A program made the position numbers and the translations under genes. Below are positions 1-64,000 of a stretch of 64,000 nucleotides of DNA, one piece after another. Positions within the stretch are counted from its first letter, which is position 1. Each line of letters opens with the position of its first letter. The notes below the pieces were generated by a model. That model was not told where the DNA came from. It did no database searches and saw only the letters and a program-made list of their open reading frames with translations. Location of the stretch: NCBI GenBank assembly GCA_019057865.1, contig JAHLWP010000012.1, forward strand, positions 28,544-92,543, read 5' to 3'. Origin of the DNA: Promethearchaeota archaeon. Its GTDB lineage: Archaea; Asgardarchaeota; Lokiarchaeia; Sigyniarchaeales; SOKP01.

Positions 1-2
1 TT

Positions 3-263
3 CTTGGAGAAAAAGTCGTAATTGGAGATGATGTACTTATAGGACCTTATGTTTATATTGGAAAAAATTCTGAAATTGGTAATTATGTAGAGTTATCTAA
101 CACGATTATTTTTGATAACGTTAAAGTAGGAGACAACATCAAATTGGATAATTGTATTATTGCAAAGGATTGTAAACTTAATTTTAATAATTCAAATATA
201 AAAAATTGTATATTAAAAGGAATTGCCAATTCAGAGAAAGAAGTATTAAAAATTTACTTTTAA
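3..263 (+). CDS. C-terminal part of a left-handed beta-helix (hexapeptide repeat) protein, probably NDP-sugar pyrophosphorylase; truncated by window edge
   Basis: Manual translation LGEKVVIGDDVLIGPYVYIGKNSEIGNYVELSNTIIFDNVKVGDNIKLDNCII...; TAA at 261-263. Confidence 0.75.
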   Translation, partial: LGEKVVIGDDVLIGPYVYIGKNSEIGNYVELSNTIIFDNVKVGDNIKLDNCIIAKDCKLNFNNSNIKNCILKGIANSEKEVLKIYF

Positions 264-285
264 ATTTCAGCTTGATGGAATTAAC

Positions 286-1101
286 TTGAAGAATAAAAAA
301 TATTTTGAAACCAATTTAAAAAGATGGAACGAACTAGTAGATATAAATCTTGAATCAGAGTGGTATGATTTCAAAGGATTTTTGGAAGGCAAAGAATCCC
401 TACTTCCGATAGAAATTAAAGAACTTGGAGATGTAAATGGAAAATCATTGCTTCATTTACAATGCCACTTTGGAATGGATACTCTTTCTTGGGCAAGGAA
501 GGGTGCAAAAGTAACAGGAGTTGATTTTTCAGATAAAGCGATTGAATTAGCAAAACAATTAAGTAAAGAATTAAATATACCCGCAAAATTTATTCAATCT
601 AATGTTTATGATAAACCAAATATACTTAAAGAGAAGTTTGATATTGTTTTCACTTCTTATGGAGTCCTTTGCTGGCTACCAGATTTAGTAAAATGGGCAG
701 ATGTTATAAATTATTACCTAAAGCCTGGAGGTACTTTCTATATTATTGAAGGCCATCCTTTTGGATCGTTAATTGATGAAAAATTTAGAAAAGGTTTCCA
801 AGTAGGTTATGATTATTTTACAGAAGGAAAACCTACTCAGTGGGACGAGGATGGAACTTATGGTGACCCTAATGCAAAATTAAAACACATAACTAATTAT
901 CAGTGGGATCACACAATGAGCGATATCATAAACGCTTTATTGAGTGTAAATTTAGAAATAGAATTTTTTCATGAATTTCCGTTTACATTTCATAATTTAC
1001 ACCCAGATTTGAAACGAAGAGATGATGGATATTGGGAGTTCCAAAACTTAGAATTTTCAGTTCCTATGATGTTTTCAATTAAAGCACAGAAGAAATTATA
1101 A
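286..1101 (+). CDS. Class I SAM-dependent methyltransferase
   Basis: LLHLQCHFGMDTLSWA motif I variant, GVDFS, FDIVFTSYG, LKPGG. Confidence 0.85.
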   Translation: MKNKKYFETNLKRWNELVDINLESEWYDFKGFLEGKESLLPIEIKELGDVNGKSLLHLQCHFGMDTLSWARKGAKVTGVDFSDKAIELAKQLSKELNIPAKFIQSNVYDKPNILKEKFDIVFTSYGVLCWLPDLVKWADVINYYLKPGGTFYIIEGHPFGSLIDEKFRKGFQVGYDYFTEGKPTQWDEDGTYGDPNAKLKHITNYQWDHTMSDIINALLSVNLEIEFFHEFPFTFHNLHPDLKRRDDGYWEFQNLEFSVPMMFSIKAQKKL

Positions 1102-1330
1102 AATAATAACTCTATAAGAATATTATCATTAATTTCATATTATTATTCTAGATATTATACTCCTAATTTCTTTTTTATTCTTAATGACTTTGGAGCAGAG
1201 ATCTGAATTCGAGCATCTATAAATCTTAATTTAGATTTATTTTTTAGTAATAGATTAGAATCTTCGTGAAAGCACACTTTTACGAATATTCATATTATCG
1301 GTGATAATATTTATTACAATATATTAATCA

Positions 1331-2194
1331 TTACTTATTTTGAATATCTCTTCTTTTAAAGATAATGACTGAGAGTAGAATAGGCATAATCGAGAGTATC
1401 AATACAATCACTGAAAAAGAATAGATAAATGAGCCAATATTTGGGTCACTAGGAATCCCTCCTTTTACAAATATTCCTGCTTCTCCTCCTGAAATAAACC
1501 CTAGAACGATATTAACATGATGGGACAAAGAGATATTATTAAGAACGTTAGCAGTGTTTTTTGGTAGATAAATAGTTAGGAAATCGAGAATCATCCATAA
1601 AATAAGAAAGATGATTGTTCCAAGACTAGCCATAGAGGGTCTTTTACTTAAAACAGAAAAGAGTACTGCAATTGAAGTATAAACAATAGCATAAAATAAT
1701 ATAACAGCAAGATACCCTACTAAAATGTTTACATCAGCGATCCCAATACCAATAAGTATGAAAGATAACACCATCACGAGGAAATTTAAAGTTAGGAGTG
1801 GTAAAAATATAACCATAAATGAGAATAATTTTCCTATTATTATTTCCCATCGGTGTAAAGGTTTTGAAATTAAAAGTGTAAGCATTCCTCTCTCTTTTTC
1901 TCCAGCTATAAAATCGCTACTATGTAATACAGCTACCAAAGCTATTGGAAAGGTTGTTATATCAATGAAGGACATCATGCAGATCGTGGGATTAATTTCG
2001 GTAAGCGGTTCTGGAAACATTGCAGTCATCTGTTCAAGGATACTTGGATCTTCATACATCATCCAGGAAAACCATATGTTCAGTACAACGGGTAATATTA
2101 ACAAAACAAGGTATATGATAAATCTCCTTGATAATACAGTATCTCTTATCTCCCGTTTAATAATTATTTCTAATGCCATTTTAGTTCCAATCAC
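1331..2194 (-). CDS. ABC-2 type transporter permease (start may be ATG at 2179)
   Basis: About 6 TM helices, IAGEKERGMLTLLISKPLHRWEIIIGK signature, adjacent ABC ATPase. Confidence 0.85.
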   Translation of the reverse strand: MIGTKMALEIIIKREIRDTVLSRRFIIYLVLLILPVVLNIWFSWMMYEDPSILEQMTAMFPEPLTEINPTICMMSFIDITTFPIALVAVLHSSDFIAGEKERGMLTLLISKPLHRWEIIIGKLFSFMVIFLPLLTLNFLVMVLSFILIGIGIADVNILVGYLAVILFYAIVYTSIAVLFSVLSKRPSMASLGTIIFLILWMILDFLTIYLPKNTANVLNNISLSHHVNIVLGFISGGEAGIFVKGGIPSDPNIGSFIYSFSVIVLILSIMPILLSVIIFKRRDIQNK

Positions 2195-2909
2195 CTTTGA
2201 TAGTATTTTTATAGATTTCTTCTAAACTTCCTGAAATATCTTTTAAAACAACTTTCGTTATAATTTTACCTTTCTCAATAATTGCGACAATATCACTTAT
2301 TTTTTCAGTTATAGGAAGCATGTGAGTTGTAATTAAAATTGTATTTCCTTTTCTAGCATAATCAGAAATCATTTCTAAGACTTTTTCACGGGCTAGTGGA
2401 TCTAAATCGGATGTAGGCTCGTCTAAAAATACAACTTCAGGATCTGCAACAAAAGCTTGAGCAATTGCTAATCGTTGCTTCATTCCTGCTGAATAAGTTT
2501 CTATTTTTGAATTACCTCTCTCTGACAACCCAACTTTCTTAATAAAAGTGCTGGCTTTCTTTTTAGCTTCAAGTTTTTCAACCCCTCCAAGTTCTGCCAT
2601 ATATTGCAAAAATCTAAATCCACTCATGTTTTTATAAAAACCAGAGTCTTCAGGCAGATATCCTATCTTTTCACGTGCTTTTAGAGGGTCTTTTAGGATG
2701 TCTTTACCTAAAATCTTAGCTGATCCTGATGTTGGTTTTAAAGCACAAATTAACATTTCAATTAATGTAGTTTTTCCAGCTCCATTTGGTCCAACTAGAC
2801 CACATATTTCTCCTTTCTTAACTTTTAAATTCAAATTATTAACAGCAATAAAATCATTGAATTTTTTAGTTAAGTTGTTCGTTATTATAGCATATTCCAT
2901 TTTAGACAT
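2181..2909 (-). CDS. ABC transporter ATP-binding protein
   Basis: Walker A GPNGAGKTT, signature YSAGMKQR, Walker B VFLDEP, H-loop. Confidence 0.95.
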   Translation of the reverse strand: MSKMEYAIITNNLTKKFNDFIAVNNLNLKVKKGEICGLVGPNGAGKTTLIEMLICALKPTSGSAKILGKDILKDPLKAREKIGYLPEDSGFYKNMSGFRFLQYMAELGGVEKLEAKKKASTFIKKVGLSERGNSKIETYSAGMKQRLAIAQAFVADPEVVFLDEPTSDLDPLAREKVLEMISDYARKGNTILITTHMLPITEKISDIVAIIEKGKIITKVVLKDISGSLEEIYKNTIKGDWN

Positions 2910-2974
2910 TTAAATAAAATATTATACAACCCTTTTAAAATTAATTGAGATTTTAATTAAAAATTGGAAAAGAA

Positions 2975-3844
2975 TTAATTTCTATTATGTAGATGTTTTT
3001 TCTCTTTTTCAATCTTAATTAGTAATTTTCCAGCTGTTTTATGGCTCATTAATTGTAAATATGATAATAACCACCACCATCGTGGCACAAATACTTCTCT
3101 TTTATATTTGCGTGATGCTTTCATAACACGTTCAGCAACATCCCTAGCTTCAACATATTGATATATGAACCCTCTTTTTTGATATTTTCTTGCCCATTCC
3201 TTCATTTTTGGTGTAGAATCCCAAAATTTAGTTTTAGCAGGAGCGGAACAGATGGTTATTACTTGAATATTATGATTTTGCATTCGATATTCTAATCGAA
3301 CTGAATCTGCTAAACCTACTACAGCATGTTTACTCATGCTATATGCTGCTAAATTGGGAATACCCGTTTTTCCTGCTGAGCTTGCTGAGAAAATCAATTG
3401 ACCTTCACGTCTTTCAGGATATTTTTTTGTTGGTGCTGGTCGTCCAATATAAGGAAGTGCTTCTTGAAGAACCAACCACATTCCATCAGTATTGATAGAC
3501 ATTATCTTGCGATACTCTTCAAAAGAGCCTTGATTTGTAATTGAACAGGTACTTCCTATTCCTGCATTATTAAATAAAATATCGATATATTTTTCCTTAT
3601 CTCCAATCTTTTTAATTCCAGATTCTATTTGTTCTTTATTAGTAACATCAAATACCATCTTTTCGACGTATTCAGCACCTAAATTTTTAATTTCTTCTGT
3701 TAATGCATCTAATGTAGGACCAGGAAGATCTAATAAATACATTTTCATCCCTAAGGGTGCAAAAAGCCTACATACTTCACTGCCAATATCACCACTAGCC
3801 CCTGTTATTACGAATACTTTTCCTTTATACCATTTCTTTTTCAT
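2975..3844 (-). CDS. Short-chain dehydrogenase/reductase
   Basis: TGASGDIG, NNAG, YSMSK catalytic motif. Confidence 0.9.
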   Translation of the reverse strand: MKKKWYKGKVFVITGASGDIGSEVCRLFAPLGMKMYLLDLPGPTLDALTEEIKNLGAEYVEKMVFDVTNKEQIESGIKKIGDKEKYIDILFNNAGIGSTCSITNQGSFEEYRKIMSINTDGMWLVLQEALPYIGRPAPTKKYPERREGQLIFSASSAGKTGIPNLAAYSMSKHAVVGLADSVRLEYRMQNHNIQVITICSAPAKTKFWDSTPKMKEWARKYQKRGFIYQYVEARDVAERVMKASRKYKREVFVPRWWWLLSYLQLMSHKTAGKLLIKIEKEKKHLHNRN

Positions 3845-3862
3845 ATTTAGAATTCTTCCTCG

Positions 3863-4255
3863 TTAATCTCCTTTTTTTACTATACCTGAAAAAGAAGAAA
3901 ATTGTTTAAAAACACTTACATCTCCTTCAATTTTAGCAAAAATATTTACTGGAGATGCTGCTTTTGGTTTATCAGATGTACTTGCTGGGGTTCTTCCAAA
4001 AAATATACAAAAACCAGTTCCACTTGGCCAATATCCAATATCTCCAATTTCACATTCAATTTGAGAGTTTTCCTCTTCAAGTTTTACTGGAATAGGACCA
4101 TATAATTCTTCACCCCATCTTGCCAAATCTAATTCTAAGGGAAGACTATCCCAGATCGCTTTACATGTTTCAGGATTCTTTTCAAGTAATAATTTAGCTT
4201 TAACTTTTCCTATTTTTTCATTTTCAATGATTAAATAATCCATGAAGTAAATCAC
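3863..4255 (-). CDS. Cyclophilin-like fold protein (DUF369 type)
   Basis: RWGEELY, GDIGYWPSG, CIFFGRTP, ASPVNIFAKI motifs. Confidence 0.75.
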   Translation of the reverse strand: MIYFMDYLIIENEKIGKVKAKLLLEKNPETCKAIWDSLPLELDLARWGEELYGPIPVKLEEENSQIECEIGDIGYWPSGTGFCIFFGRTPASTSDKPKAASPVNIFAKIEGDVSVFKQFSSFSGIVKKGD

Positions 4256-4365
4256 ATTTTTCTAATTGAATTATACTAACTTTTATTGATTTTAAAGATT
4301 TAATTATCAAAGATATAAAAATTTTTATTCTTATGAAAAACAAATAAGATTCTTAGCTATCATCA

Positions 4366-5196
4366 ATGATTTTAGAAAAAACTGTAGAATTAGTAAAAAA
4401 AATCTATAAATATCATAAGATTGTCCCTCCTAAAATTACAAAAGTGATTATCGGATTAGGTTATACAGGAGTAGAAACAACATCTTATTCTTATGAACCA
4501 TTCTTAGGTTTAGCTTATACTTTACCAAGAGTAATTAAAAAAACTGATTGTAATAAAATTAATTTTGCGGGATCTCTTACCGATAGATCTTTACTAGAAG
4601 TATTACAATGGTCATATGAGCCACCAAGCTTAAAAAAAATTATTGGAATAGCTACATTGAACGCAGTGTCTCAACATATATTTCAAATTGCTAAGGATAA
4701 TGATTGGGGTAATCCATATATTAGAATCAAAGAAAATCTTATAGACTATCTAAAAATCGAAAAAAATACAAAAGTAACGTTTATTGGATTTGTAAAGCCG
4801 ATGATCCAGAAGATAAGGAGAATTACACCAAATATCCTAATTATTGAAGACAATCCTTCTATCTCTACAAGTTTTAATAATTGCATTATCAAGAATGATA
4901 TTAAGCAGTTAGATAAAAAGGAATTATCCACGGATATTCTATTTTGTACTGGTACAGCGTTAATAAATGATACATTTGAGGAGATCTTAGAATTATTTAA
5001 AAGAAATGTTCGTTGTATCTCAATTATTGGTCCTAGCGCTAGTATGATTCCTGATATCTTATTTGATTATGGTATTGATATTGTAGGAGGAATGAAAATT
5101 ATAGATTCAGAGGCTACTATGATGGTTATCCAAGAAGGAGGAGGAACAAAATTATTTAAGAAATTTGGAATTAAATATAACTTAATTCCAGAATAA
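4366..5196 (+). CDS. DUF364 / Rossmann-like domain protein
   Basis: IGIATLNAVSQ, TGTALINDT, IGPSAS motifs. Confidence 0.75.
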   Translation: MILEKTVELVKKIYKYHKIVPPKITKVIIGLGYTGVETTSYSYEPFLGLAYTLPRVIKKTDCNKINFAGSLTDRSLLEVLQWSYEPPSLKKIIGIATLNAVSQHIFQIAKDNDWGNPYIRIKENLIDYLKIEKNTKVTFIGFVKPMIQKIRRITPNILIIEDNPSISTSFNNCIIKNDIKQLDKKELSTDILFCTGTALINDTFEEILELFKRNVRCISIIGPSASMIPDILFDYGIDIVGGMKIIDSEATMMVIQEGGGTKLFKKFGIKYNLIPE

Positions 5197-5325
5197 TGGT
5201 TTTCTTTAAATTAAAAGAAAATTTTGCGATAGGTAAATTTTAATAATTAGATAACTGAAAACTAATTAATTTAAGAAAATTGAAATATATCAGAAAAAAT
5301 AAAAAACATAGCTCATTTTATCAAT

Positions 5326-5859
5326 TTGGTTAAAATGTCTGACTTAATATACGTTTTCAAGCTCATAGTTATTGGTCCTGGTGCTGTAGGAAAAACAAGT
5401 ATTATAAATAGATTTGTAAAGGATGAATTTGTTTTAAAATATAAATTAACTATTGGAACAGATTTTATATCAAAAACCATTGAATACAAACCGAATAAAA
5501 AAGCAAAACTGCAAATTTGGGATATTGGGGGTCAAGAAAGATTTAAATTCTTGCGTAGAAGTTTTTATGATGGTGCTAACGGAGCATTTTTGGTTTTTGA
5601 TCTTTCAAGAGGACATACATATAAAGAAACAAAGACATGGCTTTCTGAAATGAATCAAATTATGGAAAAGAAAATACCTTTCATATTAGTAGGAAATAAA
5701 TCTGATTTAATTGAGGAAATTGGTGAATTAATCGATCGAAATGAAGTAGAAATGTTTGTTAAAGAAGAAAAAAGTATTTACATAGAAACTTCAGCAAAGA
5801 CAGGAGATAATGTTGAACAGGCTTTCATTGAATTAACTCAAAGAATGATTAAAAAATAA
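5326..5859 (+). CDS. Rab-like small GTPase (eukaryotic signature protein)
   Basis: G1 GPGAVGKTS, G2 TIGTDF, G3 WDIGGQERF, G4 NKSD, G5 ETSAK; no C-terminal prenylation Cys. Confidence 0.93.
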   Translation: MVKMSDLIYVFKLIVIGPGAVGKTSIINRFVKDEFVLKYKLTIGTDFISKTIEYKPNKKAKLQIWDIGGQERFKFLRRSFYDGANGAFLVFDLSRGHTYKETKTWLSEMNQIMEKKIPFILVGNKSDLIEEIGELIDRNEVEMFVKEEKSIYIETSAKTGDNVEQAFIELTQRMIKK

Positions 5860-5925
5860 TACTTATCTATCTGTGATAAAGGTAATTAAAAAGATTTAAA
5901 AACGAAATTTACTGAATTTTTTAGG

Positions 5926-7302
5926 GTGAAAAAAATGGAACTTATAGAGATCTTAAACCAAATCCCTGAATATAAAGAATTCATGACAATTGCTGAATTA
6001 GACGATTCTAGTAAAAAGTTAGCGAAATTATTTGACTATGTAGACTTGAAAGAAATTGGTAAATCAAGAGAAGGAAGAACAATAAATTGCCTAAAAATTG
6101 GAGAGGGAAAAGAAAATGTGCTTCTCTTTGCATTCCCACATCCCAATGAACCTATTGGAAGCATGAGCTTGGAGTTCTTATCATGGTTTTTAGCAGAAAA
6201 TCCTGAATTTACGAAAGAAACCGGTTATACATGGTATTTAATTAAAGCAATTGATATAGATGGAGCTTTACTGAATGAAGGATGGTTTAAAGGGGAATTT
6301 GATCCTTTTAAATATGCTAAGAATTATTACAGACCCGCAAGTAATGAACAAATTGAGTGGACTTTTCCCGTCAAGTACAAAAAGCTTGAATTTGAAACTC
6401 CACCACCCGAAACTCAAGCTTTAATTTTTTTAATGAAGAAATTAAGACCTAAGTTTGTATATAGTCTTCATAATTCGGGTTTTGGTGGTGTTTATTTTTA
6501 TGTTACTCGTGGAGTTGGAAACCTATTTACTGATCTCATTGAATTTGTTAAAAAAGAAAAATTACCATTACATCTTGGAGAACCTGAAGCACCATATATT
6601 AAATCTCTATATGATGCAGTTTTCGAAATCTTTGGTATTCAAGAGATGTATGATTTTGCTGAAGCTAATGGTGTAGAGAATCCTCAAGAGATTTTACGGT
6701 GTGGGACATCCTCATTTGATTATCTTAAAAGAATCACGGGTCATAAAAGCATGACATTAGTTTGTGAAATGCCATATTTTTACGATGAAGCTATCGATGA
6801 TTTATCCCACACAGAATTTGAAAGAAGAGACCTTGTTATAAAATCAATAGATTACATGAAAGATGTATATAATCATTCTAAGAAAGTCTTTCGATCAATT
6901 AAGAAATATTGTAAAAAGACTACAAGACTTTATAGTGCAGTGGATTATCTAATTAAGACTGGTGGAATGATGCTTGAAGTATATATGCAAGATGCCAAAA
7001 CATCGCCCATGTATGATGGAAAAGCAACAGTATCACAAGCATTTGATTCAAATATCTCAAGTAGATATTACAGCTTGCTTTCTATATCAATGCTAGCAAG
7101 ATTATGTCAAGAAGCCTCTTTGAATCATCCCGAAAAGAAAGCAGAGCTTTTGAAAATCAAAACTGACTTAGAAAAATGGATTGAAAAAAGAATATACGAG
7201 TTATTAAGCCATACAAAATTTGAAGTTATTCCAATCCAAAAACTAGTCCGAGTTCAAATTGGAAGTGCTTTTATCACTCTAAAAAACTTATTAAAAAAAT
7301 AA
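5926..7302 (+). CDS. M14 family zinc carboxypeptidase
   Basis: HPNE zinc motif, SLHN, IGKSREGR. Confidence 0.8.
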   Translation: MKKMELIEILNQIPEYKEFMTIAELDDSSKKLAKLFDYVDLKEIGKSREGRTINCLKIGEGKENVLLFAFPHPNEPIGSMSLEFLSWFLAENPEFTKETGYTWYLIKAIDIDGALLNEGWFKGEFDPFKYAKNYYRPASNEQIEWTFPVKYKKLEFETPPPETQALIFLMKKLRPKFVYSLHNSGFGGVYFYVTRGVGNLFTDLIEFVKKEKLPLHLGEPEAPYIKSLYDAVFEIFGIQEMYDFAEANGVENPQEILRCGTSSFDYLKRITGHKSMTLVCEMPYFYDEAIDDLSHTEFERRDLVIKSIDYMKDVYNHSKKVFRSIKKYCKKTTRLYSAVDYLIKTGGMMLEVYMQDAKTSPMYDGKATVSQAFDSNISSRYYSLLSISMLARLCQEASLNHPEKKAELLKIKTDLEKWIEKRIYELLSHTKFEVIPIQKLVRVQIGSAFITLKNLLKK

Positions 7303-7317
7303 GAGCAAAAATATTTT

Positions 7318-7365
7318 GTTGAGGATGCTTTCATTGAGTTGGTTAACCAAATGATAAAGGATTAA
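7318..7365 (+). pseudogene. Remnant 3' end of a second Rab-like GTPase
   Basis: Translates VEDAFIELVNQMIKD*, matching the C-terminus VEQAFIELTQRMIKK* of 5326..5859. Confidence 0.65.
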
Positions 7366-7367
7366 GG

Positions 7368-10300
7368 TTAAGTCAATTTAATTACAGCAAATGAAAATAA
7401 ATTTGTGTAGAATTTAGCTAGATTTCTTTTAATCATTTCTTGTTTGAGATCTTCAAATTCAAAGGATAAATCATCTATTTTTTTTTCTACGTTTTGGATA
7501 TCTTTTTCAATAAACATTATTTCTTCTTCCAATTTTTGAATTTTATCCAACCTTTCTTGCTTTTTAGTTTCATCAGACATTTTATTAATATTTTGGAGCT
7601 GTCTTTCTGTGGGCCTACTATTTCTTTTTCTCTCTAATCTTTGTTTTAAAGAATCTAGTTTGAAAAATAAGACATTTCTTTTATGTGCATATATTTTTTC
7701 CTTTTTACTTCTTTCTAAATCAAATATTTTGTCATTTAAAATCTTAATTTCATTTTTCCATAGAGAAGTTTTTGATTTTACAATTTTTTTAGCTGTTTTA
7801 GAAAGAGTGTAAATATCTTTATAATTTAAATCGATTTCGTGATTCAAATCGTTGAAATTAAAGATTTTTTCAAAATTTTCAATATTTAAAATAAAATCTG
7901 TTAACTTCTCAAGCCCATTCCCATTCTGATCAACTAATACTGCAGAAATTTGATTTTCAATTATATATCCTTGAAATTTAATTGTAAAAATAAAAAGATA
8001 TAACTCTTCTTTTTTAATTGATTTCAAATCATAATATTTTTCTAATATTTTCTTTTTTAGACCTAAAATGCTAAAATTACCATGAAATTCGTCGTTTATA
8101 CAATAATCCAAAATTCCATTTATTAATGGATGTCCCAATGCAAAAAAATCAATTTCTTCCTTTTTCCTTGCTAGTTCTAAGCTAAAAGTGCCTAAATATT
8201 CTCTTAAAAACTTGTAATTAAGATTCTTTAATAACATATCTTTTAATTTAATTTTTGATTGAAGTTCAAAATCATCTTTGACTTTTTCAAAATCCTCTTC
8301 GCTAACTTTTAAGTATCCATATTTATTATTATCAAGATTAAAGAAATATTTCATCAGTAGAAATAATTCATTATGACTAAGTTTAACATCGATACATGAT
8401 GCTAAAGATGTAATCAGTCCCTCCATCTGAAAAGATTTTTTATCAATCATTAAATCATCTAATTGCATTTCAATTTCCTTTGCTTTCTGAATCTCTTCAT
8501 CAAGAGTTCTATAAAATTCATTTAATTTATTTCTCTTTTTCTTCTCATCCTCAATGAAAATTAATTTTTTAAAATCTTTTTCAATTTTACCTATTATTGG
8601 TTCTAAAATTCCTATTGATTCTTCAAACAAGCTAATTCTTTTCAATAAAGCGGAAATTACATCTGTTTCGATAGTACCTTCCATAAATAAATTGTAAATA
8701 TATATTTCACGAGATTCTTGCCCTATTCGATCAAGTCTCCCTATTCTCTGTTCTAGTTTCATAGGATTCCACGGTAAATCATAATTTATGAGAATTCTAC
8801 AAAACTGGAAATTGCGACCTTCTCCTCCTATTTCTGTCGAAATAAGTATTGAGAGTTTTTTACTGATACGAAAGCGCTCAACTGCTGCATCTTTTTGATT
8901 TTTATCCAACCCTCCATAGAAAATTTCAACTAAATATCTTTCATTTTGTTTCTCTATTAAATCTTTTAGATAGAAGAGAGTATCCACGAATTGAGTAAAT
9001 ATTAAAATTTTTTCTTTTGGATTTTGTGAATAAATCTCACTGATAATCTCAATTAATTTATCTGCTTTTGAATCATATGGCAGATTCTTTAGCTTTTCAT
9101 AAAAATCTTTTAAACTTTTTTCTTGATTAATAATATTAAATGATTCATCTGATTGTTCTTGTGTTAGTGATTCTTTAAGTCCAATAATTTCAGAATCAAT
9201 GGTTTGATCTTCTAGTTCTAATTCATAATATTCAGGATCTTCTTCTTTTATCACGTCTAATTTCAGAAAAATATCCTTAAATCGATTAATTTGTTCTAAT
9301 CTGCGCTCAAGACTTTTTAAAAAGGCATATTTTGAACTGGTTAATAATTTCTGTAAGGTTGTAATTACAAATCCTATTCCAGCATTTTCTTTACTTATGG
9401 AGGCGTTATAAATTTGAGCGAGATATAATCGGATTTCATTATAAAGGTCTAGTTCTTGTTTAGTTGGGTCTACCATTATTGTATTTACTAGCCTTTTACT
9501 CAAAAATTCTTTAGAAAATACATTTTTCTTACGATTTCTAATTAAAAACTTCGATAATGTGTGATCTTTTTCAATTTTATTTATTAAGTTTAATTTGAAA
9601 GAATCATCTTTAATCTGTAGTAAAACTTGCTCATAATTTTTTCTCTTATCAATGTATCGAAGATTTTTAAGAAGTTTTATAGTATTTTTAACTTCAAAAT
9701 TATTTAGTTTTTCAATCTGGTTAAGATTTGAGACTAATAAATTGATAAATGGCATATTTTTCCTAAAATGTTCAAAATCACTAAAATTTTCAAAAACTTC
9801 TGGGTGTATTAGCTCAATTAAAGAGTATAATTCGAAAGAATGAAGTTGTAACGGAGTTGCTGTTAATAAAAGTAAACTTTCTGCATTTTGGATTAGGTTA
9901 CGAGCTAATACATAATTGAGTGTTTCTCTATAATAACCCGTCATAGCATTAAGTAAATAACGTCTTAAATGGTGAGCCTCGTCAAAAATAATGATATCCC
10001 ATGAAATTTGAGATAGTAATTCTATATATTTTCGATTTCTGGCAAATTGTATTGAACATATAATTAAATTATCATAATAAAAAGGATTACTTAAAAGATT
10101 AGCACTTTTATAGCTCCCTTTTTTCTTTAGTTCTTTTATCTTTTTTCCATCATAGATTGTAAAACTGATATTAAACTTATTTTGCATTTCAAATTGCCAC
10201 TGGTTTAGCAATGACGCTGGAACTATAATTAAAATCCTTTCTGCTAAATTTCTTGCCATCATTTCCTTAATATAGATTCCCGCTTCAATCGTTTTCCCAA

Positions 10301-10946
10301 GACCTACTTCATCAGCTAAAATAACCCTTGGAAAGTGTTCCTCCGATAAACGATGAGCAACATTGATTTGGTGGGGCATTAGTGAAAGTCTTGAATTTGT
10401 TATGCATTTTATTTGATATGAAGTATAGTAAGAATGAAATAAGTTAGCCCAATATTTAATTAAGAAGTTCTGCGGGGGATCAATTCTTTTACTTTTAATT
10501 AATCCTTCTAATGGTTTTTCATATTTTGAATAAATTTCAGGCTCAAATATTTGAGTTATTTTCCCATTTTGCATTAGAAATTCATAAGAAACTAAACCAT
10601 CTTTAATTAAGAATTCTTCAGAATTGATAATCCCAGTTCCTTGTTTTGTTATAACTCTTTCATTTAGTTCAAAGATATAATGCACTAGATCAATTGGATG
10701 GATAATTTTAATAATATTATCTTTAAATACTACTTTAAATTTCGTGATAAAAAATGTATCCTCATCATCAAGAGATTTTGATGCAGGGATTTCTATCCTT
10801 TTTACAACTCGGCCTATTCCAAATTCAGGATTTAACCTATATACAATTAAATTCCCCTTATTAAATTTCTGTCCTTGACAATATAAATTAAAGCATTTAG
10901 AAAATCTTGATTCTAATTCATTACCACAGAAATGACAATTATACAT
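7368..10946 (-). CDS. SNF2-family (RapA/HepA-like) helicase/ATPase with N-terminal Cys motif and C-terminal coiled coil
   Basis: LADEVGLGKT, DEAHH, LLLTATP, EGRNFQ, NYDLPWNP, EQRIGRLDRIGQ. Confidence 0.9.
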   Translation of the reverse strand: MYNCHFCGNELESRFSKCFNLYCQGQKFNKGNLIVYRLNPEFGIGRVVKRIEIPASKSLDDEDTFFITKFKVVFKDNIIKIIHPIDLVHYIFELNERVITKQGTGIINSEEFLIKDGLVSYEFLMQNGKITQIFEPEIYSKYEKPLEGLIKSKRIDPPQNFLIKYWANLFHSYYTSYQIKCITNSRLSLMPHQINVAHRLSEEHFPRVILADEVGLGKTIEAGIYIKEMMARNLAERILIIVPASLLNQWQFEMQNKFNISFTIYDGKKIKELKKKGSYKSANLLSNPFYYDNLIICSIQFARNRKYIELLSQISWDIIIFDEAHHLRRYLLNAMTGYYRETLNYVLARNLIQNAESLLLLTATPLQLHSFELYSLIELIHPEVFENFSDFEHFRKNMPFINLLVSNLNQIEKLNNFEVKNTIKLLKNLRYIDKRKNYEQVLLQIKDDSFKLNLINKIEKDHTLSKFLIRNRKKNVFSKEFLSKRLVNTIMVDPTKQELDLYNEIRLYLAQIYNASISKENAGIGFVITTLQKLLTSSKYAFLKSLERRLEQINRFKDIFLKLDVIKEEDPEYYELELEDQTIDSEIIGLKESLTQEQSDESFNIINQEKSLKDFYEKLKNLPYDSKADKLIEIISEIYSQNPKEKILIFTQFVDTLFYLKDLIEKQNERYLVEIFYGGLDKNQKDAAVERFRISKKLSILISTEIGGEGRNFQFCRILINYDLPWNPMKLEQRIGRLDRIGQESREIYIYNLFMEGTIETDVISALLKRISLFEESIGILEPIIGKIEKDFKKLIFIEDEKKKRNKLNEFYRTLDEEIQKAKEIEMQLDDLMIDKKSFQMEGLITSLASCIDVKLSHNELFLLMKYFFNLDNNKYGYLKVSEEDFEKVKDDFELQSKIKLKDMLLKNLNYKFLREYLGTFSLELARKKEEIDFFALGHPLINGILDYCINDEFHGNFSILGLKKKILEKYYDLKSIKKEELYLFIFTIKFQGYIIENQISAVLVDQNGNGLEKLTDFILNIENFEKIFNFNDLNHEIDLNYKDIYTLSKTAKKIVKSKTSLWKNEIKILNDKIFDLERSKKEKIYAHKRNVLFFKLDSLKQRLERKRNSRPTERQLQNINKMSDETKKQERLDKIQKLEEEIMFIEKDIQNVEKKIDDLSFEFEDLKQEMIKRNLAKFYTNLFSFAVIKLT

Positions 10947-11039
10947 AGAAGGATTATTTCTAAAACAATTATCTTTATATTTTTTTTAATATAAATTAAA
11001 GTAAAAATTTTGGTATTTTAAACTAAAAATGAGATAAGC

Positions 11040-11903
11040 ATGTCAGAAGTGGGAATAAAACCTACATATGTAGGAAAAAATGAAAATTTAGTCTTTGAAA
11101 TTCCTCAAGAATTATTTAATATGAGCTTAGGTTCAGCAGATGTATTTGATCGTGAAAACGCAAAATTACTTAGTAAATATATAAGAGGTACCTTTAAAGG
11201 ATTTCAAAATGCAAGAAAAACAAAGTATGGGAATGAGAATAAAACTAAAACAAAAGTTTCACCTGATTTTTGGGCAAAATTTGAAAAGAAGGCAGAAGAA
11301 CTTGATATAGATTTTATAGGGTATACTCCTGTTAATGAAAATTATATTTTTAAAGGTCTAAAAGTGTATGGAAAAAATGCTTTAATTCTCGGAATGGAAA
11401 TGAATTGGGATAAAATTAAAACAGCTCCTAGTGGAATATGTCAAATTGAACTTTTCCGGGTATATAAAGTATTAGGAGATATTACAATTGAATTAACAGA
11501 ATACTTAAAAGAACAGGGATATAAAAGTGAGGCACACCATCCTTTTGGAGGAAAACTTTTAGACGGACCTCATGTTGTAGCAGCAAACTTAGGAGTAATG
11601 GGGCAAAATGGATTAATAATAACTCCAGAATTTGGGCCAAGACAAAGATGGAGTATGATTTCAACTGATGCTGAGATAACTAAAACTCAAGAAAGAGATT
11701 TCGATGAATTGAAAGAATTTTGCAAAGGATGCGGAGCTTGTGTAAAAAATTGTAAAGGTGAAGCAATATATGAAGAACCAATACAAAAAGATTCCGGTGT
11801 AATTACCCATATTGATCGCTCAAAATGTATCGAGAGTTTATTAAATAATAATTATTGTAGTTATTGCCTTAAAATATGTCCTGTAGGACTTAATAAAAAA
11901 TAA
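11040..11903 (+). CDS. 4Fe-4S dicluster protein, QueG/reductive dehalogenase-like
   Basis: ANLGVMGQNGLIITPEFGPRQR, CKGCGACVKNC, CSYCLKICP. Confidence 0.75.
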   Translation: MSEVGIKPTYVGKNENLVFEIPQELFNMSLGSADVFDRENAKLLSKYIRGTFKGFQNARKTKYGNENKTKTKVSPDFWAKFEKKAEELDIDFIGYTPVNENYIFKGLKVYGKNALILGMEMNWDKIKTAPSGICQIELFRVYKVLGDITIELTEYLKEQGYKSEAHHPFGGKLLDGPHVVAANLGVMGQNGLIITPEFGPRQRWSMISTDAEITKTQERDFDELKEFCKGCGACVKNCKGEAIYEEPIQKDSGVITHIDRSKCIESLLNNNYCSYCLKICPVGLNKK

Positions 11904-11957
11904 TTTTTTATTTTATAATATAGCATACCCTAAAGTCGTTCCTATAGAATAAAATTA

Positions 11958-12401
11958 CTATTTTTTTAGTTCATAAATAGTATCGCAATATGGATCTCCT
12001 GCAGCAAGAGTTTTAACAATTTTTAATTTAATTTTATCACTCACAGCTGTACGAAAATATTCATGGTCTATTGCCATTGTTGCTTCACATAATTCTCTTG
12101 ATGTGTTTTCCAAACAGAAAGGACACTTAGTTCCTTGAATTTGGAATTTTTCATCGGAAATAGAAATGATTTTAACAAATTTTGGATCAAAACTCTTTGA
12201 AAATGCCTCGCCAACAGTGGTTAATCTATTATTGGGTAATTTCTCGATAATTTTTAACCCTAAAGCTCGCCCTTGTTTTCTACAAACATCTTTAATAATA
12301 GATAATGATGTTCTCCCGAATCTATTATAGATGGATTTAATTAATAAACCTTGAACTTCTATAGAATTTTTTGGTAATTCATCATCATTAACTTTAATCA
12401 T
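11958..12401 (-). CDS. V4R-like / L-2-amino-thiazoline-4-carboxylate hydrolase-like protein
   Basis: CPF, C...D, TLAAGDPYCD pattern. Confidence 0.6.
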   Translation of the reverse strand: MIKVNDDELPKNSIEVQGLLIKSIYNRFGRTSLSIIKDVCRKQGRALGLKIIEKLPNNRLTTVGEAFSKSFDPKFVKIISISDEKFQIQGTKCPFCLENTSRELCEATMAIDHEYFRTAVSDKIKLKIVKTLAAGDPYCDTIYELKK

Positions 12402-12549
12402 GGTTTAATTTATTGAGTGTTTAATTAATTAATTTATATTCAAATACAATACTCCTTTATCAAAAAATATATTCATTAGTATTATCCAGTGTAATAAATA
12501 ACCTAATAAATACTAGCATATTTATCAAAATATAAAAACATAATTTATA

Positions 12550-14496
12550 GTGAAAAACATGAGTAAAGCTAAAGGAAAACCTTTACCAGATGATGTTAAA
12601 GGATATTCACAAGTTAGACTCGATGTCGATCTAACAACTGGGAAAATTGAAAAAACTGAATTATCAGGAGAATTCTGTCGCGATTGGATTGGTGGATATG
12701 GCTTCGGTGCTCGCATTTTGTGGGAAGAGCTGAAACCTGGCATAGATCCACTCGGTCCGGAGAATGTTTTTGTTTATGCTCAGGGACCATTCCCAACCAC
12801 CATTCTGCCAACTAGCTCAAAGTATGGCGTTTTTGCCAAATCACCTTTAACGGGAATGTTTGGAATGGCAATATCTTCGGGAAGTGTAGGAGCTCAAGCT
12901 CGTCGTGCTGGAATTAATGTAATTGTCTTTAAAGGAAAAGCTCCTGAACTCTCTTACTTTGTTATTGACGATGATGATGATTATTTAGTTCCATGCGAAA
13001 AAACTTTAAAGGGAAAAGGAACCTTTGAAACTGAAGATCTTTTAAGAGAGGAATTTCAGGACCAACGATTAGCAGTAATGAGTATAGGACCTGCTGGTGA
13101 ACGTATGAGTAGAATGGGATGTATTACTAATGATCGAAACAGACAAGCGGGAAGAACAGGAATGGGCGCTGTTATGGGATCCAAAAACCTTAAAGCAGTT
13201 TGTTTTAGGGGCACTAAAGGTATAAAAGTTGCACATCCAGTTGAATTTTATAAAATAGCCAAGAAACTCATAAAGGTAGCTAATGGACCTGCGACTGCTA
13301 AATATCGAGATCTTGGAACACCTGCAGGACTTACAAGCTATAACAAACTTGGGATGATGCCTACTTTTAACCATCGCGAAGGTACCTGGGATAAGATTAC
13401 TAATGGTTCCTTCACTGGTGATACACTTAATGAGGATTGGGTTGTAAAGAAAGTTGCTTGCTCACAATGCTCCATTGCTTGCGATCATCTAGCAAGAGTC
13501 CCCAAAAATCATCCTGACTGGCCAAATCTTATCGCAAGTGTTGATATTGAACTTTTGTATGGATTTGGAACTGGATGTGGTAATGCTGATTGGCCAACTG
13601 TCTTCAAGTGTATTAGTTTGTGTGATGATTTAGGAATTGATGCTATTAGTGGAGGAGTAACTGCTGCTATGGCTTGCGATCTTTATACAGACGGCTTAAT
13701 AACTAAAGAGGATTTAGGATTCGAACTTCCATTTGGTTCAACAACGAATTTAGTAAAATTTACAGAAGAAATGATCCTTGGAAAAGGATTTGCAGGAGAA
13801 ATTTTTGGTCATGGAACCAGAGTTGCCGGTGAAAAATTAGAAGAGAAGGGAAAGAAGGGAGCTAGTACGTATGCAATGCAAATTAAAGGGTTAGAGATGC
13901 CTGCATTTGATATCCACGGAATGTCGTCCTTCGCCGTTGGGGAGAGCGTATCCATTAGAGGCGCTTGTCATTTGCGTAATGGATCTTATGGACTCGATGC
14001 TAAAGGCACTTTTGATCGTTTCAGTTATGATAAACCTCTAGAACGTGGAAAAGCAATTAAGGCAGTTGAGGATGTATATGGCATCATCGATTCTTTCATC
14101 ATTTGTAAATTTACACGCGGAATTTATGAGAATGATGCCGAAATGGCAAAAGTTTACGAGTTAGTAACTGGTCTTCCAATGGATGAAGAATTAATGCTTG
14201 AAAGGGGAGATGCAATTGTTACTCTTTCAAAGTGTTTTAACATCAGAGAAGGTTGGACCAGAGCAGATGATCATCCCCCAGAAAGATTCTTTAAAATGGC
14301 TCACACAAAGGGTCCTGCTAAAGGAGTGACCCTAAAAGAAGATGGATTTCAACAATTGTTATCGGGTTATTATGAAGCAAGAGGTTGGGATAAAGAAACA
14401 GGTATTCCTACTGATGAAACCTTGAAAAAATTAGGAATGGAGTTCGTTATTGGTAATTTAAAACCAGCACAAACAAAAAAAGGAGGTAAAAAATAA
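12550..14496 (+). CDS. aor: Tungsten-type aldehyde:ferredoxin oxidoreductase family protein (start possibly ATG 12559)
   Basis: KSPLTG, SIGPAGE, AGRTGMGAVMGSKNLKA, CSQCSIAC, DDLGID, RGACH, YYEARGWD. Confidence 0.92.
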   Translation: MKNMSKAKGKPLPDDVKGYSQVRLDVDLTTGKIEKTELSGEFCRDWIGGYGFGARILWEELKPGIDPLGPENVFVYAQGPFPTTILPTSSKYGVFAKSPLTGMFGMAISSGSVGAQARRAGINVIVFKGKAPELSYFVIDDDDDYLVPCEKTLKGKGTFETEDLLREEFQDQRLAVMSIGPAGERMSRMGCITNDRNRQAGRTGMGAVMGSKNLKAVCFRGTKGIKVAHPVEFYKIAKKLIKVANGPATAKYRDLGTPAGLTSYNKLGMMPTFNHREGTWDKITNGSFTGDTLNEDWVVKKVACSQCSIACDHLARVPKNHPDWPNLIASVDIELLYGFGTGCGNADWPTVFKCISLCDDLGIDAISGGVTAAMACDLYTDGLITKEDLGFELPFGSTTNLVKFTEEMILGKGFAGEIFGHGTRVAGEKLEEKGKKGASTYAMQIKGLEMPAFDIHGMSSFAVGESVSIRGACHLRNGSYGLDAKGTFDRFSYDKPLERGKAIKAVEDVYGIIDSFIICKFTRGIYENDAEMAKVYELVTGLPMDEELMLERGDAIVTLSKCFNIREGWTRADDHPPERFFKMAHTKGPAKGVTLKEDGFQQLLSGYYEARGWDKETGIPTDETLKKLGMEFVIGNLKPAQTKKGGKK

Positions 14497-15115
14497 TGTC
14501 AAAAGCTGCAACTAAAAAAAGAGGAGGAAAGATGCATCAATTCATCATCGTGGATCCAAATTTATGTACGGGATGCGAAACTTGGACCAGGTCTCCTGGA
14601 AAGCACAAAACCTGTGAATCCGTATGTAGTTTTGTACATGATGGTGAATTCAATCCAATAAATACAAGAATTCATAGAGTTCGAATTGAACCTGTTTTTA
14701 ATATCGCTTTAGCGTGTCAGAAGTGTGAAGACTCACCCTGCGTGAGAGCGTGTCCTGAGAAAGCGCTAAGTCAAGACCCAGAAACGGGTTCAATTATGGT
14801 AGATGACGATAAATGTAATGGCTGCGCCTTCTGTATGAATTAAGAGAATTTCTCTCTAATATGCGGAAAAGGGCGTGCGATTTCGGAGTTCTGAGTCTAC
14901 ATATTGAATCTCAGAAAGCACTTATCTGTGATCTTTGTGAAAATATGAAGGAAGATTATATTGATGAAGAATCCGGAATTAAGGAACCCCAATGCATATT
15001 GGTTTGTCCTAAAGAGGCGATTTCTCTTAAAAATGTGGAACAGATTGGAGAAGAAACCCGTATTGAAGCCGTTAAAAGACTTTTTTCATCAATACTAGAA
15101 GAGTATGAAGGTTAA
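14496..15115 (+). CDS. Four-cluster 4Fe-4S electron-transfer subunit (DmsB/HycB/CooF-like), AOR partner; predicted join 14496-14579 + 14610-14836 + 14869-15115, 185 aa
   Basis: ORF track splits it into 14496..14843 and 14861..15115. Removing 30 + 32 nt gives a 558-nt open frame with CTGCETCESVC, CQKCEDSPCVRACP, CNGCAFCIRAC and CDLC...CILVCP. TAATG overlap with aor stop. Confidence 0.85.
14580..14609 (+). other. Putative 30-nt BHB-type mRNA intron 1 (in frame)
   Basis: Interrupts CxxCxxC. Central helix UGCG(14574-77)/CACA(14604-07) with one C.A mismatch, AAA bulges at 14578-80 and 14608-10, inner stems CUU/AAG and CCAGG/CCUGG. Confidence 0.65.
14837..14868 (+). other. Putative 32-nt BHB-type mRNA intron 2 (contains TAA, shifts frame)
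   Basis: Outer stem GCGCCUU(14824-30)/AGGGCGU(14870-76), central 4 bp CUGU(14831-34)/GCGG(14863-66), 3-nt bulges AUG(14835-37) and AAA(14867-69), inner hairpin; excision gives C-I-R-A-C. Confidence 0.72.
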
Positions 15116-15361
15116 ATAATATTTTTATATATTTATTTCTTTTTTTTATTCTATCTTTTATTTTTTTAATAAGTATTATCATTAAAGTTTTAAATTTTAT
15201 GATTTATTTGTAGGATAGATAATTGAAATTACATAATAATTGGATTTTAATAATATAGACTATTTACAATATCATAAATATTTTTTTGATTAGCAATTCT
15301 TGATATAGGTAAGTAGAAAAGAAGAAACTTATGGAGGAAAGAATTAAACAAGGTGTATAAC

Positions 15362-17338
15362 TTGTCTGAAAAACAGACCAAGGATAATAATGAACCAGAA
15401 TTGCCAATTGTTGGCGTTTTCGTGTGTCGCTGAGGAATAAACATCGCTGGTATCTTAGATGTCCCTAGAATCGTGGAAGAACTTAATAGATTAGAAGGTG
15501 TAAAAGCTTTTGAATATCTTAGTATGTGTACTGAAGGAGGATCTTCTTATATAAAGGAACAACTTGAAGAAAGTAAAATTGAGAGAATTGTTGTAGCTGC
15601 TTGTACTCCTAGAACTCATCAACCAGTTTTTCACGCTATACTCGCTGAAGCTGGTTTACCTCCTAGATATTTGGAATTTGTTAATATAAGAGAACATTGT
15701 AGCTTCGTTCATCAAGCTCCAGAAGTACGTGAAAAAGCAATTCAGAAGGCAATTGAACTCACAAAAGCAGGAATAGCACGTGCTAGATTATTAGAAGATG
15801 TTCCAATAAAAGTAGTACCTGTTGAACCAGTGGCTCTAGTTGTAGGAGGAGGTATTGCTGGATTATCTGCTGCTGTTGATTTAGGGGATGCTGGATTTAA
15901 AGTTTACCTCGTTGAAAAGAATACTACAATTGGAGGTAGGATGAGCCAATTAGACCGAACATTCCCAACGGACGATTGTTCAATATGAATTCTCGGTCCT
16001 AAAATGTTAGAAGCAAATCGTCATCCAAACATTGAGATTCTATCATATAGTGAAGTCATTGAAGTTGATGGATATATTGGAAATTTCAAGGTTAAAGTTA
16101 AAAGAAAGTCACGGTTCGTAGATGAAATTAAATGTACTGGTTGTGGAGCATGTCCAGAAGTATGCCCTATTTATGTACCTAATTATTTTGATGAAAATCT
16201 TTCGGCGAGAAAATGCATTGATATCGCTTTTGCTCAAGCTGTTCCTGCAATTTTTGATATTGCAAGAGAATCTTGTGTAGAATGTTTTGCTTGTGTTGAT
16301 TCATGTGAAGAAGATGCTATTGATTTTAGTATTCAAGATAAAGAAATTGAACTTAAAGTTGGTACTATAATTGTTGCTACAGGGTGGGATCTCTATCAAG
16401 GACCAGATTATGGATATGGTACTTTCGATAATGTTGTAAATCAAATCGAGTTGGAGAGGATTCTTGCGCCTAATGGTCCTACTTATGGACATTTAAAACG
16501 ACCTTCTGATGGAAAACGTCCTACTAAAGTATTATTCATCAATTGTGTTGGATCGAGAGACATAAATAAAAATGCTCACTGCAGCGTTATTTGCTGTAAT
16601 TTATCTCTTAAAAACTCAAAACTCATCAAATTAGAATATCCTGATTCTCAAATAGTTTGTTGTTATATAGATATGAGATGTGCAGGAAAAGATTATGAAG
16701 AGTACTATAGACGTTCACGAGAAGCAGGAATTATCTTTCTAAAAGGATTAGTTGGTAAAATTGAAGAAGATCCATTAACTAAAAATCTAAAAGTACAGTT
16801 TGAACCTGTTGGCACAGATACAATTGTCGAGATGGAGTTTCATATGGTTGTATTATCACCAGCATCACTCCCATCTAAAGGTACTGTGGAGATAGCGAGA
16901 GTTTTAAATATGGAAAAAAGCCCAGATGGATTCCTAAAAGAATTTCATGCTCGACTTGATCCAATCAGTACAAAGGTTCCTGGAATATATATATGCGGTT
17001 CAGCTCAAGGACAAAAAGAGATTGATAAAGCAGTCAGCCAAGCAAAGGGTGCTGCTTCTACAGCAGGTATACCAATGGGCAAAAAAGAATACGTCATGGA
17101 GTTAATTCGGGCTACACCTTTAGATGAACGTTGTGCCAAATGTTACAAATGTATAGAGTCATGTCCATATAGTGCGATTTCAGTAAATGAGAAAGGAATT
17201 CTAGTAGTGAATATTATTCTATGCAGAGGATGTGGTACTTGTGAAGCCGTTTGTCCTTCTAAAGCAATTGAATTAACATACTTTAGAGATGATCAATATA
17301 TGGCATTAATTGATGAATTACTTCCTATTGCGGATTAA
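15362..17338 (+). CDS. hdrA: Heterodisulfide reductase subunit A-like flavoprotein, selenoprotein with 2 Sec (U24, U209), 658 aa
   Basis: TTG start after AGGTG SD. In-frame TGA at 15431-33 (GVFVCR-U-GINIAG) and 15986-88 (FPTDDCSI-U-ILGPKM), both at conserved Cys positions. GGGIAG FAD motif and ferredoxin motifs. Confidence 0.92.
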
Positions 17339-17351
17339 AGAGGTGGATAAT

Positions 17352-17807
17352 ATGGCAGAAAAAGAAGATATTAAAATTATAGCATTTTTATGTTGGAAAT
17401 GAGGATATGGATCAGCAGATATGGCAGGAACTATTCGAGCTCAATATCCATCATCTATTAGAACAGTTTTAGTTCCTTGTACGGGAAGAATTGGATCAGA
17501 TTTAGTGATGCGTGCGTTTGGAAGAGGTGCCGATGGCGTAATGATTATTGGATGATACCTTAAAGAATGTGATTATGAGACGGGAAACTATTTTGCATAT
17601 CGTCTAGTTGAATACTTAAAAGAAGTTTTAAAAGCTATAGGGATTAATGAAAAGCGGTTATATAACGGATATTGTACTGCGGCTGAAGGTCAAAAATTTC
17701 AAATCGAAGCAACAGATTTCGACAAAATAATACGTGATCTAGGTCCAAGTCCTTTACGTACTAAAGGCGGCGCACCAGAAAAAGCTAAAGCGAAAGCGAA
17801 AACTTAA
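17352..17807 (+). CDS. mvhD: Hydrogenase delta subunit MvhD/VhuD ([2Fe-2S]), selenoprotein with 2 Sec (U17, U68), 151 aa; missed by ORF track
   Basis: Manual translation MAEKEDIKIIAFLCWK-U-GYGSADMAG...VPCTGRI...GADGVMIIG-U-YLKECDYETGN...CTAAEG...LGPSPL; TGA at 17400-02 and 17553-55; GAGGTG SD. Confidence 0.92.
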
Positions 17808-17813
17808 AAATTA

Positions 17814-17885
17814 ATGTGTTAACTAATGATACTGAGTTAAAAAAATGAGAACTCAGTTGAAGAAATGGGTGCACCATTAACACAT
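17814..17885 (+). promoter_or_regulatory. Eukaryote-like SECIS element in the 3' UTR of hdrA-mvhD
   Basis: Lower stem AUGUGUUAA(17814-22)/UUAACACAU(17877-85); AUGA at 17826-29; upper stem ACUGAGUU(17831-38)/AACUCAGU(17850-57); A-rich apical loop; UGAA at 17858-61 completing the tandem GA core. Confidence 0.85.
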
Positions 17886-17972
17886 AAAATTGTAAATATA
17901 AAATTAAAAGAAAAAAATATATATTGGAAAAATTTAAAAGAATTTTTTTAAGAAAAATTCAGTTTAATAATT

Positions 17973-19127
17973 TTGAGTTGGAAATACATGGATGCAATGG
18001 CAGAATATCTAATAAAAATTGAAAATTTTCCCAAGATTTTAGAAACATTGTTAAAAGAAAAAGTAGTAGATAAGATAATTGGAGCCCAAACTAGAATAGA
18101 TAAAAAAACTGAAAAAGAAGATAGATTTACTGTACAACCCAAACTATATGAAAAACCTGAAGATATTAAAGGTTTCCCATTAACAAATCTAATTACTTAT
18201 GGATATGCCAGAACTGACTCTGCTTCAAAATATTTACATAAATCAGTAGAAGGAGCAATGAAAGAAAAAGTAGCGCTCATTGCTCGACCTTGCGATACAA
18301 GAGCTTTAATCGAATTAGCTAAGATAAAGCAAGTTAATTTAGAAAATCTATTTATCATTGCTTTTGAAGATAGAGGAATGGTGATTAATGTATCACGACA
18401 AATGAGAAATTATAAAGACATCGATCCCACAAAAGTAGTGAAAGAAAAAATTGGAGATAAAGGATTAATCCTTCAAATTGATGATGGAAAAACCAAAGAA
18501 ATTGATTTAAATATCGCAGAAAATTGTACAAGGTGTACAAGAAAAATTCCTGTGGTAGCAGATTTAGGAATTAGTGATTTAGGAATTCCAATAGATTCAG
18601 ATGAAATTATTTTAAAAGTGTATTCTGATAAAGGAAATGAAATATTAGAAAAGTCAAAAATAGATAAAAAACCCATTCCGGATGACGTTAAAAAGGCCCA
18701 TACAGATAAGATAAAGGAAATTAAAGAGAATGCAATAACTAAAAGAGCAAAAGATTTAGAAGAATGGGATAAACTCTCTCAAACCGAAAAAATTGCCAAG
18801 CTTCAAGCATGTACAATGTGTGGAAATTGTATTAGAGGCTGTCCCGTGTGTTATTGCGTTGATTGTATACTTCAAAAGAAGCGAAAAGAAAAAATAATTA
18901 ATAAAGAGACATATCAATTAACTCGTATAGCTCATGTCGCAGACCGCTGTGTTGAATGTGGAAATTGTGATAATAATTGTCCTGTCCATTTACCATTATC
19001 TTTATACTTCCAATCGCTAAGTGAGGTGTTTAAAGAGAAATTTGGCTACGACGCAGGCATGTCTCTTGAAGATATTCCATTTAGATCAGGAAAAGCTATC
19101 TTACAAATGGAATTGGAGAAGACCTAA
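17973..19127 (+). CDS. FdhB/FrhB-like (F420 hydrogenase/dehydrogenase beta family) Fe-S protein; true start probably ATG 17988 or 17997
   Basis: ALIARPCDTRALIEL, CTRC, CTMCGNCIRGCPVCYC, RCVECGNCDNNCP. Confidence 0.8.
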   Translation: MSWKYMDAMAEYLIKIENFPKILETLLKEKVVDKIIGAQTRIDKKTEKEDRFTVQPKLYEKPEDIKGFPLTNLITYGYARTDSASKYLHKSVEGAMKEKVALIARPCDTRALIELAKIKQVNLENLFIIAFEDRGMVINVSRQMRNYKDIDPTKVVKEKIGDKGLILQIDDGKTKEIDLNIAENCTRCTRKIPVVADLGISDLGIPIDSDEIILKVYSDKGNEILEKSKIDKKPIPDDVKKAHTDKIKEIKENAITKRAKDLEEWDKLSQTEKIAKLQACTMCGNCIRGCPVCYCVDCILQKKRKEKIINKETYQLTRIAHVADRCVECGNCDNNCPVHLPLSLYFQSLSEVFKEKFGYDAGMSLEDIPFRSGKAILQMELEKT

Positions 19128-19262
19128 ATCTAATTTTTTCAAATTTTATTATTTTATTATTATATAGTACAATTATTTTGATCAAATATAGTATAAGAAA
19201 GAAATTAAATACAATTATTTTTATTTTTAGTATTTTATTACTCTTTTTTGGATTAGAGTTTT

Positions 19263-20849
19263 CTATTGCCCATTAGCAATTTCTGCAGTTTTTCTTGATT
19301 TTAGAGATATTTTAACATTCTCTGTTTTCTCTTCAGGTTTTTTAGTCTTATTTTTATTTAAGATTTCTTCTATGTTTCCCTGTGACATAATATCATTTAA
19401 TTCTTCTGAAATTATTGAGCTAGTCATTCCCATATTATGAAGCATTTCTAACCCATTCATGACTACTGTTTTAAGGAATCTAGGAAGATTTTTAGCCATC
19501 CATCCAAATTTTCCAAATGGGTTCATATATCTTTTTGCTTGAAATTTAAGCCACCCTGTAAGATAGTAAGCAGAATACGCTTCAGCTACTAATCGGTACA
19601 TATCCTTCGCTGTAAGCTGTTCAGTTCGCATCATTGGATGGAACAAGTCATAGTGTTTATAATTATAGCTAGTAATCATACCTTTTTCTTTCATTTCATC
19701 ATAGAACGTAGTTCCTGGAAACGCAGTTATTGGCGTAAATTGAATGCAAGATAAATTAAGCGACTTTGCAAATTGGATGGTTTGTCGAACCATTGTTTTA
19801 GTTTCCCCAGGATATCCTATTATTACTCCTCCAAAAATTGAGATTCCACGATCCTGTAACATAGTAACAACTTTTCTCACCATCTCAGGAGTAGTATTTT
19901 TTTTATTCATGGCATCAAGACTTTGTTGATGAACAGATTCAATTCCAAGGAATACTTGCTTCATCCCTGCCTTATGCATAAGATCAATTAACCATTGGTT
20001 TTGATATAAAGTATCTACTCGAGATTGACAAGAGATATATATTTTATTAGGAACACCTGATTTAATCAAGGTTTCGAGAATTTTTTTCGTTCTCTTGACT
20101 TTAATTGAGAAATTATCTTCACAAAAGAAGATAAAATCATTTTTCCAATCAATGTCATAAATTTCCTGCATTACTCGATTCACACTCTTGGTCCTATAGC
20201 TTATATGGTTATAAGGATCCTTCCACATTTTAGTGATACAACAAAACTTGCATGAATGCGGACAACCACGTGAAGTTTCCATTTGTACTACTCTTGCTCC
20301 TAAATAAATATATTTTTTATCTTGGAGAAGATCTCTACGCGGCAATGGAAAATTATCCAAATTTGGTTCTAATCTACGATCCTTGTTATGATTTATTTTA
20401 CCTTCTTCATTTTTATAAGAAACTCCATCTATATCCTTTAAGGAAATTCGTTTTCCATTTCCATCAATAAAATCTATTAATTCTTTAAATGTATGTTCTC
20501 CTTCTCCTCGTATTGTATAATCTACAGATGGTTGTTTAGCCACATATTCGGGAACTAATGTTGGATGATAACCTCCAAGAATCGTGGTACATCCCTGTTT
20601 TTTAGCCATTTCAGCTATTTCAATGGCGTGAGATATTTGAGGAGTCATTGATGTTATGGCTACCACATCGCTTTTATTTAGCTCCCTAAGAAATTGATGT
20701 TCACGATATTTATGAACCTTAAAATCAAATAATTTTGCATCATGGTCAGGAACCATTGCAGCTATTGAAATTAGACTTAAAGGAGCTCCCTTAATAACAG
20801 CATCCAATCCAGATTGTAGACGCGCAGAATTAACATACAGAATTTTCAT
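19263..20849 (-). CDS. B12-binding domain radical SAM protein
   Basis: GGYHPT, RGEGE, ETSRGCPHSCKFC, GIES. Confidence 0.92.
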   Translation of the reverse strand: MKILYVNSARLQSGLDAVIKGAPLSLISIAAMVPDHDAKLFDFKVHKYREHQFLRELNKSDVVAITSMTPQISHAIEIAEMAKKQGCTTILGGYHPTLVPEYVAKQPSVDYTIRGEGEHTFKELIDFIDGNGKRISLKDIDGVSYKNEEGKINHNKDRRLEPNLDNFPLPRRDLLQDKKYIYLGARVVQMETSRGCPHSCKFCCITKMWKDPYNHISYRTKSVNRVMQEIYDIDWKNDFIFFCEDNFSIKVKRTKKILETLIKSGVPNKIYISCQSRVDTLYQNQWLIDLMHKAGMKQVFLGIESVHQQSLDAMNKKNTTPEMVRKVVTMLQDRGISIFGGVIIGYPGETKTMVRQTIQFAKSLNLSCIQFTPITAFPGTTFYDEMKEKGMITSYNYKHYDLFHPMMRTEQLTAKDMYRLVAEAYSAYYLTGWLKFQAKRYMNPFGKFGWMAKNLPRFLKTVVMNGLEMLHNMGMTSSIISEELNDIMSQGNIEEILNKNKTKKPEEKTENVKISLKSRKTAEIANGQ

Positions 20850-21166
20850 GATTATTTTTCATCTATTTTCTCCTCAGATTTATGCCTAATTAGAACCATC
20901 ATCAAAGAATTATTTTACTAATTTTACGAAACAGTTTTATAGCATAAATTTAAGGGTTTTGATATTTATTAATATATAAATCTAAATTATTTAAAGTTAT
21001 TGTTGGATCAATATAGTAAAAGAGGGCTTGAACTATCAAGATTTAATAATCTGACAAGGAGGATGAAATATAGACTTAAAAAGCAATTTAAGTGCTTTAT
21101 AAAATAAAAAAATAATGAAATATTAAATTTAATCTAACAAAAAATAAATTAAAAGTAAGTAGTCAT

Positions 21167-21865
21167 TTGATGACCAGTTATTACAAAGAGAAACTCTCAG
21201 CGTTAAGATTGAAAAAATGTTACGATATTGCTCCACCCCGAGTTCAAAAATATTTACAAGCAGAATTAGATCATGTTTTACAAAAAATTACATCAAATGA
21301 TATTGTTTTAGAATTAGGATGTGGGTATGGACGTGTTCTCTCTCAAATTGCCACTAAAGCAGCTATGGTAATAGGGATTGATAATGCATATTCTAATTTG
21401 ATTTTAGCAAAAAAAGTGCTTAAACGCTATTCAAATTGTTGTTTATTAACGATGGATGCGATAAACTTAACATTTCGCAGTCATATGTTTGATTTTGTTA
21501 TCTGTATTCAAAATGGAATATCTGCTTTTCATGTTGATAAAATTAAGTTATTAGCAGAAAGCATTCGGGTTACTAAAGCTAATGGATATGTTATTTTTTC
21601 TAGTTATTCCGATAAATTTTGGGAAGATAGATTGGAATGGTTCCAATTGCAATATAAATTTGGTTTAATTGGAGAAATTAATTATGAAAAAACTCAGAAT
21701 GGGATTATTTCATGTAAAGATGGTTTCACAGCAACCACTATAGGTCCAGAAGAATTTTTATCACTAACTTCTAATTTTCATATTGAGCCTAAAATAGTAG
21801 AAGTTGATAATTCAATCCTGTTTTGTGAAATTAAAATCCCTAAAAAAGACTTTGATCAAAGTTAG
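21167..21865 (+). CDS. Class I SAM-dependent methyltransferase
   Basis: VLELGCGYGR motif I. Confidence 0.85.
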   Translation: MMTSYYKEKLSALRLKKCYDIAPPRVQKYLQAELDHVLQKITSNDIVLELGCGYGRVLSQIATKAAMVIGIDNAYSNLILAKKVLKRYSNCCLLTMDAINLTFRSHMFDFVICIQNGISAFHVDKIKLLAESIRVTKANGYVIFSSYSDKFWEDRLEWFQLQYKFGLIGEINYEKTQNGIISCKDGFTATTIGPEEFLSLTSNFHIEPKIVEVDNSILFCEIKIPKKDFDQS

Positions 21866-21903
21866 CTCAAAAAGTTTATATTTTAAGAGAGTAGATTTTA
21901 CGT

Positions 21904-23097
21904 ATGGTATTAGAAGAATTTGGTAAAAATTATTTACTTCTTGGTCTCCGAATAGGGAAATTAATAGATGGGTATATTGATGCTTATTTTGGACCACCAG
22001 AACTCAAAGATACTGTTGAGAAAGAGAAACCAAACTCCTCCAAAGATTTACTTGATAAATGTAAAGTTCTTCAAAAAGAATTACCTAATCAAGGTTTTAT
22101 TGAAGAACGTATCAGATTCATAGGAAAAATGCTTGGAGCCATGGAAACTTCATTGGAGATACTTAATGGACATGAATTTCCATATTTAGAGAAAGTTAAT
22201 AGATTATACGATATTAAACCAGAGTTAATTGATGATTCTGTATTTTATAAAGTAGCTAAAGAGTTAGATAGTATATATGAGGGATCTGGTAGTCTAGCTG
22301 AACGTATGGATACAATTCAGAAACAACGGGCTGTACTTGAAAATAAAATTGAAGGAACTTTTAGAAAAGCTTGTGAAATTGTGCGTGAACGTACACAAGA
22401 ATTATTTCCTGGCTTATTACCTAATGAAGAAGAATTTACCATCAAAATAGTCAAAAATGAACCTTGGGGGGCATATAACTGGTATTTAGGTAACTTTAAA
22501 TCTAGAATAGATGTAAATACAGATATTCCCAATGCTTGGACTAGAGTTTTATTAACTGCTGCTCATGAAGGATACCCTGGTCATCATACTGAGCATGTTA
22601 TTAAAGAAAAATTACTTTATATTGAAGAACAACGGTTTGAACATAGTATATTTTTGATCCAAACACCTGAATGTGTAATTGCAGAAGGTATTGGAAACAC
22701 AGGACTCGATGTATTGTATACTCCACAGGAACAAGTAAAAATAGGTCTTGAAGAATTATGTCCAGATCCCAAAAAGGAATTTTCTTTAGATGCATTGGTA
22801 GCTGAAAACGAGGCTACGAAGAATTTCATGGCTTTAATAAATAATTTGGCAATTCACGCTCATGTAGATGGTTGGTCTGATGATCAATTAATAAAATATG
22901 GATTAGAATTCGGTTTCGTTATAGAAGAGCGTCTTAGACAAAACTTACTGTTTATTCGCAATCCTCTATGGTCAACCTATGTCTTTAATTATTTCATAGG
23001 TGAAATGTTGATTAAAAAGAAATTTGGAGAACGACCTTCTCCTGCTGATTTTAAAAAACTCTTGACAAAGCCAGTATTACCATCAGATCTTGTTTAA
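21904..23097 (+). CDS. DUF885-like putative metallopeptidase
   Basis: HEGYPGHH motif followed by AEG. Confidence 0.65.
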   Translation: MVLEEFGKNYLLLGLRIGKLIDGYIDAYFGPPELKDTVEKEKPNSSKDLLDKCKVLQKELPNQGFIEERIRFIGKMLGAMETSLEILNGHEFPYLEKVNRLYDIKPELIDDSVFYKVAKELDSIYEGSGSLAERMDTIQKQRAVLENKIEGTFRKACEIVRERTQELFPGLLPNEEEFTIKIVKNEPWGAYNWYLGNFKSRIDVNTDIPNAWTRVLLTAAHEGYPGHHTEHVIKEKLLYIEEQRFEHSIFLIQTPECVIAEGIGNTGLDVLYTPQEQVKIGLEELCPDPKKEFSLDALVAENEATKNFMALINNLAIHAHVDGWSDDQLIKYGLEFGFVIEERLRQNLLFIRNPLWSTYVFNYFIGEMLIKKKFGERPSPADFKKLLTKPVLPSDLV

Positions 23098-23155
23098 ACA
23101 TTGAAAATTAGCTTATAATTTTAGTATAAAATTAATATTTTAATTCAAAATTATT

Positions 23156-23986
23156 TTAAAAAAAATTCCTTACAAATTCTAAGCTCTCAGGTAAATCTTC
23201 TACTTTATGTAGTTCCATAACTAATGCTCCTTTATAACCATATTGATTTGCTAATTCGAAAATCTTATTGAAATCTACTTTACCCTTACCTAATATTGGA
23301 TGAATATCTAAAGCATTTTCAAAATGTTCTACTAAATGAATATTTTTTATTCGGGCATGAAGCTTCTCCCATAACAAATCTATATGATCATTGCAGAAAT
23401 ATGTATGACCAGTATCCCAAGCAAAATAAACATCATTTCTATTAATTTCTGTAAAAAATTTGCCTATCTCTTTATGGTTTAGGAAAAATCCTGCCATTTG
23501 TGGCATATTTTCTAAACATGTAATTAAGTCCAAATCTTTAATTTTTCCCAATAAAACGTTAACTGAATCTATTAAACGATTTTTTAAGCCATTATATGAA
23601 TGATGAAGAAATTTTGCGTTTCCAGGATGAATTGTATAGACTTGAGCTCCAATTTCCTTACAAATTTCAGCAGAATTAATATAACACTCTATTGTGGCAT
23701 CTAAAATCCAAGGATTATGGGCACATAAGCTTAAATAAGCATAAGGCGCATGAAATTGCTTTTTAATTGAAGGATAAGACTTGCATAATTTAATGAACTT
23801 TTGTCGTTCTTCGTGAATTAATATTTCGGGAGGATCTAATATTAGTTCACAAACTCTAATATCATATTTTTCAGCAAAATCAAACGTTCTTTCAATTGAA
23901 TGAAGTAGTAATTCAATTGAATTGTGAAAACCTCCATTGTTTATTGAATCGTAAATAAACGCTATAGATCCTAAACCTAATTCCAT
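23156..23986 (-). CDS. Sugar phosphate isomerase/epimerase (xylose isomerase-like TIM barrel)
   Basis: HAPY, HPG, LENM, WDTGH, IHL, G.G.VDF, ME. Confidence 0.8.
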   Translation of the reverse strand: MELGLGSIAFIYDSINNGGFHNSIELLLHSIERTFDFAEKYDIRVCELILDPPEILIHEERQKFIKLCKSYPSIKKQFHAPYAYLSLCAHNPWILDATIECYINSAEICKEIGAQVYTIHPGNAKFLHHSYNGLKNRLIDSVNVLLGKIKDLDLITCLENMPQMAGFFLNHKEIGKFFTEINRNDVYFAWDTGHTYFCNDHIDLLWEKLHARIKNIHLVEHFENALDIHPILGKGKVDFNKIFELANQYGYKGALVMELHKVEDLPESLEFVRNFF

Positions 23987-24188
23987 TTATTATCAGAATT
24001 TATATAAATAATTTATTAAAAAAATTAATAATTATAATCGAAGAAAATAATAAATGATTAATAAAGTATATGTTTATAAAAAGTCAGTTATTTAACGTTC
24101 TTAAGATAATAGAAAGAGAACTAAAACCTTTATTATTCTTTTTAAATTATAAATTATTAATTACTAAATTTCAAAAAATTGAAGAAAT

Positions 24189-24959
24189 ATGTCGCTACCG
24201 GCTAAAAAAGCAATTGAAATTGATGAGAATATCACTCATTATGTTCATAAAATGTTAAACATGGAAATGATTCTTAAATATGACGAGTCTAAATGTATAG
24301 AGTGCGGGTTTTGTCACCGAGTTTGCCCGGTAACTGTATCTATATACGATGAACCTCTCAAAAGAACAGCTATCGGTACTCCAGAAGAAATGGGAGTTGA
24401 ATCCGAGAAAAAGATTGTAGTTGATACTGAGAAATGTATTTGGTGTGGTAGTTGCTCATGGATATGTCCAGGATATACACTAGAACTTTTAATCAATGGA
24501 GAGAATAAGATTTTATTGGTAGAAAATGGCTCTCTTGCTGAATTTGAGGAAGAAGTTCGAACTTTGGAGAATGGAAATAAAGTTCGAAAGGTGGTTGAAG
24601 GGAGCATAACGATTAAGTGTAATGAAGGGGATACAAAAGTCATAGATCAATTTGCAGATGAGTGTTCTGTTGGAGCTATGACCCGAAAAGACAAAGATAT
24701 CGAAGTAGACAGAGATAAATGTATTTTATGCTTTAAATGTACAGAAGCGTCAAAAAATTATGAAAATATAAGTGTTGAAGTACATCGAGATCGATTTAAA
24801 CAAGTTAAAGGAGAACCTTCTTCAGTATGGAATGGTATTATGCTACGTGTTCTAGGGAAAGAGGGAAAAATAAAAGGTATTATGAGTCGTAGCCAGAATA
24901 AACTTGCTGATGCAGTAATGCGATTAATGGGAAAAGAAGAAACTGAAGAAGAAGGTTAA
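24189..24959 (+). CDS. 4Fe-4S polyferredoxin-like protein (FwdF/FwdG-like)
   Basis: CIECGFCHRVCP, CIWCGSCSWICP, CILCFKC plus one degenerate motif. Confidence 0.75.
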   Translation: MSLPAKKAIEIDENITHYVHKMLNMEMILKYDESKCIECGFCHRVCPVTVSIYDEPLKRTAIGTPEEMGVESEKKIVVDTEKCIWCGSCSWICPGYTLELLINGENKILLVENGSLAEFEEEVRTLENGNKVRKVVEGSITIKCNEGDTKVIDQFADECSVGAMTRKDKDIEVDRDKCILCFKCTEASKNYENISVEVHRDRFKQVKGEPSSVWNGIMLRVLGKEGKIKGIMSRSQNKLADAVMRLMGKEETEEEG

Positions 24960-25021
24960 TCTAATTAACTATTATTTTTCACATATTAATAAAAAAAGAT
25001 TTTATTTATAATCCTCTCTAT

Positions 25022-25813
25022 TCAAGGGTATTTTTGATGTAAGTTCTTTATAAAATCATCTAGCTCCTTCATGGATTTTTTTTCGGTAGCATAAGCAGCC
25101 TTCCCACATTCGTCTTCTAAATCGAGGCATGATTTAATATATGCTTTATTCATAATGGTTAACATGGATTTTGTAAAGAAGATAAATTCTGTTTGATATT
25201 TAACTATTTGTTTAGCAAAATTAAGAGTTTCAGCATTAAGTTGATCGAGTGGAAAAACTCTTGTTGGGAAATTGATGTTCTTTAACTCTTCCACACCAAC
25301 TTTATCTGCAGTAAAAAGTAGTTGTTTTGCATATGATAATCCGAAGCTCAACAATGGTAAAAGGGTTGCCCCTGTCTGTGGAAAGGCAGAAATTGCGAGT
25401 TCTGGTAATTGTATATATAACTCATCCTTAGATCTATCCGCAAAGATCCTTAAATCAGAAGCAAGTATCAGTAAAACGCCAAATCCAACAGCAATGCCTT
25501 GAACTTGAGTTATTACTGGTTTCTTCATGAGAAGAATAGTCTCATTGACTTTTCTACCCCACTCTGTTATTTTAACTGCTTTTTCAGGAGATCCTTGTAT
25601 TTCTTTAAGATCATAACCTGCAGAAAAGAATCTCTGTTCAACACTTTTAATTATAATACATTTAACTTTTTCATGTTTATCTGCTTCAACTAGCTTCTCA
25701 TGTATTGATTTTAACATCGAAATATTACAGGCATTTGCCTTATCAGGTCTGTTTATTGTAATTATAGCAATACGTCCTCTTACTTCATATAAAATTAATT
25801 CTTGATTACTCAT
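25022..25813 (-). CDS. Enoyl-CoA hydratase/isomerase family protein
   Basis: ITINRPDKANA, FSAGYDL, AVGFG, LPEL. Confidence 0.88.
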   Translation of the reverse strand: MSNQELILYEVRGRIAIITINRPDKANACNISMLKSIHEKLVEADKHEKVKCIIIKSVEQRFFSAGYDLKEIQGSPEKAVKITEWGRKVNETILLMKKPVITQVQGIAVGFGVLLILASDLRIFADRSKDELYIQLPELAISAFPQTGATLLPLLSFGLSYAKQLLFTADKVGVEELKNINFPTRVFPLDQLNAETLNFAKQIVKYQTEFIFFTKSMLTIMNKAYIKSCLDLEDECGKAAYATEKKSMKELDDFIKNLHQKYP

Positions 25814-25878
25814 AAGATCTTTAACTTAAATTATAATTTAAAGTATATTGAACCTAATGTTATCTCTATAAATTATGA

Positions 25879-25992
25879 ATAAAAGATTTTTTAGATGTTG
25901 AGGCTAATAATGAAAAGGCATTCACATTGTATAAGAAATTTGGTTTTAATGAAGAAGAATCACGAACAGTAATGGTCTATAAAACTAAATAA
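25879..25992 (+). pseudogene. Remnant C-terminus of a GNAT (RimI-like) acetyltransferase
   Basis: Translates ...FLDVEANNEKAFTLYKKFGFNEEESRTVMVYKTK*; in-frame TGA immediately upstream, no start. Confidence 0.65.
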
Positions 25993-26177
25993 CATATCCC
26001 CTATATCATCACTCTTTTTAAGAATCATTTCTCCTTTTTTCTCCATAAAATTATAACTATTATATTCTTTAATGTTGAAAAATATAAAACTAAAAAATTA
26101 AAAAACTATCTACCACATATTTAGATTGTCATTTCTAATATAAAGAATTAAATAAAAAAAAAATAAAGTGATAAAAA

Positions 26178-27185
26178 GTGGCTAAAAGAATATCGATCAA
26201 TGGATTCGGAAGGATTGGGCGCAATTTTTTTCGCGCGTTATCGGAAAAATATCCCAATGATATCGAAGTTGTTTCCATTAATGATTTGTTTGAACCAAAA
26301 TATCTAGCTTATGTCTTAAAATACGATTCAATATTTGGAAGATTTCAGGGTACTGTCGAGTCTAAAGAAAATGCGTTAGTTGTGAATGGGAAAGAAATTC
26401 CAATTACAGCTGAGAGAGATCCAGCAAATTTACCACATGCTAGTAATAATATTGATGTAGCAGTAGAATGTACTGGATTCTTTACTAAAAGAGAAGGTGC
26501 CGCAAAGCATTTAGAAGCAGGGGCTAAACGAGTGCTTATCAGTGCACCTGCCGTTAATCCAGACTTTACTGTTGTTATCGGGTGTAATGATGATAAATTA
26601 ACTAATGAACATAAAATTATCAGTATGGCGAGCTGTACTACTAATTGTTTAGGTCCTATAGTAAAAGTGTTAAATGACAATTATAAAATACAAAGCGGTA
26701 TTATGACCACAATTCACTCATACACCGGTGATCAGAGAACTGTGGATACCGCACGAGCAGGAGATCCTGTAAAGATGATTCGAGGAAGAGGCGCCGCTGC
26801 AAATATTTTACCAACAAGTACTGGAGCGGCAAAAGCAATTGGTGTAGTCTTTCCAGAGTTGAACGGTAAGCTAGACGGTATAGCAATGCGTGTCCCAACA
26901 CCAGATGGATCAGTAGTAGATTTAAAATGTAATGTAGAAAAAAGTGCGACAGCAACAGATATTAATAATAAAATGAAAGAATATGCAAATGGACAATTAA
27001 AAGGAATTTTAGAATATACTGACGATGCGATTGTAAGTAGCGATATAATAGGAAATCCAGCGAGTTCTATTTTCTCTTCACTATGGACAAAAGTTATAGG
27101 GAGTATGGTTGGCGTAGTTAGCTGGTATGATAATGAGTGGGGATTTTCAAACCGCATGGCTGATTTGATCGTTCAAAAATTATAG
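26178..27185 (+). CDS. gap: Type I (bacterial-type) glyceraldehyde-3-phosphate dehydrogenase
   Basis: INGFGRIGR, ASCTTNCL, PTSTGAAKA, RVPTPDGS, WYDNEWG. Confidence 0.95.
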   Translation: MAKRISINGFGRIGRNFFRALSEKYPNDIEVVSINDLFEPKYLAYVLKYDSIFGRFQGTVESKENALVVNGKEIPITAERDPANLPHASNNIDVAVECTGFFTKREGAAKHLEAGAKRVLISAPAVNPDFTVVIGCNDDKLTNEHKIISMASCTTNCLGPIVKVLNDNYKIQSGIMTTIHSYTGDQRTVDTARAGDPVKMIRGRGAAANILPTSTGAAKAIGVVFPELNGKLDGIAMRVPTPDGSVVDLKCNVEKSATATDINNKMKEYANGQLKGILEYTDDAIVSSDIIGNPASSIFSSLWTKVIGSMVGVVSWYDNEWGFSNRMADLIVQKL

Positions 27186-27222
27186 ATCATTGATTACTAA
27201 ATTCTCTTATTTTTTTATTTTT

Positions 27223-27888
27223 TTATCGTTTAATTTTCTTTCTAAAATTCAATTGATAAATAAACCAATTTCCAAATTCTTCATCTAATTCAAAGCCGGC
27301 TTCTTCTGCCCATTTTTTTTCTGTTTTTCGTCTAGGATAATCAGGATCAGGAAGCATTTCACTTAAGGATATCAGCCCATTAGGTTTTAACACTCTTTTA
27401 AATTCTTTAAGAGCTCTTATTGGTTCTGGAATTTCAGGAAGACATGCAATCATTAGAATACGGTCAACACACTCATCTTCAAATGAAAGATTATACACAT
27501 CATCTATTTTGGGAATTATGTTTGTGATATTTTCTTTTTCAATTTTTTTCTTTAAATAGTTTATTACAGAGTCTTGGATATCTATAGCATATACTTTTCC
27601 CTCTGGCAAGACGCTTTTGGCAATTGCTTTCGTATAACTCCCCTTTCCTGGTCCAATTTCAATAATTATCATACCAGGTTCGAGCTTCATCCATTCAGCA
27701 ATCTTTTCAGGTTTTTGTATGAACTTCCTTCTAATAGGATTGTCAATTAAACGTGTTAAAAAACCGGGAATAGGAAATTTATGACATCATCGGATAATTC
27801 TTAGTATTACAAATACAATAAAAAAGAATATTCCCAAAACTATTAGAAATATCAGAAATATGGTTCTTAAAATTAACCAAGGATCCAT
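27223..27888 (-). CDS. Membrane-anchored class I methyltransferase interrupted by an in-frame TGA at codon 34 (possible pseudogene)
   Basis: Frame extends upstream of the listed ORF to ATG 27888: MDPWLILRTIFLIFLIVLGIFFFIVFVILRIIR*CHKFPIPGFLTRLIDNPIRRKFIQKPEKIAEWMKLEPG; EIGPGKG motif. Confidence 0.7.
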
Positions 27889-27979
27889 TCCTATTATACT
27901 CTTGAAATTCTATAGATATGATTTAATTAATTGAATAAAAGAATAATCCTTTTAAAGATCTATAAATAATAAATTAACC

Positions 27980-28909
27980 ATGGATCTTAGCACTGGTAAA
28001 ACTATTGAAATAACAGATAAAAAACTTTTTGATGAGTATTTCCAAAAATATCCACCAGAAATTTCTGAATTTACATTTACAAACCTCTTCATGTGGAGGA
28101 ATTATTATAATTTCTTATTCATGGAGTTTAAGGAGCACCTAATCTTATTTTCTAATGATTATCTGAAAAATAGGAAAAAACCAATTAATGCAGGCTCTAT
28201 TGATTATATTTACTTCTTTCCTCCAATCGGTCCACATCCAGATGAAATCATTATTAAATTATTTGAGAATATTAATAATATAGAAATTCATAGAATTCCA
28301 GAAGAAATATGCGAAAAAGTAACTCAAAATGAGAAATATAATAAATTAAATCTAGATTGTCTTGAAGATCGGAATAATTGGGATTATATTTATAACAAAA
28401 AAGAGATTCTTAATTTAGCAGGAAATAAGTTCAGACAAAATAGAAGATGGCTACAAAAATTCCTTAACAATTATGATTATGATTTCCAATTGATAACAGG
28501 AAATATTGTTGCGAAATGTAAAGAGCTCCAATTGGAATGGTGTGTAATGAGAGCTTGTACTGAAGATGAAAGTTTAGAAGCAGAACAAGAAGCAATATAT
28601 GAAGCGCTAAACAATTTTAATACGTTAGGTTATAGTGGAGGAATAATTTGTGTGGAAGATAAATGTGCTGCTTATACATTTGGTGAAATGTTAAATAAAA
28701 GAACTTTAGTGATTCATATTGAGAAAGCTCATATGGAATATGAGGGCTCTTATCAAGCAATCACTAATTTATTTTTAAAAAATTGCTGTGTAGATACGCT
28801 TTATGTTAATAGAGAACAAGATTTGGGAATAGAAGGGTTAAGAAGAGCAAAAGAATCTTATAAACCTACTTATATGGTAAAAAAAAGCATAATTTACCGA
28901 AAAGACTAA
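27980..28909 (+). CDS. DUF2156 / phosphatidylglycerol lysyltransferase-like domain protein
   Basis: SEFTFTNLFMW, DYIY, HIEKA, NREQDLGIEGLRRAKESY. Confidence 0.85.
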   Translation: MDLSTGKTIEITDKKLFDEYFQKYPPEISEFTFTNLFMWRNYYNFLFMEFKEHLILFSNDYLKNRKKPINAGSIDYIYFFPPIGPHPDEIIIKLFENINNIEIHRIPEEICEKVTQNEKYNKLNLDCLEDRNNWDYIYNKKEILNLAGNKFRQNRRWLQKFLNNYDYDFQLITGNIVAKCKELQLEWCVMRACTEDESLEAEQEAIYEALNNFNTLGYSGGIICVEDKCAAYTFGEMLNKRTLVIHIEKAHMEYEGSYQAITNLFLKNCCVDTLYVNREQDLGIEGLRRAKESYKPTYMVKKSIIYRKD

Positions 28910-29003
28910 ACAAAATCAGATTATAATTTCTCAAAAAGAAGAAAAATCGCTTAGATTTATATTCTTAAAATTTCTAAGATCATTATAACCTATATTAATT
29001 TAT

Positions 29004-30671
29004 GTGGTATTAATGGCCGAAGAAAGTACACAAGAAGAAAAACCTGTAGGTAGATTAACTGGAAAAACAACAACTCATACCGTTACAGTGGTATTTGAAG
29101 GTCCTTCAGTTGAAAGGAATAACTATTTAGTGGTTTATGGTGAAAAAGATAAAGAAGGGAAAAAACAATATTTTGTAATGTACATTACAGACATGTGGAC
29201 TGATGAGAAGGGACGTATGGCAAAATTGGGAGTATTAGGAGAAAGACCAACAAAACCTTTTGAAATTGGCTCAGATGTCTTCATGGCTAAGGAAGAACAA
29301 ATTTCAAAGATTTTAGGAATCTTCAACCCACCAGGAGAATCTCTCTCTTTGGGAAAGCTTATTGGTTATCCTTATGAAGTCTACTTATTAATAAAGAATT
29401 TTGGCAGAATTTTTATTACAGGAAAGTCAGGTTCAGGAAAATCCTACACTATGGGCGTGCTATGTGAAGAGTTTCTTAAGAAGGGAATTCCTGTTGTAAT
29501 ATTAGATAGACATGGAGAATATGGTAGCTTAAAGGTTGTTGCTGAAGATACTGGAGAAGGTGAAAGCGAATTTGTAGATAGCATAATTGAATTTTCTGAT
29601 TTAAAGAAAAATAAAGGTGGAGATATTGATATAGAGTACTTATTTTCATTAAAACCCTCAGATATTATTGCGCCTAATCTTTGTACTGTAGTTAATTTGA
29701 ATGGTTTAGCTTTAGAAGTTCAAGAGTCTATAGCAGGTAAACTTTTAAAAAAGTTATATGAAGCAAGTACAACAAGAAGTATTCCTCCTTTCTACTTGTT
29801 TTTGGATGAAGCTCACTTATTTGCTGGAAAAAAGCAGACTGAAACCTGTGAAGTTGTTAAATTATTTGCTCAAGAGGGAAGAAAATTTGGAGCTAATATT
29901 ATTATAGGAACACAACGTCCACAATTATTAGACACTACAATAAGAGCTCAAGCCGGAACTTGGGTTGTTCACAATCTTTCTGATATAAGAGACATTGGAA
30001 TTACTATCTCAAGTGCTGAAGATTTAAGTAATGATAATAAATCAGATATTTCCGGTTTGGATAAAGGACAAGCCATAATCTGCGGGGAAGCAGTTAAAGG
30101 TATCCCCCTCTTTGTTAAGATAAGAAAAAGACGTACAAGACATGGAGGTGTAAGCTTTAATCCTCTAGACTTCCTTTCAGGTCAAACTGTAGAGGAATTG
30201 CAGAAAAGAAAGCAGAGACTTTTAGGAGGAAAGTCAGCAGATGAATTAGAAACAGGAAAATCAATTTATCAAGAAATGATGGAACCAAAAACTTCAGGAG
30301 ATTATTTAGAAGAGATTGCTGAATTAAAAGTTAGAATAAGAGAATTAGAGGATGAAGTATCTAGATTAAAACAAAAGGTAGCTGATGTAAAAGAAGGAAA
30401 GGAACTACCACTCGAAGCAACCGATGATGTAATACAAGAATTACAAACAGAAATAGATGTATGGAAAGAGAAATATAAATACCTAAAGGAAATGGCAGAG
30501 AAAGGAGAAGGAGAAATTGTTCAATTAACAGAAGATAGTGGAGCAATGTTAGATTTAAATAATAAGATCATTGAATTAGAAGCCCAAGTTAAAAAATTTA
30601 AATCACGATACGACGATGCTTTAATCTTGGCAGAGAAATCAATAGCAGAATTGAAAAAGAGAAAAAAATAA
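29004..30671 (+). CDS. HerA/DUF87-family ATPase with C-terminal coiled coil
   Basis: GKSGSGKS, LDRHGEY, LDEAH, EGRKFG, TQRP; heptad-rich last ~130 aa. Confidence 0.85.
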   Translation: MVLMAEESTQEEKPVGRLTGKTTTHTVTVVFEGPSVERNNYLVVYGEKDKEGKKQYFVMYITDMWTDEKGRMAKLGVLGERPTKPFEIGSDVFMAKEEQISKILGIFNPPGESLSLGKLIGYPYEVYLLIKNFGRIFITGKSGSGKSYTMGVLCEEFLKKGIPVVILDRHGEYGSLKVVAEDTGEGESEFVDSIIEFSDLKKNKGGDIDIEYLFSLKPSDIIAPNLCTVVNLNGLALEVQESIAGKLLKKLYEASTTRSIPPFYLFLDEAHLFAGKKQTETCEVVKLFAQEGRKFGANIIIGTQRPQLLDTTIRAQAGTWVVHNLSDIRDIGITISSAEDLSNDNKSDISGLDKGQAIICGEAVKGIPLFVKIRKRRTRHGGVSFNPLDFLSGQTVEELQKRKQRLLGGKSADELETGKSIYQEMMEPKTSGDYLEEIAELKVRIRELEDEVSRLKQKVADVKEGKELPLEATDDVIQELQTEIDVWKEKYKYLKEMAEKGEGEIVQLTEDSGAMLDLNNKIIELEAQVKKFKSRYDDALILAEKSIAELKKRKK

Positions 30672-30799
30672 ATAGTAATTGAGAAGATCCTTATAATTTA
30701 ATTTTTTTCAAAATTTTTTACCTATTTCTAAAATTAGATTAATTAGTTTTAATTATCTCAAATTATTTAAGTTCTTAATAAACTCAATTTCTTTTAATC

Positions 30800-31882
30800 A
30801 TGAAGAGTGAAATATTAAATATTGAAAATATTAAAGCCTTACAGCGAAAATTATCCTCCTTATTTGGTGTTTCGGGATTTGAAGAAGATGTAAGTAGCTT
30901 TATCCTTAGTGAAATTGAGAGTAAAGGATTAGCGGATAAAGCTTGGATTGATCCATTAGGGAATGTTCTTGCTGTAAAAAAAGGAAATGATGGTCAGAAA
31001 AGAATCTTGTTAGATGCTCATACTGATGAAATAGGGTTCATGATTTCTCATATTGAAAAGACGGGTTTCCTAAGATTTGTTCCAATCGGTAGCTGGGATA
31101 CTAGAATATTATTAGGACAAACAGTTATCATAAGATCTGAATCTGGTGAAGTTATTCACGGAATCATTGGTTCTAAACCTCCACATCTTACTTCAGTAAA
31201 TGAACGAAAAAAGATTGTAGAAATTAATAATTTGTATATTGATATAGGAATGGGCTCCAAAGATGAGGTATTAAATGGTAACATTAATATTGGTACTGTA
31301 GGTACCCTTTATTCTCCCTTTGAAGAATTTCCAAATAATATGGTTCGAGGAAAAGCATTTGACGATAGAACGGGGTGTAATGTACTTCTACATATAATGA
31401 TGCTATTAAAAGAGAAATCTGAAATTAAAGATACTACATTATTTAATTTTGCTGTACAAGAAGAAAGAGGAAGAGTTGGAGCTATAACAGGCGCTTTTAA
31501 TCTTAATCCAACCATGGGACTTGCGATTGAAAATACTACGGCTGCAGATGTGCCTGGTATCAAAGAATCTGAAATCCCTGTATACATCGGAAAAGGTCCA
31601 GCCATTACAGTTGCTGATAAATCAATTATCTCAAGTCCTAAGGTAAATAGAAGGCTTATTAAAAATGCTGAGCATGAAAAAATTCCATTCCAAATAAAAA
31701 AACCGATGTATGGTTATACTGACGCTGGAAGAATTCAAGTTACTCGGGAAGGTGTACCAAGTTCAGTAGTTTCTGTACCTTGTCGATATATTCATTCATC
31801 TACTTCCTTATTAAAGCTTGAAGATATATATGAAACAATTCGGTTGATTGATGTATTTATAAGAAACCCAGTGAATTTTTAA
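30800..31882 (+). CDS. M42 family aminopeptidase (TET-like)
   Basis: AHTDEIG, KAFDDR, VQEE, RYIHS. Confidence 0.92.
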   Translation: MKSEILNIENIKALQRKLSSLFGVSGFEEDVSSFILSEIESKGLADKAWIDPLGNVLAVKKGNDGQKRILLDAHTDEIGFMISHIEKTGFLRFVPIGSWDTRILLGQTVIIRSESGEVIHGIIGSKPPHLTSVNERKKIVEINNLYIDIGMGSKDEVLNGNINIGTVGTLYSPFEEFPNNMVRGKAFDDRTGCNVLLHIMMLLKEKSEIKDTTLFNFAVQEERGRVGAITGAFNLNPTMGLAIENTTAADVPGIKESEIPVYIGKGPAITVADKSIISSPKVNRRLIKNAEHEKIPFQIKKPMYGYTDAGRIQVTREGVPSSVVSVPCRYIHSSTSLLKLEDIYETIRLIDVFIRNPVNF

Positions 31883-31940
31883 CTATTAAAAAAGGTTTAA
31901 GAGAAATAAATAAATAAAATGCAATTTCATTCTTCAAATT

Positions 31941-33176
31941 TTACTTGTAGAGATCTTTTTCTAAAGAATAAGTTATTAAGATGAACATTCCTGAAATTCC
32001 AAATAATACAACTGAAGTTAATATTAGAAATTCCATTACTACAAAAGAATAGAATAAATAGCTCATTGGAACAAATATGATTTTAGCCAAAGAGGTATAG
32101 GTCTGAAGAAATTGAAATTTATATGTTTTATACTTCTCATTTTTAGAAATATCAGTAATAAAAGAAGTATATGAGAAAATAGCCAAGCTTGCTGTAAAAG
32201 AAAGCCCAAAATTTATAATTAAAATCAACACGAAATTTGAAACTGTTAAGGAGCCCATCAATAGCATATATGAAATTATACCAATAAACATCAATTTTCT
32301 CTTATCATACTCCTTTCCATTATTGCCTTTTTTAAGATCTAATTTATAGGCAATAATATTGCCTAAAAGTGCCCCTATTGGAAAAATTAATAATAAAAAA
32401 CTATATACTCTAAAAGATGATTCTCCAAATTTATTTAAAACCCATGAACTAAATAGATAAAGGAATAATAAATCGGAACTTCCAAGAAAAAATGCAATAT
32501 ATATAATTAACATAATAGGATTTTTATTATTCAGAGAATTAATTTTACTAGATTCTTTTATACTATAAGTAGGGGAGAGTAGTTGTATTTTACTATTTAA
32601 AGCAACACTTATTATAATAAAGATAATCATTACTGAAAAACAAAGAAAAAAGAAAATATGCCATAACGTCAACAATGATATTTTAACTATAATAACTTGA
32701 AAAAGTATTGATGTCGTTAGATAAGCTATAATTGTAGTGATTCTGAGAATTAAAATAATAGTTTGTTTAACAGAGGGAAATTCTTGAGAAATTCGTAAAT
32801 AAAGATTACTCATTACTGTTCTGATTAAGAAAATTGAAAAAAGTGAAAGAAAAGTAAATAATCCGAATAAATATAGTGATTCCTTATAAAAAATAAATAT
32901 TAAAATACTTCCACTCAAAATTAGACAACAAATATAGAATAAAAGTTTACTTTGAACTTCTTTTTTAAAATATCTATCATAAAAATAGCCAAATAAAGGA
33001 GACATGAATAAGGGTAAGTATGGGAATATTTGTACTAAAGCTAATTCTTTAGGATCTACTTTTAAAACATCTAAATAAAATAAAGGGATAAAATAGAGAA
33101 AAATTACTTGATACATGGTAATAACGAAATATATCAGAAAGAAGCTGAGATAAACTTTGTTTTTATGTAAATTCAT
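31941..33176 (-). CDS. MFS-type transporter
   Basis: About 12 TM helices, GYFYDR motif-A variant. Confidence 0.7.
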   Translation of the reverse strand: MNLHKNKVYLSFFLIYFVITMYQVIFLYFIPLFYLDVLKVDPKELALVQIFPYLPLFMSPLFGYFYDRYFKKEVQSKLLFYICCLILSGSILIFIFYKESLYLFGLFTFLSLFSIFLIRTVMSNLYLRISQEFPSVKQTIILILRITTIIAYLTTSILFQVIIVKISLLTLWHIFFFLCFSVMIIFIIISVALNSKIQLLSPTYSIKESSKINSLNNKNPIMLIIYIAFFLGSSDLLFLYLFSSWVLNKFGESSFRVYSFLLLIFPIGALLGNIIAYKLDLKKGNNGKEYDKRKLMFIGIISYMLLMGSLTVSNFVLILIINFGLSFTASLAIFSYTSFITDISKNEKYKTYKFQFLQTYTSLAKIIFVPMSYLFYSFVVMEFLILTSVVLFGISGMFILITYSLEKDLYK

Positions 33177-33322
33177 TCCTCTTCTCTTCCCATTATCATT
33201 ATTTTTAATTTTTAAATACTCTTTTTAAACTCCAATTTTTGTTTATAATTGAATATAGCTTTATATTATCGAGAATTTCCTTAGCAGGATAATTATACTC
33301 ACATTGTTAAAAAAATATAGGA

Positions 33323-33348
33323 TGTAAAATTCGAAACCGAATTTTACA
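33323..33348. repeat. Perfect 11-bp inverted repeat with 4-nt loop (terminator or operator)
   Basis: TGTAAAATTCG-AAAC-CGAATTTTACA between two MFS genes. Confidence 0.6.
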
Positions 33349-33601
33349 ATCATCAATAACAACTTCCATAATATATTTTACACTTTATGGAATTGTTTCT
33401 CCACCAAATATTGAGGACATGAGTAATATACCCCTTTCTTGTTATCCAACGTGTAGGTAAAATTATCTACGAATATTTATTCTATAGTTTATATAAAAAG
33501 TGAACGAAAAAAAGGAAAAGTATCCAGAGAAGAGGAGTTTTAGACTAATGTATTTCAATATAAATGCAAAAAATAGAAAAAAGGAATGAACTTATGTTTA
33601 A

Positions 33602-34894
33602 CTATATACTTTTATTTTTAGGGGGTTTAATAAGAAATGCTAAAATTGCTGCGCCAATAGACATAATTCCCATGACAATAAAAAGGATCAAATAACTTCC
33701 GAATACTGATACAAACGCATTCACCATAGTTGCCCCTATAAATCCTGCAATTCCATAGGCAGTAAATACTATTCCATAGTTAGGTCCTAAATTTTTAGTA
33801 CCAAATAAATCAGCAGTCGCCGTTGGAAACAAAGAAAAGTTACCTCCGAAGCAAAAATAAATAGCACATGTCATTATTAGAAAATAAACGACATTCTCGT
33901 TTGTTGTAAAATATAGAAACATCAAAATCGCTTGAGTTGTAAACAATAATAGCATTGCTTTCTTATAAGTGATTAAATCAGCTAATTGTCCCCAAATAAT
34001 TCTTCCAGCTCCGTTAAATAATGCTGCTAAACTTCCAATTAACACAAAATCAGCAGTTCCAATAACATAAATAAGATCACCTATATCATTTTCTGATTTA
34101 GCAAAAGCAGCATAGGATCCAATAACCAGTAAACCTGATATTGCGCTTAATACGAATGTTGCCCAAAGCATCCAAAATTGGGGCAATTTAACTGTTTTGC
34201 TCCTTTCAAATTCAATTCCAGAAATTCCACTTTCTTCTGAAGGTGGTGGAGGACTCCATCCCTCAGGTTTCCAATCTTCTGGGGGGTTGCTTAAAGTCAT
34301 TGCTCCTCCAATAATTAAAACTATGTAAATTAATCCTAATACAACAAACATAAGTGGAATATTTTTTGAGATTTCTGATACAAAATTTAGATCATCAGTC
34401 TCTAAATTCTTTGGGTTTGCTAAAGCTTTTATTACGTAATTAAAGATAAATGAACCAGCTCCAAATCCCGCAACAGCAATCCCATTAATTAATCCTTTTT
34501 TATCTGGAAACCATTTATTTGCTGATGCAATAGGACAAACATATCCAAATCCTATACCTGCTCCAAAGATAATACCATAAGTAATAAACAATCCAATAAA
34601 TGTAGTCATTGCTGCTGATGTTATAACACCAATTCCAATTAAGATACCTCCAAGGATTGCTATTTTTTTGGGACCATATTTCTGTTGTAACTGTCCAGCA
34701 AAAATCATAGTAATCGCAAAAGATAATAAACCGATTCCGAAAACAAAGACAGTTAATTCCCTTGCTTCATCTAGGTAAGGGCTAACAAATATCGTTAGAG
34801 TACCCCATGAATAGATCGTTCCAAGAGCCAATTGGATGAGTATAGCACCTATTACAATAATCCATCGATTCCTAACTTTCTTTTCTGTAACCAT
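33602..34894 (-). CDS. OFA (oxalate/formate antiporter) family MFS transporter
   Basis: KWFPDKKGLINGIAVAGFGAG, FNGAGRIIWG, FGTKNLGPNYG. Confidence 0.9.
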   Translation of the reverse strand: MVTEKKVRNRWIIVIGAILIQLALGTIYSWGTLTIFVSPYLDEARELTVFVFGIGLLSFAITMIFAGQLQQKYGPKKIAILGGILIGIGVITSAAMTTFIGLFITYGIIFGAGIGFGYVCPIASANKWFPDKKGLINGIAVAGFGAGSFIFNYVIKALANPKNLETDDLNFVSEISKNIPLMFVVLGLIYIVLIIGGAMTLSNPPEDWKPEGWSPPPPSEESGISGIEFERSKTVKLPQFWMLWATFVLSAISGLLVIGSYAAFAKSENDIGDLIYVIGTADFVLIGSLAALFNGAGRIIWGQLADLITYKKAMLLLFTTQAILMFLYFTTNENVVYFLIMTCAIYFCFGGNFSLFPTATADLFGTKNLGPNYGIVFTAYGIAGFIGATMVNAFVSVFGSYLILFIVMGIMSIGAAILAFLIKPPKNKSI

Positions 34895-35055
34895 TGTTTT
34901 AAACCTAAATAATTTACTGTGTGTGAAAATTCTTAGAAGATTAAAAATTTTGTATTAATATTTTATTAATAATAATGCTAAAACTTTTTCGAAAATAAAT
35001 GAAATCACTATTTACTTTTTTGTATGATTAATCCGAAAAAAATTAACATTAATTA

Positions 35056-36807
35056 ATGGTAAAATCTAATAATATAACTACCAATTTTTCAAAAACTATT
35101 GTTTATGGAACTAAAATGAATCGCATTGAAATTTCGAAAAAACATTTAGTTTTGATTTTCCTTTTTTTATTAATTTTCATTGTAGGAACAATACTAATCT
35201 TTATAACTCCGACAAGTATAAAAATTATTTATGGGCGAAGTGTCAAAACATCCGATGGTGAAACAATTTCATTTAATGTACTTGAGCCAAAAAGAGGAGG
35301 ATCTAATAAAAAGGCAGTAATTATAGGGCATGGTATCATGTCAAATAAAGAAATGATGAAAGGTTATGCAATAGAATTAGCTGCTGCAGGATTTGTGGCT
35401 ATACCTTTCGATTTCAGAGGGCATGGGCAAAGTTCAGGTGAACTTGATAGGGATAGATTAATAAATGATGTGCAAGCAATCTTATCTTATGTAAATTCTA
35501 GAGCTGATATCAATTCAAGTGCTCTTGGATATTTAGGATTCTCTATGGGTGGATTTCCGGGAATAGAGATTGTGAATCAATCAACAAATTTTAAATGCTT
35601 TGTTGGAGCTGGAACAAGACTTCCAACTAACGTAAGACTAGGAAATTATTCTGAACCATTGAATATTTTGATGATTTTAGGGCGTTATGATGAAGTAATC
35701 ACGATTGAAGAACTGAAAGAAGGATTATCAGATCGAGTGGGTTTACCCTCTGCCGATATTGATGTAAATAAATTATACGGGAGTTTTCAAGATGGAAACG
35801 CTTCAATGATATATTTAGATGATACAACTAATCATGTTTTAGGAATTTGGGACCCAGATTTCATTAGAGAAGCAAGAAATTTTATAATGAATACATTTCC
35901 TAATGTGAAAGCTGTTGATGAGAACTTTTTTGTAAACATTAGATTTCTAATCCTTGTTCTACAAATTATCGGAGGAATTGGCTTTTTCTTTCTTATTACT
36001 TCACCTCTTTCTAAGTTCATATTAAATTCTAAACAAAATGATAGAGTGACTATAGAATTAGAAAATGAATCGGTGAATACTACCATTATAAAAACGATAT
36101 CTTATAGTATTGTCCTTGGTATACCCGGAGTAATCATATTCATTCCAATCTTAATGGTTTTACCTTTAGCTATAGCTGGATTTGTTTCAGCACTTTTATT
36201 CGGTCAAATGTTTGGAATATTAATTTTACTATGTAGACTTGGAAAAAAAGAGAATTTAACCTTATTAAATATCATTAAAAAACCATTTAATACTTCAAAA
36301 GAAAAACTAGTTAAACAAATATTTTTAGGTGCAATTTTAGCTGTTATTTATTATGTAATTCTATATCTATCAATTGGATTAAATTATTTAGGTATGGTTC
36401 CCGCTCTTATGAAAATGCTTTGGGTGCCAATATATTTTATGATTTTCTTCTTCATATTCATTATATTAGGGCTGCTATTTCACAGTGTCCTCCAAAACAA
36501 AGTTGGATCAGGTCTTCGGAACTTTATTAAAGTATCACTAATGATTTTTGGATTTTTCTTTTTATACATGTTTAGCTATTTATTTATCCTAGCTATTATT
36601 ATGAATAGTTTCTTTTATTTTGGATCCTTTTTGCCAATTGCTATTCCAATTTTTCTATTAACTGCTTTCAGCTCAACTCTCATATACCAGAAATCAGGGA
36701 ACGTTATCGCAGGCGCTATTGTACATTCTCTTTTCTTAACGCTAGTGATTTGTACATTATCTCCATATCAGAATGGATTAAGCTTTATATTAGGATTTTT
36801 TCATTAA
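35056..36807 (+). CDS. Alpha/beta hydrolase fused to a multi-pass membrane domain
   Basis: HG, DFRGHGQS, GFSMGG nucleophile elbow; C-terminal ~8 TM helices. Confidence 0.8.
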   Translation: MVKSNNITTNFSKTIVYGTKMNRIEISKKHLVLIFLFLLIFIVGTILIFITPTSIKIIYGRSVKTSDGETISFNVLEPKRGGSNKKAVIIGHGIMSNKEMMKGYAIELAAAGFVAIPFDFRGHGQSSGELDRDRLINDVQAILSYVNSRADINSSALGYLGFSMGGFPGIEIVNQSTNFKCFVGAGTRLPTNVRLGNYSEPLNILMILGRYDEVITIEELKEGLSDRVGLPSADIDVNKLYGSFQDGNASMIYLDDTTNHVLGIWDPDFIREARNFIMNTFPNVKAVDENFFVNIRFLILVLQIIGGIGFFFLITSPLSKFILNSKQNDRVTIELENESVNTTIIKTISYSIVLGIPGVIIFIPILMVLPLAIAGFVSALLFGQMFGILILLCRLGKKENLTLLNIIKKPFNTSKEKLVKQIFLGAILAVIYYVILYLSIGLNYLGMVPALMKMLWVPIYFMIFFFIFIILGLLFHSVLQNKVGSGLRNFIKVSLMIFGFFFLYMFSYLFILAIIMNSFFYFGSFLPIAIPIFLLTAFSSTLIYQKSGNVIAGAIVHSLFLTLVICTLSPYQNGLSFILGFFH

Positions 36808-36965
36808 TTATACTTTTTTTTCTTTTTTGGTAAACATATAATTTTTCAGTTTAGACTTAAAAATATAATAGTAATTATCTTACTAAATCGTATACCAATA
36901 AAATCTAAAATAAAAATCTAAAAGTTACTATAAAATTATTGGCAGAAATTTAGAACTTAGTAAAA

Positions 36966-38006
36966 ATGTCGCAAGAACAAATATTATGTATTTCGTATTT
37001 TGGCGATGTAATAGGACCAAATACTTTATATTGTAGCGCTATTGAGTTGGACTCAATAGAAACTCCTGATTTAGGGAGAATTCTTGAATTTAATGAAGAA
37101 CCAGGAACATTTATATTTGCTTATCGAAAGTATCAGACTGTAAATCATATCTTTTATATTGACTCAAAACTGGCTCGAGGAGGCAAAGACCTTATGATGA
37201 TCTCATACCTTATTAGGACAGCTATTTTTAAAGATGAAATAGTAGATGTTTTTAAATATTTAGATTCAAAAGCACCTATATTGGAAGAATTTGCTTCTGA
37301 AATCAAAAAACTGAAAGAAATTTCAAGGTTATTACATGCTGAAAAAAGTGCAGTTTCAAGTGAGAGTATCCTTGATCTAGCCAATGATACACTAAAAAAA
37401 GAATTTTTAAGAATTTTTAATAAATATTATAGAAAATTAACTCCAAGATTCCAATTTGAGCCTCCCTTAAAGGGTAAGCAACAAATTAAAAAAATCTTTA
37501 TAATTGGAGCTCCAAAAGCGGGAAAAAGCACTTTTTTGAAAAATATTGAATTAATTCAATTTTTGAATGTAAAAAACAATGATATACCTACACGGATTCT
37601 TGAAGTTTTAATCGAGAATTTGGAAATTTTACATTATAATGATGCTAAAAAGGAATTCAAATGTAAACTCTTTGATAATATTGATGACATGATTAAAAAT
37701 GCTCAAGGATTTATTGTACTAGCAAATATTACAGATAAAAGATCAATAGATATAACAAAGAAGCTTTTTAATATCATTAAAGATAAATGTACAGAATTAA
37801 TAAATGAAAAAATACCACCCGTTTTAATAGTTGGTAATAAATTCAAGAATAAAGAAAAGTACAATATCGAATATATTTCCCAAATTTTTAAATTAAAAGA
37901 TTTGCAACAAAAGGGTGTGAAAGTTAAATATCAGCCGCTAAATGTAATGACCGACGATGATGAGGTTATGAAAGCACTACGATGGCTAATAAAAAGCTTA
38001 TTATAA
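36966..38006 (+). CDS. Longin/uDENN-like domain fused to an atypical small GTPase domain
   Basis: N-terminal CISYFGDVIGP; P-loop GAPKAGKST; IVGNKF. Confidence 0.6.
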   Translation: MSQEQILCISYFGDVIGPNTLYCSAIELDSIETPDLGRILEFNEEPGTFIFAYRKYQTVNHIFYIDSKLARGGKDLMMISYLIRTAIFKDEIVDVFKYLDSKAPILEEFASEIKKLKEISRLLHAEKSAVSSESILDLANDTLKKEFLRIFNKYYRKLTPRFQFEPPLKGKQQIKKIFIIGAPKAGKSTFLKNIELIQFLNVKNNDIPTRILEVLIENLEILHYNDAKKEFKCKLFDNIDDMIKNAQGFIVLANITDKRSIDITKKLFNIIKDKCTELINEKIPPVLIVGNKFKNKEKYNIEYISQIFKLKDLQQKGVKVKYQPLNVMTDDDEVMKALRWLIKSLL

Positions 38007-38138
38007 AATCTTAATGATTTTTGTTGTTTCAAAATCCAGAGATAAGCCCTAACAAATCTTATAAATCATTAAGAATATAATAAATAAAAATAGATCGTTA
38101 TTCATAAATTAAATATCAAGTGAATAATAGTTAGAAAA

Positions 38139-38489
38139 ATGGCACTAAAAGGAATTTTATGGAGTATAGTTTTTTTCCTTACAGCAGCTATCTATAGCGC
38201 AATTCCTACATACTTAATTGTGCGTTTTTGGGCATGGTTGAATACCTTTCCAATTTATACTCTATCCCTCCTGATGTTATTTTTATGGATTGTCAGTCTA
38301 ATAGTCGTATTAATTTATATTGTTGCTATGATTCGAGCAATTATTCAGAGAAAGAATGAAGAAGGTCTAGGCATTCCTAAAGGTGTAAAAGGTTTTGGAT
38401 TAGTTTCCACAGCAATATCACTGTTGTTTATGTTAGTTTGGTTTATTATTTTTGATCAAATTGCTTTTTTTGTAATGGCTCCTCCTTAG
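38139..38489 (+). CDS. Small 3-TM membrane protein, unknown function
   Basis: Three hydrophobic segments, clean ORF. Confidence 0.7.
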   Translation: MALKGILWSIVFFLTAAIYSAIPTYLIVRFWAWLNTFPIYTLSLLMLFLWIVSLIVVLIYIVAMIRAIIQRKNEEGLGIPKGVKGFGLVSTAISLLFMLVWFIIFDQIAFFVMAPP

Positions 38490-38532
38490 AAATTTAAAAA
38501 TCATCGAATTTTTTACCAAATTAATTAAAAAA

Positions 38533-39729
38533 CTAATTAATAGAAATGGGGTATGTTCCATATCTCTTTAATGTATTATGCATTGCTAAAAAGTTTTCAA
38601 GCTTAACAGAGGGATTAATGCTATGGCCAGAACTTAGGATAAATCCTCCTTCTGGAGCAAGCTTTTTGATGAGATTTTTTGTATAGTCTTCTATAAATTT
38701 TGGTTCTTTATCTGCAAGATCTTGTGGAGACACATTACCAACAAAAGCAATTCGATTCTTAAATTTTTCATATAATTCAAAAATGGTATATTTGGGATTT
38801 GCTGTTGTCGGCTCTATTGGATGAATCGCGTCAACTCCTGCATTAACGATATCTTCGAAAATCGGATAAAGATCTCCGCAACTATGTAATATAATTTTTA
38901 CACCTCCCTTATGCGCATTCTTGCAAGCTTCTTTTAACCACGGAAATACATAGGTTCTATAGTTCTTAGGACTCATTAATTGCCCTGTTTTATAGCCATA
39001 ATCATCCATTATAAATATAGCACCATCTTCTCCCCAATCAATAAATAATTTTATTAAGTCCACCACAAACTTTCCATATGTATCAAAAACTTTCTTGATT
39101 GTCTTGGACTTAGTTACTAATTTACTAAATACTGAAAATCCAAAAGTTTGCCAAGTAGGTTCAAAAATACCCCAAATTGCAGGGATGATGGAAACTTTAC
39201 CTTGAGATTCTTTTTCTGCTTTTTTCATTCCTTTAAAGTATTTTTCTCTTCTAGTTGTATTTACTTCTAAGGCTGGAAACGACTCAAATTCTTCAAAACT
39301 TTTAAAGTATCCCTCCTTATAATAGGCTAAATCCATCCCATCAGAAGGATTTTTTCTTAAATCAAAAATTCTTCCATACTCATCTACAAAGTGGGTCTTT
39401 TGACAAATAGTAGGATAGAGAATGTAACCAGTAAATGGTACAATAGCAAGATCAATTCCTATTTTTTTAAATAAATTTAAGTGCCTATTTAAAGTATTCT
39501 TAATATATGATCTCGTTTCCATTGCCATAAGAATCGTTTTAGTTAGCACTCTTGTATCGCCTTTACATAAATCATAAGTATCACTATAACTTTTTACCAT
39601 TCCTTGAAATACATACTCTTCATTAAAGTGTTTACAAATATTAAAATTATCAATAGAGATTTCAAAAGATGGGACTTTATCTGGCTCTTCAAAATCCAAA
39701 GCTAAGCGAATTCTTTCTCTACAATTCAT
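38533..39729 (-). CDS. Uroporphyrinogen decarboxylase (URO-D/MtaA-like) family protein
   Basis: EEPDKVP, DDYG, LHSCG, GNV, GGFILSSGHS. Confidence 0.88.
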   Translation of the reverse strand: MNCRERIRLALDFEEPDKVPSFEISIDNFNICKHFNEEYVFQGMVKSYSDTYDLCKGDTRVLTKTILMAMETRSYIKNTLNRHLNLFKKIGIDLAIVPFTGYILYPTICQKTHFVDEYGRIFDLRKNPSDGMDLAYYKEGYFKSFEEFESFPALEVNTTRREKYFKGMKKAEKESQGKVSIIPAIWGIFEPTWQTFGFSVFSKLVTKSKTIKKVFDTYGKFVVDLIKLFIDWGEDGAIFIMDDYGYKTGQLMSPKNYRTYVFPWLKEACKNAHKGGVKIILHSCGDLYPIFEDIVNAGVDAIHPIEPTTANPKYTIFELYEKFKNRIAFVGNVSPQDLADKEPKFIEDYTKNLIKKLAPEGGFILSSGHSINPSVKLENFLAMHNTLKRYGTYPISIN

Positions 39730-39756
39730 AAAATTTCTACATTAAAGGCTTATTTT

Positions 39757-40971
39757 TCATTTATTTAATATCTTCAGTAATCTAATAAAAATGTTAGGGT
39801 GTTTTAGCGTAAATTTTATTAAAAAAGTGAAAACTAATGGGTTCTTTAATAATTTAAAAATTAAAGCTTTTGGAAAATCCATATCCCCATAAAAAGAAAT
39901 TAAATGTTCTATCTTACTTGTTTTTATAATTTGAAATAAATATTCAAAATCCGTGTTCGAGAGATGTTCTAACAAATATCTAATTATATAATGAATTTTC
40001 AACTGCTTTCCAACAATAGAAGCACAAAGTTCTTCATAGTTACTTTTAATAAATTTTTTTGAAAATTTATTGATTTTAAAACATTTTATTATACAACTTG
40101 CCGCAAATTTTGCACATGTTATTAGTATAATAATACCTCCTCCAGTTGTTGCTTTAACTTGACAAGCTGAATCTCCCAAGAGTAATATATTATCGAATGC
40201 TGATTTATTCAATGTACCATAAGGAATAACTCCTCCTTGATGTTCAATTGCCTTTATAGAGTCGATTTTAAGCTTTTTTAAAAAGATACTAAAATTCCTG
40301 GTAATATTTTTAGCAGAAGCTAGTCCTATACGGTAAATGTTATTGGAACCCTCAGGTATAATCCAACCAAATAATTCTTTCCATCGAGGGTCAAAATGCA
40401 TTATAACTTCATCATCTCTAAAATTTCCTTGAATCCGAATTTGAGTTGCATACAGTTTACAGTATTTAAGACCCATCAACTTTGCTATAGCAGATAAGGG
40501 TCCATCACATCCAACTAATATTTTGGCCGTTAATCTTCGTTTTGATGTTTCTACTAATACGACTTGTTTCTTTTCTTGGACTAAATATCTATATTTAAAT
40601 GATTTAAATTTCTCTTCAAGATAGTAAGTAATATTTGGATTATCTTTAACTTTCGAATAAAATAATAGGTCTAAAGCATGGCGATCTATGATATATGGTC
40701 GTTCATTCCCTGATAGCCTTATAAATTTTCCAGAAGGAGCAACTAATTTAACTTTTTCTACACGATTTAATACAATTTCTTGAGGAAGCTCTATTAACTC
40801 AGATAATTTTTGAGAAATAATACCGGCGCACTGAACAGGTAATCCAATCTCTTTATGTTCTTCGATAACAGCTATTTTTAACTTTGTTTTAGATAATAAA
40901 AAACATAAATAATTACCTGCAATACTTCCTCCTATAATACAGACATCATAATTCTCGATATTTCTATCCAT
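39757..40971 (-). CDS. Geranylgeranyl reductase family flavoprotein
   Basis: IIGGSIAG, PVQCAG, GCDG, FGWIIP, GDSACQVKATTGGGI. Confidence 0.85.
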   Translation of the reverse strand: MDRNIENYDVCIIGGSIAGNYLCFLLSKTKLKIAVIEEHKEIGLPVQCAGIISQKLSELIELPQEIVLNRVEKVKLVAPSGKFIRLSGNERPYIIDRHALDLLFYSKVKDNPNITYYLEEKFKSFKYRYLVQEKKQVVLVETSKRRLTAKILVGCDGPLSAIAKLMGLKYCKLYATQIRIQGNFRDDEVIMHFDPRWKELFGWIIPEGSNNIYRIGLASAKNITRNFSIFLKKLKIDSIKAIEHQGGVIPYGTLNKSAFDNILLLGDSACQVKATTGGGIIILITCAKFAASCIIKCFKINKFSKKFIKSNYEELCASIVGKQLKIHYIIRYLLEHLSNTDFEYLFQIIKTSKIEHLISFYGDMDFPKALIFKLLKNPLVFTFLIKFTLKHPNIFIRLLKILNK

Positions 40972-41023
40972 TATTAAAGATTAAAGAAAACTAGAAATTA
41001 GAAGTTTTTGGAAAAATAATTTA

Positions 41024-42019
41024 TTACTCTTTCCTATAACCTAGATCCATCATCATTCCATAAACTATACCTAAAGCAATGCTATTAAAAATTAGGCTAT
41101 TATCAATAGTTAGATCTGTTCTTTCAGTCAAAAATGGCATTATTTTATTAACAATATATTTAGTATCAGGCTTTTCTTCATAGAATTTTATTACTAATGT
41201 TCTAAATTTTTTCATAAAAGATTCATGCTCTAATATTAATTCTCTTATGTTTTTTTCTCCATTAACAATTCCAAAATGGCCAAAACCTGCTTTTAAGGGA
41301 TGGAGTTTTTTAAGATTTTCAATTGTGTTCATATAATCTTTATGATTATAATATACTGGCATTGAGACTGGCATCGTTACTAATTTTGTAGTGTGATACA
41401 ACGTCCCTGCAGCTTCTCCTAAAAATATAAACTCAATTAGATTATTCTTAATTAATATTGAAGACTGGTGATCAGGAGTATGTCCTGGAGTTCTTAATAT
41501 TGCTAATTTTATCTCTGACCCATTTTTATAAAATGTCTCAATAATATCAAAATTACTTGGATCTGAATAGAATTTTTGATTTGGTTTGATGATTTTGAAA
41601 GCAGAATCCTCAATTGGTTTCATTTCACCAACTAGATTTCCATAAGTACGTCTTGCTCGATCTAAATGACTCTCATAGTTATTCAATAATTCTTTAGTTT
41701 GTTGATTTGTAATAATTTTAACATCTTGACTATATTTTTTTATCTCTTCATATAGTTTCCATAAACCACCATTATGATCGAAATGATGATGAGATGTAAT
41801 AAGATACTTTATTGAGGATAAGGGAATTTTTTGATTTTTCAAGTATCTTAGAGTCTTTCTAATATCCAATGATGAACCACAATCAAACAAGATTGAACAG
41901 TTATCAAATTCTCCAAGATAAAGGGACAGCATTCGAGTTGTCCCATATGCTCTCACATCAATTTGATGAAGATAATCACTTACCTTTCCAGATTTGGTAG
42001 TGATTAATTCTTGAACCAT
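41024..42019 (-). CDS. Metallo-beta-lactamase fold hydrolase
   Basis: SHHHFDHNGG, TPGHTPDH, GHFG. Confidence 0.88.
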   Translation of the reverse strand: MVQELITTKSGKVSDYLHQIDVRAYGTTRMLSLYLGEFDNCSILFDCGSSLDIRKTLRYLKNQKIPLSSIKYLITSHHHFDHNGGLWKLYEEIKKYSQDVKIITNQQTKELLNNYESHLDRARRTYGNLVGEMKPIEDSAFKIIKPNQKFYSDPSNFDIIETFYKNGSEIKLAILRTPGHTPDHQSSILIKNNLIEFIFLGEAAGTLYHTTKLVTMPVSMPVYYNHKDYMNTIENLKKLHPLKAGFGHFGIVNGEKNIRELILEHESFMKKFRTLVIKFYEEKPDTKYIVNKIMPFLTERTDLTIDNSLIFNSIALGIVYGMMMDLGYRKE

Positions 42020-42120
42020 AGATAGACTAATTAAAAATAGAATAAGAAGGATTTTGTTATAAAATAAAATTATTTATAGGGAAGGATAAGAAAAGTAAAG
42101 AATTTTTTAGAAATATTCAT

Positions 42121-44310
42121 TTAAAGATTAAGCTTCTCTTTCCATGACTTCATTGATAACTTCAATTTTTCTCTTTCAGGACGACTTAGTAATTCAGTAT
42201 TCTTTTTTAGATCAGTACTAACACCGTGAATATTTTTTAAAATACTATTATATCCTTCTATTTTAACATACTCACTTTGAAATCTTTCTAGAGTAGATGA
42301 AATTTCAATTCCTGTCATTTTATCTATATTATTTATGATATCATTAAACTGTTTTGAAAGAAAAGATGGTTTTTTCTCTTCTGGTTCTGCTTTTGCTGGA
42401 AGAGGAGCCTCTTTAGCTGGTTTAGGCATTATTTTAGGTTCATGAATAACTGGTTCTAATTTTGTTTCCTCTTTTGAAAGTGAACTTTTAATGGATCTCA
42501 TAATTTCTTTTCTTGCAGAAACCCAAGCATCTTCGAGTACAGGAACAAAAATTTTAATATGTTCTTCAATTATACTTCCAATTCCTGCAATTTCAGTTAT
42601 AGTTTCTCCTCGAAACTCAGTTTTAGAAAGTACACATAGGATTACCTCTTCATAATCCCTGTTTATACCCCATAAATTTTGTAACGTGCGGTTTCTGTAA
42701 TCAACATTATCCATATTATCGAGTTCTCCCAGAATTGCTTCATGTACCGGTGACGTTGGGTCAATATAAGAAGCGATTCTAAAATTTATTCTTGAAGGTC
42801 GTGCTTTTATAGCATCAATATCAACATCTGTAATTTGAGGTGCAACTACTAAAACTCGCATTTTAGCTTTTGCAATTTCATCATTAATATGAGCCTTAGC
42901 ACTTTCTATAGACCGAATAAACCATATATCTTTCATAGTAAACAGTGAGCCCCTTTTTGCTTGTTCCCAGAACTCCTTGGTAGTTATCTCGCTAATTTCC
43001 AATCTTTTTAATATATCCTCTAACGTGTTGTTTAAGGTATCTACAATTTCTCTTGAAAAAATGTCTTTAATATTACCAAAAGATTGAAAAATTCCGCCAG
43101 AAATGCCATCTATTCTTTCTTCTGCCATTTTTACAGCTTTATCGAAATTTTCACTCATTTCTGAAAATATCTTATCCGTATCTTCACCAGACTTAGCAGT
43201 AATCCCCTTAATATTTTTTACTGCATCCTCAATTGTTTTTTTCAGGTTAGAAATAATTTCGGTGTCTATTCCTTGAGTTGCTTTTTTCAATTCATCTACA
43301 AACACAGTTTGACTTACACTTAATTGTATATTAATATTATCTGTTATTTTTTTTAATCGATTTGTTATTATTTTTTCAATTACATCAACCACAGTTTGCT
43401 GGAGTACACCCAAACGTAATTTTCGCAAATTTTCAGCTATTATTTCTTTTAGTTCTTCGAATTGATCTTTTAATGCATCAAGTTGATTGTTAATAATTTG
43501 AGAAGTTTTTGTACTAAGATTTTCAAATTGTTTAGTTAGATCTCCAATTTGTTCTTCAGATATAGTTTTTGCAAAATCACCAAGACTACTTATATCCACT
43601 GAAATATTTCTAATTTTATCTATTGCCGCAATTGTATCATCAAATTCTTGCTTTTGGGCATGGATTTGATCTATCATCTTTTGTTTTAAATTACCTATAA
43701 GCTCACCAGAGTCTTTAAGTTTCTCCATATCTTTAGCTTCAGACTCTAGCTGAGTGAAAGCTTTATCCAATTGAGTTGGTAATTTTGATTTTATATTTGA
43801 AATAAAGTCATAAAAGCTTCTTAACTGAGCAATTAAAGCAGCATAAGGTGGTAAAGCAGCATAATGTGGTGTAGCACCAATAATTTCTTTAAATAATCCC
43901 TTTTCTACAAATTTATCTGCAATTGTTTTACATTCTTCTTTAGGTTTACCTATTAAAAGTGCCATTTCACCTAGAGAAACAGCTTCTCGTCCAGTTGTTC
44001 GAAAGTATAATTCTATTTCTTCATCATTTAAATCAATCTCACTTAATACTTGTCTTGTTAATTCTTCTGAATATGCAACTTCTTCTTCTTTTCTCACAAT
44101 ATCTTTAATTTCGAAGTTTTCTACTTCTAAATATTGATTAATGAAGACTATTAATTTATGTGGGGGGTCTCCATGAACGTATTCCTTCTTAATAGGGAAT
44201 TTTTTGACTTCCTTATACTCATCTTTGGATACTTTGAACTTAATCTCTTTTAAACATATTTTACAACTAACTGGAATCTCAATTTCGTCTTTTTCCTCAA
44301 ATAGATACAT
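42121..44310 (-). CDS. TrmB-like winged-helix protein with long central coiled coil and PLD/TrmB-effector-like C-terminal domain
   Basis: N-terminal CKIC; wHTH ending ...GLFKEIIGATPHYAALPP; ~300 aa helical region; AKAHINDEIAKAKMRVLVVAP. Confidence 0.55.
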   Translation of the reverse strand: MYLFEEKDEIEIPVSCKICLKEIKFKVSKDEYKEVKKFPIKKEYVHGDPPHKLIVFINQYLEVENFEIKDIVRKEEEVAYSEELTRQVLSEIDLNDEEIELYFRTTGREAVSLGEMALLIGKPKEECKTIADKFVEKGLFKEIIGATPHYAALPPYAALIAQLRSFYDFISNIKSKLPTQLDKAFTQLESEAKDMEKLKDSGELIGNLKQKMIDQIHAQKQEFDDTIAAIDKIRNISVDISSLGDFAKTISEEQIGDLTKQFENLSTKTSQIINNQLDALKDQFEELKEIIAENLRKLRLGVLQQTVVDVIEKIITNRLKKITDNINIQLSVSQTVFVDELKKATQGIDTEIISNLKKTIEDAVKNIKGITAKSGEDTDKIFSEMSENFDKAVKMAEERIDGISGGIFQSFGNIKDIFSREIVDTLNNTLEDILKRLEISEITTKEFWEQAKRGSLFTMKDIWFIRSIESAKAHINDEIAKAKMRVLVVAPQITDVDIDAIKARPSRINFRIASYIDPTSPVHEAILGELDNMDNVDYRNRTLQNLWGINRDYEEVILCVLSKTEFRGETITEIAGIGSIIEEHIKIFVPVLEDAWVSARKEIMRSIKSSLSKEETKLEPVIHEPKIMPKPAKEAPLPAKAEPEEKKPSFLSKQFNDIINNIDKMTGIEISSTLERFQSEYVKIEGYNSILKNIHGVSTDLKKNTELLSRPEREKLKLSMKSWKEKLNL

Positions 44311-44341
44311 CTTTTAATATCATCTCTTTTATTAAATTAAT

Positions 44342-45595
44342 CTAAAATGTAACCTTCTCTGGATATGTTATCTCTAATAAAGTAAGGGCTTTTTTAGCTA
44401 TTTCATAGGTAATTGCTCCATCAGTATCTTGGTTTTTAAACGCTTCTCTAATTTTTGGTAATAGATGTTCTGGAAAAATAATTAATGGTTTAATATCTGT
44501 TAGTAGTAGTATCCAACTTCGCTTTTTCTCATCTTTAATCTCAGTAATAATATTCAAATCCTTTAAATCATCAAGTAGAATCTCTGTTACAGCAAATTCA
44601 CTAAATATTTTAGGGATTTTGTCAAGAGGATAATGATTATGTCGCATAAGCACAAAAAAATCATATATATCAGGATTTAGCATGATAGATGCTAGTTTTC
44701 TTATTTCTTCAATTGGTTGTGTATATGGATCGTAATTTGAAAAGAAATCAATAACTTTTTGTTTATATTCTGGTAATAATTCATTTTTTGTTTCTTTGAA
44801 ATGATTTAATAGATTTTCATTTGGGATTCTTGCCATAAGAATATCTTTCACTAAAAACAAATATTCTCCTTGGTGTTTAATCTCGCCAGTTTTTTTATCT
44901 TTTTCTCCTTTAATCCAGTCACGTCTAATTAAATTTAGTTCTAAGAAAGGTCGTAGTAATATATCTACATTTGGAGTTGATTTAAATTTTTCCAGTATAT
45001 CCTTCATTTCTCTTTTAGATATCGGACGATCGCGTAAAATTTCTAAGATTTTCATTCTTTCAACGCTATTATATATTAAGGAAACTTTCTGTAGTTTATC
45101 TAAATTAGATAATCTATCAACTTGAAATATGGTAAACTTAACTTCATTTTTTAATCTTATATTTATGTTAGAGATTAATGAGAGCTGTTTTGAAGTTTTT
45201 GCCCGTGTAAGTTTATCAAATATTTTATCCAGTCGATTTCCCATTTCTTTAATTAGATCCTCAAAAATCTCAATTTCATCATCTAATTCGAATATTGATA
45301 TTGCTAAGAATTGTGATCCATCAGCAGATTGGTTAAAATATGAAATAACCTGATAAGGAGTTTCTTTTAACCTTCCTGTATAAAAATTACTATAGCTATA
45401 CTTTACTCCGAAGAGTCCAGTTGTATGTTGATAAAATGTAGCAAAGATGTCGTTTTCAGCAATCAATTTTGAATAATTATCCTCATTATATGTTTCGTCC
45501 CTAAATTCTAATTGTATAGGTTCAAATTCTGGTTCTATCTCACCCGTCTCCTTTTGATTTATCTTAAATTCCATGCATAAAATACCTTGAATCAA
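44342..45595 (-). CDS. Hypothetical protein, possible longin-like N-terminus plus winged-helix domains
   Basis: 417-aa ORF; ERMKILEILRDRPISKREM...LLRPFLELNLI resembles a wHTH. Confidence 0.5.
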   Translation of the reverse strand: MIQGILCMEFKINQKETGEIEPEFEPIQLEFRDETYNEDNYSKLIAENDIFATFYQHTTGLFGVKYSYSNFYTGRLKETPYQVISYFNQSADGSQFLAISIFELDDEIEIFEDLIKEMGNRLDKIFDKLTRAKTSKQLSLISNINIRLKNEVKFTIFQVDRLSNLDKLQKVSLIYNSVERMKILEILRDRPISKREMKDILEKFKSTPNVDILLRPFLELNLIRRDWIKGEKDKKTGEIKHQGEYLFLVKDILMARIPNENLLNHFKETKNELLPEYKQKVIDFFSNYDPYTQPIEEIRKLASIMLNPDIYDFFVLMRHNHYPLDKIPKIFSEFAVTEILLDDLKDLNIITEIKDEKKRSWILLLTDIKPLIIFPEHLLPKIREAFKNQDTDGAITYEIAKKALTLLEITYPEKVTF

Positions 45596-45847
45596 TATTA
45601 TGTCCCTCGATAAATGTTATAATATAAATTATATATAATTATTTCTTAAGCAATTTACTTAATTAAACTTTGCTTTAACTAATCTTACTTTTAAACAATA
45701 TTTATGCTTTTTGTTAATTTAATTCCATGATGAAGATCACAAAATAATCTATTTCATTATGAATAAAATGTTAATAATCAGATTTTTAATAATTGAGTTT
45801 TTGACAAAAATATCAAGTTCTCTAGAATATTATCAATTTTTAACAAT

Positions 45848-45872
45848 TTAAATTATATATAATCAATTCTTA
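45848..45872 (+). promoter_or_regulatory. Conserved upstream motif, copy 1
   Basis: TTAAATTATATATAATCAATTCTTA starting 100 nt before ATG 45948. Confidence 0.6.
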
Positions 45873-45947
45873 TAAGTTATTTATATTATAATAGGTAATT
45901 TCTTAGAATATATGAATAGTTAATGATAATAGCGGTTAATTTATATC

Positions 45948-48900
45948 ATGAATAATAAACATCATAGGAAAAGAAAATATTTTTCTCAAGGCATTAATCG
46001 ACTAAGATTATTATTAACAGTTATTTTTATATTTATTTTAGTCCTGAATATTTATTTCTTTGTCCCCAATAAAAGCCAAAGTACCTCACTTATATCTAAA
46101 GAATATTTTAATCTAAGGGGAGATCAGCCAGGACTTCATACATCAGATAGTGAGTGGTCAAAATCCACCCATAATGTACAATGGATTCAAAATTCAGATT
46201 TTAATACATCTAATAATTGGGTAAGTGAAATTATTGGAGATTATAAAGATGTTGGAACAGATATAAGTATGGGGGAAGCACACTATGCTATTAAGGGAGA
46301 TCAAGAAATTGATTATAACATAATTTCAGGTACAATTAATAATTCATTGACATCACCAGGGTGGAGTAATTCAACCAATCCTAGGATTCCTGTATATCCT
46401 AGAAGAATTGCAACCGAACCACTTCATGAAATCACAAGTGATGGCTGTTGGACTGCTCATATATGGAATGAATCTTTAGGATCAGAATTAAATCCATTTC
46501 AAAAAGTATCTGTACAATGGGATAAAAATATCTCTCTTCCTGATGATATGTCAGACTATTTTATTACATCTGCTTCAATAAAGACAACTGTAAATGCTAC
46601 CGTTAGAGCTTATAAAGGATATGGTCAAGATAGACCAACTGTAGCACCTTTTGATCCATGGGGAGGTTTAGAAGTAAACGGTGATATTAATTTCTCTAAA
46701 GTTCCACCAAGTGATGATGGGAGAGATACATATTATGGAGAGGGGGATTATGTTATTTTTTATGTAGAACTTTCCAATTTAAATAAGAGTATAAATTACA
46801 GAGTTTCTTCATATAAACCTTCTGGTTTAGGAAGCGATGTTGGTCACTATCTTTATGATAATATAACAGATACAATATTCGAACCTGATAATATGGAGAA
46901 TTTGATTTTTTATATTAATCAAGTTTTGGAAGGTGATCACCATAATTTTACAATTACAATAGGAATTGAAATAAATTGTGAGGATAATAAAGAGTGCGAT
47001 TGGGATATATTTGAAGATATTTTTATTAAAACTTGCGATTTTAATATTTCATTTGTGAAAAAAATTGACCAATTAACATCAGCATCATGGAAATATCAAG
47101 GAGAAAAGCTTGAAAGTGATAAAGGGATAATAGAGGTCACTGAATCTAAATTAAATTTTGATTTTAAGATAAATCAATCTTGGCCAACCCATTTATCTCC
47201 AAATTCAGAAATTAAAATATTAATAAATAAGCAAGAGCACGCTGAGACCATTAAGCTAAGTAATGCTGATACATTCTTTAAAAGTATTAAAGAAGATGGA
47301 TTTGATGTTACAAAATTAATTCCGGTTAATGAGGATATTAATGTTTCAATTCAGATTTTCCTTGCTGACGAATTCGGATTAGCTGAAGAATATGTAATTG
47401 CTATAGATAATGTAATCTTAAATATTTCCTATAATTTATATATCAAATTAGAAAAATCGATACTGTTTGAAATGCTTTTAACGCTTGCCATTATTGCTTC
47501 TGGATGTTTAGGAGGTTATTTTATACTCTATCAACGAGTATTAAAATATCCGAAACCAGTGCGAAAAACGCGGAAGTTCCGGTTTTCCTTGAAAAAGGAG
47601 AAACGTCCTGATGTAGCTATTATTAGTCGTGAATCTGCTTTTAAGTCATTATATAACAAAGAATTAGAAAAAACAGCTAGTATAAGAGTCAGAACACCGA
47701 AACCATCTCAAATTAGCAGTAAGATGACTCAAAAATCATTTAATAAAAGTAATAAAGTAAAACTAAGCAAAAAAACATTAATCATTCTATTTATTTTAAT
47801 TGTAGGAGTATTACTAATCCCAATATTACACAACTTAAATCTTAGTAATCGTTATCTTGAGAGAGAGAGAGAAATCAATCATTTAAACATATCTTCAGGT
47901 CCTTGGTCTAGAGAACTACATATTGAACAATGGATTAATAATCCTGATTTTAATAGTATAGATAATTGGATCTCTGAATATGAAGGAGATCTAAGTGATA
48001 TCAACGCAATTATTAGTGATGATATAGCAAATTTTGAGCTATTAGGACAGAGTGGATATCAACAATGGATTGAAGATGATCCTTTGAGTGGAGAATGGAA
48101 AGAAATTGATAATGTAGATGGTATTCCAATTCCAGAAGAGCACCAGATGACTGAAAATGGGTGGTATGTAAGCCATCAATATGTAGATAATAATCTAAAT
48201 CAATCAGTTAAAGTACAATGGCAAAAAAATTTTACTACTGATGTAGATATGTCTGATTATTATATAACTTCAGCGTCCCTTGAAGCTTGGATTAATGGAA
48301 CAGCTCAAGCAATGGAGGCACATAATGGAGGAATAGATCGTCCAGGAGATACTGCTGGAAGTGGAACCATTCGGATAGCTACTGGTGATTTTGCAAGATA
48401 TTTTGTCTTACTTTCTGATTTAAATCATGAGAGAGAATTTGAAGCAACATCTTATCAAACTACTGATCTAGGAAGAGATGGGCCACCAGCTATTACTGAG
48501 TTAAACGATACAAGAATAACACCAATTAATGAAGAATCACTAATTTTTTATCTGAACCAAGCTTTTGAAAAAGATAGTTGGCATTTTGCCATAACCTTAG
48601 GCATTTCTATTTGGTGCGAAGATAGTGTTTATGCTACAGACAGAGATTTTTGGAATGGACTATGGATAAAGAATTTAACGATATCATTTACCTATGAAAA
48701 GAAAATAGACCAATTTACATCTGCAGCTTGGAAATATTTAGGAGATCAAATTGAAGCTGATAATTATAGTATTGAGGTTACACAAGCACGACTTTATTTT
48801 GATTATAAGATTAATCAAACATGGCCAACAGCTCTATCTCCAAATTCTGAAATTAAAATTTTAATAAATGATCAAGTATATAATGAAACAGTTAAATTAA

Positions 48901-49505
48901 TCAATGCTGAGACCTTTTTTAAAGCAATAAAAGAAGAAGGAATGGATGTAACTAAATTAATTCCCAATGATGAAAAAATTAATGTTTCAATTCAAATCTA
49001 TCTTGCAGACGAGTTTGGCTTGGGTTATAAATTAAAACTTTCAATTGATAATGTAAATTTGTGGATTTCTTATAATGTTCTTATTCCATTGGAAGAAACA
49101 ATATTATTTCTTGTTTTATTTGTTGTTGCATGTATAGGAGCGGCTTGTTTAACAACTTATATAGTATTGTATCAACGGATATTTAAATATCCTAAAGCAG
49201 TGAGAAAAGTGAGGAAATTTCGTAGAACCTTACGAAAAGACAAAAGTCCCATAATACCAATTATAAGTAGAGAAAGAGCATTCAAAGGAGTATATGGTAG
49301 TGAATTGTCAAAAACTACTAATTTTTTAAAAATCAAACCAACAGAACAAGAATTGATACCTGATGAGATAGATGATAAAAGTTTAGTACAAAAATCCCCT
49401 TCCACTTTAGAAGGAAAGTTAGAATCAGATCAACTTATTCAAAAATCTTTAGAAAAAAAAGAAGAATTAGATAAATTAGTAAGGAATTCATCAAAAAAAG
49501 ATTAA
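45948..49505 (+). CDS. Large membrane-anchored surface protein with two tandem TM-ectodomain-TM-basic tail modules
   Basis: Internal repeat (QWI.N.DFN, VQW.KN, DMSDY.ITSAS, CED, KKIDQ.TSA.W, LSPNSEIKILIN, KYPK.VRK.RKFR occur twice). Confidence 0.8.
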   Translation: MNNKHHRKRKYFSQGINRLRLLLTVIFIFILVLNIYFFVPNKSQSTSLISKEYFNLRGDQPGLHTSDSEWSKSTHNVQWIQNSDFNTSNNWVSEIIGDYKDVGTDISMGEAHYAIKGDQEIDYNIISGTINNSLTSPGWSNSTNPRIPVYPRRIATEPLHEITSDGCWTAHIWNESLGSELNPFQKVSVQWDKNISLPDDMSDYFITSASIKTTVNATVRAYKGYGQDRPTVAPFDPWGGLEVNGDINFSKVPPSDDGRDTYYGEGDYVIFYVELSNLNKSINYRVSSYKPSGLGSDVGHYLYDNITDTIFEPDNMENLIFYINQVLEGDHHNFTITIGIEINCEDNKECDWDIFEDIFIKTCDFNISFVKKIDQLTSASWKYQGEKLESDKGIIEVTESKLNFDFKINQSWPTHLSPNSEIKILINKQEHAETIKLSNADTFFKSIKEDGFDVTKLIPVNEDINVSIQIFLADEFGLAEEYVIAIDNVILNISYNLYIKLEKSILFEMLLTLAIIASGCLGGYFILYQRVLKYPKPVRKTRKFRFSLKKEKRPDVAIISRESAFKSLYNKELEKTASIRVRTPKPSQISSKMTQKSFNKSNKVKLSKKTLIILFILIVGVLLIPILHNLNLSNRYLEREREINHLNISSGPWSRELHIEQWINNPDFNSIDNWISEYEGDLSDINAIISDDIANFELLGQSGYQQWIEDDPLSGEWKEIDNVDGIPIPEEHQMTENGWYVSHQYVDNNLNQSVKVQWQKNFTTDVDMSDYYITSASLEAWINGTAQAMEAHNGGIDRPGDTAGSGTIRIATGDFARYFVLLSDLNHEREFEATSYQTTDLGRDGPPAITELNDTRITPINEESLIFYLNQAFEKDSWHFAITLGISIWCEDSVYATDRDFWNGLWIKNLTISFTYEKKIDQFTSAAWKYLGDQIEADNYSIEVTQARLYFDYKINQTWPTALSPNSEIKILINDQVYNETVKLINAETFFKAIKEEGMDVTKLIPNDEKINVSIQIYLADEFGLGYKLKLSIDNVNLWISYNVLIPLEETILFLVLFVVACIGAACLTTYIVLYQRIFKYPKAVRKVRKFRRTLRKDKSPIIPIISRERAFKGVYGSELSKTTNFLKIKPTEQELIPDEIDDKSLVQKSPSTLEGKLESDQLIQKSLEKKEELDKLVRNSSKKD

Positions 49506-49543
49506 AAAAGTAAGTTTTGAAAACAAAATCACAATTCAATAAA

Positions 49544-49568
49544 TTAAATTATATATAATGAATTCTTA
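49544..49568 (+). promoter_or_regulatory. Conserved upstream motif, copy 2
   Basis: TTAAATTATATATAATGAATTCTTA (24/25 identical to copy 1) starting 100 nt before ATG 49644. Confidence 0.6.
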
Positions 49569-49643
49569 CTAATAATTTATATTTTTTAATTTACTTGTAA
49601 ATATTAAATCAATACTTCAAGATACTTAAGGTAAATTGAGATC

Positions 49644-51455
49644 ATGAAATTTAAAAACTATATTAAAATAAGGAGATTTTTAATAATTTTTATTCTGATG
49701 AGCTTATTTATGAACATATTTAACATATTTATGCTAAATTATGATAATGATCAAACTACATATTCAATAGAAACGGGGTACCAAGGAAAACCTCACACTT
49801 CAGGTGATGTACAACATGAAACACAAAAGATAATCAATCCCACTTTTGAGGATCCAATAGAACCAACCTGGTTTTGGAATGTGCAAGGAGATGATAGAGA
49901 TGTAAAGGCAACCACAGGTCAAAATCAAGCAAATTTTGTTGTTATTGGAGATTTAGGAGAATATGAATTTGCTGAATCACCCGATGAGACATGGGAGGAT
50001 AGCTCAAATCCGGAATGGGGCCCCTTACCTAATCTTGCAATGTATGATAATAATTATAGTACTGATGATGATGGGGCTTTTCTTACTTATACTTGGAGGG
50101 AATCTGTGAGCCAACTAGGACAATTACCTAGCGTACAGTGGAAAAAAACTATTCCCAACATACCAGTTGACATGACAGATTATAATATTCTCTCTGCGTC
50201 ACTTAAGGTGGTATTTAATGCGACAGTGACAGCTGAAGACCATGATGGTGGTGGTATAGACTGCCCTGGTGATGATCCTGTTCCTTTTGATCCAGACTAT
50301 CAATTTTTTAATGGTGATTTTGTAAGATTCTATGTCAGACTTTCAGATCCGAACAATATAACCAGATTAACTCAAGCATATAATCAATCTCGTTATTTGG
50401 GACAAGATGCTCGAGCTGATGGTTATGGAAAAGATCATTTTACAGATAGCATATTATCTCCGTCAGAAAACCGTTTAATTGGAGACTTAGAGGATTTATT
50501 CAGGTTAAATCATACTAGCCTTACAATAATTATAGGAATAAATGTTTTTTGTGAAGATAATGATGATGCTTATGATTGGGATTATTGGGATAAATTAAGA
50601 ATTAAATATGTTAATCTAACATTCATCTATGAGAAAAGGATTGATAAGCGTACTTCCTTATCTTGGAATCAAGAGTTAAGTGAGATTAATGGTACTAATG
50701 TAATAATTAAGAAAGCAAATCTTAGATTCAATTATAAGATTGATCAAAACTGGACTATTGCTTCTGAGTTTTCCCAAATCAAGATTTTAATTAATAATCT
50801 GGAACATAAGGACTCTGTCTATTTAATCGATTATATCTACTCCGATTCATTTCAAGAAGCAAAATTAGGTGGATTTGATCTTGATCCTAAACCCCCACCA
50901 TATGAAAAATTTAATCTTTCAATTCAAGTATATCTTGCAGAAACTTTCGATTTAGATCGGAATATTACTATTTCAATAACAGATGTTTATCTTTACGTTT
51001 CTTGGGTTGAGAACATTCCTGATATCTTTCCAGCTTGGATATTTATCACATCATTAATCATTGCTATTATAGCTACTGTTGGTTTAGGTGGCTATCTTAT
51101 CGCATATCAAAAGATACTAAAATATCCAAAGCCTGTTAGAAAAGTACGAAAATTTAGAAGAACATTAAGAAAAGATAAAATACCTGTAATACCTGTTATT
51201 AGTCAAAAAAATGCATTTAAAGGAGTATACAAACAAGAATTATCTCAAACAGGTAATTTATTAAAGTTAAAACCCGCTGGACAAGAAGGGATACCTGCTA
51301 AATTAAAAGAAGAATCTTCAGCAAAAATCTACTCACCAGATCAAAAAAGCATTAAGGCTATAGCACAAAAATTGAAATCTGATCAATTAATTGCTAAATC
51401 ATTAGAAAAAAAAGAAGAGCTAGATAAGTTAGTTGAGAAAGCCAAAGATAAATAA
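49644..51455 (+). CDS. Single-module paralog of the upstream surface protein
   Basis: Shares DMTDY, GGIDCPGD, CED, KYPKPVRKVRKFRRTLRKDK and SDQLI.KSLEKKEELDKLV. Confidence 0.8.
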   Translation: MKFKNYIKIRRFLIIFILMSLFMNIFNIFMLNYDNDQTTYSIETGYQGKPHTSGDVQHETQKIINPTFEDPIEPTWFWNVQGDDRDVKATTGQNQANFVVIGDLGEYEFAESPDETWEDSSNPEWGPLPNLAMYDNNYSTDDDGAFLTYTWRESVSQLGQLPSVQWKKTIPNIPVDMTDYNILSASLKVVFNATVTAEDHDGGGIDCPGDDPVPFDPDYQFFNGDFVRFYVRLSDPNNITRLTQAYNQSRYLGQDARADGYGKDHFTDSILSPSENRLIGDLEDLFRLNHTSLTIIIGINVFCEDNDDAYDWDYWDKLRIKYVNLTFIYEKRIDKRTSLSWNQELSEINGTNVIIKKANLRFNYKIDQNWTIASEFSQIKILINNLEHKDSVYLIDYIYSDSFQEAKLGGFDLDPKPPPYEKFNLSIQVYLAETFDLDRNITISITDVYLYVSWVENIPDIFPAWIFITSLIIAIIATVGLGGYLIAYQKILKYPKPVRKVRKFRRTLRKDKIPVIPVISQKNAFKGVYKQELSQTGNLLKLKPAGQEGIPAKLKEESSAKIYSPDQKSIKAIAQKLKSDQLIAKSLEKKEELDKLVEKAKDK

Positions 51456-51491
51456 GAATTAGATAGTAACAATTAAAATAAGATATTTATT

Positions 51492-52070
51492 TTATTTACT
51501 TTTAACTTTTTTATTATTCAAACAAGCCAAAATTAAGGCATCATAATAAATACCTTTAAAATTCAAATATTGTTTGAGTGTTCCTTCTTTTATGAACTCA
51601 CATTTTTTAAAAAGAGTTATTGATCTAATATTATCAACCGCGACATGAGCTTCAATGCGATTTAATTTAAGATGATTGAAGGCGATTATTTTAATTAAAT
51701 TTATTGCTTTTTCCCCTATTCCTTGTTTCCAATATTTAGGCACGAGCCAAATACCAATTTCTGCTCGCATGTGGAGCCAGCTTATATTCCAAAGACTGAT
51801 TGAGCCAGCATTATTAATTATATTCCCTTCTTTTATTTGTATTATATAATTATATTGACTAAAATTGTTCCAATATTTAAGATAATTACCAATTAATCTT
51901 TTAGAACTATCAAGTGTCTTTAAAGGGCCTAATGACATGTAATTAGTAATTTCTCTCTGTTTTAAGCTGTTAAAGAGAAATTTAGCATCATTTTTGGAAA
52001 TCTTTCTAAGAAACATATTATTGTCGTTAATTTCCTCAATAACTTCGATATCCTGAAACATAATTTTCAA
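51492..52070 (-). CDS. GNAT N-acetyltransferase, RimJ/RimL family
   Basis: AEIGIWL, YWKQGIG, LNRIEA, NIRS, EGTLKQ. Confidence 0.88.
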   Translation of the reverse strand: MKIMFQDIEVIEEINDNNMFLRKISKNDAKFLFNSLKQREITNYMSLGPLKTLDSSKRLIGNYLKYWNNFSQYNYIIQIKEGNIINNAGSISLWNISWLHMRAEIGIWLVPKYWKQGIGEKAINLIKIIAFNHLKLNRIEAHVAVDNIRSITLFKKCEFIKEGTLKQYLNFKGIYYDALILACLNNKKVKSK

Positions 52071-52143
52071 AAACTAAAAAGTTTCGCATTTTATAAAAAT
52101 TCATTAATATCAATAAAAAAAATAGAAAAAAATTTATATTAAA

Positions 52144-53100
52144 TTATATACCCTTGAAGTGCGGAGTATCTTTTATCTTTCTCCTCCCACCACAATTTTT
52201 ACAGGTACTACCATCTTCCATTTTGCCTTTACCACCACAAACAGGACATTTGATTCTCCGATTAAAAGCTGCAAGTCCCTCTCTAGCATCAAAACTGGTA
52301 AAAACCTCTCCAAAACCCAATTGTTCCATAATCAGACCCAATTGAATATTTCGAGTACCAAATTTAACACATTTTTTAATTATGAATAATGATGTTGTCG
52401 GAGCCTCGCCTAACCACTTAGCTTTTTCATGTAGTAATTTTTCAAATTCTTCGCCAGCAGGAGCTATCCAAGATACTAAACCCCAATCTAACATAGTCTT
52501 AGCACTATGATGTTCTCCAAACATTGACGTTCTTAATGCTCTATTGACTCCAATTCTAGATGCCATTCTCGTGATACCTCCATTAGCTGGAATTATCCCT
52601 CTGTTTATCTCTGGAGTACCAAACTCAGATCTATCAGTAGCAATCACAATATCACAGCATAATACGAGTTCACAACCTCCTCCTAAAGCATATCCATCAA
52701 CTGCTGCAATAATGGGTTTTGGAAACTGTTCTATTTCATCATAATCCCTATGCCTTTTTCTCATTGCTTGACTCATATGCCGAGGGATGGATGGGTTTAA
52801 TCTTGCATCAAACCTCGCAGCTAAATCAGCTCCAACTGAAAATGCTGGTTTTTTCGTAACTTCTTTTGTACCTCGAATTACAACTGCTCTTATTGAATCA
52901 TCAAATTCCATTAGTCTTAATGCGCGTGGTAACTCAGCAACAACGTCATCAGTCAAAGCATTTAATCTATCTGGTCGATTAATTGAAATAACAGCATAAT
53001 TTCCATCAATGGTGCCTTCCCTTATAACATTTCCTTCACTATCTTTTAATTCTGGCCATTCTATATTAATATATTCGAAATTTTCCATTTTAACAAACAC
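52144..53100 (-). CDS. Enoyl-CoA hydratase with C-terminal DnaJ-type zinc-finger insertion
   Basis: NRPDRLNA, FSVGADL, GYALGGGCE, PEI; CPVCGGKG...CKNCGGRR. Confidence 0.88.
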   Translation of the reverse strand: MFVKMENFEYINIEWPELKDSEGNVIREGTIDGNYAVISINRPDRLNALTDDVVAELPRALRLMEFDDSIRAVVIRGTKEVTKKPAFSVGADLAARFDARLNPSIPRHMSQAMRKRHRDYDEIEQFPKPIIAAVDGYALGGGCELVLCCDIVIATDRSEFGTPEINRGIIPANGGITRMASRIGVNRALRTSMFGEHHSAKTMLDWGLVSWIAPAGEEFEKLLHEKAKWLGEAPTTSLFIIKKCVKFGTRNIQLGLIMEQLGFGEVFTSFDAREGLAAFNRRIKCPVCGGKGKMEDGSTCKNCGGRRKIKDTPHFKGI

Positions 53101-53272
53101 TTCCTTTATTAATTCTTTCTTAATTCTATTAATAAGTTAAAAAATTTTGATATCTGAATAATTAGTATTATTTTTTTAACAATTAAAAATTTTCAAATTT
53201 AGATTTGAATAAGTCTTAACTCTAAATAAAAAGAAAAAGATGAAAAATAAAAAAAAATTAAATATTATCAGG

Positions 53273-54448
53273 TTATTTTCGCATTTTAACAAATTCGCCA
53301 GATTTCATTAATTCACATGGTCTAAAGTAATCTTTTCCAGTTTTATCAGCTAATTCTTCTAAAATTTTAGACCATTTTTCGTATTGATTTTTGCCAGCAG
53401 AAAAAGGTCCAGGAGTGTTCATTCCAGCCATGTTCGAATCGTCAATTACCTTGAATCCCGTAACAACCTTCTCTTCTAATAAGCGACAACCTTCGTTCAA
53501 CATAATTGCCATGGAATTTTCAACACTAAACAATCCTGCTTTTTGAGATTTGTCTATTTTAGGTCTGCCTGCTGACCAATCGAAAAATCCTTGAGGCGAC
53601 TTTCGTCCGAGTTTATTCTCTTCGACCATCTTTGTAATAACTTTTCCTGGTTTAAAATCAGGAGATAATGTTTCAGTATAATAATTACCTACATGAAACA
53701 TTGTATCAATGCCGACATAATCCGCGAGTTCACAAGGACCCATTGGCATTAAACCTGCAGCATCAGCATCAATTTGTTCCCATGGTATTCCTTTTTCAGC
53801 GGCTTGATCAAATATCCAATTAAGATAAATTTGAACTGGCGCGTTTAAACGATTAACAATAAATCCAGGACGATCTTTCAATACTTTTGGAACAAATCTT
53901 TTTCCTTTTAAACAAGGTAATGAATTGCTCACTTCAACGCCAATATCCATAGCTTCATCAGAACTTTTTTCTCCGGCAATAATTTCTACTAATCTCATCA
54001 AGATAGGAGGGTTAAAAAAGTGCATACCGATAACTTTCTCTTCTCTCTTTGTAGCCGTAGCAATTTCTGTTATGCTCATAGTGGAGGTATTTGTTGCTAA
54101 AATGCAATTTTCTGGAGCATTTTCATCACAAGTTTTAAATACCTCTTTTTTAACATCCATTTTTTCGATTACTGCCTCAATAACTAAATCAGCATCCTTC
54201 ACAGCAGAAGCTAAATCTATTGTTTTTTTCAACCTTCCCATTATATCAGATGCTTTTACACCCTCTCCAAGTGTTCCTTTTGCTTCTAATTTCTTCAATC
54301 CCTCTTCGATTTTAGCAGCACCATTATTGATAAATTCATCTTTGATATCAACGATCGTTACATTATATCCTGCCATTAATGCGATTTGTGCGACATTATG
54401 GCCCATGAGACCTGCACCAATAACTACAATATTATTTATATCAGCCAT
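53273..54448 (-). CDS. 3-hydroxyacyl-CoA dehydrogenase
   Basis: GAGLMG, EAVIE, ATNTS, GMHFFNP, PGFIVNR, PMGP; duplicated C-terminal domain. Confidence 0.92.
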   Translation of the reverse strand: MADINNIVVIGAGLMGHNVAQIALMAGYNVTIVDIKDEFINNGAAKIEEGLKKLEAKGTLGEGVKASDIMGRLKKTIDLASAVKDADLVIEAVIEKMDVKKEVFKTCDENAPENCILATNTSTMSITEIATATKREEKVIGMHFFNPPILMRLVEIIAGEKSSDEAMDIGVEVSNSLPCLKGKRFVPKVLKDRPGFIVNRLNAPVQIYLNWIFDQAAEKGIPWEQIDADAAGLMPMGPCELADYVGIDTMFHVGNYYTETLSPDFKPGKVITKMVEENKLGRKSPQGFFDWSAGRPKIDKSQKAGLFSVENSMAIMLNEGCRLLEEKVVTGFKVIDDSNMAGMNTPGPFSAGKNQYEKWSKILEELADKTGKDYFRPCELMKSGEFVKMRK

Positions 54449-54565
54449 TTTTAATTTACATCCTTTTAAGTTATATTTATAATAAGTTTTTACAAGTTAT
54501 AAAATAAAAGATTATATATTAATTTTAAACATAAAAATTTATGAAAAATAAGAATCCCTTGTTCA

Positions 54566-54586
54566 AAATCTATAGACTATAGATTT
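54566..54586. promoter_or_regulatory. Perfect 10-1-10 palindrome, candidate transcription-factor operator
   Basis: AAATCTATAG-A-CTATAGATTT in a divergent intergenic region. Confidence 0.5.
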
Positions 54587-54735
54587 CTAATTAGAAGAAA
54601 ATCTTAGAAAATAGTTTTTTTCTATAGTTAATTCATTGAATTAAATTTGTTCTAATAATAAATAGAAATATATAGCCTTTCTTATATATAACTGATAGAA
54701 ATTGATTTTCAACAATTGATATAAAATATATTAGA

Positions 54736-55860
54736 ATGAAATTAGCAAAAATATATGGAATTGAAATAAAGTTACATTTAAGTACTTTATTGATTATAGG
54801 ATTAGTTGGTTTTTACGCTAGTAATTTTTATTTTTCAATATTTCCTAGTGCTTCATTGATTGAATTACTTATTGTTGGAATAATAAGTGGTTTAATTATT
54901 TTATTTTCAATATTAATTCATGAATTAGCACACTCGATTGTTGCACAAAAGTATGGGTTAAAGGTATTAGAAATCGAACTATATTTATTTGGAGGAGTAT
55001 CTAAAATTGAAGAGGAACCAACTACTCCTAAGAGTGAGATGATTATCGCTGTTGTTGGTCCATTGTCAAGTTTAACTATAGGGGTAATATTCTTAACCTT
55101 CATTTATTCGATACCGATTGCTTTACCAGCTTTTATTTTCATTATTTTATTCTACACAGGCATTTCCAATATTAGTTTGGCTATTTTTAATTTAATTCCA
55201 GCATTTCCAATTGATGGTGGAAGAATTCTTAGAGCTTATCTATGGTCTCGAAGAGATAATATAGTATCCGCAACTAAAACAGCTTCAAAAGTAGGGAGCT
55301 TTTTCGCATACGGTCTTATAGCATATGGGATTTTCCAAATTTTTCTATTTGGATTCTTGAATGGTCTTTGGTTAATCATAATTGGCTCATTCCTTAATAA
55401 TCAGACGAAACAATCATATTATAACATTCTAAATGAAATAACTTTGTCTAAAATAAATGCTCGGGATATGATAAGTATGCCTAGATTAGAAATCCCTTTT
55501 GATATGTTAATTAGTGATGCGGTTAGAGAATATTTTATTCTATACAAAAAATCTTATTTCCCGGTAATTCAAGGAGATAAAATAGTTGGCATAATTCATA
55601 TAGATGATATAAAAAAGATTCCATTTGAACTCAGATCAAATTATATAGTAGGTTATGCAATGAGAAATATCACAAATTTTCCCATTATTGATGAGCTAGA
55701 TAATGGGAAAGAAGCTTTAAAACAAATAAGGCATTTAAGGGAAAAACCCTACTTAGTAGCTGTAAAAGATGATAATGGTTATATCTTAGGTCTAATTGGG
55801 CAAGATGAATTATCTCAATCATTGAGATTTTGCCAATTAAATTCTGAAAAATGTTTATAA
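54736..55860 (+). CDS. Site-2 protease (M50) with CBS domains
   Basis: HELAH, FNLIPAFPIDGGR, C-terminal CBS pair. Confidence 0.92.
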   Translation: MKLAKIYGIEIKLHLSTLLIIGLVGFYASNFYFSIFPSASLIELLIVGIISGLIILFSILIHELAHSIVAQKYGLKVLEIELYLFGGVSKIEEEPTTPKSEMIIAVVGPLSSLTIGVIFLTFIYSIPIALPAFIFIILFYTGISNISLAIFNLIPAFPIDGGRILRAYLWSRRDNIVSATKTASKVGSFFAYGLIAYGIFQIFLFGFLNGLWLIIIGSFLNNQTKQSYYNILNEITLSKINARDMISMPRLEIPFDMLISDAVREYFILYKKSYFPVIQGDKIVGIIHIDDIKKIPFELRSNYIVGYAMRNITNFPIIDELDNGKEALKQIRHLREKPYLVAVKDDNGYILGLIGQDELSQSLRFCQLNSEKCL

Positions 55861-55929
55861 AAAGCTTTTTTTTATTCTTTTTAATAATTACTTTATAGTG
55901 AGTTTATAATCTTTAATTCACCAAGTTAT

Positions 55930-56460
55930 TTAAAGGTAAAAATTAAGTTCCTCTATGCAAACGTCCTTCTGTGGATCATTTTCAAGGAATTTAATTTCTA
56001 TTTTTTTTATCTTATCTCCCAATAATTTTTTGAAGGCAGTTTCAAAATAACCCTTATTTACTCTACAAAAAGCCTTTCCATATTTTAGTTTGTCCCGATG
56101 TTTTATTGGTTCACGTAAAAAACAATAATTTTCAATTTCGATTCGAATAATATTCTCATATTGTTCGATTTCTCTTACCTTTATTGAATAAAATTCTCTT
56201 AACTCATTCATTAACATTATAAGCGTTTCAATTATCTCAAAATCATCCTTATTATATTTTTCTTTTAATCTTTTTGATATTGCTTCCCCGGGACCGACGC
56301 CAATTTGGTATAACATAGAAAGGAGACTATTTCTTCCAAAAAGATCTAAAATTTTATATACTATAGACTCAGATATAATTTCAAATCCTTTTAGTGAATC
56401 AATATTTTCTATAGGATTAAATATTTTTTTGTTTATTTCTTCTTTATTATAATCATCCAA
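55930..56460 (-). CDS. V4R-like domain protein
   Basis: LYQIG..PG, CF, FC...GYF, C-terminal Cys pattern. Confidence 0.55.
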   Translation of the reverse strand: MDDYNKEEINKKIFNPIENIDSLKGFEIISESIVYKILDLFGRNSLLSMLYQIGVGPGEAISKRLKEKYNKDDFEIIETLIMLMNELREFYSIKVREIEQYENIIRIEIENYCFLREPIKHRDKLKYGKAFCRVNKGYFETAFKKLLGDKIKKIEIKFLENDPQKDVCIEELNFYL

Positions 56461-56615
56461 TATGTAAATCCCTAATAATTAAGAATTTGTAGAACTAAAA
56501 TCTTATCTTTTACTAATAACAAGAACAAACTTATTCATTAAAAATTTATTTTTTTCGAAATTTTTCAAATTTCAGTTTGTAAATTTATAAAAAAATAAAA
56601 AAAATAAATTTAAGA

Positions 56616-57311
56616 TTATAGTATTGCTGTTTTTCGTTGAAATAAGATAATTCCTAATATAGTTGTGATTAGCCCAAAACCTAAAAGTACAAGAACATCT
56701 GTTCCAATAGCTTCCCATGAAGTAACTCCAGAAACCATAATCAGCCTCATAGCATGGACAGCATATGTTGTTGGAATATAACTTGATACAGGGTTATCCA
56801 TTTCAAAGAATGTACCGCCTAAGAATTGAAGTGGGAGAATAATAAACCATGCTAACCCTCCTGCTGATGATTGAGACTTAGTAAATGTAGCTAGCAGTAA
56901 TCCAAGACCTAAACAAGTGAAAGCGAACAAGAGTGGGATAAGAATTAAAAGCATAATATTTACTCCTGGTGCAAAATATGCTCCAAAAATCATTAATAGA
57001 ATCATTAATAAAGCGACTTGGACTGCATTTATAATTAATTGTGAGAACATGCCTGATAATAAAATGTTTCTCCGAGCTACGGGTGTTGTACTTAGTCTTT
57101 TTAACGTCCCAGTTTCTTTTTCTTCAGCAAAATGCGAAGCTAATTGGCTAATACAAATTGTTACGCCTGCTTTTCTTAATACTTTACAACGTAATTCTCC
57201 ACTTGGTAAAAGGCGACTGTTTGTAGGAATTACTATTGCATCATATTCTGTATTGGTTAAGTCTCCTACAAAAATCTCTATGACCGAATTATTAATAGTT
57301 AATTGGTTCAT
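56616..57311 (-). CDS. Chimeric ORF: ~49 aa macrodomain N-terminus joined in frame to the C-terminal part of an ABC-2 permease
   Basis: IEIFVGDLT...DAIVIPTNSRL...LRKAG then EEKETGTLKRLSTTP...FLGGTFF...PTTYAV. Confidence 0.65.
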   Translation of the reverse strand: MNQLTINNSVIEIFVGDLTNTEYDAIVIPTNSRLLPSGELRCKVLRKAGVTICISQLASHFAEEKETGTLKRLSTTPVARRNILLSGMFSQLIINAVQVALLMILLMIFGAYFAPGVNIMLLILIPLLFAFTCLGLGLLLATFTKSQSSAGGLAWFIILPLQFLGGTFFEMDNPVSSYIPTTYAVHAMRLIMVSGVTSWEAIGTDVLVLLGFGLITTILGIILFQRKTAIL

Positions 57312-57371
57312 TACAAAAATAGACTAAAAAATTGTATTTATATTTTTTTTATTCCAAAGGTGTTGTGAAAT

Positions 57372-57890
57372 TTAAGAACGATCTTCAGATTCATTTATTT
57401 TGAGGATTTTTTTTACAAGCTTTTCTACATTCTTATCCACAATATCCAGAATCCGATTATAATTATTAACACTCGTCTTGTATGGATCAGGAATGTTTAA
57501 ATCGTGTCTATCCGCCCCATTGAATTGCTTTAAAGTAAATAATTTACATTTAAGATTTTCTTTTAAATCTTTAAATTTTTTTCTAAGTTTAATCAAATGG
57601 TATCTTTCCATTCCAATTATAAGATCTTGGTTTTCAATTAACTCTCTTGTAATAACCTTTGGATGAAAATCTTGCATATTGATTCCCTTATTTTTAATAT
57701 AATTTATGGTTTCAGGCTGGGAGTAATCAAAAGCATCATGCCAACCAGCTGAACTAAAGTTAACATCCTTCAGTTGATGCTTATTAGCATAATATTGAGC
57801 AAGGTATTCTGCCGCAGGACTTCTACAAGTATTAGCATAACAGATAAATAAAACATTTTTAATTTTTGGCATCGTACTATTCGCAAACAT
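57372..57890 (-). CDS. LMW phosphatase (LMW-PTP/YwlE/ArsC fold), copy 3
   Basis: CYANTCRSPAAE, DLIIGME, IPDPY. Confidence 0.88.
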   Translation of the reverse strand: MFANSTMPKIKNVLFICYANTCRSPAAEYLAQYYANKHQLKDVNFSSAGWHDAFDYSQPETINYIKNKGINMQDFHPKVITRELIENQDLIIGMERYHLIKLRKKFKDLKENLKCKLFTLKQFNGADRHDLNIPDPYKTSVNNYNRILDIVDKNVEKLVKKILKINESEDRS

Positions 57891-58387
57891 TAATTCGAGT
57901 TCAGTTTATTAATTTCAATAATTCTATTTACTGCTTTATTAACAAAATCATCAATGATTTTGAGGACTTTATTATAAACTGATCTTGATGTATAATATGG
58001 GTCAATTATATCTAAGTCTCTTGTTTCTCCAGCAAATTCTTTTAATGTAAATGTTTTTTTATCTATATCTTTTACATTTGGATAATTGTTTTTAATATCT
58101 CTTGAATGACTATATTCCATTGTTAAAATTAAATCTTGCTTTTCTAACAAATTCTTATTGATGATTTTTGTTATAAAATCCGAAGAATTTATTGCTTTAC
58201 TTTTCAAATAATCATAAGATACTGGTTGCATATAAGAAAAAGCATTAAAAAAGCCAGCACTATCAAAAATAATGTCCTCAAGCTCATCTTTATATCGTTT
58301 CTTAAGTCCTTTTGCTAAATATTCTGCTGCAGGACTCCTTGCTGTATTCCCCATACAAACAAACAAAACATTCTTGATTTTATTCAT
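57890..58387 (-). CDS. LMW phosphatase (LMW-PTP/YwlE/ArsC fold), copy 2
   Basis: CMGNTARSPAAE, DLILTME, IIDPY. Confidence 0.88.
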   Translation of the reverse strand: MNKIKNVLFVCMGNTARSPAAEYLAKGLKKRYKDELEDIIFDSAGFFNAFSYMQPVSYDYLKSKAINSSDFITKIINKNLLEKQDLILTMEYSHSRDIKNNYPNVKDIDKKTFTLKEFAGETRDLDIIDPYYTSRSVYNKVLKIIDDFVNKAVNRIIEINKLNSN

Positions 58388-58895
58388 GGTTCTTATATTC
58401 TGATTTTTTATTTATCTCAATAATTTTTTCAAGTACTATAATTAATCCATCTTCAATTCTTTTAAGAGCTTTATTATATTCTGCTTCTTCATAATAAAAT
58501 GGATCCTCAATTTCTAAATTTTCCTTTTCACTAGCAAAATCTAATAATAAAAAGAGTTTACGATCTAAATCTTTTAAATTTTTAAACCGTCTTTTTAATT
58601 TTCTAATATGCCATTTTTCTTCAAACCCTAAAATTAAATCTTGTTTTTTTATTAATTCTTCGTCAATTCTCTTTGCAACAAAATCATTTACTTCAATTCC
58701 CTTCGATTTTAAATATTTTAAAGTACCTTCCTGAGGTTTTTCATAATAATGAAATAGTCCAGCAGAATCAAAATTAATATCTTTCAATTCTTCTTTAAAT
58801 TTATTATTCTTATACCATTTTGCCAAATATTCCGCAGCTACACTTCTGCAAGTATTGCCACTACAGAGAAACAAAACTCGTTTGATTTTACTCAT
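58380..58895 (-). CDS. LMW phosphatase (LMW-PTP/YwlE/ArsC fold), copy 1
   Basis: CSGNTCRSVAAE, DLILGFE, IEDPF. Confidence 0.88.
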   Translation of the reverse strand: MSKIKRVLFLCSGNTCRSVAAEYLAKWYKNNKFKEELKDINFDSAGLFHYYEKPQEGTLKYLKSKGIEVNDFVAKRIDEELIKKQDLILGFEEKWHIRKLKRRFKNLKDLDRKLFLLLDFASEKENLEIEDPFYYEEAEYNKALKRIEDGLIIVLEKIIEINKKSEYKNHE

Positions 58896-59077
58896 TTTAT
58901 TTTAAAATTTTATCCATTTTATTTTACGTTTCATAGAGTAGGAAAACAAGATATCTTTAATTTATCCTATACCTTAATTTACTAAAAATTAATTAATTCA
59001 AAAAAAAATTATTATTTACTTAAAAAGTGTAAATAAAACAATATTAAATAGCGTTTTAATTTGTAAGGAATAGGAAA

Positions 59078-59205
59078 ATGGGTAATGAGATAGACTTATA
59101 GAATATGAAGAAAGTATTGAATCCTTATTTTCTCCCAAATCTAGTTATACTTTATTAGTAGGAGCTGGGATTTCTATGAATAATATTATAATTTTTAATT
59201 TGTAA
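59078..59205 (+). pseudogene. Remnant 5' end of a SIR2-like domain gene
   Basis: EYEESIESLFSPKSSYTLLVGAGISM then premature TAA; out of frame with ATG 59078. Confidence 0.55.
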
Positions 59206-59313
59206 TTCTAATTTTTTAGAGAATTTTATTAATTTAATAAACAATTATTAATTCCTAAATGTAATTTAGAATAATTATTGATTTAACTAAGGAATTATAA
59301 GTAAGAGATTTAA

Positions 59314-60885
59314 TTGAAGCTCAAGACTGACATTTTAATTATAGGTGGAGGGATTTCTGGATTAACTCTCGCTATTAAGCTAGCAGAGTTAACAAAGGAT
59401 CAAAAAATATTAATTATAACTAAAGAGACATTAATCGATTGCAATACTTATAATGCCCAAGGTGGTATTGCATGTGTTTGGGACAAAACTGATTCTTTTA
59501 AAAAACATATTCAAGATACAGTAATAGCTGGAGATGGATTATGTGATGAAAATGTTGTAAAAGAAATAATTACTCAAGCTCCTGAAAGAATAAATGAATT
59601 AATTGATTTGGGTGTTAGTTTCAATAGAAATGAAAATGGACAGTATGATCTTGGAAGAGAGGGAGGTCATTCTCAAAGAAGAGTGCTTCATGTTAATGAT
59701 CTTACTGGTGAAGCTATCCAAAATGTTCTGATAAAAAATGTAAAAGCGCACAGTAATATTGAGATTAAAGAAAATTGGTGTGCCGTAAATCTTTATGCTC
59801 AAAATTTCAAGTGTTACGGAGCTTATGTATTAGATCAAAATAATAAAGAGATCCATAATATTGCAGCAAAAGCAGTTATATTAGCTACAGGAGGTACTGG
59901 TAAGATTTATCTATATACTACAAATCCAGATGTAGCTTCTGGAGATGGAATTGCAATAGCTTATCGTGCTGGAGCTACGATAACTAATATGGAGTTTATT
60001 CAGTTTCATCCTACTTGTTTATATCATCCATATGCAAAATCATTTTTAATATCAGAAGCATTACGCGGAGAAGGTGCGATCTTAAAAGATGTTTATGGAA
60101 ATGAATTTATAGAAAAATATCATCCATTAAAAGAACTTGCTCCTCGAGATATAGTCTCTAGAGCTATTGATGCTGAATTAAAAAGATCTGGGGATGATTA
60201 CGTTTATTTAGATATCGCGTCATACAAGGATGCAACTTTTATCAAAAAAAATTTTCCCAGGATATATGAAAATTGCTTAAAATTTAATATTGACATTACA
60301 AAAGAACCAATCCCCATCGTTCCAGCGGCTCATTATTGTTGTGGTGGAGTAATGGCTAAGATTGATGGAACTACAGATGTGAATAATTTATTTGTAATCG
60401 GAGAATCAGCATGTACAGGTTTTCATGGAGCAAATAGATTAGCAAGTAATTCTTTACTTGAAGGCTTAGTTAGTGCTCACGAATGTGCTAATATCTTAAA
60501 CGAAAAGATTTCAAAATTAGAAATTAAAGAATTTCCTGAATGGGAACCTGGTAATGCTGTCCCTTCCACGGAAGCTGTTATAATTACTCAGAATTGGGAC
60601 GAAATTAGAAGGTTTATGTGGAATTATGTAGGAATTGTTAGAACAGACAAAAGACTTAAGAGAGCTAAGAAGAGAATTAATTTACTCCTCGATGAAATTG
60701 ATCAATATTACTGGGATTTTAAAATAGAAAAAAATCTGGTGGAACTGAGAAACCTTGCGACTGTTGCTAAGATAATCATTGTCAGTGCAATATCAAGAAA
60801 AGAATCTCGTGGCATTCATTATAATCTTGATCATCCTATGAAATCAGAAATGAGTAGATCCACTACAATTAAAAGACCTTGGTAA
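59314..60885 (+). CDS. nadB: L-aspartate oxidase
   Basis: AQGGIA, REGGHS.RR.LH, EFIQFHPT, LISEALRGEGA, PAAHY, HGANRLASNSLLE. Confidence 0.95.
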   Translation: MKLKTDILIIGGGISGLTLAIKLAELTKDQKILIITKETLIDCNTYNAQGGIACVWDKTDSFKKHIQDTVIAGDGLCDENVVKEIITQAPERINELIDLGVSFNRNENGQYDLGREGGHSQRRVLHVNDLTGEAIQNVLIKNVKAHSNIEIKENWCAVNLYAQNFKCYGAYVLDQNNKEIHNIAAKAVILATGGTGKIYLYTTNPDVASGDGIAIAYRAGATITNMEFIQFHPTCLYHPYAKSFLISEALRGEGAILKDVYGNEFIEKYHPLKELAPRDIVSRAIDAELKRSGDDYVYLDIASYKDATFIKKNFPRIYENCLKFNIDITKEPIPIVPAAHYCCGGVMAKIDGTTDVNNLFVIGESACTGFHGANRLASNSLLEGLVSAHECANILNEKISKLEIKEFPEWEPGNAVPSTEAVIITQNWDEIRRFMWNYVGIVRTDKRLKRAKKRINLLLDEIDQYYWDFKIEKNLVELRNLATVAKIIIVSAISRKESRGIHYNLDHPMKSEMSRSTTIKRPW

Positions 60886-60973
60886 AACAAGTACTCTTTT
60901 TGTTAGTATAATTTTAAATTATTACTCGCATTAATATTGATAAGTTTAATTAAAAAGTAGGTAAAGATTCGCA

Positions 60974-61777
60974 TTGGATATTGGTAAAAATATTAGGATT
61001 GAAAGAATATTTAATCGGAAAAGCAAAAGAACAATAGTTATCCCTATGGATCACGGATTAACTATGGGAACAATTAAAGGTTTAGAAAATTTGGCTGAGA
61101 TGATTGATAAAGTTGCTTTAGGCGGGGCAAATGCTGTTTTGATGCATTCAGGAATGGTTGGCGTTGGTCATCGAAAATATGGAAAAGATATTGGTTTGAT
61201 TATCCATTTATCTGGAGCAACAAATTTGGCACCTGATCCAAATAGAAAAGTGTTAGTTTGTTCTGTTGAACGTGCTCTGAAAATGGGAGCTGATGGTGTT
61301 TCGATTCATATAAATATTGGAGCTGATGATGAGCCAGACATGCTTCAAGATGCTTATAAAGCCATAGAAGCTTCACGAAAGTGGGGGATCCCCATACTAG
61401 CAATGATATATCCAAGAGGAAAGAAAATAAAAGATGAAAATGACCCTGATGTTGTTAATATAGCCGTAAGGGCAGGGACAGAGTTAGGAGCAGATATTGT
61501 TAAAACAAATTATACTGGTGATATAGATTCATTTAAACAAATTGTAGATGGAGTTCGTCATACACCAGTTATAATTGCTGGTGGTCCTAAAATGGATACA
61601 ATTCCTGAATTATTACAAATGGTATACGATTCTATTCAAGCTGGGGGTGCTGGTGTAGCCTTTGGGCGAAATGTATTCCAATCTAAAGATCCTACGAAGA
61701 TGGTTAAAGCAATTAGTAACATAGTGCATGATAATTATACAGTTGAGGAAGTTTTAAGAGAGTATAAGTTTGATTAA
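60974..61777 (+). CDS. Class I (DhnA-type) aldolase, likely 2-amino-3,7-dideoxy-D-threo-hept-6-ulosonate synthase (AroA') or FBP aldolase
   Basis: [27 protein letters not shown]. Confidence 0.85.
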
Positions 61778-61799
61778 AATAATATAATTCTCTATAATT

Positions 61800-63077
61800 A
61801 TGGTATATAAAAAGATATATCCTTATTTTCTTAAAAAGATTGAAAATAAAGAAGTTGATATTTCTGGTAAAGAAAAAGATTTTCGAGTAATAATATCGTT
61901 TGAAGATATTTCAAAGCGAGATACTTTCCTATCAAAACACACAAATCTTAGAATTTTGAAAAAATTTGATTTCATTCCTTCAATCTATTTACATCTAACA
62001 TTTGAAAAAATAAAAAACTTAGAAAAAGATGATCTAATAAAAATTATTGAAGAGGATCAAAGACTCTATCTTTCTATTCTTGAGGTTAATGAGATTTTAG
62101 AGTTAAGTGATTATCGTACATCTCAAATATCTTATACAGGAAAGGATGTTAAAATAGGAATAATCGATAATGGAATTACTAAGACATATGACTCAATATC
62201 AGAAATTAATATCGACAAGTTCGATTTTAGAGATGAAAAGATAAATGTAATCGCAAAAAAGACGGACATATCACATGGAACAACAATAGCAAGTATAATT
62301 GGTAATCAATATAAAGACAGTTATTATAGCTTTATTGGAATTGCTCCTAATGCCAAATTTTTTGATTTCAATATATCAGTTTCTAATAATGAATATTATT
62401 TTTCTAATATCTTAGAAATTTTCGATTTAATAAATTCACAGCACATTAAAATTGATATTCTTTTAATCTCTTTTACTACTTTACATCCATCTGATGGAAA
62501 TGATATATTATCTCTAGCCTGTAATTTGTTAGTTGATAAAGGAATTATAATTGTGTGCCCTGCGGGAAATTTTGGACCAGAATCTTATAGTATTGGAAGT
62601 CCTAGTGCTGCTAAAAAAGTAATAACTGTTGGGAGTCTAACAAAAAATTTAACTATCTCTGATTTTAGTAGTAGAGGACCAACTTTAGATGAAAGATTAA
62701 AACCTGATTTTTGTCTGCCAGGCTCAAAAATAGAAGTTCCGTTATCAAATGAATTAGGGATAAGAGTATCAGGAACAAGTGTTTCTGCAGCATTTTGTGT
62801 TGGAATTATTGCTTTATTGAAAGAATTTAATCCAAATGCATCATATAATGAAATTTTAAATCTTATGCAAAAAGCGAGCTCGGATTTAAGTTATGATCAG
62901 AACTCTCAAGGCTATGGAATTATTAATATCGTTAATGTTTTTAAAAAATTAGACTTATATCAAGAAAAAGTTCTTCCATACAAAGATTTAATAAAAAGAT
63001 CTTTCAAATTTACAATTGAATTTACTTTTATTCTAATCCTCATTTATTATTTAATTTATTTTTTCAGTAGATTTTAA
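61800..63077 (+). CDS. S8 (subtilisin-like) serine peptidase with C-terminal TM segment
   Basis: IIDNG (Asp), SHGT (His), AGN, SGTS (Ser), FSSRGP, KPD. Confidence 0.88.
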   Translation: MVYKKIYPYFLKKIENKEVDISGKEKDFRVIISFEDISKRDTFLSKHTNLRILKKFDFIPSIYLHLTFEKIKNLEKDDLIKIIEEDQRLYLSILEVNEILELSDYRTSQISYTGKDVKIGIIDNGITKTYDSISEINIDKFDFRDEKINVIAKKTDISHGTTIASIIGNQYKDSYYSFIGIAPNAKFFDFNISVSNNEYYFSNILEIFDLINSQHIKIDILLISFTTLHPSDGNDILSLACNLLVDKGIIIVCPAGNFGPESYSIGSPSAAKKVITVGSLTKNLTISDFSSRGPTLDERLKPDFCLPGSKIEVPLSNELGIRVSGTSVSAAFCVGIIALLKEFNPNASYNEILNLMQKASSDLSYDQNSQGYGIINIVNVFKKLDLYQEKVLPYKDLIKRSFKFTIEFTFILILIYYLIYFFSRF

Positions 63078-63184
63078 TTATTATGTTATAAAGCAAAGAT
63101 TATTTCTTTAATCCTAATTATATTAGTGCATTAATATAGATGTGAAATATTTAATACATTACGCATTAATTTTTATGAATTAAA

Positions 63185-63925
63185 ATGAGCCAAAATAAAT
63201 TACTTCATATTATTATAGATAACAGAGAACAAAAACTAAAAGCAATATTTGATCAAAAAAAAGATATAATTACTTATGAATCGAAACAATTAGATATTGC
63301 TGATATAGTTATTTCGGAAGATATTGCTATTGAAAGAAAAGAAGGTTTCGATTTTATTACTTCTATAATGGATAATCGATTATTTGAACAGGTATTACGA
63401 TTAAAAGATACATATGCGGATCCCATCTTAATCCTTGAAGGATTGAATGATAAAGTGTTTGAAAACACAAATATGAATATTAAATCTATTTATGGGGCAC
63501 TTTCATTTATTTCATATAAATTAGGGATTTCTGTTATTCCTACAAGAAATATTGAAGATACTGCGATTGTTATTGAAAGAATTGCTTATAGAGAACAGGT
63601 AAAAGACAGTACACCTATACTATCAAGAAAAGCTCCTAAAGAGATGTCAAAAAACGAGAGAAGATCTTTTATTATAGAAGGATTAGTAGATATAGGTCCT
63701 AAAAAAGCGAGAGCATTAATTGAAAAATTCAAAACTCCATACCAAGTTTTTAAAGCAATTAAACGTACAGAGATAACTTACACGAGAACAGGACGAATTA
63801 AAGGGATAAAAGGTCCGCTGGAGGATTTAACCGGATTTGGACCTATATTTATCGAAAAAAATCAAAAACTTCTATTTAGTAAAAAAAAAAGAAGTCCTCA
63901 AAAAAAAATTAATGATGAATATTAA
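63185..63925 (+). CDS. Stand-alone ERCC4/XPF nuclease with HhH domain
   Basis: IDNRE, ADIVIS...IERK, RLFEQ, GPKKA. Confidence 0.9.
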   Translation: MSQNKLLHIIIDNREQKLKAIFDQKKDIITYESKQLDIADIVISEDIAIERKEGFDFITSIMDNRLFEQVLRLKDTYADPILILEGLNDKVFENTNMNIKSIYGALSFISYKLGISVIPTRNIEDTAIVIERIAYREQVKDSTPILSRKAPKEMSKNERRSFIIEGLVDIGPKKARALIEKFKTPYQVFKAIKRTEITYTRTGRIKGIKGPLEDLTGFGPIFIEKNQKLLFSKKKRSPQKKINDEY

Positions 63926-64000
63926 TACACTAAAATAACATTTAAAAAGTATTTCGAAAGTTCTATAATGCTTTTAATAAAGTATTAAGATCTAATTAGA

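What the first reader, a model, noticed from the sequence alone, without database searches (positions are those of the whole stretch)
14824..14876. Intron 2: near-canonical BHB whose removal is required for a full-length protein
Outer exon-exon stem GCGCCUU/AGGGCGU, central helix CUGU/GCGG (two G.U pairs), bulges AUG and AAA, inner AUUA/UAAU plus AGAGA/UCUCU hairpin. Of the 32-nt deletion registers that restore CxxxC spacing, only 14837-14868 gave a paired 4-bp central helix, yielding C-I-R-A-C. The unspliced mRNA stops at TAA 14841-43. A competing fold (UUCUGUAU/AUGCGGAA, 8 bp) would absorb the bulges, so splicing could be conformationally gated (inference).
Basis: partly seen in the sequence, partly recalled or inferred. 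Interest (0 to 1): 0.85.

Follow-up and report, generated by a model that had tools for sequence, protein, structure and literature searches.

The report
tRNA-type intron in Asgard ferredoxin gene
A 32-base insert breaks the only copy of an iron-sulfur protein gene in an Asgard archaeon and has the shape cut by the tRNA-splicing enzyme, so the messenger RNA very probably has to be cut and rejoined, which papers report for the coding part of only one other archaeal gene (cbf5).

Summary
Bases 14837-14868 are a real 32-nt insert, also present in independent DNA runs. It interrupts the third CxxCxxCxxxC motif of the four-cluster Fe-S partner of an aldehyde:ferredoxin oxidoreductase in a Promethearchaeota (Loki-type) genome. 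Of 125 orthologous sequences, 115 are uninterrupted and 89 read C-I-R-A-C, exactly what removal gives. Five diverged orthologues carry a related 32-nt insert in the same register, all with a 4/4 central helix and compensatory stem changes; three more carry an unrelated insert one base downstream. Frameshifting or restart cannot explain six of the nine distinct carriers. The genome encodes a two-subunit splicing endonuclease (EndA) with the broad-specificity loop, and the ligase RtcB. Best reading: a bulge-helix-bulge (BHB) mRNA intron spliced by EndA/RtcB (about 0.82). No spliced RNA junction was seen. Conformational gating is not supported: the competing fold dominates only in this species, while the BHB is the most stable fold in four of five homologues. 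Carriers are scattered across the gene tree, which suggests lateral spread. The scan has already noted such introns in this genome and many other Asgard genomes, including this gene elsewhere.

The parts
14837..14868 (+). Intron 2, 32 nt (predicted): frame-shifting, contains the in-frame TAA 14841-14843
   Evidence: Absent from 115 of 125 orthologous sequences; only register with a 4/4 central helix; related inserts in the same register in L014, L105, L118, L145, L146
14824..14830 (+). 5' strand of the outer exon-exon helix (pairs with 14870-14876)
   Evidence: 6-7 of 7 pairs in all six carriers against 25 of 115 uninterrupted orthologues; 4 G-C pairs in 5 of 6 carriers against 0 of 115
14831..14834 (+). 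Central helix, exon strand CUGU (pairs with 14863-14866)
   Evidence: 100% of cells paired in six carriers
14835..14837 (+). 5' bulge AU|G, predicted cut after 14836
   Evidence: BHB rule, cut between the second and third bulge base (PMC2738675)
14838..14862 (+). Inner intron hairpin, imperfect in this copy (3 of 10 pairs broken in the register that homologues use)
   Evidence: 4 of 10 inner pairs show changes on both sides among homologues
14863..14866 (+). Central helix, intron strand GCGG (GCAG in four homologues, ACAG in one)
14867..14869 (+). 3' bulge AA|A, predicted cut after 14868
14870..14876 (+). 3' strand of the outer exon-exon helix
14580..14609 (+). Intron 1, 30 nt (predicted), in frame, inside the first CxxCxxCxxxC motif; central helix UGCG/CACA has one C.A mismatch in this copy
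   Evidence: Six diverged homologues carry 30-34-nt inserts in the same register with 4/4 central helices; the 34-nt one (L036) breaks the frame
14496..14579 (+). Exon 1 of the four-cluster Fe-S gene
14610..14836 (+). Exon 2
   Evidence: Pfam Fer4_11
14869..15115 (+). Exon 3, carrying Cys107 and the fourth cysteine group (Cys124, 127, 146, 150) of the 185-residue product
   Evidence: dN/dS 0.06 and 0.13 between intron-bearing homologues
12550..14496 (+). Aldehyde:ferredoxin oxidoreductase gene whose stop codon overlaps the start of the interrupted gene
   Evidence: Pfam AFOR_N and AFOR_C

Best explanation
The 32-nt insert is a tRNA-type intron in a protein-coding message. The pre-mRNA folds so that exon 2, the intron and exon 3 form a bulge-helix-bulge. 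The cell's two-subunit splicing endonuclease cuts after the second base of each bulge (after 14836 and after 14868) and RtcB joins the exons. Together with removal of intron 1, this gives a 185-residue, 16-cysteine Fe-S subunit for the upstream aldehyde oxidoreductase. Shown here: the insert, its boundaries by comparison, the conserved structure, the enzymes' genes, and selection on the downstream exon in intron-bearing relatives. Inferred: cutting, ligation and expression. This strain's copy is a weakened substrate, probably still cut because the endonuclease carries the broad-specificity loop.
For: 115 uninterrupted orthologues fix the product (CIRAC 89, CVRAC 16). Six same-register carriers: 92.9% of cells paired, 5 pairs with changes on both sides, 0 of 500 shuffles as high, slid controls 35-60%. 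A second, unrelated 32-nt insert family one base downstream also forms a BHB-like motif (3/4 central pairs, long outer helix). Single-copy gene: next paralogue 32% identical. Exon 3 stays under purifying selection in intron-bearing pairs (dN/dS 0.06 and 0.13; L014 against its uninterrupted sister 28 synonymous and 0 non-synonymous changes). Two EndA subunit genes and RtcB are present. The catalytic subunit is closest to PDB 3p1z (E 3e-35; the Aeropyrum pernix enzyme by my reading of PMC3241643) and keeps Lys44 and Arg46 of the loop that gives broad specificity. A motif-free comparison of 477 genes with a close relative found 9 inserts of 28-34 nt, all in this genome; leaving out this gene's two, 4 of 8 inserts of 28-40 nt are canonical BHB against 5.2% by chance (p = 4e-4).
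Against: No spliced junction was seen: the one RNA run held only short contigs of relatives. This copy has two G.U pairs in the central helix, a damaged inner stem and a computed 4.2 kcal/mol penalty for opening the 5' bulge. Intron 1 of this copy is the only one of seven with a central mismatch. The two strains of this species differ at too few sites to test selection after the insert arrived. The covariation shuffle does not correct for relatedness. The census sees frame-breaking inserts in the relative less well than in this genome.
Confidence: 0.82

Rival explanations
1. The insert descends from a true intron, but in this species it has decayed, is spliced poorly or not at all, and the gene is becoming a pseudogene.
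For: Both introns of this copy are the weakest, or among the weakest, of their families: C.A mismatch in intron 1; 3 of 10 inner pairs broken and the 5' bulge zipped in intron 2.
Against: All 16 cysteines are intact, with no other stop or frameshift, in two strains. Only 4 non-synonymous against 28 synonymous changes in exons 1-2 relative to the uninterrupted sister L095. Single copy, coupled to an intact AFOR gene. The endonuclease is of the tolerant type. Intron 1 homologues L145 and L146 show similar computed penalties of about 4 kcal/mol.
Confidence: 0.1
2. One reading: splicing is regulated by a switch between the BHB and a fold that hides the 5' bulge.
For: The alternative fold is favoured by 4.2 kcal/mol at 37 C and 6.1 at 4 C in this copy. 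The cbf5 intron was proposed to be a negative regulator (PMC2738675).
Against: Not conserved: the BHB is the lowest-energy fold or within 0.1 kcal/mol in four of five same-register homologues. No ligand or sensor element was found; Rfam gives nothing in the window. 92% of orthologous sequences have no intron here.
Confidence: 0.06
3. No splicing: the gene is expressed as two polypeptides from a restart at ATG 14861, or by a -1 ribosomal frameshift inside the insert.
For: In this copy the exon-3 frame is open through the whole insert and holds an ATG.
Against: Six of the nine distinct carriers have a stop in the exon-3 frame inside the insert; in L014 it lies directly before R-A-C. No other carrier species has a usable ATG there. 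No slippery heptamer precedes the TAA (sequence read directly). Either product would break the CxxxC spacing that uninterrupted orthologues keep, and neither explains the compensatory pairing.
Confidence: 0.02
4. Assembly error, or a DNA element that is excised at the DNA level.
For: The genome is metagenome-assembled, with 5% estimated contamination.
Against: Contigs of two other studies carry the insert. No second copy within 8 mismatches in the genome. No target duplication is needed to explain the boundaries. The one DNA contig that skips the site (run X5) has other letters between the flanks, so it is an intron-less relative.
Confidence: 0.01

Closest known systems
cbf5 pre-mRNA intron of Desulfurococcales and Sulfolobales (Watanabe 2002; Yokobori 2009, PMC2738675)
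   Same: Short (cbf5: 16-44 nt), ORF-less, BHB or relaxed BHB formed with exon sequence, cut between the second and third bulge base, splits a codon in a functionally critical motif, host has a hetero-oligomeric EndA.
   Different: cbf5 is one intron in one gene, inferred to be gained once, inherited vertically and lost in some lineages. Here there are two introns in one metabolic gene, in Asgard archaea, present in 8% of orthologous sequences, scattered across the gene tree, with two unrelated insert families one base apart, in a genome with many such inserts. Splicing is shown for cbf5, only inferred here.
Non-canonical tRNA introns of Asgard archaea (bioRxiv 10.64898/2026.10.13.758758)
   Same: Same lineage and BHB geometry, repeated gains on terminal branches, two-subunit EndA, route of arrival unknown.
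   Different: That study covers tRNA genes only; the word mRNA does not occur in its text.
BHB site in the 5' UTR of Haloferax HVO_1309 mRNA (Schwarz 2020, PMC7714728)
   Same: EndA processes an mRNA.
   Different: Outside the coding sequence, so no reading frame depends on it. That paper names cbf5 as the only other BHB mRNA intron reported.
Fe-S subunits of tungsten aldehyde oxidoreductases (PDB 6x1o_B, 6x6u_B, 8c0z_C; Pfam Fer4_11)
   Same: The uninterrupted orthologue matches them at E 1e-21 to 1e-23; four cysteine groups; gene next to the AFOR gene.
   Different: This names the host protein only; those genes were not examined for introns.

Membership tests
EndA-spliced (BHB) archaeal intron | 4-bp central helix with two 3-nt bulges on opposite strands | tested here: met
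   CUGU/GCGG 4/4 with two G.U pairs; unique register; 100% paired in six carriers
EndA-spliced (BHB) archaeal intron | At least one flanking helix (canonical class as defined in bioRxiv 2026.10.13.758758) | tested here: met
   Outer helix 7-8 pairs; inner helix offset by a bulge in this copy, 5-10 contiguous pairs in homologues
EndA-spliced (BHB) archaeal intron | Cutting after the second bulge base restores the functional sequence | tested here: met
   Gives CIRAC, the majority orthologue sequence, 89 of 115
EndA-spliced (BHB) archaeal intron | Structure conserved while sequence varies | tested here: met
   5 pairs with changes on both sides, 0 of 500 shuffles as high; relatedness not corrected
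EndA-spliced (BHB) archaeal intron | Host encodes splicing endonuclease and ligase | tested here: met
   Two PF01974 genes and one PF01139 gene; loop residues K44 and R46 kept
EndA-spliced (BHB) archaeal intron | Spliced RNA exists in the cell | tested here: inconclusive
   The only RNA run held short contigs of relatives; no joint at this site
EndA-spliced (BHB) archaeal intron | Cleavage by EndA in vitro | not testable with these tools
   Needs recombinant enzyme and RNA substrate
Group I or group II self-splicing intron; homing rRNA intron | Catalytic RNA core or intron-encoded nuclease or maturase | tested here: not met
   32 nt, no ORF; no Rfam match in the window
Miniature transposon or insertion-sequence footprint | Several genomic copies and a target-site duplication | tested here: not met
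   No other copy within 8 mismatches; the flanks join into the orthologue sequence without a duplication
RNA conformational switch | Two alternative folds conserved across homologues | tested here: not met
   The bulge-absorbing fold dominates only in this species

The most novel reading that the evidence does not exclude
These ORF-less BHB introns move sideways between Loki-type lineages into fixed sites of protein-coding genes by short-tract homologous recombination, carrying the exon bases that complete their splice motif. Monophyly of the seven same-register carriers is rejected (p-AU 5e-5). Carriers share 17-24 of 32 intron bases and 18-24 of 24 flank bases while third codon positions elsewhere are only 41-57% identical. 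One carrier (L105) differs from its uninterrupted sister at 17 of 60 bases around the site against 20 of 413 elsewhere, also outside the helix (9 of 39, p = 3e-4). The alternative, an old intron lost many times with selection holding the flanks, is not excluded.
Probability: 0.4. Interest if true: 0.85.

Novelty: new variant of a known kind. Interest (0 to 1): 0.7.

Why it matters
In the papers I could search, splicing inside an archaeal coding sequence is documented for cbf5 alone. If this reading holds, the archaeal relatives of eukaryotes splice ordinary metabolic messages, some with more than one intron, using the tRNA machinery. Genes now annotated as split or broken in Asgard genomes would need re-reading. 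This site is also a good test case for how such introns arrive: it has carriers and uninterrupted close sisters, two independent insert families one base apart, and a naturally weakened copy for measuring how imperfect a substrate EndA accepts.

Tried and rejected
1) RNA evidence: the one RNA run offered (X20, 5% of words) gave no contig across the site, so it says nothing either way. 2) A genome-wide scan for strict BHB motifs without homology gave 4,824 hits with a flat length distribution, and 25 frame-joining candidates that were mostly noise; not used as evidence. 3) Search for copies of either intron elsewhere in the genome: none within 8 mismatches. 4) Rfam: no match in the window. 5) Sigma-70-type promoter and terminator scan: chance level, and not suited to archaea. 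6) Removals of 29 or 35 nt restore the frame but give the wrong cysteine spacing; alignment fixes 32 nt. 7) A conversion tract around the window's own intron 2 relative to its sister L095 was looked for and not found (8 of 60 against 52 of 438, p = 0.44), so gain here and loss in the sister cannot be told apart. 8) The foreign-looking flank of L105 matches members of its own wider clade best, not another known carrier, and L105 is a single metagenome contig that could be chimeric. 9) A 37-nt indel near window 5343 is intergenic and was dropped. 10) Three paper searches for Asgard mRNA introns gave nothing relevant; the library lacks most subscription journals. 11) Two translations with wrong start offsets were discarded.

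Full report
Setting. The finding lies in a gene at 14496-15115 (+) whose start overlaps the stop of an aldehyde:ferredoxin oxidoreductase gene (12550-14496). The nearest orthologues come from records titled mostly Promethearchaeota or Promethearchaeia, so the host is a Loki-type Asgard archaeon. The uninterrupted orthologue matches Fe-S subunits of tungsten aldehyde oxidoreductases (PDB 6x1o, 6x6u, 8c0z). The gene is single copy: the next paralogue is 32% identical.

Observation. Of 11 registers for a 32-nt removal, only 14837-14868 has a 4/4 central helix, with 8 contiguous outer pairs. A random 32-nt placement in coding DNA reaches this in 66 of 200,000 trials. The region folds far better than shuffles (z = -5.3). 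The inner helix is offset by a bulged base, so this copy is canonical by its outer helix only. The insert is genuine DNA: contigs from two other studies span it, and so does an independent metagenome contig of the same species.

What the orthologues say. Of 125 sequences covering the site, 115 are uninterrupted and read CIRAC (89), CVRAC (16), CARAC (5) or rarer forms. These rows include redundant metagenome contigs and are not independent. Among genomes of the family, 4 of 106 with the gene are split at this site. Removing 14837-14868 and 14580-14609 gives a 185-residue protein with 16 cysteines in four groups. The unspliced message stops two codons after the junction and lacks Cys107 and the whole fourth group. 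By the usual interleaved ligation in this family (own knowledge), only one complete cluster site would remain.

Other carriers. Five diverged sequences (L014, L105, L118, L145, L146) have a related 32-nt insert in the same register. All have a 4/4 central helix and inner stems of 5-10 contiguous pairs. Across the six carriers 92.9% of cells pair, five pairs show changes on both sides, none of 500 shuffles reaches this, and slid structures give 35-60%. That control does not correct for kinship. The exon flanks also fit the structure: 4 G-C pairs in the outer helix in five of six carriers against none of 115 uninterrupted sequences. Three further sequences (L002, L031, L130) carry an unrelated 32-nt insert one base downstream, between whole codons, with a 3/4 central helix and a long outer helix. 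At site 1, six diverged homologues have 30-34-nt inserts in one register, all with 4/4 central helices; the 34-nt one breaks the frame.

Alternatives to splicing. A restart at ATG 14861 or a -1 frameshift is formally possible in this copy. But six of the nine distinct carriers have a stop in the exon-3 frame inside the insert, in L014 directly before R-A-C. Exon 3 is under purifying selection between intron-bearing genes (dN/dS 0.06 for L002/L031, 0.13 for L031/L130), and L014 differs from its uninterrupted sister by 28 synonymous and no non-synonymous changes there. These genes are therefore not ordinary pseudogenes.

Machinery. The genome has two splicing-endonuclease genes and RtcB. The 200-residue subunit is closest to PDB 3p1z (E 3e-35), keeps the catalytic histidine region, and keeps the two loop residues that align with Lys44 and Arg46. 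PMC3241643 shows that this loop confers broad substrate specificity in Aeropyrum pernix. A tolerant enzyme is thus plausible.

Genome context, tested without the motif. Aligning 477 genes (422 kb) of the close relative G003 to this genome gave nine inserts of 28-34 nt, all on this genome's side. The method sees frame-breaking inserts in G003 less well. Of ten inserts of 28-40 nt, five are canonical BHB against 5.2% for random placements; without this gene's two, four of eight (p = 4e-4). Earlier notes of this scan describe many such introns in this genome and spliced RNA contigs for other genes in other Asgard genomes. I did not check those RNA claims and do not count them as evidence.

Gating. 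The competing fold keeps the same central pairs and zips into the 5' bulge. It is favoured by 4.2 kcal/mol here, with a 0.004 probability of an open bulge. In L014, L105, L145 and L146 the BHB is the best fold or within 0.1 kcal/mol; in L118 the gap is 2.9. This copy has 3 of 10 inner pairs broken in the homologues' register, and its intron 1 is the only one with a central mismatch. I read this as drift, which leaves a real but minor chance that this strain's gene is decaying. All cysteines are intact in two strains, and exons 1-2 show 4 non-synonymous against 28 synonymous changes from the nearest uninterrupted sister.

History. On a tree of exon sequence with the intron flanks masked, same-register carriers fall in separate places, each beside uninterrupted sisters; seven state changes are needed for the three states. 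Holding the carriers together is rejected (p-AU 5e-5). The neighbouring AFOR gene agrees: carrier G056 is 90% identical to non-carrier G071 and 73% to this genome. Carriers share 17-24 of 32 intron bases while third positions elsewhere are 41-57% identical. L105 shows a patch of excess differences around the site that extends beyond the helix. This suggests lateral spread by short recombination tracts, but rests mainly on one contig; repeated loss with selection on the flanks remains possible, and no such patch is seen for this window's copy.

Comparison with what is known. It works like the cbf5 mRNA intron of Crenarchaeota (PMC2738675) and meets every sequence-level criterion of an EndA substrate; RNA-level proof is missing. 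PMC7714728 (2020) names cbf5 as the only such intron reported besides a Haloferax 5' UTR site. A 2026 preprint documents heavy, repeatedly gained BHB introns in Asgard tRNAs, with no known route of arrival, and does not treat mRNAs. I found no paper on Asgard mRNA introns, within a library that lacks most subscription journals.

Verdict. New variant of a known kind; interest 0.7.

Noticed in passing
window 15072-15112: The last 11 codons of the Fe-S gene differ from the same-species contig L094 and from close relatives at 7 codons (FSSILEEYEG against FGDILQEYES), while the first 172 codons differ from L094 at only 3; possibly a recombined tail.
   Followed up: partly
L175, about 3094-3123 (genome G130, AFOR gene): A 30-nt insert with an in-frame TAG inside the GGYGFG motif, with a 3/4 central helix and a 9-pair inner stem: another candidate mRNA intron in the same operon.
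   Followed up: partly
window 15431-15433 and 15986-15988 (hdrA); 17400-17402 and 17553-17555 (mvhD): In-frame TGA codons inside otherwise continuous frames, probably selenocysteine. No SECIS was looked for beyond Rfam, which gave nothing.
   Followed up: no
   Followed up: partly
L108 and L118 (LAZR contigs): Two related alleles from one metagenome share nearly the same intron 1; only L118 also has intron 2.
   Followed up: partly
G000 whole genome: ARAGORN finds only 30 tRNA genes, 19 of them with an intron call, consistent with heavily interrupted tRNA genes that the program partly misses.
   Followed up: no
window 12550-19127: AFOR, Fe-S subunit, hdrA, mvhD and an FrhB/FdhB-like gene lie in one orientation, a possible electron-bifurcation module.
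   Followed up: no

What the first reader, a model, noticed from the sequence alone, without database searches (positions are those of the whole stretch)
14567..14616. Intron 1: in-frame 30-nt insert, invisible to ORF callers, inside the first Cys motif
Predicted fold: UACGGG/CCUGUG outer stem, UGCG/CACA central helix (a synonymous UGU Cys codon would make it perfect), AAA/AAA bulges, CUU/AAG and CCAGG-UCU-CCUGG inner stems. Retention adds 10 aa between the 2nd and 3rd Cys and likely disrupts cluster binding. In both introns the central helix contains a Cys codon and the cut is 2-3 nt after it, hinting at a shared insertion-site preference or selection to control Fe-S ligand motifs (inference). 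This BHB is more relaxed than that of intron 2.
Basis: partly seen in the sequence, partly recalled or inferred. Interest (0 to 1): 0.75.

Follow-up and report, generated by a model that had tools for sequence, protein, structure and literature searches.

The report
Hidden in-frame mini-intron in Asgard mRNA
A 30-base insert in an iron-sulfur protein gene of a Loki-type (Asgard) archaeon looks like ten extra amino acids, but comparison with relatives shows it is almost certainly an intron cut out of the messenger RNA by the tRNA-splicing enzyme, a process published for only one archaeal coding sequence.

Summary
The insert is real: 14580-14609, 30 nt, in frame and stop-free, between Cys2 and Cys3 of the first CxxCxxCxxxC motif of the Fe-S partner (WorS-like) of an aldehyde oxidoreductase in a Promethearchaeota archaeon. 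93 of 135 family genomes have the uninterrupted motif. Seven distinct insert versions sit at the same nucleotide. Their peptides are not conserved, one (another genus) is 34 nt with stops, and their bulge-helix-bulge (BHB) fold is kept with compensatory changes. It is therefore an intron, not a peptide. The C·A mismatch is a derived change in the intron strand, not a TGT/TGC exon change: all other carriers pair 4/4. The same UGCG/CACA helix bounds a frameshifting intron elsewhere in this genome. The genome encodes a two-subunit EndA with the broad-specificity loop, plus RtcB. A motif-free census found 21 more BHB introns in 14 genes; only 1 has a Cys codon in its helix (0.55 expected), so Fe-S targeting is not supported. 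Splicing is inferred, not observed: no RNA reads were available. The scan has already noted such introns in this genome and in this gene in another genome.

The parts
14580..14609 (+). Intron 1, 30 nt, in frame (phase 0), stop-free; cut sites after 14579 and 14609
   Evidence: absent from 28 orthologous loci and 93 family genomes
14574..14580 (+). Exon strand of the central helix (UGCG, holds the Cys2 codon TGC) and 5' bulge AAA
   Evidence: TGCG in all 7 distinct carriers; TGC in only 9 of 28 intronless orthologs
14604..14610 (+). Intron strand of the central helix (CACA; A14605 is the derived mismatch) and 3' bulge AAA
   Evidence: other carriers have CGTA, CGTG or CGCA, all 4/4
14581..14603 (+). 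Inner intron stems CUU/AAG and CCAGG-UCU-CCUGG
   Evidence: two-sided changes in 6 inner pairs
14567..14616 (+). Whole BHB, including the exon-exon outer stem 14567-72 / 14611-16
14837..14868 (+). Intron 2, 32 nt, frameshifting with an in-frame TAA, canonical 4/4 BHB, in Cys motif 3
   Evidence: diverged versions in G025, G016, G018, L054, L056, L180, L182
14496..15115 (+). Host gene: four-cluster 4Fe-4S subunit (WorS/AorA-like), 185 aa after splicing; start overlaps the aor stop
   Evidence: purifying selection in all three exons (62 synonymous vs 12 nonsynonymous codon changes against G012); no close paralog in the genome
12550..14496 (+). Aldehyde ferredoxin oxidoreductase large subunit (AFOR_N, AFOR_C), presumed partner

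Best explanation
14580-14609 is a tRNA-type (BHB) intron in an mRNA. The pre-mRNA folds so that exon UGCG pairs with intron CACA between two 3-nt bulges. The two-subunit splicing endonuclease EndA cuts after the second base of each bulge and RtcB joins the exons, restoring CxxCxxCxxxC. With intron 2 also removed, the 185-aa Fe-S subunit of the aldehyde oxidoreductase is made. The intron is one of at least two dozen ~30-nt mRNA introns in this genome. It most likely persists as a near-neutral passenger kept spliceable by selection on its fold, not as a device aimed at Fe-S motifs. The C·A mismatch is a recent, tolerated decay of a perfect helix. Shown: insert, boundaries, restored ORF, structure-not-peptide conservation, presence of the enzymes. 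Inferred: cleavage, ligation and their efficiency.
For: Seven distinct versions at the same nucleotide, pairwise only 9-19 of 30 nt identical between lineages, all BHB-shaped. A 34-nt version with stops in another genus (G081) in the orthologous aor-linked gene. 82% of cells paired, 6 pairs with two-sided changes, 0-1 of 500 shuffles as high, slid controls 27-56%. In close pairs exons change 53 synonymous: 10 nonsynonymous but the insert 1: 5 (Fisher p = 0.0014), while the insert stays 87-90% identical. TGC in all carriers vs 9 of 28 intronless. EndA alpha and beta paralogs and RtcB present; alpha aligns with Aeropyrum EndA across the loop with K44 and R46 that confers broad specificity (PMC3241643). 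The identical UGCG/CACA helix bounds a 29-nt frameshifting intron in an intact, purifying-selected gene on C37, whose relatives pair 4/4. Motif-free census: 16 of 26 inserts canonical BHB against 1.5 expected.
Against: This copy has only 3 of 4 central pairs, a bulged A next to the helix, an unremarkable folding z-score and predicted helix probability of only 0.23-0.42. Six of seven versions are 30 nt and stop-free, so retention would still be translatable. Carriers are related, so pair counts and codon tests overstate significance.
Confidence: 0.8

Rival explanations
1. Decaying intron: ancestrally spliced, but in this lineage the C·A mismatch makes splicing poor, and because the insert is in frame and stop-free a protein with a 10-residue loop between Cys2 and Cys3 is made and tolerated (intron turning into exon).
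For: Only this lineage has lost a central pair; fixed in two assemblies; energy -11.2 vs -16.6 kcal/mol for the 4/4 form; motif 4 of the same protein tolerates 18 residues at the same place.
Against: The same mismatch sits in a frameshifting intron that must be spliced; 5 of 21 census introns are 3/4 helices; outer and inner stems are intact; motif 1 spacing is invariant in 93 genomes.
Confidence: 0.11
2. Regulated switch: splicing efficiency at Cys motifs is tuned (Fe, W, Se, temperature) to control Fe-S subunit output, and introns are targeted to or selected at Fe-S ligand motifs.
For: Both introns of this gene, and one in another Fe-S gene (o906), have a Cys codon in the helix; the predicted BHB is marginal and temperature-sensitive.
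Against: Unbiased census: 1 of 21 vs 0.55 expected, P = 0.43; 1 of 59 Fe-S motif genes. Exon helices are simply G+C-rich (65% vs 29% genome), which TGC/TGT-G supplies. 93 family genomes do without intron 1, with no sign of cost.
Confidence: 0.05
3. Ordinary 10-residue protein insertion; the RNA fold is coincidence.
For: In frame, no stop; retained peptides share a basic end (KHK, KRK, RRK).
Against: Peptides otherwise unrelated; nonsynonymous excess; a 34-nt stop-containing version exists at the same base; the basic end is what the helix and bulge sequence dictates.
Confidence: 0.02
4. Ribosomal bypass from ACT (14580) to ACC (14610), or a pseudogene, or an assembly error.
For: Matched Thr codons flank the insert in this genome; a short AAAC repeat lies at both ends.
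Against: Matched codons and repeat are not kept in L054, L056, L180, L182 or G081; all three exons are under purifying selection; independent assembly agrees.
Confidence: 0.02

Closest known systems
cbf5 pre-mRNA BHB intron of Desulfurococcales/Sulfolobales (Watanabe 2002; Yokobori 2009, PMC2738675)
   Same: Short intron in a coding sequence, BHB boundary often relaxed, hetero-oligomeric EndA, patchy presence with secondary losses.
   Different: Asgard host, metabolic Fe-S gene, two introns per gene, at least 21 further introns in 14 other genes of the same genome, narrow 28-34 nt size; here in frame and stop-free, so invisible to annotation; splicing not yet shown.
HVO_1309 5'UTR BHB intron of Haloferax volcanii (PMC7714728)
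   Same: mRNA substrate of the splicing endonuclease.
   Different: Lies in the untranslated leader, not the coding sequence; euryarchaeal enzyme type.
Non-canonical tRNA introns of Asgard archaea (bioRxiv 10.64898/2026.10.13.758758)
   Same: Same motif and enzyme; two EndA paralogs typical; repeated gains; relaxed 3/4 class recognised.
   Different: That census covers tRNA genes only; the text has no occurrence of 'mRNA' or 'cbf5'.
WorS / AorA Fe-S small subunit of tungsten aldehyde oxidoreductases (PDB 9mqx_E, 6x6u_B, 8c0z_C; PMC12318220)
   Same: Best PDB matches of the intronless ortholog (E 4e-25 to 4e-21); four Cys motifs; gene next to the AFOR gene.
   Different: No intron reported for these genes in what I could search; motif 4 has a longer loop here.

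Membership tests
Archaeal BHB (EndA-spliced) intron | Two 3-nt bulges on opposite strands around a 4-nt central helix, relaxed form (3 of 4 pairs) allowed | tested here: met
   3/4 pairs in this genome, 4/4 in the six other versions; relaxed class as defined
Canonical (strict 4/4) BHB | All four central pairs | tested here: not met
   C14576·A14605 mismatch; filed as relaxed, not canonical
Archaeal BHB (EndA-spliced) intron | Flanking exon-exon and intron-intron helices | tested here: met
   6-bp outer stem after one bulged base; 3-bp plus 5-bp inner stems with two-sided changes
Archaeal BHB (EndA-spliced) intron | Cutting after the second base of each bulge restores the functional RNA | tested here: met
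   185-aa ORF collinear with intronless orthologs; also true for the 34-nt version. At this site alone the junction can slide -2 to +5 nt without changing the protein
Archaeal BHB (EndA-spliced) intron | Host encodes EndA able to cut relaxed motifs, and a ligase | tested here: met
   Two EndA paralogs, RtcB; loop with K44/R46 equivalents. Sequence evidence only
Archaeal BHB (EndA-spliced) intron | Cleavage and ligation shown in vivo or in vitro | not testable with these tools
cbf5 intron | Located in cbf5 of Crenarchaeota | tested here: not met
   host gene is a Fer4 dicluster protein in Promethearchaeota
Group I / group II intron or other Rfam RNA | Catalytic core, covariance-model match | tested here: not met
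   30 nt; no Rfam match near the site at E <= 1
Conserved peptide insertion | Purifying selection on the encoded residues; frame kept | tested here: not met

The most novel reading that the evidence does not exclude
Loki-type Asgard archaea run a genome-wide mRNA splicing system on the tRNA-splicing machinery, and in-frame stop-free introns with weakened motifs such as this one give two protein forms from one gene (retained and spliced), a simple archaeal form of alternative splicing or of intron-to-exon conversion caught in progress.
Probability: 0.12. Interest if true: 0.9.

Novelty: new variant of a known kind. Interest (0 to 1): 0.7.

Why it matters
Published mRNA substrates of archaeal EndA are the cbf5 intron and one 5'UTR intron (PMC7714728). 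Here the closest prokaryotic relatives of eukaryotes appear to carry dozens of short introns in coding sequences, several per gene, gained and lost among close relatives. That bears on how intron-tolerant gene expression looked before the spliceosome, and it is directly testable in cultured Lokiarchaeia. This intron also shows a practical blind spot: in-frame, stop-free introns are translated into the public protein records as spurious insertions in catalytic motifs (P0004, P0015, the latter from the Loki's Castle assembly GCA_000987305.1), so Asgard annotations and metabolic inferences need re-checking.

Tried and rejected
Folding z-scores were uninformative. Rfam gave nothing at the site. 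Cys-codon preference tested and not supported. 'TGT would be ancestral' tested and rejected. Selection for an open frame in the insert: chance of a stop-free 30-mer is 0.62-0.83 per version, so the open frames are unremarkable. Single origin with vertical descent only: carriers are rejected as one clade (p-AU 2e-52). Bypass, pseudogene and assembly error rejected (see rivals). The last 0.54 Mb of G006 could not be fetched, so the census covers 2.8 Mb of one comparator and misses introns shared by both genomes. Six literature searches found no report of coding-sequence BHB introns in Asgard archaea (the library lacks most subscription journals). No structure or complex prediction was run: it could not decide cluster loading.

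Full report
Observation. The described fold is present: outer stem 14567-72/14611-16, central helix UGCG/CACA with a C14576·A14605 mismatch, two AAA bulges, inner stems CUU/AAG and CCAGG/CCUGG. Cutting after the second base of each bulge removes 14580-14609 (30 nt) and turns CTGCE-TWTRSPGKHK-TCESVC into CTGCETCESVC. Removing a second insert (14837-14868, 32 nt, with a stop) as well gives one 185-aa ORF. On its own the fold is weak evidence: z = -0.76; the BHB is the predicted minimum only at 10-20 C, with helix probability 0.23-0.42. Placed elsewhere in the gene the insert makes an equal or better motif at 16 of 633 positions.

Host gene and organism. The gene starts in the stop codon of an aldehyde ferredoxin oxidoreductase gene. 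The intronless ortholog matches Fer4 dicluster families and, best in the PDB, the small Fe-S subunits of tungsten aldehyde oxidoreductases, which carry four [4Fe-4S] clusters and pack against the catalytic subunit (PMC12318220). Named homologs are Promethearchaeota/Lokiarchaeota. The genome has no close second copy (next best 40% identity), and all three exons are under purifying selection against G012 (3:0, 36:7, 23:5 synonymous:nonsynonymous codons), so it is not a pseudogene.

Relatives. 28 orthologous loci lack the insert exactly, and 93 of 135 family genomes match the uninterrupted motif against 3 with an insert. Carriers found: this genome, a near-identical independent assembly (L055), G025, G081 (another genus), metagenome contigs L054 and L056, and L180-L182. 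That gives seven distinct versions at the same nucleotide. Six are 30 nt; G081's is 34 nt, frameshifting, with stops, in the orthologous aor-linked gene. Retained peptides differ (TWTRSPGKHK, TLFGFPKKRK, SYFGTPVKRK, IFNLFDRRRK). On the six 30-nt versions 82% of cells pair and 6 pairs show two-sided changes, above 499-500 of 500 shuffles and all slid controls (sequences are related, so this is not a probability, and L180/L182 use a shifted inner hairpin). In the two close pairs, exons change 53 synonymous to 10 nonsynonymous codons, the insert 1 to 5 (p = 0.0014), yet the insert stays 26-27 of 30 nt identical. Selection acts on the RNA fold, not on the peptide.

The mismatch. All carriers have TGC at 14574-76, against 9 of 28 intronless orthologs. 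The six other versions have CGUA, CGUG or CGCA on the intron side and pair 4/4. The change costs about 5 kcal/mol in the model. Tolerance is likely: the same UGCG/CACA helix bounds a 29-nt frameshifting intron at C37:37968, in a gene that is full length only when spliced (483 vs 387 aa; 165:79 synonymous:nonsynonymous), and relatives have 4/4 versions there.

Machinery. The genome has two EndA paralogs and RtcB, the two-subunit pattern common in Asgard genomes. The C71 protein is closest to crenarchaeal catalytic subunits and aligns across the Crenarchaea-specific loop, with Lys and Arg at the places of Aeropyrum K44 and R46; that loop confers broad substrate range (PMC3241643). Activity is inferred.

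Genome-wide test. I compared this genome with 2.8 Mb of congener G006 without using the motif. Among 1,736 comparable genes, 26 clean inserts of 24-70 nt appeared: 16 canonical BHB (1.5 expected when moved), 5 relaxed with flanks (2.2 expected). The 21 fall in 14 genes; 20 are 28-34 nt; 10 are multiples of three, but only 2 are also stop-free, so most must be removed. This is a lower bound, as shared introns are invisible. One of 21 has a Cys codon in the helix (0.55 expected, P = 0.43), and 1 of 59 CxxCxxCxxxC genes has an intron. Exon helices are 65% G+C in a 29% G+C genome, which explains why Cys-Glu or Ala-Ala codons serve. The present gene is outside this census, so the test is independent of the finding; with 21 cases a modest Cys excess cannot be excluded.

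History. On an exon tree the carriers lie in four separate places, each near intronless relatives, and are rejected as one clade (p-AU 2e-52; L180-L182 not included, long branches present). Either the intron is old and was lost precisely many times, or it arrived repeatedly at one favourable site. The shared 3' end and length favour common ancestry, but I cannot separate the two.

Mechanism and rivals. Best reading (0.8): EndA cuts both bulges, RtcB ligates, and the intron persists as a spliceable passenger. Main rival (0.11): a decaying intron whose in-frame retention is tolerated; motif 4 of this protein has 18 residues between Cys2 and Cys3, so disruption by retention is plausible but not certain. 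Regulation aimed at Fe-S motifs (0.05), a plain peptide insertion (0.02) and bypass, pseudogene or artefact (0.02) fare worse. No RNA evidence was obtained.

Known systems and novelty. It works like the cbf5 pre-mRNA intron (PMC2738675) and meets every testable feature of a relaxed BHB intron, but is not the cbf5 intron and not a strict 4/4 BHB in this genome. The papers I could search list only cbf5 and a Haloferax 5'UTR intron as mRNA substrates; a 2026 preprint on Asgard introns treats tRNA only. Earlier notes of this scan report the same class in this genome and this gene in another genome; my census independently recovered several of those genes. Verdict: new variant of a known kind, interest 0.7.

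Noticed in passing
window 14837-14868; L002, L026, L005, L054, L180: Intron 2 is 32 nt in every carrier but falls into different sequence types; in G025 and G018 the BHB puts the cut one base further 3' than in this genome (independent gain or sliding). It occurs without intron 1 in G016 and G018; G081 has intron 1 without intron 2.
   Followed up: partly
L003:1570-1600 (G012): The closest intronless relative keeps the carrier-type codons ACG GGA TGC GAA, suggesting recent loss; its Thr codon is ACT, as a DNA deletion between the short terminal repeats would leave, not ACC as a spliced cDNA would. A plain synonymous change explains it equally.
   Followed up: no
G000:C37:37968-37996 (+): 29-nt frameshifting intron with the same UGCG/CACA helix in a VWA/CoxE-like gene (name from sequence recognition); seven genomes of genus g28 have 30- or 33-nt versions at this site.
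   Followed up: partly
G000 contigs C82, C49, C7, C27, C23, C63, C3, C13, C24, C75, C56, C4: Further BHB introns in genes that I recognise by sequence (not HMM-tested) as EF-2, acetyl-CoA synthetase (4-5), leuS (4), thiolase (2-3), rps12, FwdA, acyl-CoA dehydrogenases, an epimerase, a GTPase, Roadblock.
   Followed up: partly
G000:C27 (o2104 ortholog): A clean 65-nt insert in an RNA polymerase A'-like gene with only a weak BHB score; a longer or non-BHB class is possible.
   Followed up: no
G006: G006 has its own 28-33 nt BHB-like inserts absent from this genome (at least five), so the introns turn over in both directions within the genus.
   Followed up: no
window 15431-15433, 15986-15988, 17400-17402: In-frame TGA codons at Cys positions of hdrA (two) and mvhD, most likely selenocysteine (known for Lokiarchaeota, own knowledge); they split hdrA into several ORFs.
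   Followed up: no
L183-L185 (P0015): A carrier of both introns is in the Loki's Castle metagenome assembly GCA_000987305.1, annotated as a truncated 108-aa hypothetical protein with the intron translated.
   Followed up: partly
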